Source: Octopus sinensis (Eukaryota). Taken from it: 64,000 bases of DNA. Under the pieces are notes generated by a model. It had not been told where the DNA came from. It saw only the letters and a list, made by a program, of their open reading frames with translations, and made no database searches. The stretch covers positions 5,828,001-5,892,000 of the forward strand of contig NC_043024.1 in the NCBI RefSeq assembly GCF_006345805.1, given 5' to 3'. This document shows positions 1 to 64,000 of the stretch, piece after piece. How positions within the stretch are numbered: position 1 is the stretch's first letter; each line of letters starts with the position of its first letter. Both the position numbers and the translations under genes were made by a program.

Positions 1-1313
1 GAAACTATGCTTCAATCTCAAAGGAAGCATATAAATACAGATGAGAGCTTACCCTCCCTGGTTATGGTGTTTATAAGGACACACCACTCACCAAGGCAGC
101 AAAAAAGTGTAAAACGTGTGGTGTTAGTGGTGTTATGGGCTGTGATGGAGCTATGAGGTGTTGGTGGAGGGGATTGCAGATGAGGTGGATGGAAGTAAGG
201 ATTGCAGGGGCCAGTGAGACAGGCAGAGGGCATGTGTGGGCAGGAAGCATGTGTGGTCAGTTCGAGCAGAGACGGCGCAGAGACAAGACGTGTTTAATTT
301 TTGAGAGTGACCGCTGATTTTGCCGAGGTCAACAGGTCAGGCCTTTTGAATTTCTTTCTCCCTTTTGCTTCTTTTTCTGTTGTCCGTTTCCTCCATCACA
401 CAACAAAATGAAAGCCAAATAGAAAAGCTTGAAGGAAATATCAAGACTGCGGCTAACATCGAGTTTACCTTCCATCCTTCTCAGTTGATTAGATATGTAC
501 CAGTTGAATACTAGGGGTCAATGTAATCAACTTACCCTTTCCCCATAAGCTGCTGGCCTTGTGCCAAAATTTGAAATCATTATTATTGATCTTATTATTG
601 TTAATTATTGAATTGTTTCAGAAAGTCTTTTTGCTTCTTCTCCTCTGTTCTTGTTCGTTTCATTTCTTCTCGACAGCTTTAACAAATCTCAGCATTGTTG
701 TGTTCGTTGTTTCTATCTTCTAATTTCTCTAATCAATTCTTTCCAATTTATTCAATTATTTATTAATTTATTTACTGATGGTGATGGTAGTGGTAGTGGT
801 GATGTAGAGAAGGGAACGGAGGAGTGTGAAGTCTTCCCCCCAGCATTCATGATTGACAGCAATAATTGTAGTTTTGATTTCATTAACGATGTGTTGTCTC
901 GTTCTTTCACTTCATAATTGAATTTTATAGAAAATATTGAATATTTAATTAACAACATCCAACTGCTGTTTTTTTTCCTTTCTTTGCTGATTGTTTTTTG
1001 TTTTTGTTTTTGTTTTTTCTCTTCTGCAACTATTAAGGATATTTATTTATAAGATTAATTCTAAGAAGGTTCTAGAAATTTCTTGTTTCAAAAATGTTTT
1101 GGAATATATTAGATTTTCTTTCTACTTGTTTCAGTCATTAGACTGTGGTCATACTGGGGCACTGCCTTGAAGAATTCTTTATTGAATGAAATTACTCCCG
1201 TTCTTAGTTTTCAAGCCTGGTCCTTATTCTAAGTTATGGAGGAATAAACAAACACTGGTTGTCAAGCGGTGGTGAGGGACAGACACACACGTGTGTGTGT
1301 GTGCATATATATA

Positions 1314-1878
1314 TTGGGTTGTCTGGAAAGTTCATGCCGATTTATAGCAGCTTACCTTTCGACTTATTTAAGAACATTGTTGAGTCCATAAAATAGGATT
1401 TGACTACACCTCCATTTAGAGCACAGTTTAAGCTATCTTTCCATGGAAGAAGGTCTATGTTCCTATAACCTGTTTTAATTCTGTAACCCTTTAAAATGGA
1501 AGATAAGAAATTCATTTTCGGCACTTGATGCTTTGGGAACCAGACAAAAATTGCTGCAGCTCGGCTGGGATGGGTTACCCCACCCTTCATATTCACCAGA
1601 TATTGCTCCTTCGGATTTCCACTTATTCAGGTCTCTGCAGAATTGTCTCAATGGTAAAAATTTCAATTCCTTGGATGACGTAAAAAGATACCTTGATGAA
1701 TTCTTTGCCATGAAACCACCTCAATTCTGGGAAGAAGGTATTTTCAAGTTAAAGGAAAGATGGAGACGCATTGTGCAACAAAATGGTTCATATTTGGTTG
1801 ATTAAAAATGTAATGGCAAGTATTTATTGAGCTTTCTGTTTCCTTTAAAAATTGGCACAAACTTTCCAGACAACCCAA
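1314..1878 (+). mobile_element. Internally deleted mariner (DD34D, mellifera-like) with both TIRs
   Basis: About 30-bp TIRs TTGGGTTGTCTGGAAAGTT..., TA flanks. N-terminus MEDKK(I)HFRHLMLWE at 1496 is fused to C-terminal GWDGLPHPSYSPDIAPSDFHLF...GSYLVD*. Confidence 0.92.
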
Positions 1879-1890
1879 TATATATATATA

Positions 1891-2274
1891 CTAGCAGTAT
1901 CGCCCGGCGTTGCTCGGGTTTGTAAGGGAAATAATTATATAAGCATTTTTAGAGATGTAAAGTATAATAGCCATCTCAATATGGCTAACCACAAAGGGGG
2001 AGGGGTGTTACTGTAGCTTTTTACGTTCTGAGATTTAATAATAAATTTTAGAGAGTTACTTCCCTTATATATGTCAAAAATGGATTAAAAATGGGAAAAA
2101 TTGATGGTAAATTTTTTTTTAAATCGTAGACTCACGCTAATACCCAGACGGTCTCGATATGAATCACGGCTATAAGATACCCGGTTTTGGTTAAACTGCA
2201 CCGCAAAATGTGGGAGTAGTTAGGAATCTTAATCGTAGGAGACAGACACACAACCTCACTTTTATATATAAAGA
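1891..2274 (-). mobile_element. Non-autonomous Helitron
   Basis: Minus strand starts TC after host A and ends in hairpin CCCGAGCAACGCCGGG then CTAG before host T. Confidence 0.75.
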
Positions 2275-2374
2275 TTTCCTCTATTTACATAATATTGAGG
2301 TCTCTTTCTTTCTTTTGTTATCTTACTGTTTTTACCAATATACATATATATATATATATAAATATATATATAGT

Positions 2375-2694
2375 TACAGAGATGTACTTGCATAGCAAGT
2401 GACTTGATCTGAGATCGTGTGCTGGAACGAAAACAGTTGCAGCGTTGAAGGTGTTTATAAGCCATTAAGAAACACACAAAAACCGTTAGATTCACTTCAA
2501 CATTTAAATTTAATTTGTCAAAATATTTTCGTCGCTTTGAGACCGCGACCTGTTAGCACGATATTTTTGTCAGTGAACAGGTCGCGGTCTCAAAGCGACG
2601 AAAATATTTTGGCAAATTAAATTTAAATGTTGAAGTGAATGTAACGGTTTTTGTGTGTTTCTTAAATGGCTTATAAACACCTTCCACGCTGCAA
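2375..2694. repeat. Palindromic element, probably Penelope-like pLTR-derived (arms 2437-2554 and 2576-2694)
   Basis: About 118-bp arms with about 4 differences, 21-nt spacer, flanked by (TA)n, carries a hammerhead-like motif. Confidence 0.75.
2566..2616 (+). ncRNA. Minimal type-I hammerhead-like motif with G3:C8 core variant
   Basis: Helix I TTTGTCA/TGGCAAA, core GTGAACA plus extra G, helix II GTCGC/GCGAC, GAAA, palindromic helix III AATATT, NUH = UUU. Confidence 0.6.
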
Positions 2695-3044
2695 TATATA
2701 TATACACACATATATATATATATATGTATGTATGTATGTATGTGTGTATATGTGTATGCATGTATGTGTGTGTGTGTGCGTGTCTGTGCTTGTGATTGTC
2801 CTCCACCACTGCTTGACAACGAATGTTGGTTTGTTTACATCCCTGTCACCTAGTGGTTTGACAAAGGAAACAGATAGAATAAGTACAATGCTTACAAAAA
2901 TAAAACTGGAGTTGATTCATTAAACTACAATTCTTCAAGGCATTGCCCCAGCATGGCCACAGACCAATGGCTGGAAAAAGCAGAAGAATAAAAGAATACA
3001 TTCTCTGCTTTAGTCTTATGTTCAAGGCATGAGAAAGCTTGAGT

Positions 3045-3545
3045 TTACATGAGCAGGCCTAACAGACCTGGTAGAAACAGCAACCAAATCTCCCTCAAAT
3101 CACACCTTACTGTCTTATGTATGTATATATATATATATGAGCCAATGAGGGGGACCTCTACATGGTAGCTAGACCTGGTAGAAATAGCAGCCAAATTTCC
3201 CCCAAATCACACCTTACTGTCTTATCTATGTATATATGTATGTATGAGCCTATGAGGGAGACCCCTACATGGCAGCTAGACCTGGTAGAAATAGCAGCCA
3301 AATTTCCCCCAATCACACCTTACTGTCTTATCTATGTATATATGTATGTATGAGCCTATGAGGGAGATCCCTACATGGCAGCTAGACCTGGTAGAAATAG
3401 CAGCCAAATCTCCCCCAATCACACCTTACTGTCTTATCTATGTATATATGTATGTATGAGCCTATGAGGGAGACCCCTACATGGCAGCTAGACATGGTAG
3501 AAATAGCAGCCAAATCTCCCTCAAATCACACCTTACTGTCTTATC
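3045..3545 (+). repeat. Tandem repeat, period about 106 bp, about 5 units
   Basis: TACATGG recurs at 3159, 3266, 3372 and 3478; the unit resembles a dispersed repeat also seen inverted near 36290-36350. Confidence 0.9.
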
Positions 3546-4122
3546 TTTCTGCTACTTGGATATAGGTGTTATATTCGTCCTAAAAACTTTCCTGTCACAC
3601 ACTCACGCACACGCACACACACACACACACACGCACCCTCACACACACACACACGCGCACACCCACACACACCCACTCACACACACGCACGTTAGCTTAC
3701 AATTTTATTTATATATTTGCGTGTCTATGTGTTGAAAGAGGAAGTGGGAGGCAGAGTGAAAGAATCACTCACTACAGTAAGTCAATTACTTTCATTTTAT
3801 TCGTTGCCCACTGTGTGTGTGCGTTTGCGTGTGCTGTAAACCAGACTAAGAAAAACATTTGACACACACACCAGAATGTGAGTTTTCTGTAAATTTTGCT
3901 TAATTGGAGTTTAAATTTAAAAAACTGGACCTGGCATGACGCGATGCATTGTACTCTTAAAAATGCAAGGTAAATTGTAATTGAAGAAATCCTATATTGT
4001 AGATTTGTATAACTCCCAAAGGGAGGCAGATAAAATCTGCCTTTTATAATAAGATATATATATATATGTATACACATACATGTATATGAATATATGTATA
4101 TATATGTATGAATATATGTATA

Positions 4123-4450
4123 TACAGGGTGCAGTGAATAAACTGTTGTCTAAATTACTCAAAAATGAAAATAACACTGACATCTCATTTTAGCAGATAT
4201 ATTTACCAAAATTATTTTAAAATATCTTGAAATACTAAAGAGAAAATTGGCTTCAACCACAGCATCCAGACGACTTCGGAATCTCCTGTAACTCTTCTGG
4301 ATGGTCTCCTTGTTTAAGTTGCTCAATGCTGCCATAATCCTTGCCTTCAGTTCATCTTTGGTGTTACAGGAGTTTTGTTGGTCTCTGACTCAACTGTTCC
4401 CCATGCATAATAATCAAGGCAGTTGCAGTCTGGGGATTTAGGTGGCCACA
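4123..4450 (-). mobile_element. Tc1/mariner DD37D (maT-like) transposase 3' fragment with TIR
   Basis: Minus-strand WPPKSPDCNCLDYYAWG motif and a terminal TA-CAGGGTG end. Confidence 0.7.
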
Positions 4451-4504
4451 ACTGCTTAACTTCTCAAGCTAACCTGTCTTATCTCTCGAATTTTCTTTCT
4501 TCTT

Positions 4505-4885
4505 TATCGCATACCTGGCTATATTGTCGTGGCATCTCTTATATTCCTTCTGGGCTAGTGGCGTACATTGGTTGGTAATATACTATTAAGTTTCACCATT
4601 TTATCCGCAGATTCTGCACTTATCACTTTCTGATGTTGTCTATTCTGTATTTTATGTAGTTTGTTCTTAGTGCTTGATCTTGGGCAGCACAGATTAGAGC
4701 CTTCGTTTCCGGTTTTAAATCACTTTTAGTCATCCACGACCATCTTTTTTCTCTGTCTGTCTTATCTCCAACGTCCTTATGAAATTGTCCCTGCATTCTT
4801 TTTTTTACCCACCTATAATCAGTTTCATTTGTTTTCAATTTCTTGTATAGTGCTTTATCTTTGCACTCTTTCATCCTACACAAGC
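4505..4885 (-). mobile_element. RLE-type non-LTR retrotransposon fragment (R4/Dong-like)
   Basis: WSWMTKSDLKPETKALICAAQDQALRTNY, then after a frameshift DKCRICG*NGET..ITNQCTPLAQKEYKRCHDNIAR (degenerate CCHC knuckle). Confidence 0.75.
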
Positions 4886-5137
4886 CTGACCTTCCTACTT
4901 TCTTTATTGTTGTTGTTGTTGTTAAGCTAGCAAGCTGGCAGGATCGTTAGCATTCCAGGAAAAATGCTCATCAGCATCCTGCCTATCCCCATGTTCTTAG
5001 TTCAAATTTTTGCCCAGGTTGATTTGCCTTTCATTTTCTCAGGGTCAATAAAATCAGCACCAGTTGACCCTGGGGTCAATGTAATCAACTTACCCTCTCC
5101 TCCAAAATTGCTGGCCTTGTACCAAAGTATGAAACCA

Positions 5138-5157
5138 TGATTATTATTATGATTATT

Positions 5158-5188
<31 letters not shown>

Positions 5189-5227
5189 TTACTACTATTA
5201 TTATTATTATTATTATTATTATTTTTA

Positions 5228-5275
<48 letters not shown>
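5138..5275 (+). repeat. (TTA)n microsatellite; (AAT)n also at 17140-17194
   Basis: Direct reading. Confidence 0.95.
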
Positions 5276-5276
<1 letters not shown>

Positions 5277-7224
5277 GGTGGTGAGTTGGCAGAGTTGTTA
5301 GCACTCTGGGCAAAATGTTTAGCAGCATTTCACCTTTTGAAATACTGGGGTTAACATAATTGACTATTCCCCTCTCCCTTGTGCCTTTAGTAGAAAGGAC
5401 TATTGTTATCATTATTATTATTATCATTATTATTATTATTATGAGGTGGCAAGCTGGCAGAACTGTTAACGCGCTAGGTAAAATAGGCATTTTGTCCATC
5501 TTTATGTTTTGAGTTCGAATTCTGCTGAGGTTAACTTTACCTTACATCCTTTCAAGGTTGATAAATTAAGTACCAGTGAAACACTTGGGTTGATGCAATT
5601 AACTAGTCCCATCAGCCAAAATTTCAGGCCTTGTGCCCCAAAGGGTTATTATCAGTATCCTGATATTTTCAAAATCAGGGGCACTTAAAAAGCACCCACT
5701 ACACTCTCGGAGTGGTTGATGTCAGGAAGGGCATCCAGCTGTAGAAACCTTGCCAGATCAGATTGGAGCCTGGTGCAGCTTCCTGGCTTGCCAGTTCCCA
5801 GTCAAACCATCCAACCCAAACCAGCATGGAAAACGGACATCAAACAAGGATGATGATGGCGATGATTAATCTGGGGCAGAAAGAAGACCAATATCTCTGG
5901 TTTTGTGACTGTTTTCTGTGTGAGGTTGGAGATTATAGTGTCTAAAAATGGGTATCATTTTATAACTCGTAAAATAAAAAAAATAATTTAAAAGCCAACC
6001 AAAATTAAGAAAAAAGTAATAACAACATCAACAACAACAGCAACAATAATAATAGTTAATGTTAAACTAGTTCAATGATACCTTAACCTTTGGAAGTTTG
6101 GCACCCTTTTTCACCAAATGACATTTCACAAAAGACCCCCTCTCCCTTCTGTGTAACTTGCACCCCCAAAAACAAGATAAATATACCCCAACAGATTGCT
6201 TTGATCAAAGAGAAGCTAACTTTTGTGCAGTGGTTTATTATCTTTAATAAGTCTGGCTTTTATCTTTGACTTCTTTCTGTCTTTTGAATTGGACTGCGGA
6301 CATGCTGGAGCAAATCGACATCAGTTTTTGCTTTTTGTTTGAGTTTTTAAAAAAAATCTTTGTTAAGTCTGGTACTTATTCTATCAGTCTCTTACACCAA
6401 ACTGCTAAGTTACGGGGATGTAAGCAAACTACTTCGGTCATCAAGTGGAGATACGGGCAGGAAGAAACACACAAACACACACACTTGAATATACACATAC
6501 AACGGGCTTCCATACAGTTTCCATCTGCCAAATTCACTCACAAAGCATTATTGAGCCAATGGCTATAATAAAAGACACTTGTCCAGGGTACCACACTGTG
6601 GGATTGAACCCCAATCCACATGATTGCGAAGTCTCAGCCACACAAACATACCTGTATCTACATTCTCTTATATTATCCAATCCAGCACAAGTCTTTTCCC
6701 TTTTTTTAAATTTTATAAATATTTGCATAGACTAGCGCCCTCTGTGAGCGTATGTTTGTCCCCTGCTACTGCTTGATGACTGGTGTTTACATCATCCCCC
6801 ATAACTTAGCAGTTCAGCAAAAGTAACTGATAGAACAAGTAGGGAGCTTAAAGGGAAATGGGCACTGGGGTTGATGTATTCTTTTGCTTGTTTCAGTCAC
6901 TTGATTGCAGCCATGCTGGAGCACTGCCTTAAATTGAAGAAATCGATCTGAGGACTTATTCTTTGTCAGCCTAGAACTTTTGCTGAACTGGTAAGTTACG
7001 GGGACGTAAACACACCAACATCAGTTATCAAGGAATGAGGTGTGGGACAAACAAAAACTTACAAGTAGATATGGTTGATGGAAACTGAAAGAAGCCTGTC
7101 ATGAAGAAGACCCATCCACCACAGCAGAATTTATACCAGTGCTGGTGCCACATAAAAGCTCTCAGTACACTCTGTGGGGTGGTTGGCATTAGGGAGGGCA
7201 TCCAGCCATAGAAACCATGCCAGA

Positions 7225-8110
7225 AAGCTCCTACCCCTGCTTGCAACTAAGGGCCTCTCTCTCAAAGTGAAAGGTAGACTGCATGATGCATGTGTGTTAC
7301 ACAGCAGTGAAACATGGGCCATGACTGCTGAGGACTTGCATAGGTTTGAAAGAAATTAAGCTGGTATGATCCACTGGATGTGTAATGTCAGTGTGCATAC
7401 ACAAAAGAATGTAAGCACCCTGAGAGAAAAGTTGGACATAAGAAGCGTCAAATGTGGTGTGCAAGAGAGACGACTGCTCTGGTATGGTCATGTGTTACAT
7501 ATGGATGAGGACAGCCGTGTGAGGAAGTTCCACTCCCTAACTGTAGAAGGATCCTGTGGAAGAGGTAGAGCCAGGAAGACATGGGAGGAGATGGTGAAGC
7601 ATGACCTTTTGAACATTGGGCCTTATAGAGGCAATGACAGGAAACCTAGACCTTTGGAGATATACTGTGATCGAGAAGACCTGGCAACTAAAGTGAGATT
7701 GTAGCCATGGCTGATGCCAGTGTTGCATGTCTGGTCCATTTAAAAGTACCCCTGATGCATCGGGTGATATGATATGCTTGGGAAGGCCTGTCGAGTCAAG
7801 TAAAATCAAAATTGCAGCCCTGGCTGGCCAGTGGCCCCTGACTGGCTCCCATTTCAGTGACATGTAAAAAGCACCATCTGAACCTGGCTGATGCTAGTAC
7901 CCACTGACTGGTTCATAAAAAGCACTATCTGAACATGATTGATGCCAGGCCTGCCTGACTGGCTCCCCTGTGCCAGTGGCACATAAAAATCACCCATTAC
8001 ACTTTTGGAGTGGTTGGCGTTAGGAAGGGCATCCAGCTGTAGAAACATTGTCAGATCAGATTGGAGCCTGGTGCAGCATGGAAAACAGATGCTAAACGAT
8101 GATGATGATG
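7225..8110 (+). mobile_element. 5'-truncated RTE-clade LINE (C-terminal ORF remnant plus 3' UTR)
   Basis: LLPLLATKGLSLKVKGRLHDACV...WYGHVLHMDE...GRGRARKTW with internal stops; 3' UTR ends in (GAT)n. Confidence 0.9.
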
Positions 8111-8963
8111 ATGATATCTGTGTGTTTTCATGTAAGTATGTGTATATACATACATATATATATACATGTGCATGTGTGGTTGTGTATGGAATTATAACAA
8201 ACACAATGGGCACTTTCTTTGACTGCACTGTTATTCCTGAATATATACACTAGATGTGAGTGTGTATATATAAGAGTATCTAGGGACAGCGATGATGATG
8301 ATGATGATAAGAGAGTGGTGGTGGAATGGAACGTGCAGAAGAGTGGGTGGGGGTGTTATATATTTACTGTGAATCTTAAACAAAGTAGGTATTGATATCA
8401 ATTTCTGAATTTCCACACATGATCAACTTTATTGATTTTGAGTTAATTGATTAAAGTTATTGATTATCGTCAGTTTGAAAAAAAAATTTTTTTTTCTTAA
8501 ATTTAAATGCATTTTGTAGTATTTTTGTTTAGTTTTTTTTTCCTAATTTCATTTTATTATTTTTGTTGTTTTTCTTCTATTGTTTTTTCTAAAATTGCGA
8601 AGCCTTACAATATTATTGATTTCCTTTGATTGAACACATGGCTTCAGATGGAATTTCTAAGACTTTATGAAGGGAAACAAGAAATGGAATGATGCAATGC
8701 CTTGTCTTACCATTCTATCTTCTCCAAGGCAACACATTAGCTGTAAATAGGGTGGGAGGGCAAGGAGGGAAGGAGTTTACTTTGTGAATAGGTTTTTAGC
8801 ATTAGTCTCTTATTCTTTTGCTCGTTTCAGTTACTTGACTGCAGCCATGCTGGAGCACCACCTTAAAGGGTTTTAGTCAAAGAAAGCGACCCCGGGACTT
8901 ATTCTTTGTAAGCCTAGTACTTATTCTATTGGTCTCTTTTGCTGAACTGCTAAGTTCAGTATT

Positions 8964-9013
<50 letters not shown>

Positions 9014-9060
9014 CATTATTTACATTCGATGGATATTTGTCCTCATCTTATTTGTTGTTA

Positions 9061-9105
9061 ACATAGCGTTTCAGCTGATATACCCTCCAGCCTTCTTCAG
9101 GTGTC
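9061..9105 (-). ncRNA. Decayed type-I hammerhead motif (left arm of palindrome)
   Basis: Minus strand GACAC-CTGAAGA-A-GGCTG..CAGCT-GAAA-CG-CT-ATGT; U16.1 mutated. Confidence 0.55.
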
Positions 9106-9381
9106 TTGGGAAAATTTTGAACCTGGGTTCGCATTCCTAAGTTATTTTTCGATGTTATTATTATTATTGTTAGTGTTCAGGTCACTGCTTGAAATTGAAC
9201 TTGGAATCTTGGGGTTAGTAGCCCGCAATCTTAACTACTACGCCATATAAGAGCGCAAGCTACTAACCCCAAGATTCCGAGTTTGATTCCAAGCAGTGAC
9301 CTGAATACTAACAACAACAATAATAATAATAATATCGAAAAATACCTTAGGAATGAGAACCCAGGTTCAAAATTTCCCCAA

Positions 9382-9427
9382 GACACCTGATGGAGTCTAG
9401 AGGGTATATCAGCCAAAACGTTGTGTT
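9382..9427 (+). ncRNA. Decayed type-I hammerhead motif (right arm of palindrome)
   Basis: GACAC-CTGATGGA..CAGCC-AAAA-CG-TT-GTGTT; G12 mutated. The two arms together reconstruct an intact core. Confidence 0.5.
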
Positions 9428-12400
9428 AACAACAAACAAGATGAGGACAAATATCCGTCGAATGTAAATAATGTACATAAATCCTCATCTCTTAAATATA
9501 GAACTATATATATATATATATATATATATATTGCACTCTGGTCAAATCCTCTATGTTTTGGTATGGACAAAGCAAAATAATCAAGATACCCTTGGCCTAA
9601 AGAATAGCCTGTTGTATACACTTCACTTCGATCTTTACTACTTTTGAGGCTCTGCTCACTATGAAACATATGCAGTCTGGATTTTATCTGCTCCATTCCT
9701 TAACTAGTGGATTTTTATTTGCATATCTGATGAACCTGGCTGCCAACCTTGAAATATGAAATTCTTATCAGCTTATCATACTTCAATATTGGAAAAATTC
9801 ACCACCTTCCGCACCAATAAACTACTGTTGTTCCTGAAAGTTGTTTTTATATTTCCTCTGGATTGCTTGAAACTCACTTACTTCCTACACTTTGACCCTT
9901 ACATTTATATATATTCTTTTATGCTTCAATCATTTGACTGCAGCTGAAAGAATAAGTACCAGGCTTAGACACACATAAATAATAGGGTTGAATTATTTAA
10001 CTATAAAATAAAATCCCTCAAAGCAGTGCTCCAGCATGGCCACAAATGAAACGATAAACAATAACGACGATGGTGATGATATATATATATATCCTTTTAC
10101 TTGCTTCTGTCATTTGACAGTGGCCATGCTGGAACACCGCCTTTAGTCAAGCAAATCGACCTCAGGACTTATACTTTGTAAGCCTAGTACTTATTCTATT
10201 GGTTGCTTTAGCTGAACCGCTAAGTTACGGGGACATAACTGCACCAGCATTGGTTGTCAAGCAATGTTGGGGGTGGACAAGCACAAATACATATACGACG
10301 GGCTTCTTTCAGTTTCTTATTTCTTTACTGCCCACAAGGGGCTACACAGAGGGACAAACAAGCACAGACAAATGGATTAAGTCGATAATATTAACCCCAG
10401 TGCGTAACTGGTACTTATTTAATCGACCCTGAAAGGATGAAAGGCAAAAATCGACCTCAGCGGCATTTGCACACAGAATGTAAAGACAGATGAAATACTG
10501 CTAAGCATTTCGCCCGGCATGCTAATGATTCTGCCAGCTTGCCGCCTTTTCTTTCAGTTTCTATCTATTGAATCCACTCACAAGGCTTTCGTCAGCTCAA
10601 GGCTATAGTAGAAGATACTTGCCCAAGGTGCCACGCAGTGGGACTGAACCCAGAACCATGTGGCTGGTAAACAAGCTACTTACTAAACAGCCACTCATAT
10701 ATATACATATATACTTAGACAAAAAGGAATTAAACACAGAAAAGATATATACATAGCAAAATTTTCACAACAATAATTAAAAACACAAACACCAAAAGAT
10801 ATGATAATTGAATTTATTCTTTAATAACTGTATATATTTTTTTTATATTTTTTTTTTAATATTTTGTTTAAATTTAATAACTGTACATCATTGAAATTTT
10901 ACAGTTTGTAAGGATGGGTGGGCGAGAGAGGGTTTAAATAGAAAGAATAATAATAAATTACTGTACAGTAACTGCATTTGTTATGTACTTTGAATGGGAA
11001 GTTTCGGGGGTGGTTTTTTTTTTGTAATTTTCATTTATATATTTTTTTCATTGTAGGTACAGGAGCACAGTTTTTACAGATAGGACTGAAAGGGGGGTGG
11101 TGTGTGGTATGGAATTGGTGATAGTGTTGTTAAAGGGAATTTGGGGCTGTGCCACTTAGTGACACATACACATATATATATAGGTTTTAGAAAGAAATAT
11201 CTAGAAATATTTATACATTTTATATTTTTTGAGTCTGCAAGTGGTGGGGTCGGGTTGGTGGGCAATTAGAAATTAGGGATGAGGTTCAGCTAGCTACATA
11301 CATACTATATATACATATATATGTATACACACACACATGTGTGTGTGTATATAAACATATATACATGTGTATATAAAAGTGTACATGAATATATATATAT
11401 ATGTATATATTATGTATGTACAACATATTTATGATGGGGTGGGATTTATTATAAACTGTACTGGAATTAAGTGCAGGTCTTTCTTTGTAACTGGTGAAAC
11501 GATATAGTTAATGTACAAACCACATACAGACAGACTCGGAACAGAGTTTATCAAAGAAATTATCACCATTTATTTAATATTAATCACTTTAGGTATTGTA
11601 AATAACACATACATACAGACACACACACACACACACACAACATAAAACAACACATCACATCATTAAAATTTTACTATTGTTTGTGTTGAAGATCTATTAT
11701 CATTATTATTATTATCATTATTTTTCATTTTTTTTTTTTTGTTGAGAGCGATCCGAGGGACTAATGAGGGTCGGATCAAAGTGTTAGTGTCATTGTCATT
11801 TCGTGTCTGTTATTATTATTATTATTTCAGTCCCCTGCAGGTATGGATTTGACAGTGTCTCCCTATGTCAAAGTGGAGGGTGGGGTTACACTTTAGCAAA
11901 AAGAAAAAAAAAGAGGAAAAAAAAGGATGAGGTGAATTTTTGTAATTAATATGGAAAATTAAAAAACATCTTACAAAGTCTCTTTGAATGGCAGGTACAA
12001 TTAAAATGCTTGTCTTTCATTGTGTGTGTGTGTGCTTATATGCTAGTAACATCTGCCCTGCTTTAAACATGTACACAGAGACACACATACATGAAATAGA
12101 ATGCATGGAATTTACTTCAGTGAGATCTATGACTGATATATATATATATATATATATATGCATGTGTGTGCATATATTATATATATACACATATACATAT
12201 ATTATATATATACACACATATACATACACACACATGCACATATGACTACTGCAATTTATTAAGCAAAGACTTGTTGTTGCTGTTTAAAGAAAAATGAGTG
12301 TGTGTGTGTGTGTGTGTGTGTATCAGCAAACAAGATAATGAATATACATACATTTTGTATATGTAATGTCATAAGACTTGCTCTTGTTTGCAGTCACTCT

Positions 12401-13868
12401 CTCTTCAAAATTGCAGCCATACTTGGCAAATGTTTCCATGTCATAATTACTAATGGTAGGAGGTGGGGGAAATAAGTTGTGGGTGGTAGTGGGAGTGATG
12501 TGTCTAATTTGAGATGTGAATGGGGAGTGGAGTGAGTGAGTGTACAACACACTGAAAAAAATTGAATTTTTTTTTGCTCAGATTCACATACTCACAACAC
12601 TACAGTAAGCTCTAAATATGGTTGGAATATTACATGGAGAAACAGGAAGGAGTTGAGCAGCCATGAGGGCCGCCAAGTCAGCAGTTTTTATTTATTTTTT
12701 TAATGAGATTTCCATGAGTTTTAGTTTCTGATAACCTGGAACATAAGTGAAAGCAGAGAAAAAAAAAGAGGGAAGCAAAGACATGGGCGGGTTGAGTTGA
12801 GACTCTCTACTCTCCCTTTAATTATGAAAACATTGCCATTAACTTACCTGATCCCCACCCTTCCATCTTTACACCTTTCTAATTTTTTTGTCCCCCCCCC
12901 ACTCCAGTTGGAAGAAAAAGCAGCACCCAATGATTTGTTAGCCTATCTACCCTTTATCCACCCTGATCCCCCAGTTAGTCATAGAATGAAGAGATCTTTA
13001 ACACAAAGTTTAATCAAGGGGACTGTGATAAATTAAAAAAAAGATCTACCCCACCCACCCGTACTAGAAATATCTCCCAGGTGATTGAATCTGATAGGGT
13101 ATCAGCGGACCCCTATAAATTGGTGGAGGGGGTAACTTTCACCAGCACAATTAGTTGCTGGCAGTGACAAAAGCAAAAAACTTAACCCTCCAGGTTTGAG
13201 TCTACCTTGTTCTGTCATTATAATAATTATTATTATTATTTTAGTGGGGAGGGATACACTGTCTACCACCACAGGGAGCATAAAATTGATGAACGTTTTT
13301 GTGAGCTTAGTGCTGAGCTGAAGGAAATCCCATCGTGGGCCACTGGGGAAAAAAAGGCAACAGGAAACTCCACTGCAATGTATTATAAGGTATTCAGTCA
13401 GTGGTGCCCAATAATTGATGACATTTCTTCAGTAAAGGCACCCAAGGGTCTTTGGTTGTATTTTTTTAGATGTTTGGAAAGAAGGTACTTTTAGTTTTGT
13501 TTATATTTTAGAGAAAGTTCTAAAATCACACATACATATATATACATGTGTGTATACACTCATATTCATACATGCATGAGTAGCTTAGTTTTTGGTTCTT
13601 AGATTGTTGTTGTTTTCTGCCAGCTGGTGTGCTGACATGGAGAACAATAACCTATTAAAAATATATTTGGGCACCTGCAAAAGGACTTCCCAAGAGAGTG
13701 TCCAGAGCAAACACTGATCTCAGGATGTACTGAATCGGACAGCCTGTCCAATGCTTCAATGACTCTGCCAGTTTGTTATATATATATATATATATATATA
13801 ATCATCTGTGAAGACACATACATATTTATGCATACACACACACACACACATATATATATATGTGCTTA

Positions 13869-14042
13869 TATAGGATGTCCATAAAGTCTTTAGATAATTT
13901 CAAAAAGTCACGAAAAATTTAGAAGAGATGGCAACTAAATTTTTGTTGCATTTTAATGTTACATGTTTATTAAAATTACATTATCTGTGGGTCTGAAACA
14001 TAAATTTTTCTATTTGCTTAATGACTTTGTGGACACCCTGTA
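13869..14042. mobile_element. Tc1/mariner-type MITE
   Basis: Imperfect TIRs TATAGGATGTCCATAAAGTC / GACTTTGTGGACACCCTGTA with TA flanks. Confidence 0.7.
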
Positions 14043-15282
14043 TATTTGCATGTGTGTGTATGTATATGTGTGTGTGTGTATTTATCAAGTTATAAAAGCA
14101 ATTAAACATCAAACTAAAGAATTATTTGGTACTTTTTTCTGTAGAGATAAATTTATTATGTTTTTACAAGAAGAGTTATGATAGTGGCTTTGAAGTTTCA
14201 GCCTGTTAACTTTCATTGCACTGTCAACCTTCTTGTAAAAGAATGATAAACATATATATATATATATGTGTATATATATATAAATATTATTAATATTTTA
14301 GGAGGTTTGAGAAATGTAGTGTAGAACAAAGACGCTACGCACAGAATTTACGAGAATTAAAAATCAAAGATGTTGAGGCTACGCAAAAATAATAGTGATA
14401 TGTGTCCTATCAGTGAAACATTGTCATATGCAAAAAACTAAGGGTGGGTGAGTGTATGATGTCTAACCACATCCCAACATGGAAATATATGTGTGTATAT
14501 ATGTATGTATGTATAATCATATAAACCATGAAAATTAGGAGATACAAGAGGTGAATATATTTAACCACTTGATTAGATCTAGATTTCAGCTGCATGGACA
14601 CTTTACAATTCTCTGTATTGGATTAATAAGTGATCTGATAGCTGAGTCCATCAGAGGAGCTTATTGTGATGGTCATGAGAGTCTCTGAATCTATATCTTA
14701 TACCACAAGTTTATATCATCACATAAATAATTATTATTAACTAGAAATTACAGAGTGACTTAAGGGACAAAATTTATAGGAATTACATTTATTATATAGA
14801 CATAATCCTCTTGATTTCAAACCAGTGTGAGAAGTGCCAATGCATGAGACTCTCAGCCCTTGAGTCACTCTGACTCCTGCTGACTAACAATAAAAGAAAT
14901 ATGACATATACTCATGTTTTGAGTTCTATTTTCCTGTTTGCATCTAATTTTTTTGTCACAAATATTATTGTTATTATTAATCTTACTTGTTTTAGTTACT
15001 ATACTGAGGAGGCCATGCTGGGGCAACTCTGTTACTTTCTAGGAAGATACGGCATGAACTTGACTAGGATGACCCATAAGTACTTAATTTTATTGACATT
15101 GGAGGGCAGAGGGGAAAAGAGAGTCTGAGAGGGATACAAACTCCTCATATCACAAAAAAAATGGGGGGGATCAAGGACCATAACCAAAAGTATTTTGTCC
15201 AACACATTCTGCCACAGATAAACATATATAAATTATATATATGAACACACAAAGCATGTTTATAAATTATACACCTATCTAT

Positions 15283-15522
15283 CTATATATACATATACGT
15301 ACATATACATACATATATATATGTATGTATATACATATATATATGTATGTATATACATATATATACATACATACATACATATACATATACATACATATAT
15401 AATACATACATATATACATACATACATATATACATACATATATATATATACATACATATACATACATACATATATACATACATACATACATACATACATA
15501 CATACATACATACATACATACA

Positions 15523-15556
<34 letters not shown>

Positions 15557-15607
15557 CATACATACATATATATACATATTTATATATATATATATATATA
15601 TAATATA

Positions 15608-15639
<32 letters not shown>

Positions 15640-15700
15640 CTCTATCTTCCTTATCAAATGTTTCTACTTTATATATATATATATACATACACATATATAT
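15283..15700 (+). repeat. (CATA)n/(TA)n compound microsatellite
   Basis: Direct reading. Similar tracts at 19140-19470, 23790-24250, 29830-30130, 55615-55850 and others produce most spurious ORFs. Confidence 0.95.
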
Positions 15701-15723
15701 TCTATGTTCCTTATGCATGTTAG

Positions 15724-15768
15724 TGGAGAGAACGTGCCGAGGCCTTCGTCCCGCAGTGGACTGAATAT
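15724..15768 (+). mobile_element. Tiny RTE-like ORF C-terminal remnant
   Basis: Translates [14 protein letters not shown], resembling RTE C-termini (WRxLGEAxVxQWT). Confidence 0.4.
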
Positions 15769-17140
15769 GGGGGATCTAACCCAATCCATGCATGTATGCA
15801 TATATATGTGGTGGTGGTGGTGGTGGGGACTGCAGTTTTGATGCATTACCTGTTTTATGAGTCTTGGACTGGCTTAAGCAAAGCATGACAGGACATATAC
15901 AACAATACCGCCAACAACAGCAGCAACACAGTGAAGATGAGTTGGGGTGGGCATGGGGAGGAGTGTCAGAAACAAGTTCTTTAAGACACATTACAGCACC
16001 ACAATTGTAATTAATCAATTCAGTAATTAATTACGTCACTAACCATATGTCAGCTGATAATAAGTAGCTAATTAGTACTTATATTATCACAGATTTAGTT
16101 TCACTGTTCAACAGAAATGGGATCAGCGACTGCATTCTGCTGCTGCAATTGAATGCAATCCATTGCTGCAAATGCAACGCCATGTATGCTGCACAACTGA
16201 ATACTAAAATATTCACTGCAACAGTTAGAAATTTATCATCACAACCCTGTGCAAGCTTCAAGAGAAAGAGAGTGTGGAATGAGAAGATTGGCTGCAGCTG
16301 TTGGCCACTGATGAATCGACACAGCTGACTGGACATTTGACCTGTTTTGGTGCTGGAGGTAAGCACATGCATGCAGGCATGCAAAGAAATATGCAGATGG
16401 AAAAAAGGGCAAAAGAGAGACATAGTAATTTATTAACTTAATGTGATTAACATAAACATTTTTCCTATCCTCAGACTCAGAGAGAGAAATATGCTGAGAG
16501 AAAGAGAAAGAGACCTTACACATATATCCAAACATAACTAGATGCTCATACACATAGAGGGAAAGAGAGAGAGAGAGTAATATTATGATTTATTGATTGA
16601 ACGTGATTAACCAGCACTTTACCTTCTCCTCAGATACACAAAGAAAAATATACTCACACACATAGAAAGAGAGAGGAAGATAGAGAAACATTAAAATGTC
16701 TCGTGTCAAATAAGTCAGCGTCGAATCAGTGCCGCAAAATAAGCAATGCGCGGAAATGGCTGTGCCACAACATCTCATACTCAAGAGACAGAAAGAAATG
16801 ATGAGAGAGAGAGAGAAAGCTTAAGAGTGAGTGAGTGTAAGAAAGAGAGGGAAAGTAAAAGCTGAGGTTACCTTCCTGTGATTAAAAATAAATTAACTTT
16901 GGTTAGAGTTTAAGTACAAATGGTTAGGTTAAGTAACAAAAACATAAAAAAAAAAAATTAATGATGGATGCTATGTAGATCCTTTTGCAACAGTTTCATG
17001 AGAAATATTTTCATATTTATGATGAATTTTTGCTTGAAAATATTCATGTTTTTAATGAAAATTTGGAACAACATAAAAAATAAAGAAAATAAAAATGTCA
17101 TCTTCACAACAGTGTTAGCTTTGCTATTTAAGCACCAATG

Positions 17141-17196
<56 letters not shown>

Positions 17197-17390
17197 CACA
17201 AAAACCTGAAGGGTGCCGTATGAGGTTCGATTCTAGCAATCAGGTAAAAAGGTCTTCAACCATACTCAGGTTTTAGGAATTAAAAAACAAAATTACCATG
17301 TTGAATTCTTCAGACCAAAATTTACAGCCAAAAGAAGGAGGGAAAAGGGGAAAAAGGAGGAGGGGGATCAACTGATTCAGGAAAATGGTT

Positions 17391-17619
17391 TTAACCCTTT
17401 AAGGATTCAGATCACTCTGTCAGATGTAATGTGTATGTATTCACATCGTTTTAAATTAATCATGCATTAATTCATAGTTTTGAGATTTCGATGATGTGAT
17501 TGTTCATTTTTAAAGTGACATTGTAGGGTAAGTGCGAAAGGCCAGATTTGACCAGTTTGAAGACAAGACAGATTGAATATTTTGGCCAGATATGACCGGT
17601 TTAAATGTCAAAGCATTAA
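17391..17619 (+). mobile_element. TTAA-flanked MITE family A (other copies 17869-18079, 23154-23369)
   Basis: TTAA-CCCTTT...AAAGGG-TTAA ends and a shared internal sequence among copies (piggyBac-type signature). Confidence 0.7.
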
Positions 17620-19188
17620 AGGATCAAAGATTTCATGGGAAATGCAGCAGGATTTGGAAAGATAATAACGATATTTGGATGTTTACATATTAGATAAATC
17701 TGACTTACAAGGGGAAAAAAATGGCAACTGAAATAAAACATTCATTTAAAATGTTGCTCATGTCTGAGAATCCAAGAAATTTGTCATATTTACCATTTAT
17801 AATTGGTTAAGTTAATTATTTAAGCATGGAAAAAAAATTTTAAAACTATAATTAAAAAAAAACTGCTCAACCCTTTAGCATTCAAATTTCTCTCTCGAGT
17901 GTAACGCTTTTTTATTCACTGTGTTTTGGATTAATCAGGTGTTATTTTGTAGTTTTGGGATTTTGATGATGTGATTGTATGTTTTTAGAATGTGTGAGAG
18001 ATCAGACCTGGCCATCTTAAACATAAAACAGGTAGAATATTTGGGCTGGATATAGCCGGTTTGAATGCTGAAGGGTTAAGGTGGTGCCATGGCGGTCTCA
18101 TTGCAGGCACGGCAAAAGAAATGTGATAAATCTTTCGTTTTAAAGAAATATGGGTGGGGAGCGGGGAACCTAAAAATATTGCTAATTAATATTCTGAGTC
18201 AAAGGAATTATCATCACAAATATTTAAGCACCCCACCCCATGTAAAAAAATATAAAATAATAAAAAAAAACTCAGAAAATTTGATGGTGTGCCATGTAGA
18301 TAGATTCTGGTGATGCCTATGATGCAAGAATTTGTTTAGTTCTTCAGGTTTAGGAAGAAAAAATACATCCATCAAAAAAAAAAAAAAATCAAAAATGAAT
18401 GTTTGGAACCATTCTTTGCTACATTTGCTATCAAGATGATGATGATAATCGTTTCAAATTTTGGCACAAGGCCAGCAATCTTGGGGAGGAGGGCTTAAGT
18501 CGATTACATCAACCCCAGTGTTCAACTGCTACTTATTTTATAGACCCCAGAAAGAATGAAAAGTAAAGTCGACCTCGGCAGGGTTTGAACTCAGAACCTA
18601 AAGACAGACGAAATACTGCTAAGTATTTTGTCTGGTGTGCTAACGATTCTGGTACTTAATTTATCGACCCTGAAAGGATGAAAGGCAAAGTTGACCTTGG
18701 TGGCATTTGAACTTAGAGCATAAAGATGGAAAAAATGTTGAACATTTATTTTGTCCAGGATGGTAAAGATTCTGCCAGCTCGGTGCCTTAATAAAAATAA
18801 TTCTTTCAAAAATGGTACAAGGCCTGAAATTATATGTGGAGAAGATTAGCTGATTATATTAAGCTGAAGGCCAGGAATTTGGGGGAGGTGGTCGTGTTGG
18901 GGGCAGGATAGAGGATTAATATAACTCAAGTACTTTGCACTTCAATAACAATAAGTTAAGAAAGGAATGAAGTGTGTGTGCGTGGCATACATGGTCATGT
19001 GATAGGGATGCTGATATATAATTGTATATCTATACAAACTCTACACAGTTACCATTTGTCCCGCCCGGAAAAAAAAACAAAAAAAAATTAAATGTTCTTC
19101 TAAACCCTGGTATATTGCCTATGTTGAGACAAAAAAAATATGTATGTGTATATATATGTATGTATATAAATGTATGTATATAAATATA

Positions 19189-19248
<60 letters not shown>

Positions 19249-19428
19249 TATGTATATATATGCATATCATCATCATATATGCATATGTATATATATGCAT
19301 ATATGTATATATATGTATATATATGTATATATATGTATATATATGTATGCATATATGTATATATATATGCATAAATGTATATGTATGTATATATATGTAT
19401 ATATGTATATGCATATATATATGTATAC

Positions 19429-19466
<38 letters not shown>

Positions 19467-20946
19467 ATATATGAAATGCGACTGAGATATTGGTTTCTAA
19501 CATAGGCGCAAGGCCTCATATTTTAGCGTGGAAGAGAAGTAGAGTCAATTAAATTGACTCCATTACATGACTGGTACTTTATTTTATCAACCTTCAGAAG
19601 GATGAAAGATAAAATCAACCACTACAGGATTTGAACTCAGAACATAAAGAGCCATACCTAAATACCCAGCAGGGCATATTTTTTTTTTATCCACTGTTCA
19701 AAACTGAAGCTGTGATAGTATTTTCTTATTTGGGCACAAAGCCTGAAAACTGAAGTAAGGGTACTTTGTGGGACTTTATTTTATGAACCCTCAGTAGGAT
19801 GGAAGGTGAAGTTGACTGACCTTGGTAGGATTTGAAATCAGAACATAAAGATTCAAAACTAAATAAACTGCAAGGCAATTTGTCAAACTCTCTGATGATT
19901 CTGGCAATCTACTGCCATAGACCGAAATTCTTCAACTTTACATTGTTCTTTGGTTTTCATTCAACCCCAAAATACCCAGGGTTGCATAAATAGGGGTTTA
20001 TGTTTTTATCAAGATTTGAGACAGAAAAATAAAAGTGTTTGTTGCATGCACATGTATATGTGCATATCTATGCAGAAATGCATAGTTGAGAGCATGTGCA
20101 CACATGCATGCTTGCATTTGTATATGCATACATTTATGCATGCGTGTACATATATCTATGACAAATGCGTAGAACAGAGCATGTGCAGATATGCATGTTT
20201 GCATGTGTATGCACATAGTGTATTTGCACATATATCTATGTGAAAATGTATGCATTTGTCTATGTGCACAAGACTATATACACATGTATGTGCAGATATC
20301 TATGCACATCTGCATGCAAGAGTATGTGTGTCTTTTTGCGTATATGCATATGAAAGCATGCATATGTGAAACGGTGTGTATGCACATACTCTATGTGTAG
20401 ATGTATGTTTATCTCTACATCTATTTGCAGATGCACATGTGTGTGTATGTGTGCATACATCTTTATGGATGTCTGAATGCATCTTTCTGTATGTAGGTGT
20501 GTATGTTTGTGTATAAGACAAAGACTGCATCTTTCCCTCACAGACTCATTCAGGATGGTGTCTGTGAGTCAAAAGCATCAAGCGTTTTCATAGATGCGAT
20601 AATACAGCGACGGAAACTGAGAGAGAAAGAGAAGGAGGAGGGGGGCAGTTTCTGTCTGTGCATCTGTACTTGACTGTCGGCTGTTTCGCAGAAGGATGAG
20701 GAGGGCATGGGGCTTGAAGTGGGGAAAGATATGCCATCTGCTAGAAGCTGTTTCATTTAGAGAAAAGCTAAATATACACATATGTATGTATGTGTGCGTG
20801 TTTATATTTATATATATATGTATATATATATATATATAGCACACACATGCAGTGGTTGTCACTGTGGCCTGTTGGTTAATGTTAAGCAATGATATTTACA
20901 TGAATGGCTAACCACGGACAACCAGAAAAACCTTTATCTTCATTGA

Positions 20947-20977
<31 letters not shown>

Positions 20978-21117
20978 AAGTATATATATATATATATATA
21001 TGTGTGTATATATATATATGTATATATATATAAACGGTATTATATATGGATGCGTGAGTGCATATAATACCAAATACAATGGGTGACATTTTTTTTTTAT
21101 TTGTGGGTTTGCTTGGA

Positions 21118-21149
<32 letters not shown>

Positions 21150-21229
21150 CATGCATGTACGTACATTCACACATGCATAGACATAAACTCATACTCAAAG
21201 AGGTATGCACACACACCGACACACAAATT

Positions 21230-21294
<65 letters not shown>

Positions 21295-21445
21295 GTGCCT
21301 ATAGTTACTTCTGGACCATGGTTTCTGTCATGCTAATATCCAAGAATTTGGACATACCAATATTAATCAGCAGTAGCTGCAAATGCAAAAATAAAACAAC
21401 AAAAAATAAAGCACCAATTAACCATGCTGTTTAACTATATACTTA

Positions 21446-21496
<51 letters not shown>

Positions 21497-21778
21497 TATA
21501 TGTATATGGATGAACATACATGGTTTTGAAAAAAAGGAAAAGGAATATCTAGGATCCAAGAGAACAGGCAGAAATTATAGAGTGAAATTGGTGAATCTGG
21601 ATAGAATTGGATGCTGCATGCAAGAGGAAGCGGAAACTAATGTTTCTGGGTTGGCAATTCATCCGAACCAGAGATGTTTCCTTCATCTTAAATGAAGCAT
21701 GAGTTTTAAACCATGAAGATTTCTGCTTTTCTCCGCAGTATACAAACTCCTCCAGAATACCAAATCCACTCCACATAC

Positions 21779-21847
<69 letters not shown>

Positions 21848-21849
21848 GA

Positions 21850-22495
21850 CATGCATATGTAGTGTTTTATTGAAGCTGTGAAGACTTCCCTAACTGTTAC
21901 TCTGAGTATCACATCACTGGCCATCAGAGTATCTAGAACAATACAATAATACATAAGTATTATTGTATCACAAAGTTCTAAATATGCACAATTGTCTGAT
22001 GATCAGTTGACATGAAACTCTGAGTAACAGTTTGCAAGAACTTTTCAGCTTCAATGAAACAGTGATCTTTACTCTGCCTTTGGTAATTGAGTACTATTTT
22101 CTCCACATTGTTTTGCACCTATGTGCTTACGTGTGTGTATATATGTACACACATACATATATATATATTTATGTATATGTGTGTGTGTGGATGTGTATCT
22201 ATGTGTGTGTGTGTGTGTGTATGTATGAATATATAATTATGTATATTTCATACTATATAAAATATATATATATGTATGGAAATAAATACTTTCTTTTATC
22301 ATTTTTTCTCTTTTGTATTTTTCTTTCCGACAATATAAATAATTATAACAACATTGATATTGATAATGGGATGAACCATAGAGCGATATTATTTTTTTCT
22401 CTTCTTTTTGTTGTTTTTGGATATTTTTTCTTTGTGATTCTCTCGTGAGAATGATGCAGTGTTGCCTTGTGTGTGCCTCCAGGCCATCCTTGTTC
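21850..22495 (-). other. Probable integrin beta 3' UTR with candidate polyadenylation signal (AATAAA at 21866-21871 on minus)
   Basis: Follows the stop codon; AATAAA is followed by a TG/TA-rich stretch. The true 3' end cannot be fixed from sequence alone. Confidence 0.4.
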
Positions 22496-22564
22496 TTATT
22501 TCTCGCGCCCCCAGACAGGATTCTCAAATGTCGTTGATGCTGGGTGATATATAGGATTGCCTTG
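22496..22564 (-). CDS. ITGB: Integrin beta subunit, terminal coding exon (QGNPIYHPASTTFENPVWGREK*)
   Basis: Acceptor atctatttaattttcag, phase 0. NPIY, then STT, then NPVW at integrin beta tail spacing, followed by TAA. Confidence 0.95.
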   Translation of the reverse strand, partial: QGNPIYHPASTTFENPVWGREK

Positions 22565-24087
22565 CTGAAAATTAAATAGATATAAATATACGTTAATAAA
22601 TTTGATAGATAGATAGGTGGATGGATAAATGGATGGACAGATAGACAAATAGATAGACAGACGGATAAATAGATAGACAGATAAATAATAACAACAACAA
22701 CAATCATTTCTACTAAAGGCACAAGGCTTGAAATTTTGGGGGAGGGGACTAGTCAATCACATCGACCCCAGTGTTTCACTGGTACTTAGTTTATTGACCT
22801 CGAAAGGATGAAAGGTAAAGTTGACCTCAGTGGAATTTGAACTCAAAACGTAATGGCAGTCGAAATACCCCTAAGCATTTCACCTGGTGTGCAAACAATT
22901 CTGCCAGCTCACCACCTTAACAACAACAATCTTTGACTAATTGCTTTCTAGTTTTAAAATAGGTTCACTGTGGCTTTGATTGCTGTCAAAATTGATTAAA
23001 TTAACTAAAAGGATTGGCGTTTGAAATGACACCTGACTGGAAACACTGCTTTCAAAAACCCCTCTGATCCATGCCAGCATGGAAATGCAAATGTAAAATG
23101 ATGAAGCTCCCTGTCATCATAATAATAATAATCATCATCATCATCATCATCCTTTAACCCTTTAGTGTTCAGATTACACACTTTTTCACTCAAATTGTTT
23201 TGAATTAATCATGTATCATCTCATAGCTTTGAGGTTTCAACGATGTGATTGTTTATTTTTAGAATGTCAATGTAGGTTAGGTGTGAGAGGCTGGATATCG
23301 CCAGTTTGAATATAAAATATGTAGAATATATTGGGCCGGATTTGGCCACTTTAAACACTACAGGGTTAACGTCCATCTTCCATGTTCGCATGGACTGAGT
23401 GGTTCGGCAGGAGCTGGAAGAATGTGACAGGCTCCATGACTACTTCGGCATGGTTCCTATAGCGGGATGCCCTTCGTAATGCCAACCATTTCAAAGTGCA
23501 CCAAGTGCATTTTACCATGGCACCCACACAGAAAAAAGATGATGTTTTACAAGCTTTAAGCTTCTGTTAGGCAACCTAGAAGATAAAAACCTCTCACCAC
23601 CCAGCATCTATTTATAAGGGTGTTACCCAGGTAAATGTAGGATGATGATGATGATGGTGATGGTGGTGGTGATGATGGCAAGTTATCAACAATAACATGT
23701 GTCCTGTCATCTTATGCTATTTTTATACTAACACATGTGGTTAACTTGCAAGCAGCTTACATGAAGATCCAGATATATACCATAGACGAGTGTATGCATA
23801 TATATATATATATATTATATATATATATATATAATATGTATGTATGTATATATATGTATGTATGTATATATATGTATGTATGTATATATATGTATATATA
23901 TATATGTATGTATATATATATATATATGTATATATGTATATATATATATGTATATATATATTTATGCACACATAGATATAGATTTCACATTGAACATGTG
24001 TGTGTATGTATGTGTATATATGTATAAATGTATATGTGTGTGTGTGTATATATATATAATATATATATATATATGTATGTGCGTGTG

Positions 24088-24118
<31 letters not shown>

Positions 24119-26187
24119 GTATATATATATATATATATGTGTGTGTATATATATATATGTATGTGTGTGTGTATATATATATATATGTATGTGTGTGTGT
24201 ATATATATATATGTATGTATGTGTGTGTATATATATATATGTATATATATGAGAGAGAGAGAAAGAGAGGGGGAGGTCATGAAGTAAATGTTGTTTATTC
24301 CTATTTTTGTCAAACAGTGTCAAGCTAAGTAACTAATTATAATGCTGATTATGACCGGGTGGTAATGAGTAAGATGACAATGATGATGGTGATGCTGCCA
24401 ACCATTTCGAGGGGATGGGGGAGGAGTAGCTGATATCATCAACTACAATACACAATGGCTACTTTACCAAGCTCAGAGGAACGAAAGGTAAGTTCGACCC
24501 CAGCGGAATTTTAATCCAGAACTAATTCCACAAAGCATTTTGTTGGACATGCTAACAGTGCGGCCAGCTCAACGCCTTGAATAATAATAATGATAATAAT
24601 AATAATAATAATAATAATCATCATTTAGCGTCCGCCCTCCATGCTAGCATGGGTTGGACGGTTCAACTGGGGTCTGGGAAGCCAGAAGGCTGCACCAGGC
24701 CCAGTCTGATCTGGCAATGTTTCTACGTTAGATGTCATTCCTTACGCCAACCACTCCGTGAGTGTAGTGGGTGCTTTTTACGTGCCAGGCGGGGCTGGCA
24801 ATGGCCACGATCGGATGGTGCTTCTTACGTGCCAAATAATAATAATAATTATAATCCTTTCTACTAAAGGTACAAGGCCTGAAATTTTGGGAGAGGAGAC
24901 TAGTCGATAACATTGACCCCAGTGTTTTAGTTTATCGACCCTGAAAGGATGACAGGCAAAGTTGACCTCAGTGGAATTTGAACTCAGAACGAAGCGATGG
25001 GCAAAAATACCGCTAAGCATTTCATCCGGCATGTTAATAATTATACCAGCCCCACCACCTTAATAATAATAATCCTTTCTGCTAAAGGCACAAGGCCTGA
25101 AATTTTGTAGGAGGGGACTAGTCAATCACACTGACCCCCAGCATTTCACTGGTACTTAGTTTATTGACCCTGAAAGGATGAATGTAGTGGGTGCTTTTTA
25201 TGTGTCACCGGCACAGGGGCCAGTGGAGGCTGGCAAACAGCCACAATCGGTTGGTGCTTTTTACGTATCACCGACACGGACGCCAGTCAAGGTGGCGCTG
25301 GCATTGGCCACGTTCAGATGATGCTTTTTACGTGCCACCGGCATGGGTATCACAACTACAATTTCCATTTGATTTTTATTTTGATGTTGATGGTGATGTA
25401 CTTGACTCAATAAGGTCTCCTCAAGCACAGCAGGTCACCCTACGATCTAAGGTAAGCACAGCAGGCCATCCTGCGAGCCATGAACTCAATTCTTTTGTCG
25501 AATATGTGAAATGTATAATAACAATAATTCTTTTTATTATAGGCACAAGGCCTGAAATTCTTGGGGAGGGGTAAGTCGATTACATATCAACCCCAGTGTT
25601 TCACTGGTATTTAATTTATTGACCCTGAAATGATGGAAGGCAAAAATCAACCTTGGTGAAATTTGAACCTGGAATATAAAGATGGACAAAACGTTTAGAG
25701 GCATTTTGCCCAGCATGCTAACAAACCTGTTACCTCACTGCTCTAATAATGGTTTCAAGTTCTGGCATAAGGCCAGCGATTTCAAGGGTAGGGAAGAGTC
25801 GATTATATCGACCCTAGTGCTCAAATGACACTTATTTTATTAACCCCGCAAAAGGATGAAAGGCAAACCTGACCTCGACGTAATTTGAACTCAGAACGAA
25901 GCGATGGGCAAAATATCACTAAGCATTTCATCCAGTGTGCTAACAATTCTGCCAATTCGCCACCACTATGATGATGATGATGATGATGCCCTGCAATGGT
26001 TTAAAGCCACTGTTACCTGCTGAGACAGTACTGAACACATGTTTGACTCCGTCAGTATCTGGTTCTATATTAATTTGGTGTTAGAACATGTGTACTACGA
26101 CTACCACTACTACAGATGGATGATGAAGATGATGGTGATGATGATGATGATGGAGAAGAAGAAATAAAGAAAAGAACAACAAGAAAT

Positions 26188-26233
<46 letters not shown>

Positions 26234-26393
26234 GGAGGAAAAGGAGGAGAAGAACAAAGAGAAGGTAGAGAAGAAAGAAGAAGTTTCTGATGATGCTCAG
26301 ATTTCTCATTTTTTATTGGAACAGGTAGGGTGTAGGTGTGTATGCATATATATATATATACCAGCATGGAAAGCAGACATTAAACAATGATGA

Positions 26394-26448
<55 letters not shown>

Positions 26449-26611
26449 ATATATACAAACATGATATAGATCTGTGAGAATACTTGTATGCATAGGTCTG
26501 TCTGTCCAATTGTGTGTGTGTGTGTGCTTGTATATATATATATATATTAAAGAATATATTTATATTTTAAAATATTAATTACATATGATTATTAATTAAA
26601 TTATTGTAGTT

Positions 26612-26717
26612 ATGACCTGATGAGTGGCTATATTTATATTGAAGTGATTTTACTACAACTACTAATATTTTTACTATAATCATTTCTTAAATATAGCCAC
26701 GAAACATGTGTTGTTAT
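26612..26717 (+). ncRNA. Intact type-I hammerhead ribozyme motif with long helix II
   Basis: ATGAC-CTGATGA-[GTGGCTATATTTA/TAAATATAGCCAC, 13 bp]-GAAA-CATGT-GUU-GTTAT; all core nucleotides canonical. Confidence 0.75.
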
Positions 26718-26736
26718 TCTACCAAATATATACGTT

Positions 26737-28035
26737 TTCATCATCATCATCATCATTTAGCGTCCGTTCTCCATGCTAGCATGGGTTGGACGGTTCAACT
26801 GGGGTCTGTGAAGCTGGAAGGCTTCATCAGGCCCAGTCAGATCTGGCAGTGTTTCTACGGCTGGATGCCCTTCCTAACGCCAACCACTCCGTGAGTGTAG
26901 TGGGTGCTTTTTACGTGCCACCTGCACAGGTGCCAGACAGAGCTGGCAAACGGCCACGAACGGATGGTGCTTTTACGTGTCACCGGCACGGGGCCAGGCG
27001 AGGCTGGCAACGGACACGAACGGATGGTGCTTTTACGTGCCACCGACACGGGGGCCAGACAGGGCTGGCAAACGGCCACGAACGGATGGTGCTTTTACGT
27101 GTCACCGGCACGGGGGCCAGGCCAGGCTGGCAACAAACACGAACGGATGGTGCTTTTACGTGCCACCTACACGGGGGCCAGACAGGGCTGGCGAACGGCT
27201 ACGAACGGATGGTACTTTTACGTGTCACCTGCACGGGTGCCCTGATGTTGATCGACCTCAATTTGGTTTGATCTTGATTTTGACTGTTCTCACTGGTCTT
27301 GCCGGGTTTTCTCACGCACAGCATACCTCCAAAGGTCTCGGTCACTGGTCATTTCCTTGGTGAGACCTAAAGTTTGAAGGTCATGCTTCACCACCTCGAC
27401 CCAGGTTTTCCTGGGTCTACCTCTTCCACAGGTCCCCTCAACTGCCAGGGTGTGGCACTTTCGCACACAACTATCTTCAGCCATTCTCATCACATGACCA
27501 TACCAGCGCATACGTCTCTCTTGCACACAACAACTGATGCTTCTTAGGTTCAACTTTTCTCTCAAGGTACTTACACTCTGTCGATTATGAACACTGACGT
27601 TACACATCCATCGGAGCATACTAGCTTCATTTCTTGCGAGCTTACGCAAATCCTCAGCAGTCACAGCCCAAGTTTCACTACCATGTAGCATGGCTGTACG
27701 TACACATGCATCATACAGTCTGCCTTTTACTTTGAGCGAGAGGCCTTTTGTCACCAGCAGAGGTCTCTAAACTTTGCCCAGGCTATTCTTACTCTAGCAG
27801 TTATACTCTCAGCGCACCCGCCCCCGCTACTGACTTGGTCACCTAGGTAACGGAAACTATCAACTACTTCTAGCTTTTCTCCCTGGAAAGTGACGGAAGT
27901 TGGTCTCAGAGCATTTTCAGTGTTAATTGTTCCTGAGCATCTGCCACATACAAAAACCATCTTCCTAGTTAGCCTTCCTTTGATATTGCTGCACCTCTTA
28001 TGTGTCCATAGCTTACACTTGGTGCATCTTATAGA
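26737..28035 (-). mobile_element. 5'-truncated RTE-clade LINE with frameshifted ORF and tandem-repeat 3' UTR
   Basis: CTKCKLWTHKRC..CGRC..FRYLGDQ..AWAKFR and GRLYDACVRTAMLHGSETW..RWYGHVMRM..GRGRPRKTW; (GAT)n tail at 26737. Confidence 0.92.
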
Positions 28036-28934
28036 GTTTTATTTATTATTATTTTGCACATTACTTAATCATCGGTATATTAGTTTTTATCTTATATTTA
28101 ATATTTCTATTATATGTAATTTTCTAGATGGTGCCATTCAATTTTTCATTTTGAATTGATAAAAGGTAGTTTTTTCTAATTTATATATATATATAAACAC
28201 ACACACACACATATAAATGCTGGTACATATAGGTGTGTGTATTTGTCTATGTGTATATGTCAGTCAGTGATTGTGTACATGTGTGTGTAGAGCTTTATAC
28301 TCTGTGTGTGTATTTATATATACACATTTGTATGATGGTGATGCTCATTTACAGCAATTGTGATATTAGGACAACAGTACACAGACACATGTATACACAC
28401 AACAGGCTTCTTTTAGTTTCTGTCTATTGAGTTCACTTATATGGCCTAGGGCTATAATCAAAGACTTTTGTTCAAGGTGCTACACAATGACAATGAACCC
28501 AAAACCACATGGTTGAAAAGCAAGCTTCTTAACAATACAGCCATGCCTAGATGGGATGGTCATGTCAGGAACTCCTTTGATCATAAGTGTATTTGACTAA
28601 TCAGTACTGACATGAGTCTAAACAACAACAAAAAAAAAGTATATTAGAAGTATATAGGTGTAGGAGTGGCTGTGTGGTAAGTAGCTTGCTTACGAATCAC
28701 ATGGTTCCGGGTTCAGTCCCTCTGCGTGGCACCTTGGGCAAGTGCCTTGTGAGTGGATCTGGTAGACTGAAACTGAAAGAAGCCCATTATATATATATGT
28801 ATATGTGTGTATATGTGTGCGTATATGTTTGTGTGTGTGTGTTTGTCCACCCAACATCGTTTGACAACCGATAGAATAAGAGACTGATAGAATAAGTACT
28901 AGACTGAAACAAGTAAAAGTCCCTAATTACTTAC

Positions 28935-29101
28935 TGGATGCCACTGGGCCTTTTTCTGTTCACTTTCAAATCGGGCCATTTCTCTTCTATCGTAATAGGT
29001 CGTGAAACCTTTCCAGATGATCAACACCAGAAGGCCTATGAAGAGAATTCCACCGATAATTCCAACAACTAGCCACGTAATGTTGATCAGTTCGGTACAA
29101 T
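28935..29101 (-). CDS. ITGB: Integrin beta subunit, transmembrane and membrane-proximal cytoplasmic exon (DCTELINITWLVVGIIGGILFIGLLVLIIWKGFTTYYDRREWPDLKSEQKKAQWHP)
   Basis: Acceptor ccatttctgtctttcag and donor CCA|GTAAGT; 167 nt, phase 1 to 0. GxxxG-type TM helix, then IIWK, DRRE and the conserved Trp match the integrin beta consensus IWKLLxxIHDRREFAKFEKExxxAKW. Confidence 0.95.
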
Positions 29102-29369
29102 CTGAAAGACAGAAATGGTTACAAAGGTAAAGACAAACAAGTCACAAAGTTCCAAAAACAGAAAGAAATAAAATAAAACAAATTGGTAAAAAAAAAATTA
29201 CAACACCCATCCAGTCACTTTTCAACTCGGCCCCACCCCCTTTTCAATATTCCTCTGTAATTAATCCCTCCCCCTCTTCCTTGTTCACTGCTGTACCCTC
29301 ACCTTATTTACCATCCTTCATCCTTCTGCCTAGAACTAACACCCAGTCTCCCTTCTGTTTTAATCTAAA

Positions 29370-29828
29370 GTTCTTTTTTAATCTAAAATATATTCTCCTT
29401 CATTTTCTACAATGCTCTTCCATCTATCTGGTAGACTTGCAAGGCTCCTCCTTTCAGGACAAGGTTCGTCTTCTAGGCTGTAGATTCCAGCTCAGAATTT
29501 TTGAAACCACCATTGACACTGGCCTACACTTATTGTCCGATCCCCATATACTGCATTAATATTCCTCTCACTTTCCCTTGTGTGGTTGCCTTCATTGAAC
29601 TCATAAAGCAAAATATGCCAAATATACTCCTTTGTCATTTCCATTATAGCTTTGAAAAAATAAGTTTTAAAATCGAACTGCACTCTTCAAAACTTGCACT
29701 AAGAATAAGGATACAAGGTAAAATTACTACCTGCTTTTATAGCAGGTCAATGGAGGTAGCTTATCCCATCCCACTCCAACGTTTATGCAATTGATAAAAA
29801 AAACGTCATTATTTATGGGATGACCCAA
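29370..29828 (-). mobile_element. Internally deleted mariner
   Basis: TIR TTGGGTCATCCCATAAATAATG; MEMTKEYIWHILLYEFNEG..QCQWWFQKF joined to C-terminal LPDRWKSIVENEGEYILD*. Confidence 0.85.
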
Positions 29829-30392
29829 TATGTACATACATACATACATACATATATATATATATATATGCACACACACGCATACATACATATATATACA
29901 CATATATATATGCACACACACACAAACATGTGCACACATACATGTATACATATACATATATGTACACACATAAACGTGCATGCCTATATATATATATATA
30001 TATATATATATGCATATATATATATGCATATATATATATATTATATATATATACATGCATATATATATACATGCATATTATATATATATACATGCATATA
30101 TATATATACATGCATATATATACATGCATATAATGAAGGGTGAAATTAATTAATTTGGAATAATTATCAATTACACCAAGTAGTCTTCGGCATGTAAAAG
30201 CCTCATTCGAGGAAAATTTAAGTAATACTAAGCAATAAGGGTTTAGCAACGAATTGCCTTACCACATACCGAATTTAGAATAGCAGTCAAAGGGTTATAG
30301 CTATTTCTTCTACTAAAAAGGGAGATCTCAGTAAAAACAGCAATTGGAAGGCTGACACATATATATATATATATATATACATACATACATGC

Positions 30393-30431
<39 letters not shown>

Positions 30432-31622
30432 AACATATATGCTTATATATATACATGCATACATATACATACACACATATATACACACACACGTCTGTGT
30501 ATGTGTCTTTGTGTTGTATGCATCCCATCATCTCTGCTTGACAACTGGTGTTGGTGTGTTTATGTCCCTGAAACTTAACAGTTCAGGAAAAGAGACTGAT
30601 AGAATAAGTTCCAAATTTAAAAAAACATATAAAGATTTGGAGTTGGCAGACAGGGTGGGGAGGTTGACTAAAACCCTTCTAGGCAGTGCTCCAGCATGAC
30701 CACAGTTCAATGACTGAAAACAAGCAAAATTACTTTACCAATTATTCCGATTCCACTCCTCCTTACCAATTCCAAAGACCCACCACCACCACCACCACCG
30801 TCTATTACCCCCCTTCCCCAATACATTCTACCATTCTGATTCCACTCCTCATAATCCTACCACTTCCAATATCTCCCGTGCATCCTCATACCCCTTCCCC
30901 CCCAGATGTCTATTACTCCACCACTGCCAACACCAATCTCCCCTACCCTCCCCCCCCACGTGGAGAAAAGCGACACAACACTGGGGACATATTTGGGCAA
31001 CAGCTGATCGCCATGGTTACGAAAATAAGCAGTTGGCTACAGGTATTTGTTAGACAGAATTTTTAGAAGTAAAAACAACAGCAACAGATGAAGAAACAGC
31101 AAGTCTTACAATGTCCCAGTTTGGCACCAGAACAAGGAAATCAAACACACACACACACACCACCATTGCTATTATGTTAAACTGTCGTATGTCCAAATGT
31201 GTTTTGTTCAATATTTATTTTTTTGCTTGCAACAGCCAATTCTTTTGGTCAAACTATAGTATCTCCAGCTGCCAAGATATCAAAAATTGTCAAAGTGTAG
31301 TACAACGGTTTTGCAATGGAATGGTGAAACTATTTTTTTCAATTTCTCAAAAGGCAACATTTTGGACTTACGACACTTTTGCATAATAGCAAAGAATATC
31401 TATCTATCTATATACGCACATATGTATATACCTACATACACATATATATAGACACACACACATATATGCATACATGAGGGTTTACAAACACATACATACA
31501 TATATATATACACACACACACAAGCATATATACATATGTACTTATATGCATATATCTATATATACATACATACTGTGTATACATATGTACATACAAGCAC
31601 ATATATCTACACACACACACAC

Positions 31623-31659
<37 letters not shown>

Positions 31660-32494
31660 TACATACATACATACATACACACACATATACATACATATAT
31701 ATACCAGTGGTGGCTCATATATAGGTACTGCAGAACTGCAACACCCCCTATTTCCACTCGATTTTACCAATAACATTCAATATAATGAGTCCTTTTTTTC
31801 TTTAAGTTTTTCTTTATACTTGTACATTATACAATCCTTAAGTAACCACCCCCTGTGTGCTTTAACAGTTCCAGTGACACAGTGTTTAGCTGTTGTGCGC
31901 ATGCTCACATGTCCGAGATAGGAAGCTTCACACTAGGGAGAGAGAGCACTGCGTGAACGACAGTGCTGGGTGAAAGGTAATGTTTCTTTTTGACTCTGCG
32001 TGTGTTGTGCTTAAAAACGTGTTTATACTCTTGAATGTGATAAAGTGTAGAATTAGATTATTATTCTGCTTCCAGCTTCAGTGTTGTTACCAGGATTTGA
32101 AAATAGGCAGATTATCCCCACCTTATTTTGTGATTTAGGGGGGACTTTTGAAAAACAAGGGGGAATTTGTGGTGGTGTTCAGTGAACAAATTAAACACAC
32201 TACCTGGCAGTGGTTAAAACACGAACCAATCAAGTTTATATATAAAATTTTCTTTTTATGTTTGTTTCCATTTAAACAATATTAAAACAGCTAAAAAATT
32301 TTTGAAGTAGCATCCCCATTAATTTTATCTACAAGCTGTCTCTGATATATACATAACACACACATATACATACATATATACATATACACACACACACATA
32401 TTTTCATGTGGAGAGTAGGGAAGATGTTGAAGAGATATTGATCGTTTTTGTAACTGAATTTCTAATGAAAAACATTGTTGATAAAATTTATCTA

Positions 32495-34195
32495 TTAACC
32501 CGTTCATTACCATATTTCTGTTGAGATGTTCTGTGTTTCTTTCAATTAATTTGAAATATAACAAAGAATTTAGTAAAATAACTTAGTTATCATTAAGCTA
32601 GTGTCAGGAACATAAATTGTGACTGAGGTTTGGTAGAAGACTTTAATTCAAAACTTATGAAAACAAGACATTTGTACAACAGAGCCAGAGGCTGTTTCAG
32701 CCGGGTTGGTAACGAAAGGGTTAAGAATTGTTTCTCTATTATATATTTTAACCCTTTTGTTACCATATTTCTGTTGAGTTTCTTTCAATTAATTTTAAAT
32801 ATACCAAAGAATTTAGTAAAATAACTTAGTTATCATTAAACTGGTGTAAGGAACATAAATTGTGACTAAGGTTTGGTGGAGGATTTTAATTCAAATTATG
32901 GAAACAAGACATTTATTCTACAGAGTCCGGGCAGTTTCAGCTGGGTTGGTATCAAAAGGTTAAGAATTGCTTCTCTATTATATATTTTAACCCTTTTGTT
33001 ACCATATTTGTGAGTTTCTTTCAATTAATTTTAAATATACAAAGAATTTAGTAAAATATTAGTTATCATTAAACTGGTGTAAGGAACATAAATTGTGACT
33101 AAGGTTTGGTGGAAGATTTTAATTCAGAATTATGAAACAAGACATTTATTCTACAGAGTCCGAGGCAGTTTCAGCTGGGTTGGTATCAAAAGGTTAAGAA
33201 TTGCTTCTCTATTATATATTTTAACCCTTTTGTTACCATATTTCTGTTGAGATGCTCTGTGTTTTTTCAGTTTTATTTTAAATATAACAAAGAATTTAGT
33301 AAAATAACTTAGTCATCATTGAGCTAGTATTAGGAACATAAATTGTGACTAAGGTTTGGTGGAAGATTTTAATTCAGAACTTATGAAAAAAAAAACATTT
33401 GTACTTCAGAGCCAGAGGTAGTTTCATTCAGCCAGGTTGGTATCAAAAGGGTTAATTATAGAATAGAAGGTGGGGGGGGGGGCATCTCTACATAGTCATT
33501 CATACCTGATGGCATACACAGGCATACAAAAGACACCCCAATTCTTGCAGAGCATATTGAGGAACAAAATGTTTTAGGGCATTAATCATGTAATAAAGGC
33601 TAAAGTCATGTATAGAAGGACCTGGGTTGATTTCTTGGCATTTTATAAGCCATCAAATATAGTAGTTGGGCTCACAGTAACTATACGAAATAGTAGTTAA
33701 GAATTGCTTCTCTATTATATATTTTAACCCTTTTGTTACCATATTTCTGTTGAGTTTCTTTCAATTAATTTTAAATATACCAAAGAATTTAGTAAAATAA
33801 CTTAGTTATCATTAAACTGGTGTAAGGAACATAAATTGTGACTAAGGTTTGGTGGAAGATTTTAATTCAGAAATTATGGAAACAAGACATTTATTCTACA
33901 GAGTCCGAGGCAGTTTCAGCTGGGTTGGTATCAAAAGGGTTAAGAATTGCTTCTCTATTATATATTTTAACCCTTTTGTTACCATATTTCTGTTGAGATG
34001 CTCTGTGTTTCTTTCAGTTATTTTAAATATAACAAAGAATTTAGTAAAATAACTTAGTCATCATTGAGCTAGTATTAGGAACATAAATTGTGACTAAGGT
34101 TTGGTGGAAGATTTTAATTCAGAACTTATGAAAAAAAAACATTTGTACTTCAGAGCCAGAGGTAGTTTCAGCCAGGTTGGTATCAAAAGGGTTAA
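32495..34195 (+). repeat. Tandem array of six TTAA-flanked MITE family B copies (about 215-235 bp)
   Basis: Copies start near 32495, 32748, 32987, 33221, 33725 and 33967. A 23-bp spacer GAATTG(T/C)TTCTCTATTATATATT recurs; a roughly 240-bp unique block is duplicated. Confidence 0.9.
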
Positions 34196-34622
34196 TTATA
34201 GAATAGAAGGTGGGGGGGGGCATCTCTACATAGTCATTCATACCTGATGGCATACACAGGCATACAAAAGACACCCCAATTCTTGCAGAGCATATTGAGG
34301 AACAAAATGTTTTAGGGCATTAAATCATGTAATAAAGGCTAAATGTCATGTATAGAAGGACCTGGGTTGATTTCTGCATTTTATAAGCCATCAAATATAG
34401 TAGTTGGGCTCACGTCTCAGTCCTCACAGTAACTATACGAATGAATGCTTTGGATAAAATCATTAAGCTTCATGGCCATACCATAAAGATATTTTCAAAT
34501 TTGTTTTTTTTTTTAAAGTCTCCATCAGGTGATGTTTCCAAGGTCTAATATGTGGCATCATTATTCAGGTTTAACATGTGGTGCTTCTGTTAAGGTCTTG
34601 CATGTGGTATTTCTATCAAGGT

Positions 34623-35097
34623 TTAACCCTTTCATTACCAACCTGGCTGAAACTGGCTCTATGTACAAATATCCTGTTTTTGTAAGTTCTGAATTAAAAT
34701 CCTCCACCAAACCTTAGTCACAATTTATGTTCTTAACACGAGCTTAATGATAACTAAGTTATTTTACTAAATTCTTTGTCATATTTAAAATTAATTGAAA
34801 GAAACACAGAGCATCTCAAGAAAAATATGGTAACAAAAGGGTTAAAATATATAATAGAGAAACAATTCTTAATCCTTTTGATATCAACCTGGCTGAAACA
34901 GCCTCTGGCTCTATAGTACCAATGTTTTGATTTCATAAGTTTTGAATTAAGATCTTTCACCAAACCTTAGTCACAATTTATGTTCCTAACACTAGCTTAA
35001 TGATAACCAAGTTATTTTACTAAATCTTTGTTATATTTAAAATTAATTGAAAGGAACACAGAGCATCTCAAAATAAATGCAGTAAGGAAAGGGTTAA
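34623..35097 (-). mobile_element. Inverted dimer of MITE family B with the same spacer
   Basis: TTAA at both outer ends; spacer reverse complement at 34846-34868. Confidence 0.85.
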
Positions 35098-35564
35098 CAT
35101 GTGGCTTTTTATGATTGAGCAGGCAGAATTGTTAGCAAGCTGGATAAAATGCTTAACCCCATCCTGTCAGTCTTGATGTTCTGCATTCCAATACCACTGA
35201 TTAGAATTTTCCTTTCATTCTTTTCGGGGTCAATAAATTAAAAACCAGTGAAAAGCTGGAATCTAATTTATCAACCACCAATGTTATCCAAGAGAAGGGC
35301 AAAAGGGGCCGACACAGCTTGACACCAGTGATGTCACAACTCATTTCTACAGCTGAGTGAAATGTAGCAGTGTCTTGCACAAGAACACAACACAGCTTAG
35401 TCTGGGAACTGAACCCACTACTTCATGATCATGAGCCTGACGCTCTAACCACTGAGCCATGTATCTTCACAAAATAGGGATTTCTTTCAGTGGCACAAAG
35501 TCCTAACTTTTGGGGTTGAGTATTGGCAATAACTCAGCTTGTGATTTATTTTATTGATCCTGGG

Positions 35565-35690
<126 letters not shown>

Positions 35691-37212
35691 GTATGTATAT
35701 ATATATTCTTTTACATGTTTCAGCTATTTGATAGTGGGCATGCTGGAGCACCACCTTGAAGGGTTTTAGTTGAACAAATTGACCCCAGGACTTATTCTTT
35801 ATAAGCCTAGTATTTGTTCTATAGGTCTCTTTTGCTGAACTGCTAAGTTACAGGGACATAAACACACCAGCATATGTTGTCGAGTGATGGCAGGGGGACA
35901 AACACAGTCACACACATACACACACACACATAAATACATATGTATGTATGTATGTATATATATAAATATATATACACACACACGACAGGCTTCTTTCAGT
36001 TTTTGTCTACCAAATCCACTCACAAGGTTTTGGTTGGCCTAAGGTTTTGGTTGTTCAAGGTGCCACAGAGTAGGATTGAACCCAGAGCCATGTGGTTGGG
36101 AAGAAAGTTTTTTACTACAAAATCATGCCTGCACCTATATTTAATAATTATACATATAAATATAATAATTAAATTATATATTATGCACTTTTATTTTTTT
36201 GTTATGCAGTTGATCACCCCCAGTTTGTGGGCAAATTGTCTTGTGTAAAACCAGTTTGTGAAGCCAAAAAGTTGGGAACCTAACTCGTAAGACAGTAATG
36301 GTATCATCTGAGGGAAATTTGGCTGTTATTTCTAGCCAGTCAAGTAACCATATACATGCTTCCTTTGTGGCCCATGTATTAAAAAGACTTGGAATATCTC
36401 TTTGGCACGAAAGGACAGATTGGTTGACATTTCATGATCGGGGTCTATAGAACAACAACAGTTTGATCAGCTTGCGTGACCTTTCACCAGAAAATTTTGG
36501 CAGTTCTTTTGGAAAGTTTGATGAAACTGAGGTAGAATGGCGGAGTAATATGTGCCATTGTCCCAAAGAACACAAAACAACGAAATGCCACCAGCAGATT
36601 TGAACACAGAATTCAAACATAATGCTGTTGCTGGTTTTGATTTTAAGCACAATGAGTAATGTGTGTGTGTGTGTACATATATGTGAATGCTTGCTTTTAT
36701 GTTCTGTTATAATAAAAACTATTTTACATAAATCTGATGGGTTACTCTATACTTTGGAAGAGTACAAATTCACACACACACACATGAGTGAGTAGATAAA
36801 TGAAAGGGCACTCAACAAATTTATTGGGAGTTACAAGTATGGATAAAAACAGTTTGATTCAAACACTGAAAGAAGCCTGTCATATATATATGTATATATA
36901 TGTTTGTGTGTATATATATATCACGTGATCACGTGACCGACCAGACCATCAGATGTTGCTACACATCGCTGGTCAAAATGCCTTCGCATTGTTTTAGCCT
37001 TCGAATGACGCCACCCCACTGGATAAGCGAGCAGGCCAACAGTAGAAAGAGTGAGAGAAAGAGTGGTGAAAGAGTACAGCAGGGATCACCACCCCCTGCC
37101 GAAGCGTCGTAGAGGTTTTAGGTGGTTTCGCTCAATAAACACCCACAACGCCTGGTCTGGGAATCGAAATCGCGATCCTACAACCACGAGTCCACTGCCC
37201 TAACCACTGGGC

Positions 37213-37262
<50 letters not shown>

Positions 37263-38621
37263 TATATACATAAACATATATACGACGGGCTTCTTTCAGT
37301 TTCCGACAACCAAATCCACTCACAAGGCTTTGGTCAACCCAAGGCTATTAGTAGAATACACTTGCCCAAGGTGCCAGACAGTGAGACTGAACTCGGAACC
37401 ATGTGGTTTGTGAGCAAGCTACTTACCACACAGCCTGGCAAAACTTATAGAGTGACTCAAGGACCGAAATTTTCATGCCTTGTAAAGTGTCAGGGCATGA
37501 AACTTTCGGTTCTTGGAATCATTCTTTAACTTCTGCTGAAAAAAATGAAAAAAAAAAAACCACCCAAAACATATATATATCTATGTTTTTTTAGTTTTAT
37601 TATTTCTTGTCTGCAATATCAAACCTGTCCATCTATCTACCTATCTACCAATCTGTACATCTATTCAAATGTGTGACTAGCACTTTACTCTTTTTATTTT
37701 TTACTTGTTTCAGTCATTTGACTGCGGCCATGCTGGAGCACCGCCTTAAGTCGAGCAAATCGACCCCAGGACTTATTCTTTGTAAACCAAGTACTTATTG
37801 TATCAGACTCTTTTGCCGAACCGCTAAGTTATGGGGGACGTAAACACACCAGCATCAGTTTTCAAGCAATATTGTGGGGACAAACACAGACACACAAACA
37901 TATACACACATATATATATATACATATATACGACGGGCTTCTTTCAGTTTGCGTCTACCAAATCCACTCACAAGGCTTTGGTTGGCCCGAGGCTATTGTA
38001 GAAGACACTTGCCCAAGGTACCATGCAGTGGGACTGAACCCAGAACCATGTGGTTCGTAAGCAAGCTACTTACCACACAGCCACTCCTGCGCACTTGTAC
38101 ATTTTGGTAATCACCATTGTTATTATTATTAATTGTTATTAATATTATTAATATCATTATTAATATTATTATGACTACTACGTCGCAAGTAAACAAATTA
38201 TTATTAATCCAACAGATTAATAAAAAGATTAAAAAAGAAAAATGGTTAATCAGCAGTAATTATCATCATGACCACCACCACCAAGACTATTATTCGATTA
38301 ATAAGATAATGAATTTATCACTGCTGCCACCACTAACCATTGCTCTTCTTTATTTCACTCTCATCACTACTACTACATAGTAGAATCAGCGTAGAACGGT
38401 GAATAAAGTGCCTTGCAGTATTTAGTTATGTACCATGGAATTGAGAGTTCAAATCCAACTGAGGTAAACTCCACTCCAATGAATGATTGATAAAATAAAG
38501 TACCAATCAAACAGAGAGGTTGATTAACCATGACATACATAAATATGATTATAAATCGCACAGGCAAGAAGTTTGCTTCCTAACTGCATGGCTCTGGGTT
38601 CAGTCCCAGTGTGGTACCTTG

Positions 38622-38661
<40 letters not shown>

Positions 38662-38679
38662 ATTACCTCATTTCTTCAA

Positions 38680-38710
<31 letters not shown>

Positions 38711-40439
38711 ATATATTTTACTATTTTACTTGTTTCAGTCATTTGACTGCGACCATGCTGAAGCACTGCCTTTAGTTTAGCAAATCGACCCCAGAACTTA
38801 TTTTTGTAAGCCTCTCGGTCTCTTTTGCCGAACCGCTAAGTTACAGGGACGTAAACACACCAGCATTGGTTGTCAAGTGATGTTGGTGGGGACAAACACA
38901 CATTTATATACATTTATACGATGGGCTTTGGTCGGCCCGAGGCTATAGTATAAGAAACTTGCCCAAGGTGCCACTCAGTGGGACTGAACCCGGAACCATG
39001 TGGTTCATAAGCAAGCTGCTTAACACACAGCCACTCCTGCGCCTATATATATACACATATCAGGATGCTGAACCTTTCAGACAAGATGAGAAAGGGCTGA
39101 GATACTTGGCACCTAGCTGTACTCAAGAAGACCTGTACTAAACAGCAAAAGTGTGAAAGCCACTTTCCCTGGTGAAAAGGATTGGGCTGTAGGAGTCCTG
39201 TACCAGTGTTATGTAAAAAGCCCCCATGTGGTGCCACATAAAAGCACCCAGCACACTCTGTAAAGTGGTTGGTGTTAGGAAGGGCATCCGACCATAGAAA
39301 CCAAGCCATATCAGGGTGGAGCTTGGTGCAGCTCCCTGGCTTGCCATCTCTAGTGACAGTCCAGCCTGCCCCAGGCATGGACAACAGATGTTAAATAATG
39401 ATGATGATGATGATTACAAATACACATCTTTTATCTTTTACTTGTTTCAGTCATTAGACTGCGACCATGCTGGGACAACACCTTGAATTTTTAGTCAAAT
39501 GAATCGACCCCCAGACTAATTTTTTTTTTAAGCCTGGTACTTATTCTATCATCCTCTTTCACTGAATTGTTAAGTTAAAGGGATGCAAACACACCAACAC
39601 CAGTTGTCAAGTGGTGACGGGAGGGATAAACCCAGACACACACACACACACATATCATCATCATCATCATCATCATCATTTAGCGTCCGCTTTCCATGCT
39701 AGCATAGGTTGGACGGTTCAACTGGGGTCTGTGAAGCCAGAAGGCTGCATCAGGCTCCAGTCTGATCTGGCAGTGTTTCTACAGCTGGATGCCCTTCCTA
39801 ACGCCAACCACTCCGTGAGTGTAGTGGGTGCTTTTTACGTGCCACCCACACAGGTGCCAGACGGTGCCAGAACAAAAAGATAGATGAAATGCCGCTAAGC
39901 ATTTCGCCCAGTGTGCTAATGATTCTGCCAGCTACCTGCCATAATAATAATAATAATAATAATAATAGTTTCAAATTTTGGCACAAGGCCAGTAATTTCA
40001 GGGGTGGAGGAAAGTTGATTACATCAACCTTAGTGCTTGCTTGAGAAGATAAAAAAGGGAGATGATCACAGTTGGAATGCCTTTGACTGTAGGTCTACTC
40101 AGTCAGTTGATGTTTGACCCTAGGTCAAATGACCTAACTGACCAAATTTACAATCAAAAGACATTCTAACCCTGCATCACATTGTCTAATGTATCCCCAC
40201 TTTTTATTTGATTTAGGTTTTTTTGTCCAACCCATGACAGCATGGAAAGCAGACATCAAATAACGATGATGATGATGATGGAGGGTCCTAATGAAAATTT
40301 GACTGTTATTACTAGCAAGTCATGCAACCGTATGCAGGTAATCTTGTCGGGATGATTTAAGAAGATTAACTTAGATAGCTCTGTGGATATGGGAAACTGC
40401 CGTGATGAAAGAGAGAGTTTGATAGCTAAGTCTTCATTC

Positions 40440-40780
40440 TAGAGACAGATAGACTGAGAGATGATATAGAAAGATAGACAGACAGATACAGATGGATAGA
40501 TAGACAGAGAGATAGATCAACAGAGAGAGAGAGAGCAACAGAGAGACAGAGTGACAGAGAGAGAGAGAGACAGAGAAAGAGATAGATAGAGAGAGAGAAA
40601 TAGACACATAGAGAGAGAGATAAAGAGATAGATAGATGTATAGATAGATAGACAGATAGATGGATAGACAGACAGATAGATAGATAGATAGACAGACAGA
40701 TGGATAGACAGACAGATAGATAGATAGATAGACAGACAGATGGATAGACAGACATAGATAGATAGATAGACAGACAGATG

Positions 40781-40814
<34 letters not shown>

Positions 40815-41040
40815 TAGATAGATAGACAGATAGATAGATAGACAGACAGACAGATAGATAGAAGATGGATGGATAGATAGACAGATGGACAGATATACAA
40901 ACAGTTATGTATATAAGTATATCCATCCATCCACCTATCTATATATATAGACAGACATACAAATAGACACACAGACAGATATATAAATAGACAGACTGAC
41001 AGACAAAGAGATAGAGAGACAAAGAGACAGACAATTATGC
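40440..41040 (+). repeat. (AGAT/AGAC)n compound microsatellite
   Basis: Direct reading. Similar tracts at 35566-35650, 52030-52265, 54600-54770, 56175-56232 and 56890-57135. Confidence 0.95.
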
Positions 41041-41949
41041 TAAAAGACAGAGCTTGGTAGCTATTCCACATTCTGTACAGATAAACAGACAGGCAGGCAG
41101 GCGGGCGGGCAGATAGACAAACAGACAGACGATTACGTCTTTGCTAGCTTATTGCACATTGTGCATAGGATGGAGAGAGATAGAGACGAAGAGAGATAAG
41201 TAAATAGATTCCTTGTTTCTGCTGCACGGAGCTTTGCAGACGACAGGCGGTTAAGTGAAAAGACAGAGCTGGGGAAAGAGCTGTTCCTCATTCTCTTCTG
41301 TGCAACACAAGACCCACCCCATTCCCCCCACCCCGAACAGTGTCAGCCTCTTCATCTCATGACACATCAACAACAACAACAATAAACACAAAAAGAAAAC
41401 AAACACCACACACACAAACACAATACACACACACACTAATACATAAGCATGCACACACACTGCTATCTCTCTCTCTCTCTCTCTCTCTCATCTTTTACTT
41501 GTTCCAGTCATTAGACCGCGGCCATGCGGGAGCACTGCCTTGAGGAATTTTTAGTTGAATGAATCAGCTCCAGTACAAATTTTTTATCTCTTAAACCTGG
41601 GATGGCATTTATTGTATCGGCCCCTTTTGCCAAACTGCTAAGTTACGGGGATGTAAACACACCAACACCGGTTGTCATGCAGTAGTGGGGGACAAACACA
41701 CACATACACACACACAACAGGTTTCTTTCAGTTTCTGTCCACCACTCACAAGGCTTTGGTTGACCCAAATCTATATTAGAAAACACTTGCTCAAGGTACC
41801 ACACACTGGTATTGAACCCAAAACCTTGTGGTTGGGAAAGAAACTTCTTACCACACAGCCATGCTTACACCTATGTGTGTGTGTGTGTGTGTGCATATAC
41901 ACACACACACATTTCTAAATTTCCAGTTAAAATCAGAAAGACTTTAGTA

Positions 41950-42790
41950 AGAAGACACAAATAGATATAAGGGTGGGAATGGGGTAGAGTGACAGATGGA
42001 AAGGGTAGATGCATATAGACAACTCGATGGATGGATGGATAGCTAGAGGGATGGATAGATAGAAAGACAACTGGTGGTAACTTAAATAAATGGAAGGACA
42101 TATATATGGATAGATAGTTGAATGGGGTAGATTGGGATATGACATGGGTGGATGAATGGACACCCAAACAGATAGATGGATAGATGAGAGTACTGAATTG
42201 ACAGACAGATAAACAAACAGACGAACAGTTGGCTGGGTGGACTGACAGATACATAGATAGTTGAATGGGGTAGATTGATATATGAAAAGGGTGGATAGAT
42301 AGATGGATGTCTGAGAGAACAGAATCAACAGACAGACAAACAAATAGACGAACAATTGGCTGGGTGGATTGCTAGACACATAGATGAATAGATAGTTGAA
42401 TAGGGTAAATTGCTATTTGAAAAGGGTGGATAGATAGATGGTTGGGTAGATAGCCAGACAGAAAGATACATAAATGAAAGTACTGACTCAACAGACAGAT
42501 AAATAAATGAGACAGTTGATATTTGAAAAGGGTGGATGGATAGCAAGATAGAAAGAATGGATAGACATATAAACAAAATAGATGAAGAGTTCACTGGTTG
42601 GGTGGATTGACAAATAGATGGGTAGATAGGTGGGTAGACAGTTGGATCATTGAATAGACAATGGGGGATGGGGGTAGATGACGTACCCACAGGACAGACA
42701 AATAGACATAGTTGAATGGATGGGTAGATGAATCAATAAATACATAGATGAGTAGCCAGTTGAATGGGGTAGATTGGCATGGGTGGAGGG
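41950..42790 (+). repeat. Degenerate AGAT-derived minisatellite
   Basis: Recurrent GATAGTTGAATGGGGTAGATTG and GAAAAGGGTGGATAGA motifs at roughly 135-150-bp spacing. Confidence 0.65.
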
Positions 42791-43297
42791 ATAAGCACAC
42801 ATGTGCATATTCATCCTTTACTTCTTTCAAACATTGGATCCTGGTTATGCTTTTTTTTTTTTTAAAGTTTGGAACTTATTCTATCAATTTCTCAATCTCC
42901 CCTGCCAAACTGCCAAGTTATGGGAGTGCAAACAAACCAACACTGGCCGTCAAATGGTGGAAGAGGATACAAACATACAAATATGGATGTTAAATACTGC
43001 TGATGATGATGATGATGATGGTGTGTGTGTGTGTAAGTGTGGTTGATTGGTAAGAAGCTTGCTTCCCAATTGTATAGTTCTGCTGGTGCCGTGGTAGACA
43101 GCACCCGGTCCACTTGTGTGACACCTTGGGCATGTGTTTTCTACTATAGCCTTGGGCCAACCAAAACCTTGTGAGTGGATTTGGTAGACGGAAAATGAAG
43201 AAAAACCCACCGTATATACATACATATATACAGACGCCATGATAGATCGTTAGCTACTACACACATTTTTTTTTTCTCCTTGTTTTTTTCTGTGTTC

Positions 43298-43333
43298 CTT
43301 TCTGTAGAAGAGTGTACGCTCGAAACGTAAAAG
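43298..43333 (+). ncRNA. Minimal hammerhead-like motif with A6U core change
   Basis: CTTT-CTGTAGA-A-GAG(TGTACG)CTC-GAAA-CG-TA-AAAG; palindromic ACGT helix III. Confidence 0.5.
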
Positions 43334-43467
43334 ACTTTTTCTATTCCTGAGCATTATACTAACACATCTGTTAGTTTTGTACACCACCTGTCTTCGTATT
43401 TTGTTTTTTTTTCGGAAACTCTCCTTATATATATATATAAATATATATAAATATATATATATATATA

Positions 43468-43522
<55 letters not shown>

Positions 43523-44018
43523 TTATGTGTGTTTGTGGTGTCTTTGCTTCTGTGTTTGTCGCCCTACCATCGCTTGACAACCAATGTTGGTGAATTTACG
43601 TCCTCGTAACTTAGCGGATTGGCAAAAGCAATCAATAGAATAAGTACTAGGCTTACAAAGTAGAGGAATAAACACACACACACACACACACGGTGGGTCT
43701 TGTAAATTATTTGGTAATCTCACTGCTGCTGGTGCCATGTAAAAGGCACCCAGTCCACTCTGTAAAGTGGTTGGCATGAGGAAGGGCATCCAGCCATAGA
43801 AACCCTGCCAGCACGGAAAACAGACATGTTGATGATAGGTTTCCACACAGTTTCCATCTATAAGATTCACTCACAAGCATGAGTAGAAGACACTTGTTAA
43901 GGTGCCATGCAGTGGTTCTCAGGTTGAGTTGTTTGACTAAAATTCTTGAAGGCTGTGCCCCAGCATGGCCGCACCCAAATGATTGCAACGAGTAAAACAT
44001 AAGAGATATATATATATA

Positions 44019-44419
44019 GGCGCAGGAGTGGCTGTGTGGTAAGTAGCTTGCTAACCAACCAAATAGTTCTGGGTTCAGTCACACTGCGTGTCATCTTGGG
44101 CAAGTGTCTTCTGCTATAGCCCCGGGCCGACCAACGCCTTGTGAGTGGATCTGGTAGACGGAAACTGAAAGAAGCCCGTCGTATATATGTATATATATGT
44201 ATGCGTGTGTTTGTGTGTCTGTGTTTGTCCCCCTAGCATTGCTTGACAACCGATGCTGGTGTGCTTACGTCCCCGTAACTTAGCGGTTTGGCAATAGAGA
44301 CCGATAGAATAAGTACTAGGCTTACAAAGAATAAGTCCTGGGGTCGATTTGCTCAACTAAAGGCGGTGCTGCAGCATGGCCACAGTCAAATGACTGAAAC
44401 AAGTAAATGAGTAAAGAGT
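44019..44419 (+). mobile_element. Major tRNA-derived SINE (octopus OK-like), full-length example; over 25 copies or fragments in the window
   Basis: Head GGAGTGGCTGTGTGGTAAG..GGTTCAGTC, internal (TA/TG)n, tail ..GACTGAAACAAGTAAA. Other copies include 6270-6660(-), 37695-38092(-), 44431-44801(-), 44921-45320(+), 46245-46628(-), 54965-55370(+), 57541-57840(+), 59255-59648(-). Family name is from recall. Confidence 0.85.
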
Positions 44420-44799
44420 ATATAGATATATTCTTTTGCTTGTTTCAGTCGTTTGACTGTGGCCATGCTGGAGCACCACCTTTAGTCGAGCAAATCGACC
44501 CCAGGACTTATTCTTTGTAAGCCTGGTACTTATTCTATTGGTCTCCTCTGCCGAACTGCTAAGTTAATTGGACATAAACACATCAATTGTCAACACACGC
44601 ACACACAAGTACATACATATAAGATGGGCTACTTTTAGTTTCCATCTATCAAATCCACTCACAAGGCTTTGGTCAGCCCGAGGCTATTAGTAGAAGACTA
44701 ATAGCCTCGGGCTATTAGTCTAAAGGTGCCACGAAGTGGGACTGAACCTAGAACCATGTGGTTGGAAAGCAAACTTCATACCACACAGTCATTCCTGCA

Positions 44800-44849
<50 letters not shown>

Positions 44850-45789
44850 TGCATATAAAAATGTATAATATCATACATAGGACACCTTACATGCTAGAGA
44901 GGGAAAAAAAAAGATAAGTTAGGAGTGGCTGTGTAGTAAGTAGCTTGTTTACGAACCACATGGTTTCGGGTTCAGTCCCACTGCGTGGCATTTTGGGCAA
45001 GTGTCTTCTGCTATAGCCCCGGGCCGACCAAAGCCTTGTGAGTGGATTTGGTAGACGGAAAATGAAAAAAAGCCTCTCATATATATGCATATATATATAT
45101 GTATGTGTGTGTGTTTGTGTGTCTGTGTTTGTCCCCCTAGCATTGCTTGACAACCGATGCTGGTGTACTTACGTCCCTGTCACTTAGCAGTTCGGCAAAA
45201 AGAGACCGAGAGAATAAGTATTGGGCTTACAAAGAATAAGTCCCGGGGTCAATTTCCTTGACTAAAGGCGGTGCTCCAGCATGGCCACAGTCAAATGACT
45301 GAAACAAGTAAAAGAAAGAAAGAAAGAAAGAAAAGTCTTTGATTCACCTGTGGCGAATAATGACATTTGCCCCAAACGCCATGCATTGGGATTAAACTGG
45401 TAATCTTTTGATTGCAAAATGACTCTCTTAGCCCTGTGGCTAATCCAGCACCCAGATAGATAGTTAACCCTTTGGTATTTAAACTGGCCAGATTTAGTTC
45501 AAATATTCTTATTTCTTTATTGTCCACAAGGGGCTAAACATAGAGAGGACAAACAAGGACAAACAAAGGTATTAAGTCGATTACATCAACCCCAGTGCAT
45601 AACTGGTACTTAATTTATCAGCCCCGAAAGGATGAAAGGCAAAGTCGACCTCGGCGGAATTTGAACTCAGAACATAACAGCAGACAAAATACCACTAAGC
45701 AATTCACCTGGCATGCTAACAATTCTGCCAGCTCTCCGCCTTTAGTTAAAATCTAGTTCAAATATTCTACCAGTTTTATACACAACTGA

Positions 45790-46085
45790 AGGAACATGAC
45801 TCAATGGTTAGAGTGTTGAGATGACGATCGTGAGGTTGTGAGTTTGACTCTCAGACCGGCTGCATGTTGTGTTCTTAAGCAAGACACTTTATTTCATGTT
45901 GCTCCAGTCACTCAGCTGTATCAGCCTTTGCCTTTCCCTTGGATAACATCGGTGGTGTCAAGAGGGCAGGCTGGTATGCATGAGCGACTGCTGGTTTTCT
46001 GTAAACAACCTTGCCTGGACTTGTACCTCAGAGGTTAACTTTCAAGGTGCAATCCCATGGTCATTCATGACCGAAGGGGGTCATC
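45790..46085 (+). mobile_element. tRNA-headed SINE, further family (inverted fragment at 35300-35465)
   Basis: A/B-box-like head followed by AAGCAAGACACTTTATTTCATGTTGCTCCAGTCACTCAGCTGTA core. Confidence 0.6.
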
Positions 46086-46636
46086 CTTTATACTCAAACT
46101 AACCAGATCTGACCTCTCACACCTACCCTACAATGTCATTCTAAAAATATAGAACCACATCATCAAAAATTTTGAAGCTAACAAATATTGTATGATTAAT
46201 TCAAAACATATATATATATATATGTATGTATGCATGTATGTATACTTTTACTTGTTTCAGTCATTTGAATGGCCATGTTGAAGCACCGCCTTTAGTCGAG
46301 CAAATTGACCCCAGGACTTATTCTTTGTAAGCCTAGTACTTATTCTATCGGTATCTTTTGCTGAAACTGCTAAGCTATAGGGACATAAACCCACCAACAT
46401 CGGTTGTCAAGCGATGGGGTGGGGGACAAACACAGACACACAAACATATACATACATATATATGAGGGGCTTCTTTCAGTTTCTCTTTACCAAATCCACT
46501 CACAAGGCTTTGGTCGGCCCAAGGCTATAGTAGAAGACACTTGCCCAAGATGCCACACAGTGGGACTGAATCTGGAACCATGTGGTTGGTATGCAAGCTT
46601 CTTACCACATAGCCATGTCTGCACCTATATATATAT

Positions 46637-46668
<32 letters not shown>

Positions 46669-47009
46669 AGATATAAAACCACTATTATGCAACTCAAACA
46701 GTGATAGACATAAACCAAAACATAAATAACAAAAAATATATATCTTTATAAAACATATAACTTGTAACTAGATCTCAAAAGGTATAAAAATTAATGATCA
46801 ATATATAATATAATAAGTATAATAGTTATAAGTTATATGTTTTATAAAAATATATATTTTATTTGTTATTTATGTTTTGGTCTATTTCTATGACTGAGTT
46901 GCATAATAGTGGTTTTATCTCTAATTCATATTTTATATATTTATACTGTGAAATTTGATTTATTACTAAATTGAATTTTTCCCTGTAAGTTCGGAGTTAT
47001 ACTCCCTAA

Positions 47010-47015
<6 letters not shown>
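46669..47015. repeat. AT-rich palindromic element (arms 46669-46770 and 46823-46920)
   Basis: About 100-bp imperfect inverted arms, 52-nt spacer, flanked by (TA)n and (TTA)n. Confidence 0.75.
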
Positions 47016-47060
<45 letters not shown>

Positions 47061-47441
47061 TATATATATCTCATCATCATCATCACCATCGTTTAGTGTC
47101 CACTTTCCATGCTAGCATGGGTTGGACGGTTCAACTGGGGTCTGGGATGCCAGAAGGCTGCACCAGGCCCAGTCTGATCTGGTAGTGTTTCTACAGCTGG
47201 ATGCCCTTCCTAACGCCAACCACTCCGTGAGTGTAGTGGGTGCTTTTTATGTGCCACTGGCGTTGGTATCACAGCTACAATTTCCATTGATGTTGATCGA
47301 TTTTGATTTTGATTCTCACTTGCCTCAACAGGTCTTCACAAGTAGAGTTTTGTGTCCCAAGAAGGAAAGGTATGCATAAGTGGGCTGGCTACATCCCAGG
47401 TAAAGACCATGGGTTATGGTCTCGCTTGTCCTGCTGGGTCT

Positions 47442-47486
<45 letters not shown>

Positions 47487-47504
47487 TCTATATATATATA
47501 TATA

Positions 47505-48655
47505 TGTAAGTTTGGGCTGAAAAATTCAAAGGCTGACTATGAAGGAGTGATGCTAGAGTTGTGAAATCTTGCATGCGTTAATTTTACCTCTTCTTATTAA
47601 TAAATGCATTGTTTCTTTCCAGGTAAACTGACTTCTGACTGTTCAAAGAAGATTTCAAAAGTAACTCTTAACGATTTCTTTTGAAAATGGACAAAATTTA
47701 GCATCATGGTATTAACAAGTACCTACAGAAAACATTCATGGTGACATGGTTTTATTGAAGGTGCAAATGTGAGCAAATGAATTTAGAAGGCAAAGGTAGA
47801 GTCTTGAAGAAGATATGAGGTCTAAATGTCCTATAACTGCCACAACCAAGGAAAATATTGTGTTCACGATATGGTGACGGATGACAGGTTATTGACTCTA
47901 AATCAAATAGTCAATGCTATTAGCATATGCCATGAAAGATCTAAGAATATTCTGCACAATGGACTTGCATGATAAAGGTTTCTGCTTGGTGGGTGTCCTG
48001 TCTTCTGACGCCTGAACAAAGGTTCACCAGGCTGATCACATCACGGGAAAATCTGACAATGTTTGAGGCAGATCCAGCTGATTTCCGTGAACATTTCCTA
48101 TGCCAGGATGAATGTTGACTTCATCACTTTGAACCAGAGACAAAGAGACAATCCATATTGTGATAACACCCCTCCTCACCTGCTCCAAAAAAGACCAAGG
48201 TTGTTTCATCTATAGGGAAGGTGATGGCCTCAGTATTTTGGGATGTAAAAAGCATTGTGTTTATTGACTATCTTCAAAAGGGCCACACCATCATGGAGGG
48301 TACTATGCCAATTTGCAGGGGCAGTTATGAAAGGCTATAAAGAACAAATACAGAGGAAACCTCACAAAATGGGTCTTGTTTCATCAGAACAATGCTCTAG
48401 TACACAAGCCCTTGCTCTCAATGACTGCTGTGCTGATCATCCTCCCTATTCCCCCTAACTTGGCCCCTTCTGACTATCATTTGTTTCCCAACATTATAAA
48501 AAACACTTGACTGGAAACCAGTGTTGCAGTGATGATGACATCATGTCTGCTGTTGATGACTCATTTGAGTAAGAGGATGAAAGCTTCTTCGTCAATGGGA
48601 TCCAAGAACTGCAACACTGATGGAAGAAGTGTGTGGACTGCAAGGGAGACCAAAT
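47505..48655 (+). mobile_element. Degenerate near-full-length mariner (irritans/Hsmar2-like), transposase pseudogene
   Basis: HFEPETKRQS, GKVMASVFWDVKSIVFIDYLQKGHTI, HPPYSPNLAPSDYHLFP and WKKCVDCKG segments broken by stops and frameshifts. Confidence 0.88.
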
Positions 48656-49802
48656 AAACCTCATTTGGTCAGATTCCATGACTTGGACCCCAATGACCCT
48701 TCTAATCCATGCCAGCAAGAAAAGCAGATGTTGAATAATTACATCTTTTATCTTTTCCTCGTTTCTGTCATCAGACTGTGGCCAGTCTGGGGCACTTCCC
48801 TGAAGGATTTTAATCAAGCGAATTGACCCCAGTACGTATTTCCTTAAAGTCTGCTACTTATTCTATCAGTTTCTTTTGCTGAACTGCTAAGTTATGGGGG
48901 ACATAGAAACACCAACACCAGTTGTCAAGTAAGTGAGGACAAACAAAAACAACGACACACATACACATGGTGGGCTTCTTTCAGTTTCCATCTACCAAAT
49001 CCACTCACAAGGCTTTGATTGACACAAGGCTATAATAGAAGACATTTGCCTAAGGTGCCATGCAGTGGAATTGAACCCAGAACCATGTGGTTGAGAAGCA
49101 AATCTTCTTTTATATATCTTCTATTTTTTACTTGTTTCAGTCATTAGACTACGGCCATACTGGAACACCACCTTGAATAAATAAGTATGTATGCATAATT
49201 CTAACATCCATTTTTCCATGCCTGCATGAGTTAGAGGAATTCATTGAAGCAGATTTCCTGTGGCCAGATGCTCTTCCTATCACCAACCTGCACCTGATTC
49301 TAAGTAAAGTAATATTTTCCCATGGTCAACCAAGTTTACACAACGGACACTGATGGCATGATGGTCACCTGGCAGAAACGTTAGCACGTCGGGCGAAATG
49401 CTTAGCGGTATTTCGTCTGCCACTACGTTCTGAGTTCAAATTCCGCCGAGGTCAACTTTGCCTTTCATCCTTTCGGGGTCGATAAATTAAGTACCAGTTA
49501 CTCACTGGGGTCGACCTAATTGACTTAATCCCTTTGTCTATACTTATTTGTCCCCTCTGTGTTTAGCCCCTTGTAGGTAGTAAAGAAATAGGTATTTCGT
49601 CTGCCACTACATTCTGAGTTCAAATTCCACCGAGGTCAACTTTGCCTTTCATCCTTTCGGGGTCGATTAAATAAGTACCAGTATGCACTGGGGTCGATAT
49701 AATCGACTTAATACCTTTGTCTGTCCTTGTTTGTCCCCTCTGTGTTTAGCCCCTTGTGGGTAGTAAAGAAACAGGTAATTATCCCAATGTGAAGATGAGG
49801 AG

Positions 49803-49841
<39 letters not shown>

Positions 49842-50553
49842 CACACACACACAAAAGATGCATCTTTGAATTTCCCCAACCAGAAGGCTTTGGTCAGTTT
49901 GGCGCTAAAGTAGAATGCACTTCCTCAAAGTGTCATTTAGTGGAACTGAACTTGAAACCACGAGGTTGAGATGCAAACTGCTGAACGGCAGACACGCCTG
50001 CACCGGAATCGAACAAGCATGGAAAAGAGGAAATTAAAATGATGATATAATATACACACATGCACAGCTACAGAGATGGATGCTCTGAGCTGTGTATATA
50101 CATGTGTGTGTGTGTGTGTATCGCGTCATTGATAAAAATTGTCTGTAAGCTAACAGTCTCTATTCGTCCACGGACCCACCCACTCACTCTTCCGTCCAGC
50201 AGTCCACCCATCTCTCCCTCCCTCTCTCGCTCTCTCTTACTCATAATCTTTGCAATATAATTTTTATGATAATTATTCAATTTAATATCATTATTAATAT
50301 TAATGTCAATGACTGGAATACTTTCAGTAAAAATAATCTGTACATACACACATACACACACGCAGACATGCATATACATGCATAGCAGCACATGTATAGA
50401 ATAACATTCATAGTGTGTGCACATATATATACATATCTATCTATACACATATATATAATGCGAGAGATATACACATATACACACGCATATATATATTCTT
50501 GGACTGAGTCACACTCGCATACATTAACATGCATAGCAGAATACATCCACATG

Positions 50554-50597
<44 letters not shown>

Positions 50598-50913
50598 ACA
50601 CACACACAATCATCATTTAACGTCTGCTTTCCATGCTGGCATGAGTTGGACAGTTTGTCAGGTGCTGGCCAAACAGAAGACTGCACAATGTCTTGCAGTC
50701 TGTTTTGACATGGTGCATATATAAACATATACACACACACACATATATATGTATGTATGTAGGTATGTATATTCTTGGACTTACATATGCACGTATACAT
50801 CCATAATATACACTTACATGCATGTACATCTATAATATATATGGTATAGATCTGCACAAACATACATATACAATTATACATACACACATATATGCATTTA
50901 TACACACACATAT

Positions 50914-50945
<32 letters not shown>

Positions 50946-51708
50946 TATACACCCAATTATATGTTTAAACAAACTTTTTTTTTCTTGTTTTAATCTCTTA
51001 CATTTTACTTGTTGAACTCATAAGTTGGTGGCCATGCTGGGGCACCACATTGAAGAACTTTCAGTCAAATGAATCAACTCCAGTACTGACTGTTTTTTTA
51101 AGCCTGGTATTTATTCCATTGGTCTCTTTTGCTAAATGCTAAGTTACAGGGATGTAAACACACCAACACCGGTTGTCAAGGGGTGGTGGGGGACAGAGAC
51201 ACAAAGACACACACATGACAAGCTTTTTCCAGTTTCCGCCTACCAAATCCAATAACAAAGCTTTGGTCAGCCCAAGGCTATAGTAAAAGACACTTGACCA
51301 CAGTGACATGCTGTAGGACTGAACCCGGAACCATGTTGTTGGTAAACAAGCTTCTTACCACACTGCCATTCAAGCACCTATTTGTGCACACACATATGCA
51401 AATAGAGACTTACACACACATATATGCATACATAAATATATTTACACACACACTATCTCATAATTATATACATACACACACATATGAATATGTACATAAA
51501 CTGTCATGCAAACATTCACATACATACACAAGCGCACAGATCTATGCATACTTATACATATATATACACCGACAGACACACACATACTCACACAGGTATA
51601 AGCATATTTTAATCCATGTACATAAAAGCATAAACAGACCGACACACACGTTAGACACAAATGAATATACTTGCACCCACCCACACACATTTACATGTGT
51701 AAACATGG

Positions 51709-51741
<33 letters not shown>

Positions 51742-52038
51742 AGATATATATATATATACACACACACACACCATATATAACGAAACACACAAGCTGACAA
51801 CTGTGTATATTTTACAGGCAAACATACAGAACAGATACTGACAATCTAAGAGACACACATACCATAATCACAGGCAAAAAAGCTAATACATACATACACA
51901 CGAAGTCAATTCTATTCCAAATTTACATAGAAACACGTACATACATATATACACACATTCATGCATATAAAGAAGCACATATTTACATATAGCTATATAC
52001 AGGGACAATATATATTCACACACAGTTAGATTGAACGG

Positions 52039-52076
<38 letters not shown>

Positions 52077-52849
52077 TAGGATAGATGATAGATGGATGAT
52101 AGATGGATGGATGGATGGATGATAATGATGGATGGAATAGATAGACAACAGATAGATATAGATAGATAGATAGATAGATAGGGAGAGAGGAGATAGAGAG
52201 AGAGATAGAGAGATAGATAGAGAGATAGATAGATACAGACAAGATGATGGATAGATAGACAGACAGACAGAGGCATTATGCACGTACACACATTCAGAGG
52301 TACGTACGTACGTGCATGCATGGACGCATACATTATAAACACACAGACACACACGCCACTGACAAACATGCATATATTGATGAACACAGATATATACATA
52401 CATGTATGTGATACATACATACATACAGTAAGGTACAGACATACGTGCACACATATAAATGTATAACCTACGTATGTACAAACATAGACATGTACGTACA
52501 TGCATTATATATGTATATATATATACACACGCACACGCACAAAATGAAAGACCTCAAAGTATACATATATTTATATACATTGATTAACATGCATGCATGC
52601 ATGTATGCACACATGTATGCATTACATGTATGCCAACATGCATGCATGGATGCATGGATACAAGAGTTCTGGTGGGGAAAGCTGTTGTACGATGTCTTCC
52701 TTCAACATACAGTGAACGACATACGATATATACACCGACTAGAATAGAGGGTTGGTGGGGAAACGGTTGCAGCAGTAAGGTGTTATATATATATATATAT
52801 ATATATGTATATAGATATACGTGTGTGTATATATGTATATGTATATATA

Positions 52850-53720
52850 TGGGGAAGGGGAGAAAGGGAGGGGGGACAAGTGCGCATCTGTTGAGAGGAA
52901 AAGAGAAATTAAGAAGAAGAAAAAATGGGAGAACAAAGTGAGAGAGAGATGATAAGTGAGGACGAAGGAGAAAGAAATAGGTTTATAATGGAAGGAACTG
53001 GTGTTGGGGTGGGGTAATGTGGGCAGAAAAGGGCTGCGAGATTGAGGGAGGGAGGGAGAGAGAGAGACACAAAGAGAGAGAAATTGAGAGAGAGGGGGAG
53101 AAGGGGAGAAAGTATCAAGGAAAGAAAGTGAAAAATGAAAGAGTAAGAATCGAGGATAAGACTGGGAAAATGACAGAAAGGGACAAGAGAAATGTGCGCG
53201 TGAGAGAGAGAGGAGAGGGGAGAGGAGAAGGTGTGTGCCTGTGTGACAGAATAAGAAAGAGAGAGGGAGTAAGTAGGGGACAGATGCACACATAGGGTGA
53301 GAGAGAGAGAGAGAGAGAATAAAAGGAAAAGAAAGACATATGCAGTAAGACAGAAAGGGAGGGAGAGAGAATAAAAAGAAAGATATATGCAGTAAGACAG
53401 AAAGGGAGAGAGAGAGACACAGACAGACAGATAGTATGAGAGGGAGACAGAAAGACAGAAAGAAAGTGAGAGGAGACACGCAGTGTTATAAGAGAGAAAG
53501 GAAGAAAGAACAACGTGACACAAACACACAACATATACATACATACACACACACGCGCGCGCGTAGTATGAGAGAGAAAGAGAGAGAGACATACTGTATG
53601 AAAGAAAGAGAAAGAAAAAGAGAGACAGAGAGTATGAGAGAAAAAGAAAGTGAAGGGACCGACGAAAAGGAGAAGAAAATGAGAGAAAGTAGGAAAAACA
53701 AAGAATCAGATGACCAAATA
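52850..53720 (+). repeat. Long purine-rich (GA) tract
   Basis: About 870 bp, mostly A/G on plus; includes a roughly 52-bp direct duplication near 53310-53415. Confidence 0.9.
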
Positions 53721-53997
53721 TAAATGACAAAACATATTACATACCACATCAATATATTTAGATTCATGTATATACACACGCACACTTATATGCATAAATA
53801 TACATGAGTGTGTATATATATGTATATATATATATATATATGTATACATGTACATACACTCGCAATATACACGCATTACATATATGTAATGTATATATGG
53901 AAATAGAAGCGTATAGAGGCATAAATATGAATGTATGTGTGTAGAGGTTTAAGAAATAAAGTGAAAATGAAAATTGTAAGGGATTTCAAACCTTTAC

Positions 53998-54420
53998 AGG
54001 TCATCACCGCAAACCTCGGCCAATTCGTAACAGTGTCATTAAGGAAGCTGATGGTGTACAATGTGCGGCTGCTAGTAGTAGTAACAGTGGTGGTGGCGGT
54101 GGTGGTGGAGGCGGCGGTGATAATACTACTGGTAGCGATAGCAGTGATAGAGGTGGTGGTGGTGGTGGCGGTGGCGGTGGTAGTAGCCGGAGTTTAAATG
54201 AAAGGCGGTAGCGGTGGCTGCGGTAGTCGTAGTGATAGAGACACTAGTGCGGCGACGGCGGCGGCGGGCGGCGGAGTGGACGGTTGAGGTGGTTGGAGGC
54301 GGCGGCGGCGCCGCAACAGCCAGAGAGCGAGCGAGCGCAATCGCTCTTCCAAGATGTAAAGTGAGAGGAAAGACATCACGACTTCGTCAACCTCCGTCAA
54401 TGGTCGAACACGAGACACAC
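53998..54420. promoter_or_regulatory. CpG/GC-rich island with trinucleotide runs; candidate alternative exon or promoter
   Basis: Dense CG and (GGC/GGT)n in an AT-rich window; the left boundary CTTTACAG|G is both a plus acceptor and a minus donor (CCT|GTAAAG). Confidence 0.4.
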
Positions 54421-54673
54421 ACACACACACACACATGCAACACACCACACGCAGTTACTTCCTCTTGACCCTTTCTTTCTTTTTCTTTCTTTCCTCTCTC
54501 TTACACACACACCCTCACACACACATATATATATATATATATCTTGATCATCTCTCCTTCAATTCTGCTCCCCAGACTTTGATGGGGGAGATTGTGCTTC
54601 TATCTATCTCTCCATCTATCCATCTATCTACCTACCTACCTATCTATCTATCTGTCCATCTATCTATCTGTCC

Positions 54674-54738
<65 letters not shown>

Positions 54739-55945
54739 CCTACCTACCTACCTACCTACCTACCTACCTGTCTTTTGTTTCACTCGTTATACTATGACCA
54801 TGCTGCAGCACCAACATGAAAGGTTTGGTCAAACAAATCGACCCCAGTTCTTATATCTGTAAAGCCTGGTGGTTATTTTATCGGTCTTGTTTTGGCAAGC
54901 TGCTAAGTTACAAGGACGCAAACAAACCAACACCGGTTGCCAGGTGGTGAGGAGTGGCTTATAGGAGCAGGAGTGGCTGTGTGGTAAGTAGCTTGCTTAC
55001 CAACCACATGGTTCTGGGTTCATTCCTACTGCGTGGCACCTTGGGCAAGTGTCTTCTACTATAGTATTGGGCTGACCAAAGCCTTGGGAGTAGATTTGGT
55101 AGACGGAAACTGAAAGAAGCCCGTCGTATATATGTATATACATATACAGGTGTGTATCTGTTTGTATGTCTGTGTTTGTCCCCACCCCCAACATCGCTTG
55201 ACAACCGATGGTGGTGTGTTTACGTCCCCGTCACTTAGCGTTTCGGCGAATGAGAATGATGGAATAAGTACTAGGTTTACAAAGAATAAGTCCTGGGGTC
55301 GATTTCTTCGACTAAAGGCGGTGCTCCAGCATGGCCACAGTCAAATGACTGAAACAAGTAAAAGAGTACACAAACACACACACACATACATATATACATA
55401 TATTAAGGCTTTCTCACTTTCTAAGCTTGTTTGTTTTTCCGTAAATTTCAACTATACACACACACAAACACGCGCGCAACAAGCTTCTTTCAATTTCCGT
55501 CTGCCAAATTCACTTTGGTCGGTCCTGAACAATAGCAGAAGACGGCGGGACTGAACCTGAATCCATATGGTTGAGAAGCAAACTTTTTACCACATAACTA
55601 CATCTGCGCCTGCCTACATACATACATTCATACATACATAAATACATACATACATACACACATACATACATACATGCATACATGCATACATACATACATA
55701 CATACATACATACATACACACATACATACATACACACATACATACATACATACACACATACATACACACATACATACATACACATACACACACACACATA
55801 CATACATACATACATACATACACACACACACGCAAACATACATATATACATACGAAATTCTAATGAAAGAATCTTGAATCTAGGTTAGAAACCGGCTCTT
55901 TCTCTATTGGCAAAAAATCGTGAAATAAAACTGAAAAATGACACA

Positions 55946-56157
55946 TACGAGGGGATGCGGAAAAGTTCCTTGTTCTGGGTAAAAGAAAATACAGGGGGGA
56001 ATCGGTGAATTATGATTTTATCCACCATATCCCCTCTCAAATTTACGCACGTATAGCAGAGGTCCTACGCCCTGTATAAAGAGCTCGGAAAGTTGGACCT
56101 TCATCCAGGTCTTTATCGATATCCTTAAAGTCAGGAACTTTTCAGCACCTCGTTGTA
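55946..56157. mobile_element. Mariner-type MITE
   Basis: Imperfect roughly 25-bp TIRs ending GAAAAGTTCCT, with TA ends. Confidence 0.65.
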
Positions 56158-56176
56158 TGTATGTGTTTACACACAC

Positions 56177-56245
<69 letters not shown>

Positions 56246-57053
56246 AAGAGAGAGAGACATGGGAATGAATAGCAGAGAGGGAGAATCAAGCACAGGGAGA
56301 CATAGAGAGAGTGATGATGGAGAGAGAGAGAGAGAGAGACAGAGAGAGGAAGGGGAAGAAAGAGAGAAACGAAAAGCGACAGAAAGAACAAGATAGATAA
56401 AGACGGTGCAACAGAGCGGAGGCGAAGCGAGACAGCAAAACACAGGGAGAAGTTCACAGCAATTAATGTGTGAAGCAGTGTGAAGAGAGCTCCAACCGCA
56501 ACGGCACTGATTTTTCGCTCTCGTTTTGTTCCCTGCTTTCAACTCTTTCCGTTAGGGTCAATTAAATACACGAACAGTTAGAAATAACTTGACGAAAGTT
56601 GCTCACTCAATCAACTTGGTAACAACACACAGATACAGTTGGCTTCGAGCCAAGGTAAAAGCGTGTGTAACTATCCGGGTGAATGTGTGTGTGTGTGGCG
56701 TAGAAAGAATATACATGTTTGTATGGGTTTGTATGTGAATATTTTTAAAGTTTATGTGTGTGTGTATGCGTGAACACACACACACGTTTGGTATGTAAAT
56801 GAACGTTTTCTTAAAAGTTTTTATACGTATGCGAGTGCATGTACGAATATATGTGTGTATCTATCTATCTATCTATCTATATATATATATATATAATTAG
56901 ATAGATAGATATGTAGGTATGTAGAAAGAAAGATAGATAGATAGATAACTAGATAGATAGATAGATAATTAGATAGATAGATAGATAATTAGATAGATAG
57001 ATAGATAATTAGATAGATAGATAGATAGATAGATAATTAGATAGATAGATAAT

Positions 57054-57089
<36 letters not shown>

Positions 57090-57105
57090 TAGATAGATAG
57101 ATAAT

Positions 57106-57138
<33 letters not shown>

Positions 57139-57366
57139 TGATAGATAGATAGATATGCTCTTTGGGCAACGAAGGTCGTAGAATCACTAAATATGCACTT
57201 GAAAATTTTTTTTTAATTTAAAATATTTTAATATGTTTTAATATGTTTCTAATATTGTGGTTCGTGTATTCATCAGATGAAAATGGTTTTTCATAATGAT
57301 ATAATGTAACCATTAAAAAATTCGTCGAAACAGGTGTAATGGATTGACATCTTTACATCGTTTGCT

Positions 57367-57399
<33 letters not shown>

Positions 57400-58360
57400 T
57401 ATTGAAGGACAAAAAAACAGGTATTGCAAAATCTTACTTCAGTAGCTTACAGTTGTTTCTGCTAAAAAAAGGAATGAGTTCTTGTGCAACATCATATAGT
57501 TTCTTTAGATAAAGTCTAAACTAAATAATTATATTAGACAGAGGAGTGGCTGTGTGGTAAGTAGTTTGCTTACCAACCATATGGTTCCGGGTTCAGTCCC
57601 ACTGCACGACACCTTGGGCAAGTGTCTTCTCCATAGCATTGGGCCGACTAAATCCTTGCGAGTGGATTTGGTATACGGAAACTGAAAGAAGCCTGTCGTA
57701 TATATGTATATATATATGTATGTGTGTCTGTGTTTGTCCCCCTAGCATTGCTTGACAACCGATGCTGGTGTGTTTACGTCCCCGTCACTTAGCGGTTCGG
57801 CAAAAGAGACCGATAGAATAAGTACTGGGCTTACAAAGAATATATGCATATATAAATATATACATACAATATATACATATACATGCATATATAAATATAT
57901 ACATACAATATATGCATATATAAATATATACATACATTAATATATACATATATGCATATATAAATATATACATACATATATGCATATATATATATACATA
58001 CATACATATATGCACACACACGCACACACATATATCTGTGGTGAGGTAGAGGGTGAGATGCTGCAGGTGACTGAGAACAAGTGATTGCATAAGATGTTAG
58101 TCATCACCATCTGATCTTGCAGCTCAGTTCTATTAAGATGAGTCGAGTGTGGAGTGGGGCAGAGTGTCACTGAAGTCGAGTGATGGGTGTGGTCAAAGTG
58201 TAGGCTGGAGTCTATAGTCTGCAAGTGTGCATGCGGACAAGCAGGTATGTATGCAGCACACAGCAGTGGCTTGTAAAGAGTTGAGCACCGAGAGAAGACA
58301 ATGGAACAATACTGCATGTGCATGTACTAACTTGCTTTTCAATATACACACTGGCATGTG

Positions 58361-58441
<81 letters not shown>

Positions 58442-58467
58442 CGTGCAGACATGGTTGTGTGTAAGAA

Positions 58468-58882
58468 GGCAGCGAGCTGGCAGAACCGTTAGCACGCTGG
58501 GCGAAATGCGTAGCCGTATTTCATCTGCCGTTACGTTCTGAGTTCAAATTCCGCCGAGGTCAACTTTGCCTTTCATCCTTTCGGTGTCAATAAATTAAGT
58601 ACCAGTTATGCACTGCGGTTGATATAATCATCTTAATCCGTTTGTCTGTCCTTGTTCGTCCCCTCTGTGTCTAGCCCCTTGTGGGTAGTAAAGAAATAGG
58701 TATTTTGTCTGCTGCTGCGTTCTGAGTTCAAATTCCGCCGAAGTCGTCTTTGCCTTTCATCCTTTCGGGGTCGATAAATTAAGTACCAGCTACGCACTGG
58801 GGTCGTGGGAATAGACATAATCCCTTTGTCTGTCCTTGTTTGTCCCCTGTGTTTAGCCCCTTGTGGGCAATAAAGAAATAAG
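58468..58882 (+). mobile_element. Second SINE family (OR-like), partially dimeric copy; over 15 copies or fragments in the window
   Basis: GGCAGCGAGCTGGCAGAA..GAGTTCAAATTCC..GCCTTTCATCCTTTCGGGGTCGATAAA. Also at 5443-5650, 10320-10548, 18450-18790, 22700-22920, 24855-25965 cluster, 45510-45742, 49368-49776. Confidence 0.8.
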
Positions 58883-59894
58883 AAGTTTGTTTCCCAACCA
58901 CATGTTTCTTGGGCAAGTGTCCTTTACTATGGCCTTGGGCCGACAAATACCTTGTGGTAGATGGAAACTGAGAGAAGCCCATAGTATACACATATGTGTC
59001 TGTGTGTGCGTCTTCGTATCTGTGTTTGTCACCCACCACCACTTGACAACTTGTGTGTTTAATATTCCTTTAACTTAGTAGTTCAGCAAAGGAAATTGAT
59101 AAAATAAATATCATGGACAGTTTGACCAGAGCTGGCCAAATTGAGAGCTGTACTAGGTTCCAGTCACACTTAGCTTGATTTATACAGCTAGATGCCCTTC
59201 CTAATACTAACCACTTCACATAGTGTTCTAGTTCTTCATATATATACTCTTTTACTCTTTTACTTGTTTCACTCATTTGACTGCGGCCATGCTGGAGCAC
59301 CACCTTTGAATCAAGCAACTCGACCCCGGGACTTATTCTTTTGTAAGCCCAGTACTTATTCTATCGGTCTCTTTTGCCGAACCGCTAAGTGACGGGGACA
59401 CAAACACACCAGCATCGGTTGTCAAGCAATGCTATGGGGACAAACACAGACACACAAACACACACACGCATATATATATATATATACATATATACGACGG
59501 GCTTCTTTCAGTTTCCGTCTACCAAATCCACTCACAAGGCTTTGGTCGGCCCGAGGCTATAGTAGAAGACACTTGCCCAAGGTACCACGCAGTGGGACTG
59601 AACCCGGAACCATGGGGTTGGTAGACAGGCTACTTACCACACAGCCAATACACACACACACACATACACGTGTGAGTGTGAATGAGATTGACAGAATATA
59701 TACTGGGGTTGGTTCATTGAACTAAAAATATCAAAGTTGTGCTCCAGCATGGCCACAGTGAAACAAGTAATAAGAAAAAAGAAGATATCTATGACGACAC
59801 ACACATATACAGATATATAAATACATGCACGTGTACAAATATACACATGCATACACACAAATGAATATATACCTACTTACATACACACACACAC

Positions 59895-60200
59895 ATTATC
59901 ATCATTGTTTAACGTCCGTTTTCCATGCTGGCATGGGTTGGACGGTTCGACTGGGGTCTGGGAAGCCAGAAGGCTGCACCAGGCTCCAGTCTGATCTGGC
60001 AGTGTTTCTATGGCTGGATGCCCTTCCTAACCCCAACCACTCCGTGAGTGTAGTGGGTGCTTTTTACGTGCCACCGGCATGGAAGCTAGTCAGGGCAGTA
60101 CTGGCAACGGTCATCTTTGGATGGTTCTCTTACGTGCCCCCGGCACTTGTATCACAGCCACAATTTCCATTGATGTTGATCGATTTCGATTTTGATTCTA
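59895..60200 (-). mobile_element. Solo RTE 3' UTR tail (many copies, e.g. 5685-5850, 24620-24830, 39660-39860, 47075-47445)
   Basis: Matches the 3' UTR of the RTE at 26737-27290 and ends in (GAT)n. Confidence 0.8.
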
Positions 60201-60298
60201 TACATATATATATATTTGGATATTAATTTCCTTATATTAATAATAATAGTATATTATAAAAAAATATATGCATATATATATATATATACACATATGTA

Positions 60299-60605
60299 TG
60301 GATGCACATGCCCTAGTGGTTAGAGCAGCAGACTCACAGTCGAGGGACTGTGGGTTCGAATCTCAGACCGGGTGATGTGTGTGTTTATGAGCGAAAGATC
60401 TAAGCTCCATGCGGCTCTGGCAGAAGGTAATGGAGAACTTCTGCTGACACTTTCGCCACAACGTTCTCTCACTCTTTCCTCCTGCATCTTGCAGCTCACC
60501 TGTGACGGACCGGCGTCCCGCCCAGGTGGGGAACCTATATGCCAAGGAAACCAGGAAACTGGCCCTAATGAGCCAGGTGTGGCTCGAGAAGGAACAAACA
60601 ACAAC
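60299..60605 (+). mobile_element. tRNA-headed SINE with V-domain-like core
   Basis: A-box CTAGTGG, B-box GGTTCGAATC, core GACGGACCGGCGTCCCGCCCAGG, (CAA)n tail. A related head occurs inverted at 36912-37216. Confidence 0.65.
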
Positions 60606-60718
60606 ATATATATATATAGAAGAAAATGGATACAATAACAATGGGAAGCTCGTGGTTTTCGCTGGTATGTCTTTAATTAATTAGAGAACAAAGAAGGAAG
60701 AATCTGAGATGAAGTTAG

Positions 60719-60767
60719 CATTAACGATCGTTTCAATTTACTGGTTTAAGTAAATCTCTTCAGAATG
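60719..60767 (-). ncRNA. Minimal type-I hammerhead ribozyme motif, sense to the integrin pre-mRNA
   Basis: CATT-CTGAAGA-GATTTACT(TAAACC)AGTAAATT-GAAA-CGATCG-UU-AATG; canonical core, 8-bp helix II, palindromic helix III ACGATCGT. Confidence 0.72.
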
Positions 60768-61291
60768 GGAATACAGGTAGATGCATTGGTTGGGATGCGA
60801 AAATAATTGATACATATGTGATGGTAATGTAAACAAATTGTTAATTCTTACATTAAATTTTGTTCTTGTACTGTTAAATTCACTGGGTAGAGGTTTGCTT
60901 GTCGTAGACTGGTTAGTTTCGTTGGGTAATTAGGGCGGGGTGAGTATTACTTAGGTGCGGGTTTCCTAGTTTAATTAAGCACATTTTTTTCACACATGTG
61001 TATTCAGTTTACGATTATATATATATATATGTATGTATGTATATATATATATATCACTCTTTTCTTTTCACTCTTTTACTTGTTTCAGTCATTTGACTGC
61101 GGCCATGCTGGAGCACCGCCTTTTTAATCGAGCAACTCGACCCCGGGACTTATTCTTTTGTAAGCCCAGTACTTATTCTATCGGTCATTTTTGCCGAACC
61201 GCTAAGTGACGGGGACATAAACGTACCAGCATCGGTTGTCAAGCAATGCTAGGGGGACAAACACAGATGCACACATATATATATACATATA

Positions 61292-61677
61292 CTAGCAGTA
61301 TCGCCCGGCGTTGCTCAGGTTTGTAAGGTAAATAACTATAAAGCATTTTTAGAGAGTTATAGCCAAAAAATAGCAAAAAAACGGAAAAAAAATGATGGTA
61401 AATTTTTTTTTGAGGGTTAAAAAAGGTCGAGTTGCGTCCCCTAGACAGTCTGTGGTTTGTGTTTCTGATTCTCGACCCCATGTCGAATTTATCGATTTTT
61501 TTCAGAACCGGGGGAACTTTTCAAAATTTTCGCTGCGTTAGTTTTGAACTATGACATTGGGCTATGTGTGTGTCAAGTTTCATCAGAATCGGTTGAAAGC
61601 CGTGGTCAGGGTGAGGGTACAAGCAAACAGACACACAGAAACACACACAGACAAACTGCCGTTTATATATAGAGAGA
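61292..61677 (-). mobile_element. Non-autonomous Helitron inserted in a SINE
   Basis: Same TC...hairpin-CTAG termini and 3' end as 1891-2274; splits an otherwise continuous SINE (about 61070-61843). Confidence 0.75.
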
Positions 61678-61840
61678 TACGACGGGCTTCTTTCAGTTTC
61701 TGTCTACCAAATCCACTCACAAGGCTTTGGTCGGCCCGAGGCTATAGTAGAAGACACCTGCCCAAGGTGCCACGCAGTGGGACTGAACCCGGAACCATGT
61801 GGTTGGTAAGCAAGCTACTCACCACACAGCCACTCCTGCG

Positions 61841-61878
<38 letters not shown>

Positions 61879-62714
61879 CAAATTGAGATAGGGGTTGTAA
61901 ATGCAACCTTCCATGGGATAACATATATCCAATATACTGCTAGTAATAAAGTATGTGATTGAGTATTATCGTGTAATTGATATTTGATTTAGATGTATTT
62001 CTCCATTTTCTTATCTTGTACATATATATATATATACATACATCCACACACACAAATACACAAAAAGAAGATGGGGGGGAAAAAGAAGTAACAATGTATC
62101 TGCTACAAACTATAAACTTATCTTTTACCCTTTCACTTCATTCAGCCATAAGTCTATGGCCATGCTGGGGCACCACCTTGAGAAATTTTTAATTGAATGA
62201 ACTGACCTCAGTACTTTTATGTTTTTAACCCTCGGTCACTTTTGCTAAAATGCAAAGTTATGGGGACATGAACGCAGCAACACTGGTTGTCAAGCAGTGG
62301 TGGGGGAGAAACACGGACACAAACACACACACACGCATATATATATATATATATTATATATATATATATATATACACACACATGAGGGGCTTCTTTTAGT
62401 TTCCATCTATCAAACTCACTCACATGGCTTTGATTGACCTGAGGCTAATATAGAAAACACTTGCCAGTCCTCAGTCAAACCATCCAACCCATGCTAGCAT
62501 GGAAAGTGGATGTTAAACAATGATGATGATGATATATATATATATAAACTTACTTGGAAATGGATGTGTGGCGTTCAATCATATAATAATATAAATAAAA
62601 CATATACATATATATGCATATATACATACATTTGTATATGCACATATGGGTACAGGACGTCACAAAACGTAAACAACATGAAATACGAAGACAAACTTGG
62701 GTACGCAAAGAATG

Positions 62715-62905
62715 AGAGAAACAAATGGAAAACAAGACAAGTAACATAAAGAGCGACCCTTCATCAGTTGTCGGCTGTCCGTCCGTCTACTCCTTATTTC
62801 GAGCATTTACTCATTAAATGCTCAAAATGAGGAGTAGATGGACAGCCGACAACTGATGAAGGGTCGCTCTTTATGTTACTTGTCTTGTTTTCCATTTGTT
62901 TCTCT
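62715..62905. repeat. Near-perfect hairpin palindrome (arms about 95 and 91 bp, 5-nt loop)
   Basis: Arms 62715-62809 and 62815-62905; each carries GACAA-CTGATGA-AGGG. Confidence 0.85.
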
Positions 62906-63117
62906 GGTTAACTTTACCCTTCTTCCTTTTTTTTTCCAAATGTGGGGTGGAGGGAGTAGGACATAAAATAAAATGGGAATTATAATAAGCAAGTACCAGG
63001 AAAGGGGGTCAGTGATGTCGGCTAACCTCCCCCCACCAACACGTCCCTTTATAAGTAAGCATTGCCTGCATCCCTAAATTGGGAGCCATACATGAAGGGT
63101 AGATCTTGTTTACTCAC

Positions 63118-63219
63118 CTTGTTTCTTCTTAACATCAATCCTATCTGTATCGTAATCCGAGATGATTAAATAATGGACGTAACATTCGTCTAACTCCACT
63201 GTACACTTCTTTTTTGTGT
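63118..63219 (-). CDS. ITGB: Integrin beta subunit, internal exon encoding the beta-tail domain (xTKKKCTVELDECYVHYLIISDYDTDRIDVKKKQ); upstream exons lie beyond the window
   Basis: Acceptor tttcttaatttcag and donor AAG|GTGAGT; 102 nt, phase 1-1, open in one frame only. Joins in frame to the TM exon and has the C-x5-C pattern of the beta-tail. Symbol is family-level only. Confidence 0.88.
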
Positions 63220-63313
63220 CTGAAATTAAGAAACATTGATAATTAATCATCATCATAACAATAACAACAGCCAGCATCATCATTTTTGGTTAATGTCCTC
63301 ATTCTATACTGAC

Positions 63314-63480
63314 CAGGGCCAGTCCTAGAGTTACTGGTGTCCTGGCCAAGCTAATCTTCAGCATGCACAAGTTTATGATTGTGAAAATCTCCTTGCCCTT
63401 ATTCACGTCCTCCTTTTCCTCACCTACCACATGGCACCCTGGGTGACTGCCCAAGTTGCCAGGACCTTGAGCTGGCCCTG
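63314..63480. mobile_element. Short MITE with CAGGGCC termini
   Basis: CAGGGCCAG...CTGGCCCTG inverted ends. Confidence 0.5.
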
Positions 63481-63763
63481 ATACTGATGTGTTGGGTGAT
63501 TTGACAGGATCTGATGGATCTTAAGGCCTACCTTGAGCTCCTGTGTCTACTTTGACATGCTTTCTATGGCTGGATGTCCTTGCTAACACCAACCACATTA
63601 CAGCATGTACTGGGTGCTTTTCCCATGCCACCAACATTAGTGAGGTCATCACACAGTATGCTGGACTATGAACCCCGAGGAGGGTAACTTTATGCTCAGA
63701 AATGAGGGCCTCATCTTCATCAAATTTAATGTCTGTTTTCCATGCTGGCATGGGTTGGACAGC

Positions 63764-63985
63764 TTAACCCTTTTGTTACCGTATTTATTTTGAGATACTC
63801 TGTGTTTCTTTCAATTAATTCTAAATACAACAAAGAATTTAGTAAAATAACTTAGTTATAATTAAGCTAGGGTTGAGAACATAAATCATGACTAAAGTTT
63901 GGTGGAAGATTTTTATTGAAAACTTATGAAAACAAAACATTTGTACCAGAGGCGGTTTCAGCCGGGTTGGTATTGAAAGGGTTAA
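63764..63985 (+). mobile_element. Single MITE family B copy
   Basis: TTAACCCTTTTGTTACC...GGTATTGAAAGGGTTAA, adjoining an RTE tail remnant. Confidence 0.85.
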
Positions 63986-64000
63986 TAGGAACTGACAAGG

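What the first reader, a model, noticed from the sequence alone, without database searches (positions are those of the whole stretch)
60719..60767. Hammerhead with canonical core in the sense strand of the integrin beta intron
Seen: intact CUGAAGA/GAAA core, 8-bp helix II (closing G-U), 4-bp helix I and palindromic ACGAUCGU helix III, about 2.35 kb downstream of the 63118 donor and in pre-mRNA orientation. Established: minimal PLE hammerheads cleave poorly as monomers but work as dimers; conserved intronic hammerheads exist in amniotes. Inference: it could cut the 34-kb intron co-transcriptionally and influence splicing to the TM exon, or be inert.
Basis: partly seen in the sequence, partly recalled or inferred. 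Interest (0 to 1): 0.7.

Follow-up and report, generated by a model that had tools for sequence, protein, structure and literature searches.

The report
Lone hammerhead-like motif in octopus intron
A 49-base sequence inside a 34-kb intron of an octopus integrin-beta gene fits the hammerhead self-cutting RNA pattern, but it is a single weak copy with no partner and no counterpart in a related octopod, so it is most likely a dead leftover of a Penelope-type jumping gene (or a chance match), not a regulator of the gene.

Summary
On the minus strand, 60767..60719 reads CAUU-CUGAAGA-[8-bp helix II, G·U closing pair, 6-nt loop]-GAA-ACGAUCGU-U-AAUG. This is a complete type-I hammerhead descriptor, in sense orientation, 2.35 kb into the 34,018-nt intron between the last extracellular exon and the TM exon of an Octopus (sinensis/vulgaris) integrin beta-1-like gene.

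The support for a working ribozyme is thin:
- Rfam Hammerhead_1 aligns end to end but scores 11 bits against a threshold of 34.
- Helix I has about zero predicted probability in context, and the CUGA box pairs with a downstream UCUCAGA.
- Folding energy is no better than for shuffled sequence.
- There is no second copy or substrate strand in 64 kb for the dimer that such short-helix-III hammerheads need.
- Two conserved Penelope-like-element hammerhead features are missing: the extra nucleotide after A9 and the G10.1-C11.1 pair.
- No PLE coding remnant lies nearby.
- The orthologous Argonauta hians intron and gene contain no hammerhead.

Scrambled-core decoys on real DNA suggest that a match this complete arises roughly once per genome by chance. 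Octopus genomes carry many PLEs.

Best reading: a solitary PLE-type hammerhead relic, inert or nearly so (about 0.55). A chance match has about 0.3 and a functional intronic ribozyme about 0.05. Interest is low.

The parts
60764..60767 (-). Helix I, 5' arm (CAUU, positions 2.4-2.1)
   Evidence: It pairs with AAUG 60722-60719. It is only 4 bp, the next pair would be C:C, and the predicted pairing probability is 0.00-0.07.
60757..60763 (-). Catalytic box CUGAAGA (C3-A9)
   Evidence: In the local minimum-free-energy fold it pairs instead with UCUCAGA 60709-60703.
60735..60756 (-). Helix II hairpin: GAUUUACU (60756-60749), loop UAAACC (60748-60743), AGUAAAUU (60742-60735). It has 8 bp, one G-C pair, and G10.1·U11.1 as the closing wobble.
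   Evidence: Pair probabilities are 0.66-1.0 in all contexts tested. U11.1-G12 reads TpG in a region with CpG o/e 0.44, so it could be a decayed CpG; this is inference.
60732..60734 (-). Core G12 A13 A14
60724..60731 (-). Helix III segment ACGAUCGU (A15.1...U16.1). It is a perfect palindrome. As a monomer it gives 2 bp plus a GAUC tetraloop; in a dimer it gives an 8-10-bp intermolecular helix.
   Evidence: the duplex alone is -10 kcal/mol, and cofolding gives a 10-bp AACGAUCGUU duplex. ACGATCGT occurs twice in the window against 0.08 expected. The other copy, at 45824, is inside a SINE with no hammerhead core.
60723..60723 (-). U17, with the predicted scissile bond between 60723 and 60722 (GUU triplet)
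   Evidence: position by hammerhead numbering
60719..60722 (-). Helix I, 3' arm (AAUG, positions 1.1-1.4)
60703..60709 (-). Competitor strand UCUCAGA, which pairs with UCUGA-GA of the catalytic box in the predicted fold
   Evidence: 91-nt and 146-nt folds
60625..61012 (.). 388-bp block that carries the motif. It is unique within the window and is bounded by (TA)n tracts at about 60600-60620 and 61016-61054 and by SINE copies.
   Evidence: The open frames have no Pfam hit, there are no translated relatives among 1.84 billion representatives, and only a weak 12/14 inverted repeat is present.
63119..63222 (-). Integrin beta exon (DTKKKCTVELDECYVHYLIISDYDTDRIDVKKKQ), with a GTGAGT donor at 63118
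28935..29100 (-). Integrin beta transmembrane/juxtamembrane exon (...WLVVGIIGGILFIGLLVLIIWKGFTTYYDRREMARFESEQKKAQWHP)
22495..22564 (-). Last coding exon (QGNPIYHPASTTFENPVWGREK*)

Best explanation
The motif is a solitary, minimal type-I hammerhead of the kind carried by Penelope-like retroelements and their non-autonomous derivatives. These have a long helix II, a short helix I and a tiny palindromic helix III that only becomes a real helix when two copies pair. It was probably left in this intron by an old or truncated insertion. It now stands alone, has a G·U where the family keeps G10.1-C11.1, and has no partner copy, so it is expected to cleave the integrin pre-mRNA very poorly or not at all and to have no role in the gene's expression.

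Shown: the motif, its uniqueness in the window, its gene context, its weak model score and weak folding, and its absence in Argonauta. Inferred: the retroelement origin and the lack of activity.
For: [quoted passage not shown] A helix III of 2 bp plus a tetraloop is the typical invertebrate form (PMC7229834).
- All invariant core bases and three perfectly paired helices are present.
- Rfam Hammerhead_1 aligns over its full length in the same register.
- A match this complete is rare by chance: 0 of 719 decoys at full quality and 2 of 719 with helix II >=8.
- Octopus genomes carry abundant PLEs. They form one TE order in O. vulgaris, with an expansion about 56 Myr ago and 30 recently active Penelope families (PMC13282606). 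Penelope is among the abundant ancient coleoid families (PMC8967140).
- About 43% of Xenopus retrozyme copies are intronic, so an intronic copy is ordinary.
- Evidence for inertness: helix I probability is about 0, the core is sequestered by 60709-60703, and z-scores are -0.2 to +0.1. There is no second hammerhead or substrate strand in 64 kb. There is no hammerhead in the Argonauta orthologue.
Against: - No family membership could be shown. There is no other copy of the 388-bp block in the window, in the Argonauta loci, in metagenomes or among translated proteins.
- There is no RT or GIY-YIG remnant nearby.
- Two of the four features that Cervera & de la Pena list as conserved beyond the descriptor are missing: the nucleotide between A9 and 10.1, and the G10.1-C11.1 pair.
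- The Rfam score is far below threshold (11 vs 34 bits).
- Real DNA here has 3.8 times more 8-bp hairpins than a Markov null, so chance remains a live alternative.
- The Octopus genome itself could not be searched.
Confidence: 0.55

Rival explanations
1. Chance match. An AT-rich hairpin and a short palindrome happen to sit between CTGAAGA and GAAA in repeat-rich, hairpin-rich intron DNA. There is no ribozyme ancestry and no function.
For: - Loose hammerhead descriptors hit about 0.011-0.014 times per 64 kb and about 460-560 times per genome. Matches with helix II >=8 bp run to tens per genome (2 of 719 decoys).
- Real sequence is 3.8 times enriched in 8-bp hairpins outside simple repeats, and GAAA is 1.65 times enriched.
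- Rfam gives only 11 bits, with E=5.4 even in a 76-nt search.
- Folding energy is no better than for shuffles.
- G·U at 10.1-11.1 and the missing bulged nucleotide are what chance would give.
- Helix II has only one G-C pair.
- The block is single-copy wherever I could look.
Against: - The full combination of complete core, 8-bp helix II, 4-bp helix I and perfect 8-10-nt palindrome at exactly the helix III position was reached by none of 719 decoys. By my rough analytic extrapolation from the rates it is expected only about 0.05-10 times per genome, depending on how strictly 'as good' is defined.
- The palindrome holds two CpGs in a region with CpG o/e 0.44, and ACGATCGT is expected 0.08 times per window.
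- The shape coincides with the specific PLE variant architecture, which is not part of a generic descriptor.
Confidence: 0.3
2. Functional, lineage-specific intronic ribozyme. The motif self-cleaves the nascent integrin pre-mRNA 2.35 kb into the 34-kb intron, as a monomer helped by cellular factors or by pairing between nascent transcripts. It thereby lowers or gates splicing to the TM exon, in the manner proposed for the domesticated intronic hammerheads of amniotes.
For: - It has sense orientation and an intact core.
- It has perfect helices even though the main octopus PLE expansion is dated about 56 Myr ago, at a Jukes-Cantor distance of about 0.2. This could reflect constraint, or a young copy, or ascertainment.
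- About 31.6 kb must still be transcribed after the motif, so even slow cleavage would have minutes to act (inference).
- There is precedent in the RECK, CTCL and DTNB intronic hammerheads (PMC6155905).
Against: - There is no hammerhead anywhere in the Argonauta hians orthologue, in two assembly copies.
- The motif block has no conserved counterpart, and the introns align only in repeats.
- There is no HH9/HH10 or other Rfam hit.
- Helix I is unstable and the core is sequestered in the predicted folds.
- There is no partner for dimerisation.
- G·U at 10.1-11.1 and a GUU triplet are suboptimal (established hammerhead biochemistry, from my own knowledge).
- There is no recognisable loop 1 for tertiary contacts.
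- Single PLE-type motifs showed no detectable cleavage in vitro (PMC4209133).
Confidence: 0.05

Closest known systems
Minimal hammerheads of Penelope-like elements (min-HHRs and the variants with a small palindromic helix III; Cervera & de la Pena 2014, PMC4209133)
   Same: It has type-I topology, helix II of 8 bp (family 6-8), helix I of 4 bp (family 4-5) with no defined loop 1, a palindromic helix III/15.2-16.2 that implies dimer action, and occurrence as a dispersed single copy. The host phylum and genome are known to carry PLEs.
   Different: It has no unpaired nucleotide between A9 and 10.1, and G10.1·U11.1 instead of G-C. It is not shown to lie in a pLTR or next to an RT-GIY-YIG ORF. No consensus family or covariation was available, and no second copy lies within the 64 kb examined.
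Canonical metazoan type-I hammerhead (Rfam RF00163 Hammerhead_1; Schistosoma, newt and invertebrate retrozyme ribozymes)
   Same: It has the same core and the same register. Its helix III, ACGAUCGU, resembles the model consensus ACGcgCGU. A 2-bp stem plus tetraloop is the invertebrate form (PMC7229834).
   Different: The score is 11 bits against a gathering score of 34. Helix I is 4 bp instead of 6, and helix II is 8 bp instead of 4. There are no conserved loop 1/loop 2 nucleotides, and it is not in a 150-400-bp tandem repeat.
Domesticated intronic hammerheads of amniotes (HH9 in RECK, HH10 in CTCL, DTNB; PMC6155905)
   Same: It is a type-I hammerhead in sense orientation inside a large intron of a protein-coding gene, and is presumably retroelement-derived.
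   Different: Those are defined by deep conservation at the orthologous intron and by robust motifs. This one is absent from the orthologous Argonauta intron and gene, gives no Rfam HH9/HH10 match, and shows no evidence of selection.

Membership tests
Hammerhead ribozyme, type I (generic) | Invariant core C3 U4 G5 A6 N7 G8 A9 / G12 A13 A14 / A15.1-U16.1 / H17 | tested here: met
   CUGAAGA ... GAA A...U U; H17 = U
Hammerhead ribozyme, type I (generic) | Three helices around the core, with helix I open (type I) | tested here: met
   helix I 4 bp, helix II 8 bp, helix III 2 bp plus GAUC loop or an 8-nt palindrome. Helix I is predicted not to form in context.
Hammerhead ribozyme, type I (generic) | G10.1-C11.1 closing pair of helix II | tested here: not met
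   G10.1·U11.1 wobble (60756 / 60735)
Hammerhead ribozyme, type I (generic) | Score at or above the Rfam gathering threshold for a hammerhead family (RF00163, RF00008, RF02275-7) | tested here: not met
   no hit. RF00163 scores 11.0 bits against 34, E = 5.4.
Hammerhead ribozyme, type I (generic) | Loop 1/loop 2 tertiary contacts that give activity at physiological Mg2+ | tested here: inconclusive
   Helix I ends after 4 bp with no definable loop or bulge, and loop 2 UAAACC has no recognised motif. Contacts cannot be judged from sequence alone.
Hammerhead ribozyme, type I (generic) | Site-specific self-cleavage 3' of H17 | not testable with these tools
   Needs an in-vitro transcription and cleavage assay, or RNA end mapping
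PLE minimal hammerhead (Cervera & de la Pena 2014) | Long helix II (6-8 bp) with short helix I (4-5 bp) | tested here: met
   criteria from PMC4209133
PLE minimal hammerhead (Cervera & de la Pena 2014) | Unpaired nucleotide between A9 and 10.1 | tested here: not met
   G 60756 pairs with U 60735. Treating it as a bulge would leave U 60735 unpaired before G12.
PLE minimal hammerhead (Cervera & de la Pena 2014) | Palindromic 15.2-16.2 / loop 3 | tested here: met
   ACGAUCGU is a perfect palindrome
PLE minimal hammerhead (Cervera & de la Pena 2014) | Location in a pLTR flanking an RT-GIY-YIG ORF, or membership of a multi-copy consensus family with covariation | tested here: inconclusive
   There is no RT or GIY-YIG remnant and no other copy in the window, the Argonauta loci, metagenomes or the protein space.
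PLE minimal hammerhead (Cervera & de la Pena 2014) | Second copy in tandem or nearby (the paper's filter is <50 kb) to allow the dimer | tested here: not met
   a single hit in the 64 kb, which covers 3.2 kb upstream and 60.7 kb downstream on the transcript
Non-LTR retrozyme | Tandem repeats of about 150-400 bp, each with a type-I hammerhead | tested here: not met
   no tandem repeat includes the motif, and the block is unique
Domesticated intronic hammerhead (HH9/HH10 type) | Conservation at the orthologous intron across species | tested here: not met
   The Argonauta hians orthologous intron (L001:33634-47020) and the whole gene, in two copies, have no descriptor hit, no Rfam hit and no similarity to 60625-61012.

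The most novel reading that the evidence does not exclude
The motif is an octopus-lineage domesticated ribozyme that cleaves the nascent integrin beta-1-like pre-mRNA early in its 34-kb penultimate intron. By doing so it tunes how much transcript reaches the transmembrane and cytoplasmic exons. This would be an invertebrate counterpart of the amniote intronic hammerheads.
Probability: 0.04. Interest if true: 0.75.

Novelty: new member of a known kind. Interest (0 to 1): 0.2.

Why it matters
If it is what it most likely is, it matters little. Hammerhead motifs derived from Penelope-like elements and retrozymes occur in the thousands in many invertebrate genomes, and many of them sit in introns. 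Its modest value is as a pointer that octopus genomes, for which my two full-text literature searches on the subject found no hammerhead census, probably hold PLE-type hammerheads worth cataloguing. Only if cleavage in vivo and conservation among octopods were shown would it become interesting, as a first invertebrate case of an intronic ribozyme acting on a host mRNA.

Tried and rejected
1. Rfam at gathering threshold on the whole window and on the Argonauta loci gave nothing. At E<=10 on 701 nt it gave no hammerhead. Only a 76-nt search brought up Hammerhead_1, at 11 bits.
2. Exact look-ups of 12 window ORFs around the motif, to reach conspecific or congeneric contigs, found none on record.
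3. The orthologous loci of O. sinensis and O. vulgaris were found, but no DNA was returned because the genes span 163 and 156 kb and contain no nested genes. The look-up of P0001 itself failed.
4. A metagenome scan for the motif with the loop and 11.1 left free gave 0 hits.
5. An exhaustive protein-representative search with the 63-aa open frame over the block found only three unrelated tandem-repeat proteins.
6. Pfam on all open frames of the block gave nothing.
7. No PLE RT or GIY-YIG remnants appear among stop-to-stop ORFs of the window or the Argonauta loci. Only SINE, LINE and mariner debris is present.
8. The idea that the (TA)n tracts on both sides mark a PLE insertion into a microsatellite (PMC8557442) was not pursued further. 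The 61016-61054 tract is equally well explained as the tail of the adjacent SINE, and (TA)n is everywhere in this window.
9. The second ACGATCGT at 45824 was considered as a dimer partner and rejected, because it lies in a tRNA-derived SINE with no core or helix I complement.
10. MITE, Helitron and tRNA readings of the hairpin were rejected. There is only a weak 12/14 inverted repeat and no tRNA.
11. The supplements of the PLE papers, which might hold cephalopod hammerhead consensus sequences, are not held.

Full report
**The observation**

The minus strand of 60767..60719 reads CAUU CUGAAGA GAUUUACU UAAACC AGUAAAUU GAA ACGAUCGU U AAUG. In hammerhead numbering the parts are:
- helix I, 4 bp: 60767-60764 with 60722-60719
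- the C3-A9 box: 60763-60757
- helix II, 8 bp, closed by a G10.1·U11.1 wobble, with a 6-nt loop: 60756-60735
- G12 A13 A14: 60734-60732
- helix III, the perfect palindrome ACGAUCGU: 60731-60724
- U17 at 60723, so the predicted scissile bond is 60723|60722

My own type-I descriptor finds this as the only hit on either strand of the window. That remains true when helices of 3 bp, a bulge after A9 and the U3-A8 core variant are allowed.

**Gene context**

- The exon 63222-63119 (AG acceptor, GTGAGT donor) joins in phase to the exon 29100-28935. That exon encodes the transmembrane helix and the WK...YDRREMARFE juxtamembrane motif.
- The last coding exon is 22564-22495.
- The joined peptide retrieved integrin beta-1-like of Octopus sinensis (99% in the search). 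It is identical over the C-terminal 112 residues to the O. sinensis and O. vulgaris proteins of that cluster. The window is therefore from one of these species or a very close relative.
- The intron is 34,018 nt. The motif lies 2,351 nt from the donor, in sense orientation.

**Is it more than chance?**

- A first-order Markov simulation (80 Mb) gives 0.014 loose matches (helix I >=4, helix II >=4) per window and hundreds per multi-Gb genome.
- Real DNA is less forgiving. This window has 3.8 times more 8-bp hairpins than the Markov model even outside simple repeats, and 1.65 times more GAAA.
- I therefore ran the same descriptor with all 720 composition-matched scrambled cores on 114 kb of real Octopus and Argonauta DNA. 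Of the 719 decoys, 14 hit at the loose level (about 0.011 per window, about 460 per genome). Two reached helix II >=8 bp (tens per genome). None also had a palindromic helix III.
- ACGATCGT itself is expected 0.08 times per window and holds two CpGs in a region with CpG o/e 0.44.

My estimate is that a match this complete arises by chance about once per genome, give or take an order of magnitude. That is improbable for one window but not for a genome-wide scan.

**Does it look like a working ribozyme?**

- Rfam finds no hammerhead at gathering thresholds or at E<=10 in 701 nt.
- Helix II forms with high probability. Helix I has probability 0.07 in isolation and 0.00 in 111-551-nt contexts.
- The hammerhead fold of the 49-mer is worth -0.3 kcal/mol, against -4.5 for helix II alone.
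- In local folds the catalytic box UCUGA-GA pairs with UCUCAGA at 60709-60703.
- Z-scores against shuffles are -0.2, -1.1 and +0.1.
- Two copies would form a 10-bp AACGAUCGUU duplex, as expected for dimer-type hammerheads. There is, however, no second hammerhead, no substrate-like strand and no similar sequence anywhere in the 64 kb. The other ACGATCGT, at 45824, is inside a tRNA-derived SINE without any core.
- From established hammerhead biochemistry (my own knowledge), G·U at 10.1-11.1 and a GUU triplet are tolerated but suboptimal.

**What kind of hammerhead does it resemble?**

Cervera & de la Pena (PMC4209133) describe PLE hammerheads as follows:
- helix II of 7-8 bp and helix I of 4-5 bp with an ill-defined loop 1
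- little or no helix III, or in variants a small palindromic one
- mostly single dispersed copies from truncated elements
- no detectable cleavage as single motifs, and low activity even as dimers

The candidate matches this shape well. Its helix III (2 bp plus tetraloop) is the usual invertebrate form (PMC7229834).

The same paper lists four features that emerged beyond the descriptor and argue against random origin:
- Consensus families with covariation: this could not be tested.
- A nucleotide between A9 and 10.1: absent here.
- A conserved G10.1-C11.1 pair: absent here.
- Palindromic 15.2-16.2: present here.

U11.1-G12 is a TpG in a CpG-depleted region, so a decayed C11.1 is plausible, but that is inference.

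Octopus genomes carry many PLEs (PMC13282606; PMC8967140). In Xenopus about 43% of retrozyme copies lie in introns. A retroelement origin is therefore realistic, and an intronic position is unremarkable.

**Attempts to show family membership or conservation**

- The 388-bp block 60625-61012 that carries the motif is unique in the window. It sits between (TA)n tracts and SINE copies. It has no transposon hallmarks beyond a weak 12/14 inverted repeat. Its open frames have no Pfam-detectable coding remnant.
- No RT or GIY-YIG fragment of PLE type is visible in the window.
- ORFs around the motif are not on record in the public assemblies.
- The O. sinensis and O. vulgaris genes are too long (163 and 156 kb) for their DNA to be returned.
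- A metagenome scan and an exhaustive protein-space search found nothing related.
- The Argonauta hians orthologue was retrieved in two assembly copies, and the orthologous intron is L001:33634-47020. Neither that intron nor the rest of the gene has any hammerhead by the relaxed descriptor or by Rfam.
- Nothing in Argonauta resembles the block. Only 10.7% of the Octopus intron aligns to Argonauta at all, all of it in repeats.

The motif is thus not an anciently conserved intronic element of the amniote HH9/HH10 kind. Conservation within Octopodidae remains untested.

**Verdict**

- Most likely (about 0.55): a solitary PLE-type hammerhead relic that is inert or nearly so in the integrin pre-mRNA.
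- Serious rival (about 0.3): a chance match.
- About 0.05: a functional, lineage-specific intronic ribozyme. It is not excluded, but no positive evidence supports it and several observations count against it.

If real, it is a new member of a known kind, and interest is low. The decisive tests are a copy-number and TE-library search in the Octopus assemblies, an alignment of the orthologous intron among octopods, and a monomer-versus-dimer cleavage assay with end mapping in vivo.

Noticed in passing
window 60703-60709 with 60757-60764 (minus strand): UCUCAGA just downstream of the motif is complementary to UCUGA-GA of the catalytic box. In predicted local folds this 7-bp interrupted helix encloses the whole motif and buries C3-A9.
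   Followed up: partly
window 45824-45831: This is the second copy of the rare palindrome ACGATCGT (0.08 expected per window). It lies in the tRNA-like head of a SINE (TGGTTAGAG...GAGTTTGACTCTC) and not in a hammerhead.
   Followed up: yes
window 59250-59650, 61066-61830, 62123-62465; also 58516-58880: There are several copies of one SINE family within 3.5 kb around the motif, 77-95% identical in the aligned segments. One has an internal insertion of about 370 bp. There is also a 184-bp tandem duplication of another tRNA-derived SINE. The same SINE-derived 'ORFs' recur all over the window.
   Followed up: partly
window 1479-1802 (+); 27293-28038 (-) and 7360-7701 (+); 4626-4946 (-): Transposon coding debris is present: a mariner-type transposase C-terminus (…SPDIAPSDFHLF…), two related LINE reverse-transcriptase C-terminal fragments (…CGRGRPRKTW…) and another LINE-like fragment. 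None is of PLE type.
   Followed up: no
whole window: CpG is strongly depleted (o/e 0.44) with TpG/CpA in excess (1.30). About 11% of the window is simple repeat. 8-bp hairpins are 19 times the Markov expectation overall and 3.8 times outside simple repeats. Structure-descriptor hits in this genome need real-sequence nulls.
   Followed up: yes
L001 (BAAFZT010000043.1:35421139-35471262) and L002 (BAAFZT010000127.1:852867-901826): The Argonauta hians assembly GCA_054771915.1 carries the integrin beta-1-like gene twice with the identical 802-aa product, on a 35.7-Mb contig and a 1.09-Mb contig. The second is probably an uncollapsed haplotig and not a true duplication.
   Followed up: no
window 29101-63118 versus L001:33634-47020: The orthologous intron is 34.0 kb in Octopus and 13.4 kb in Argonauta, and the whole gene is 156-163 kb versus 46 kb. 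Only repeats align between the two introns. I did not test what accounts for the difference in size.
   Followed up: partly
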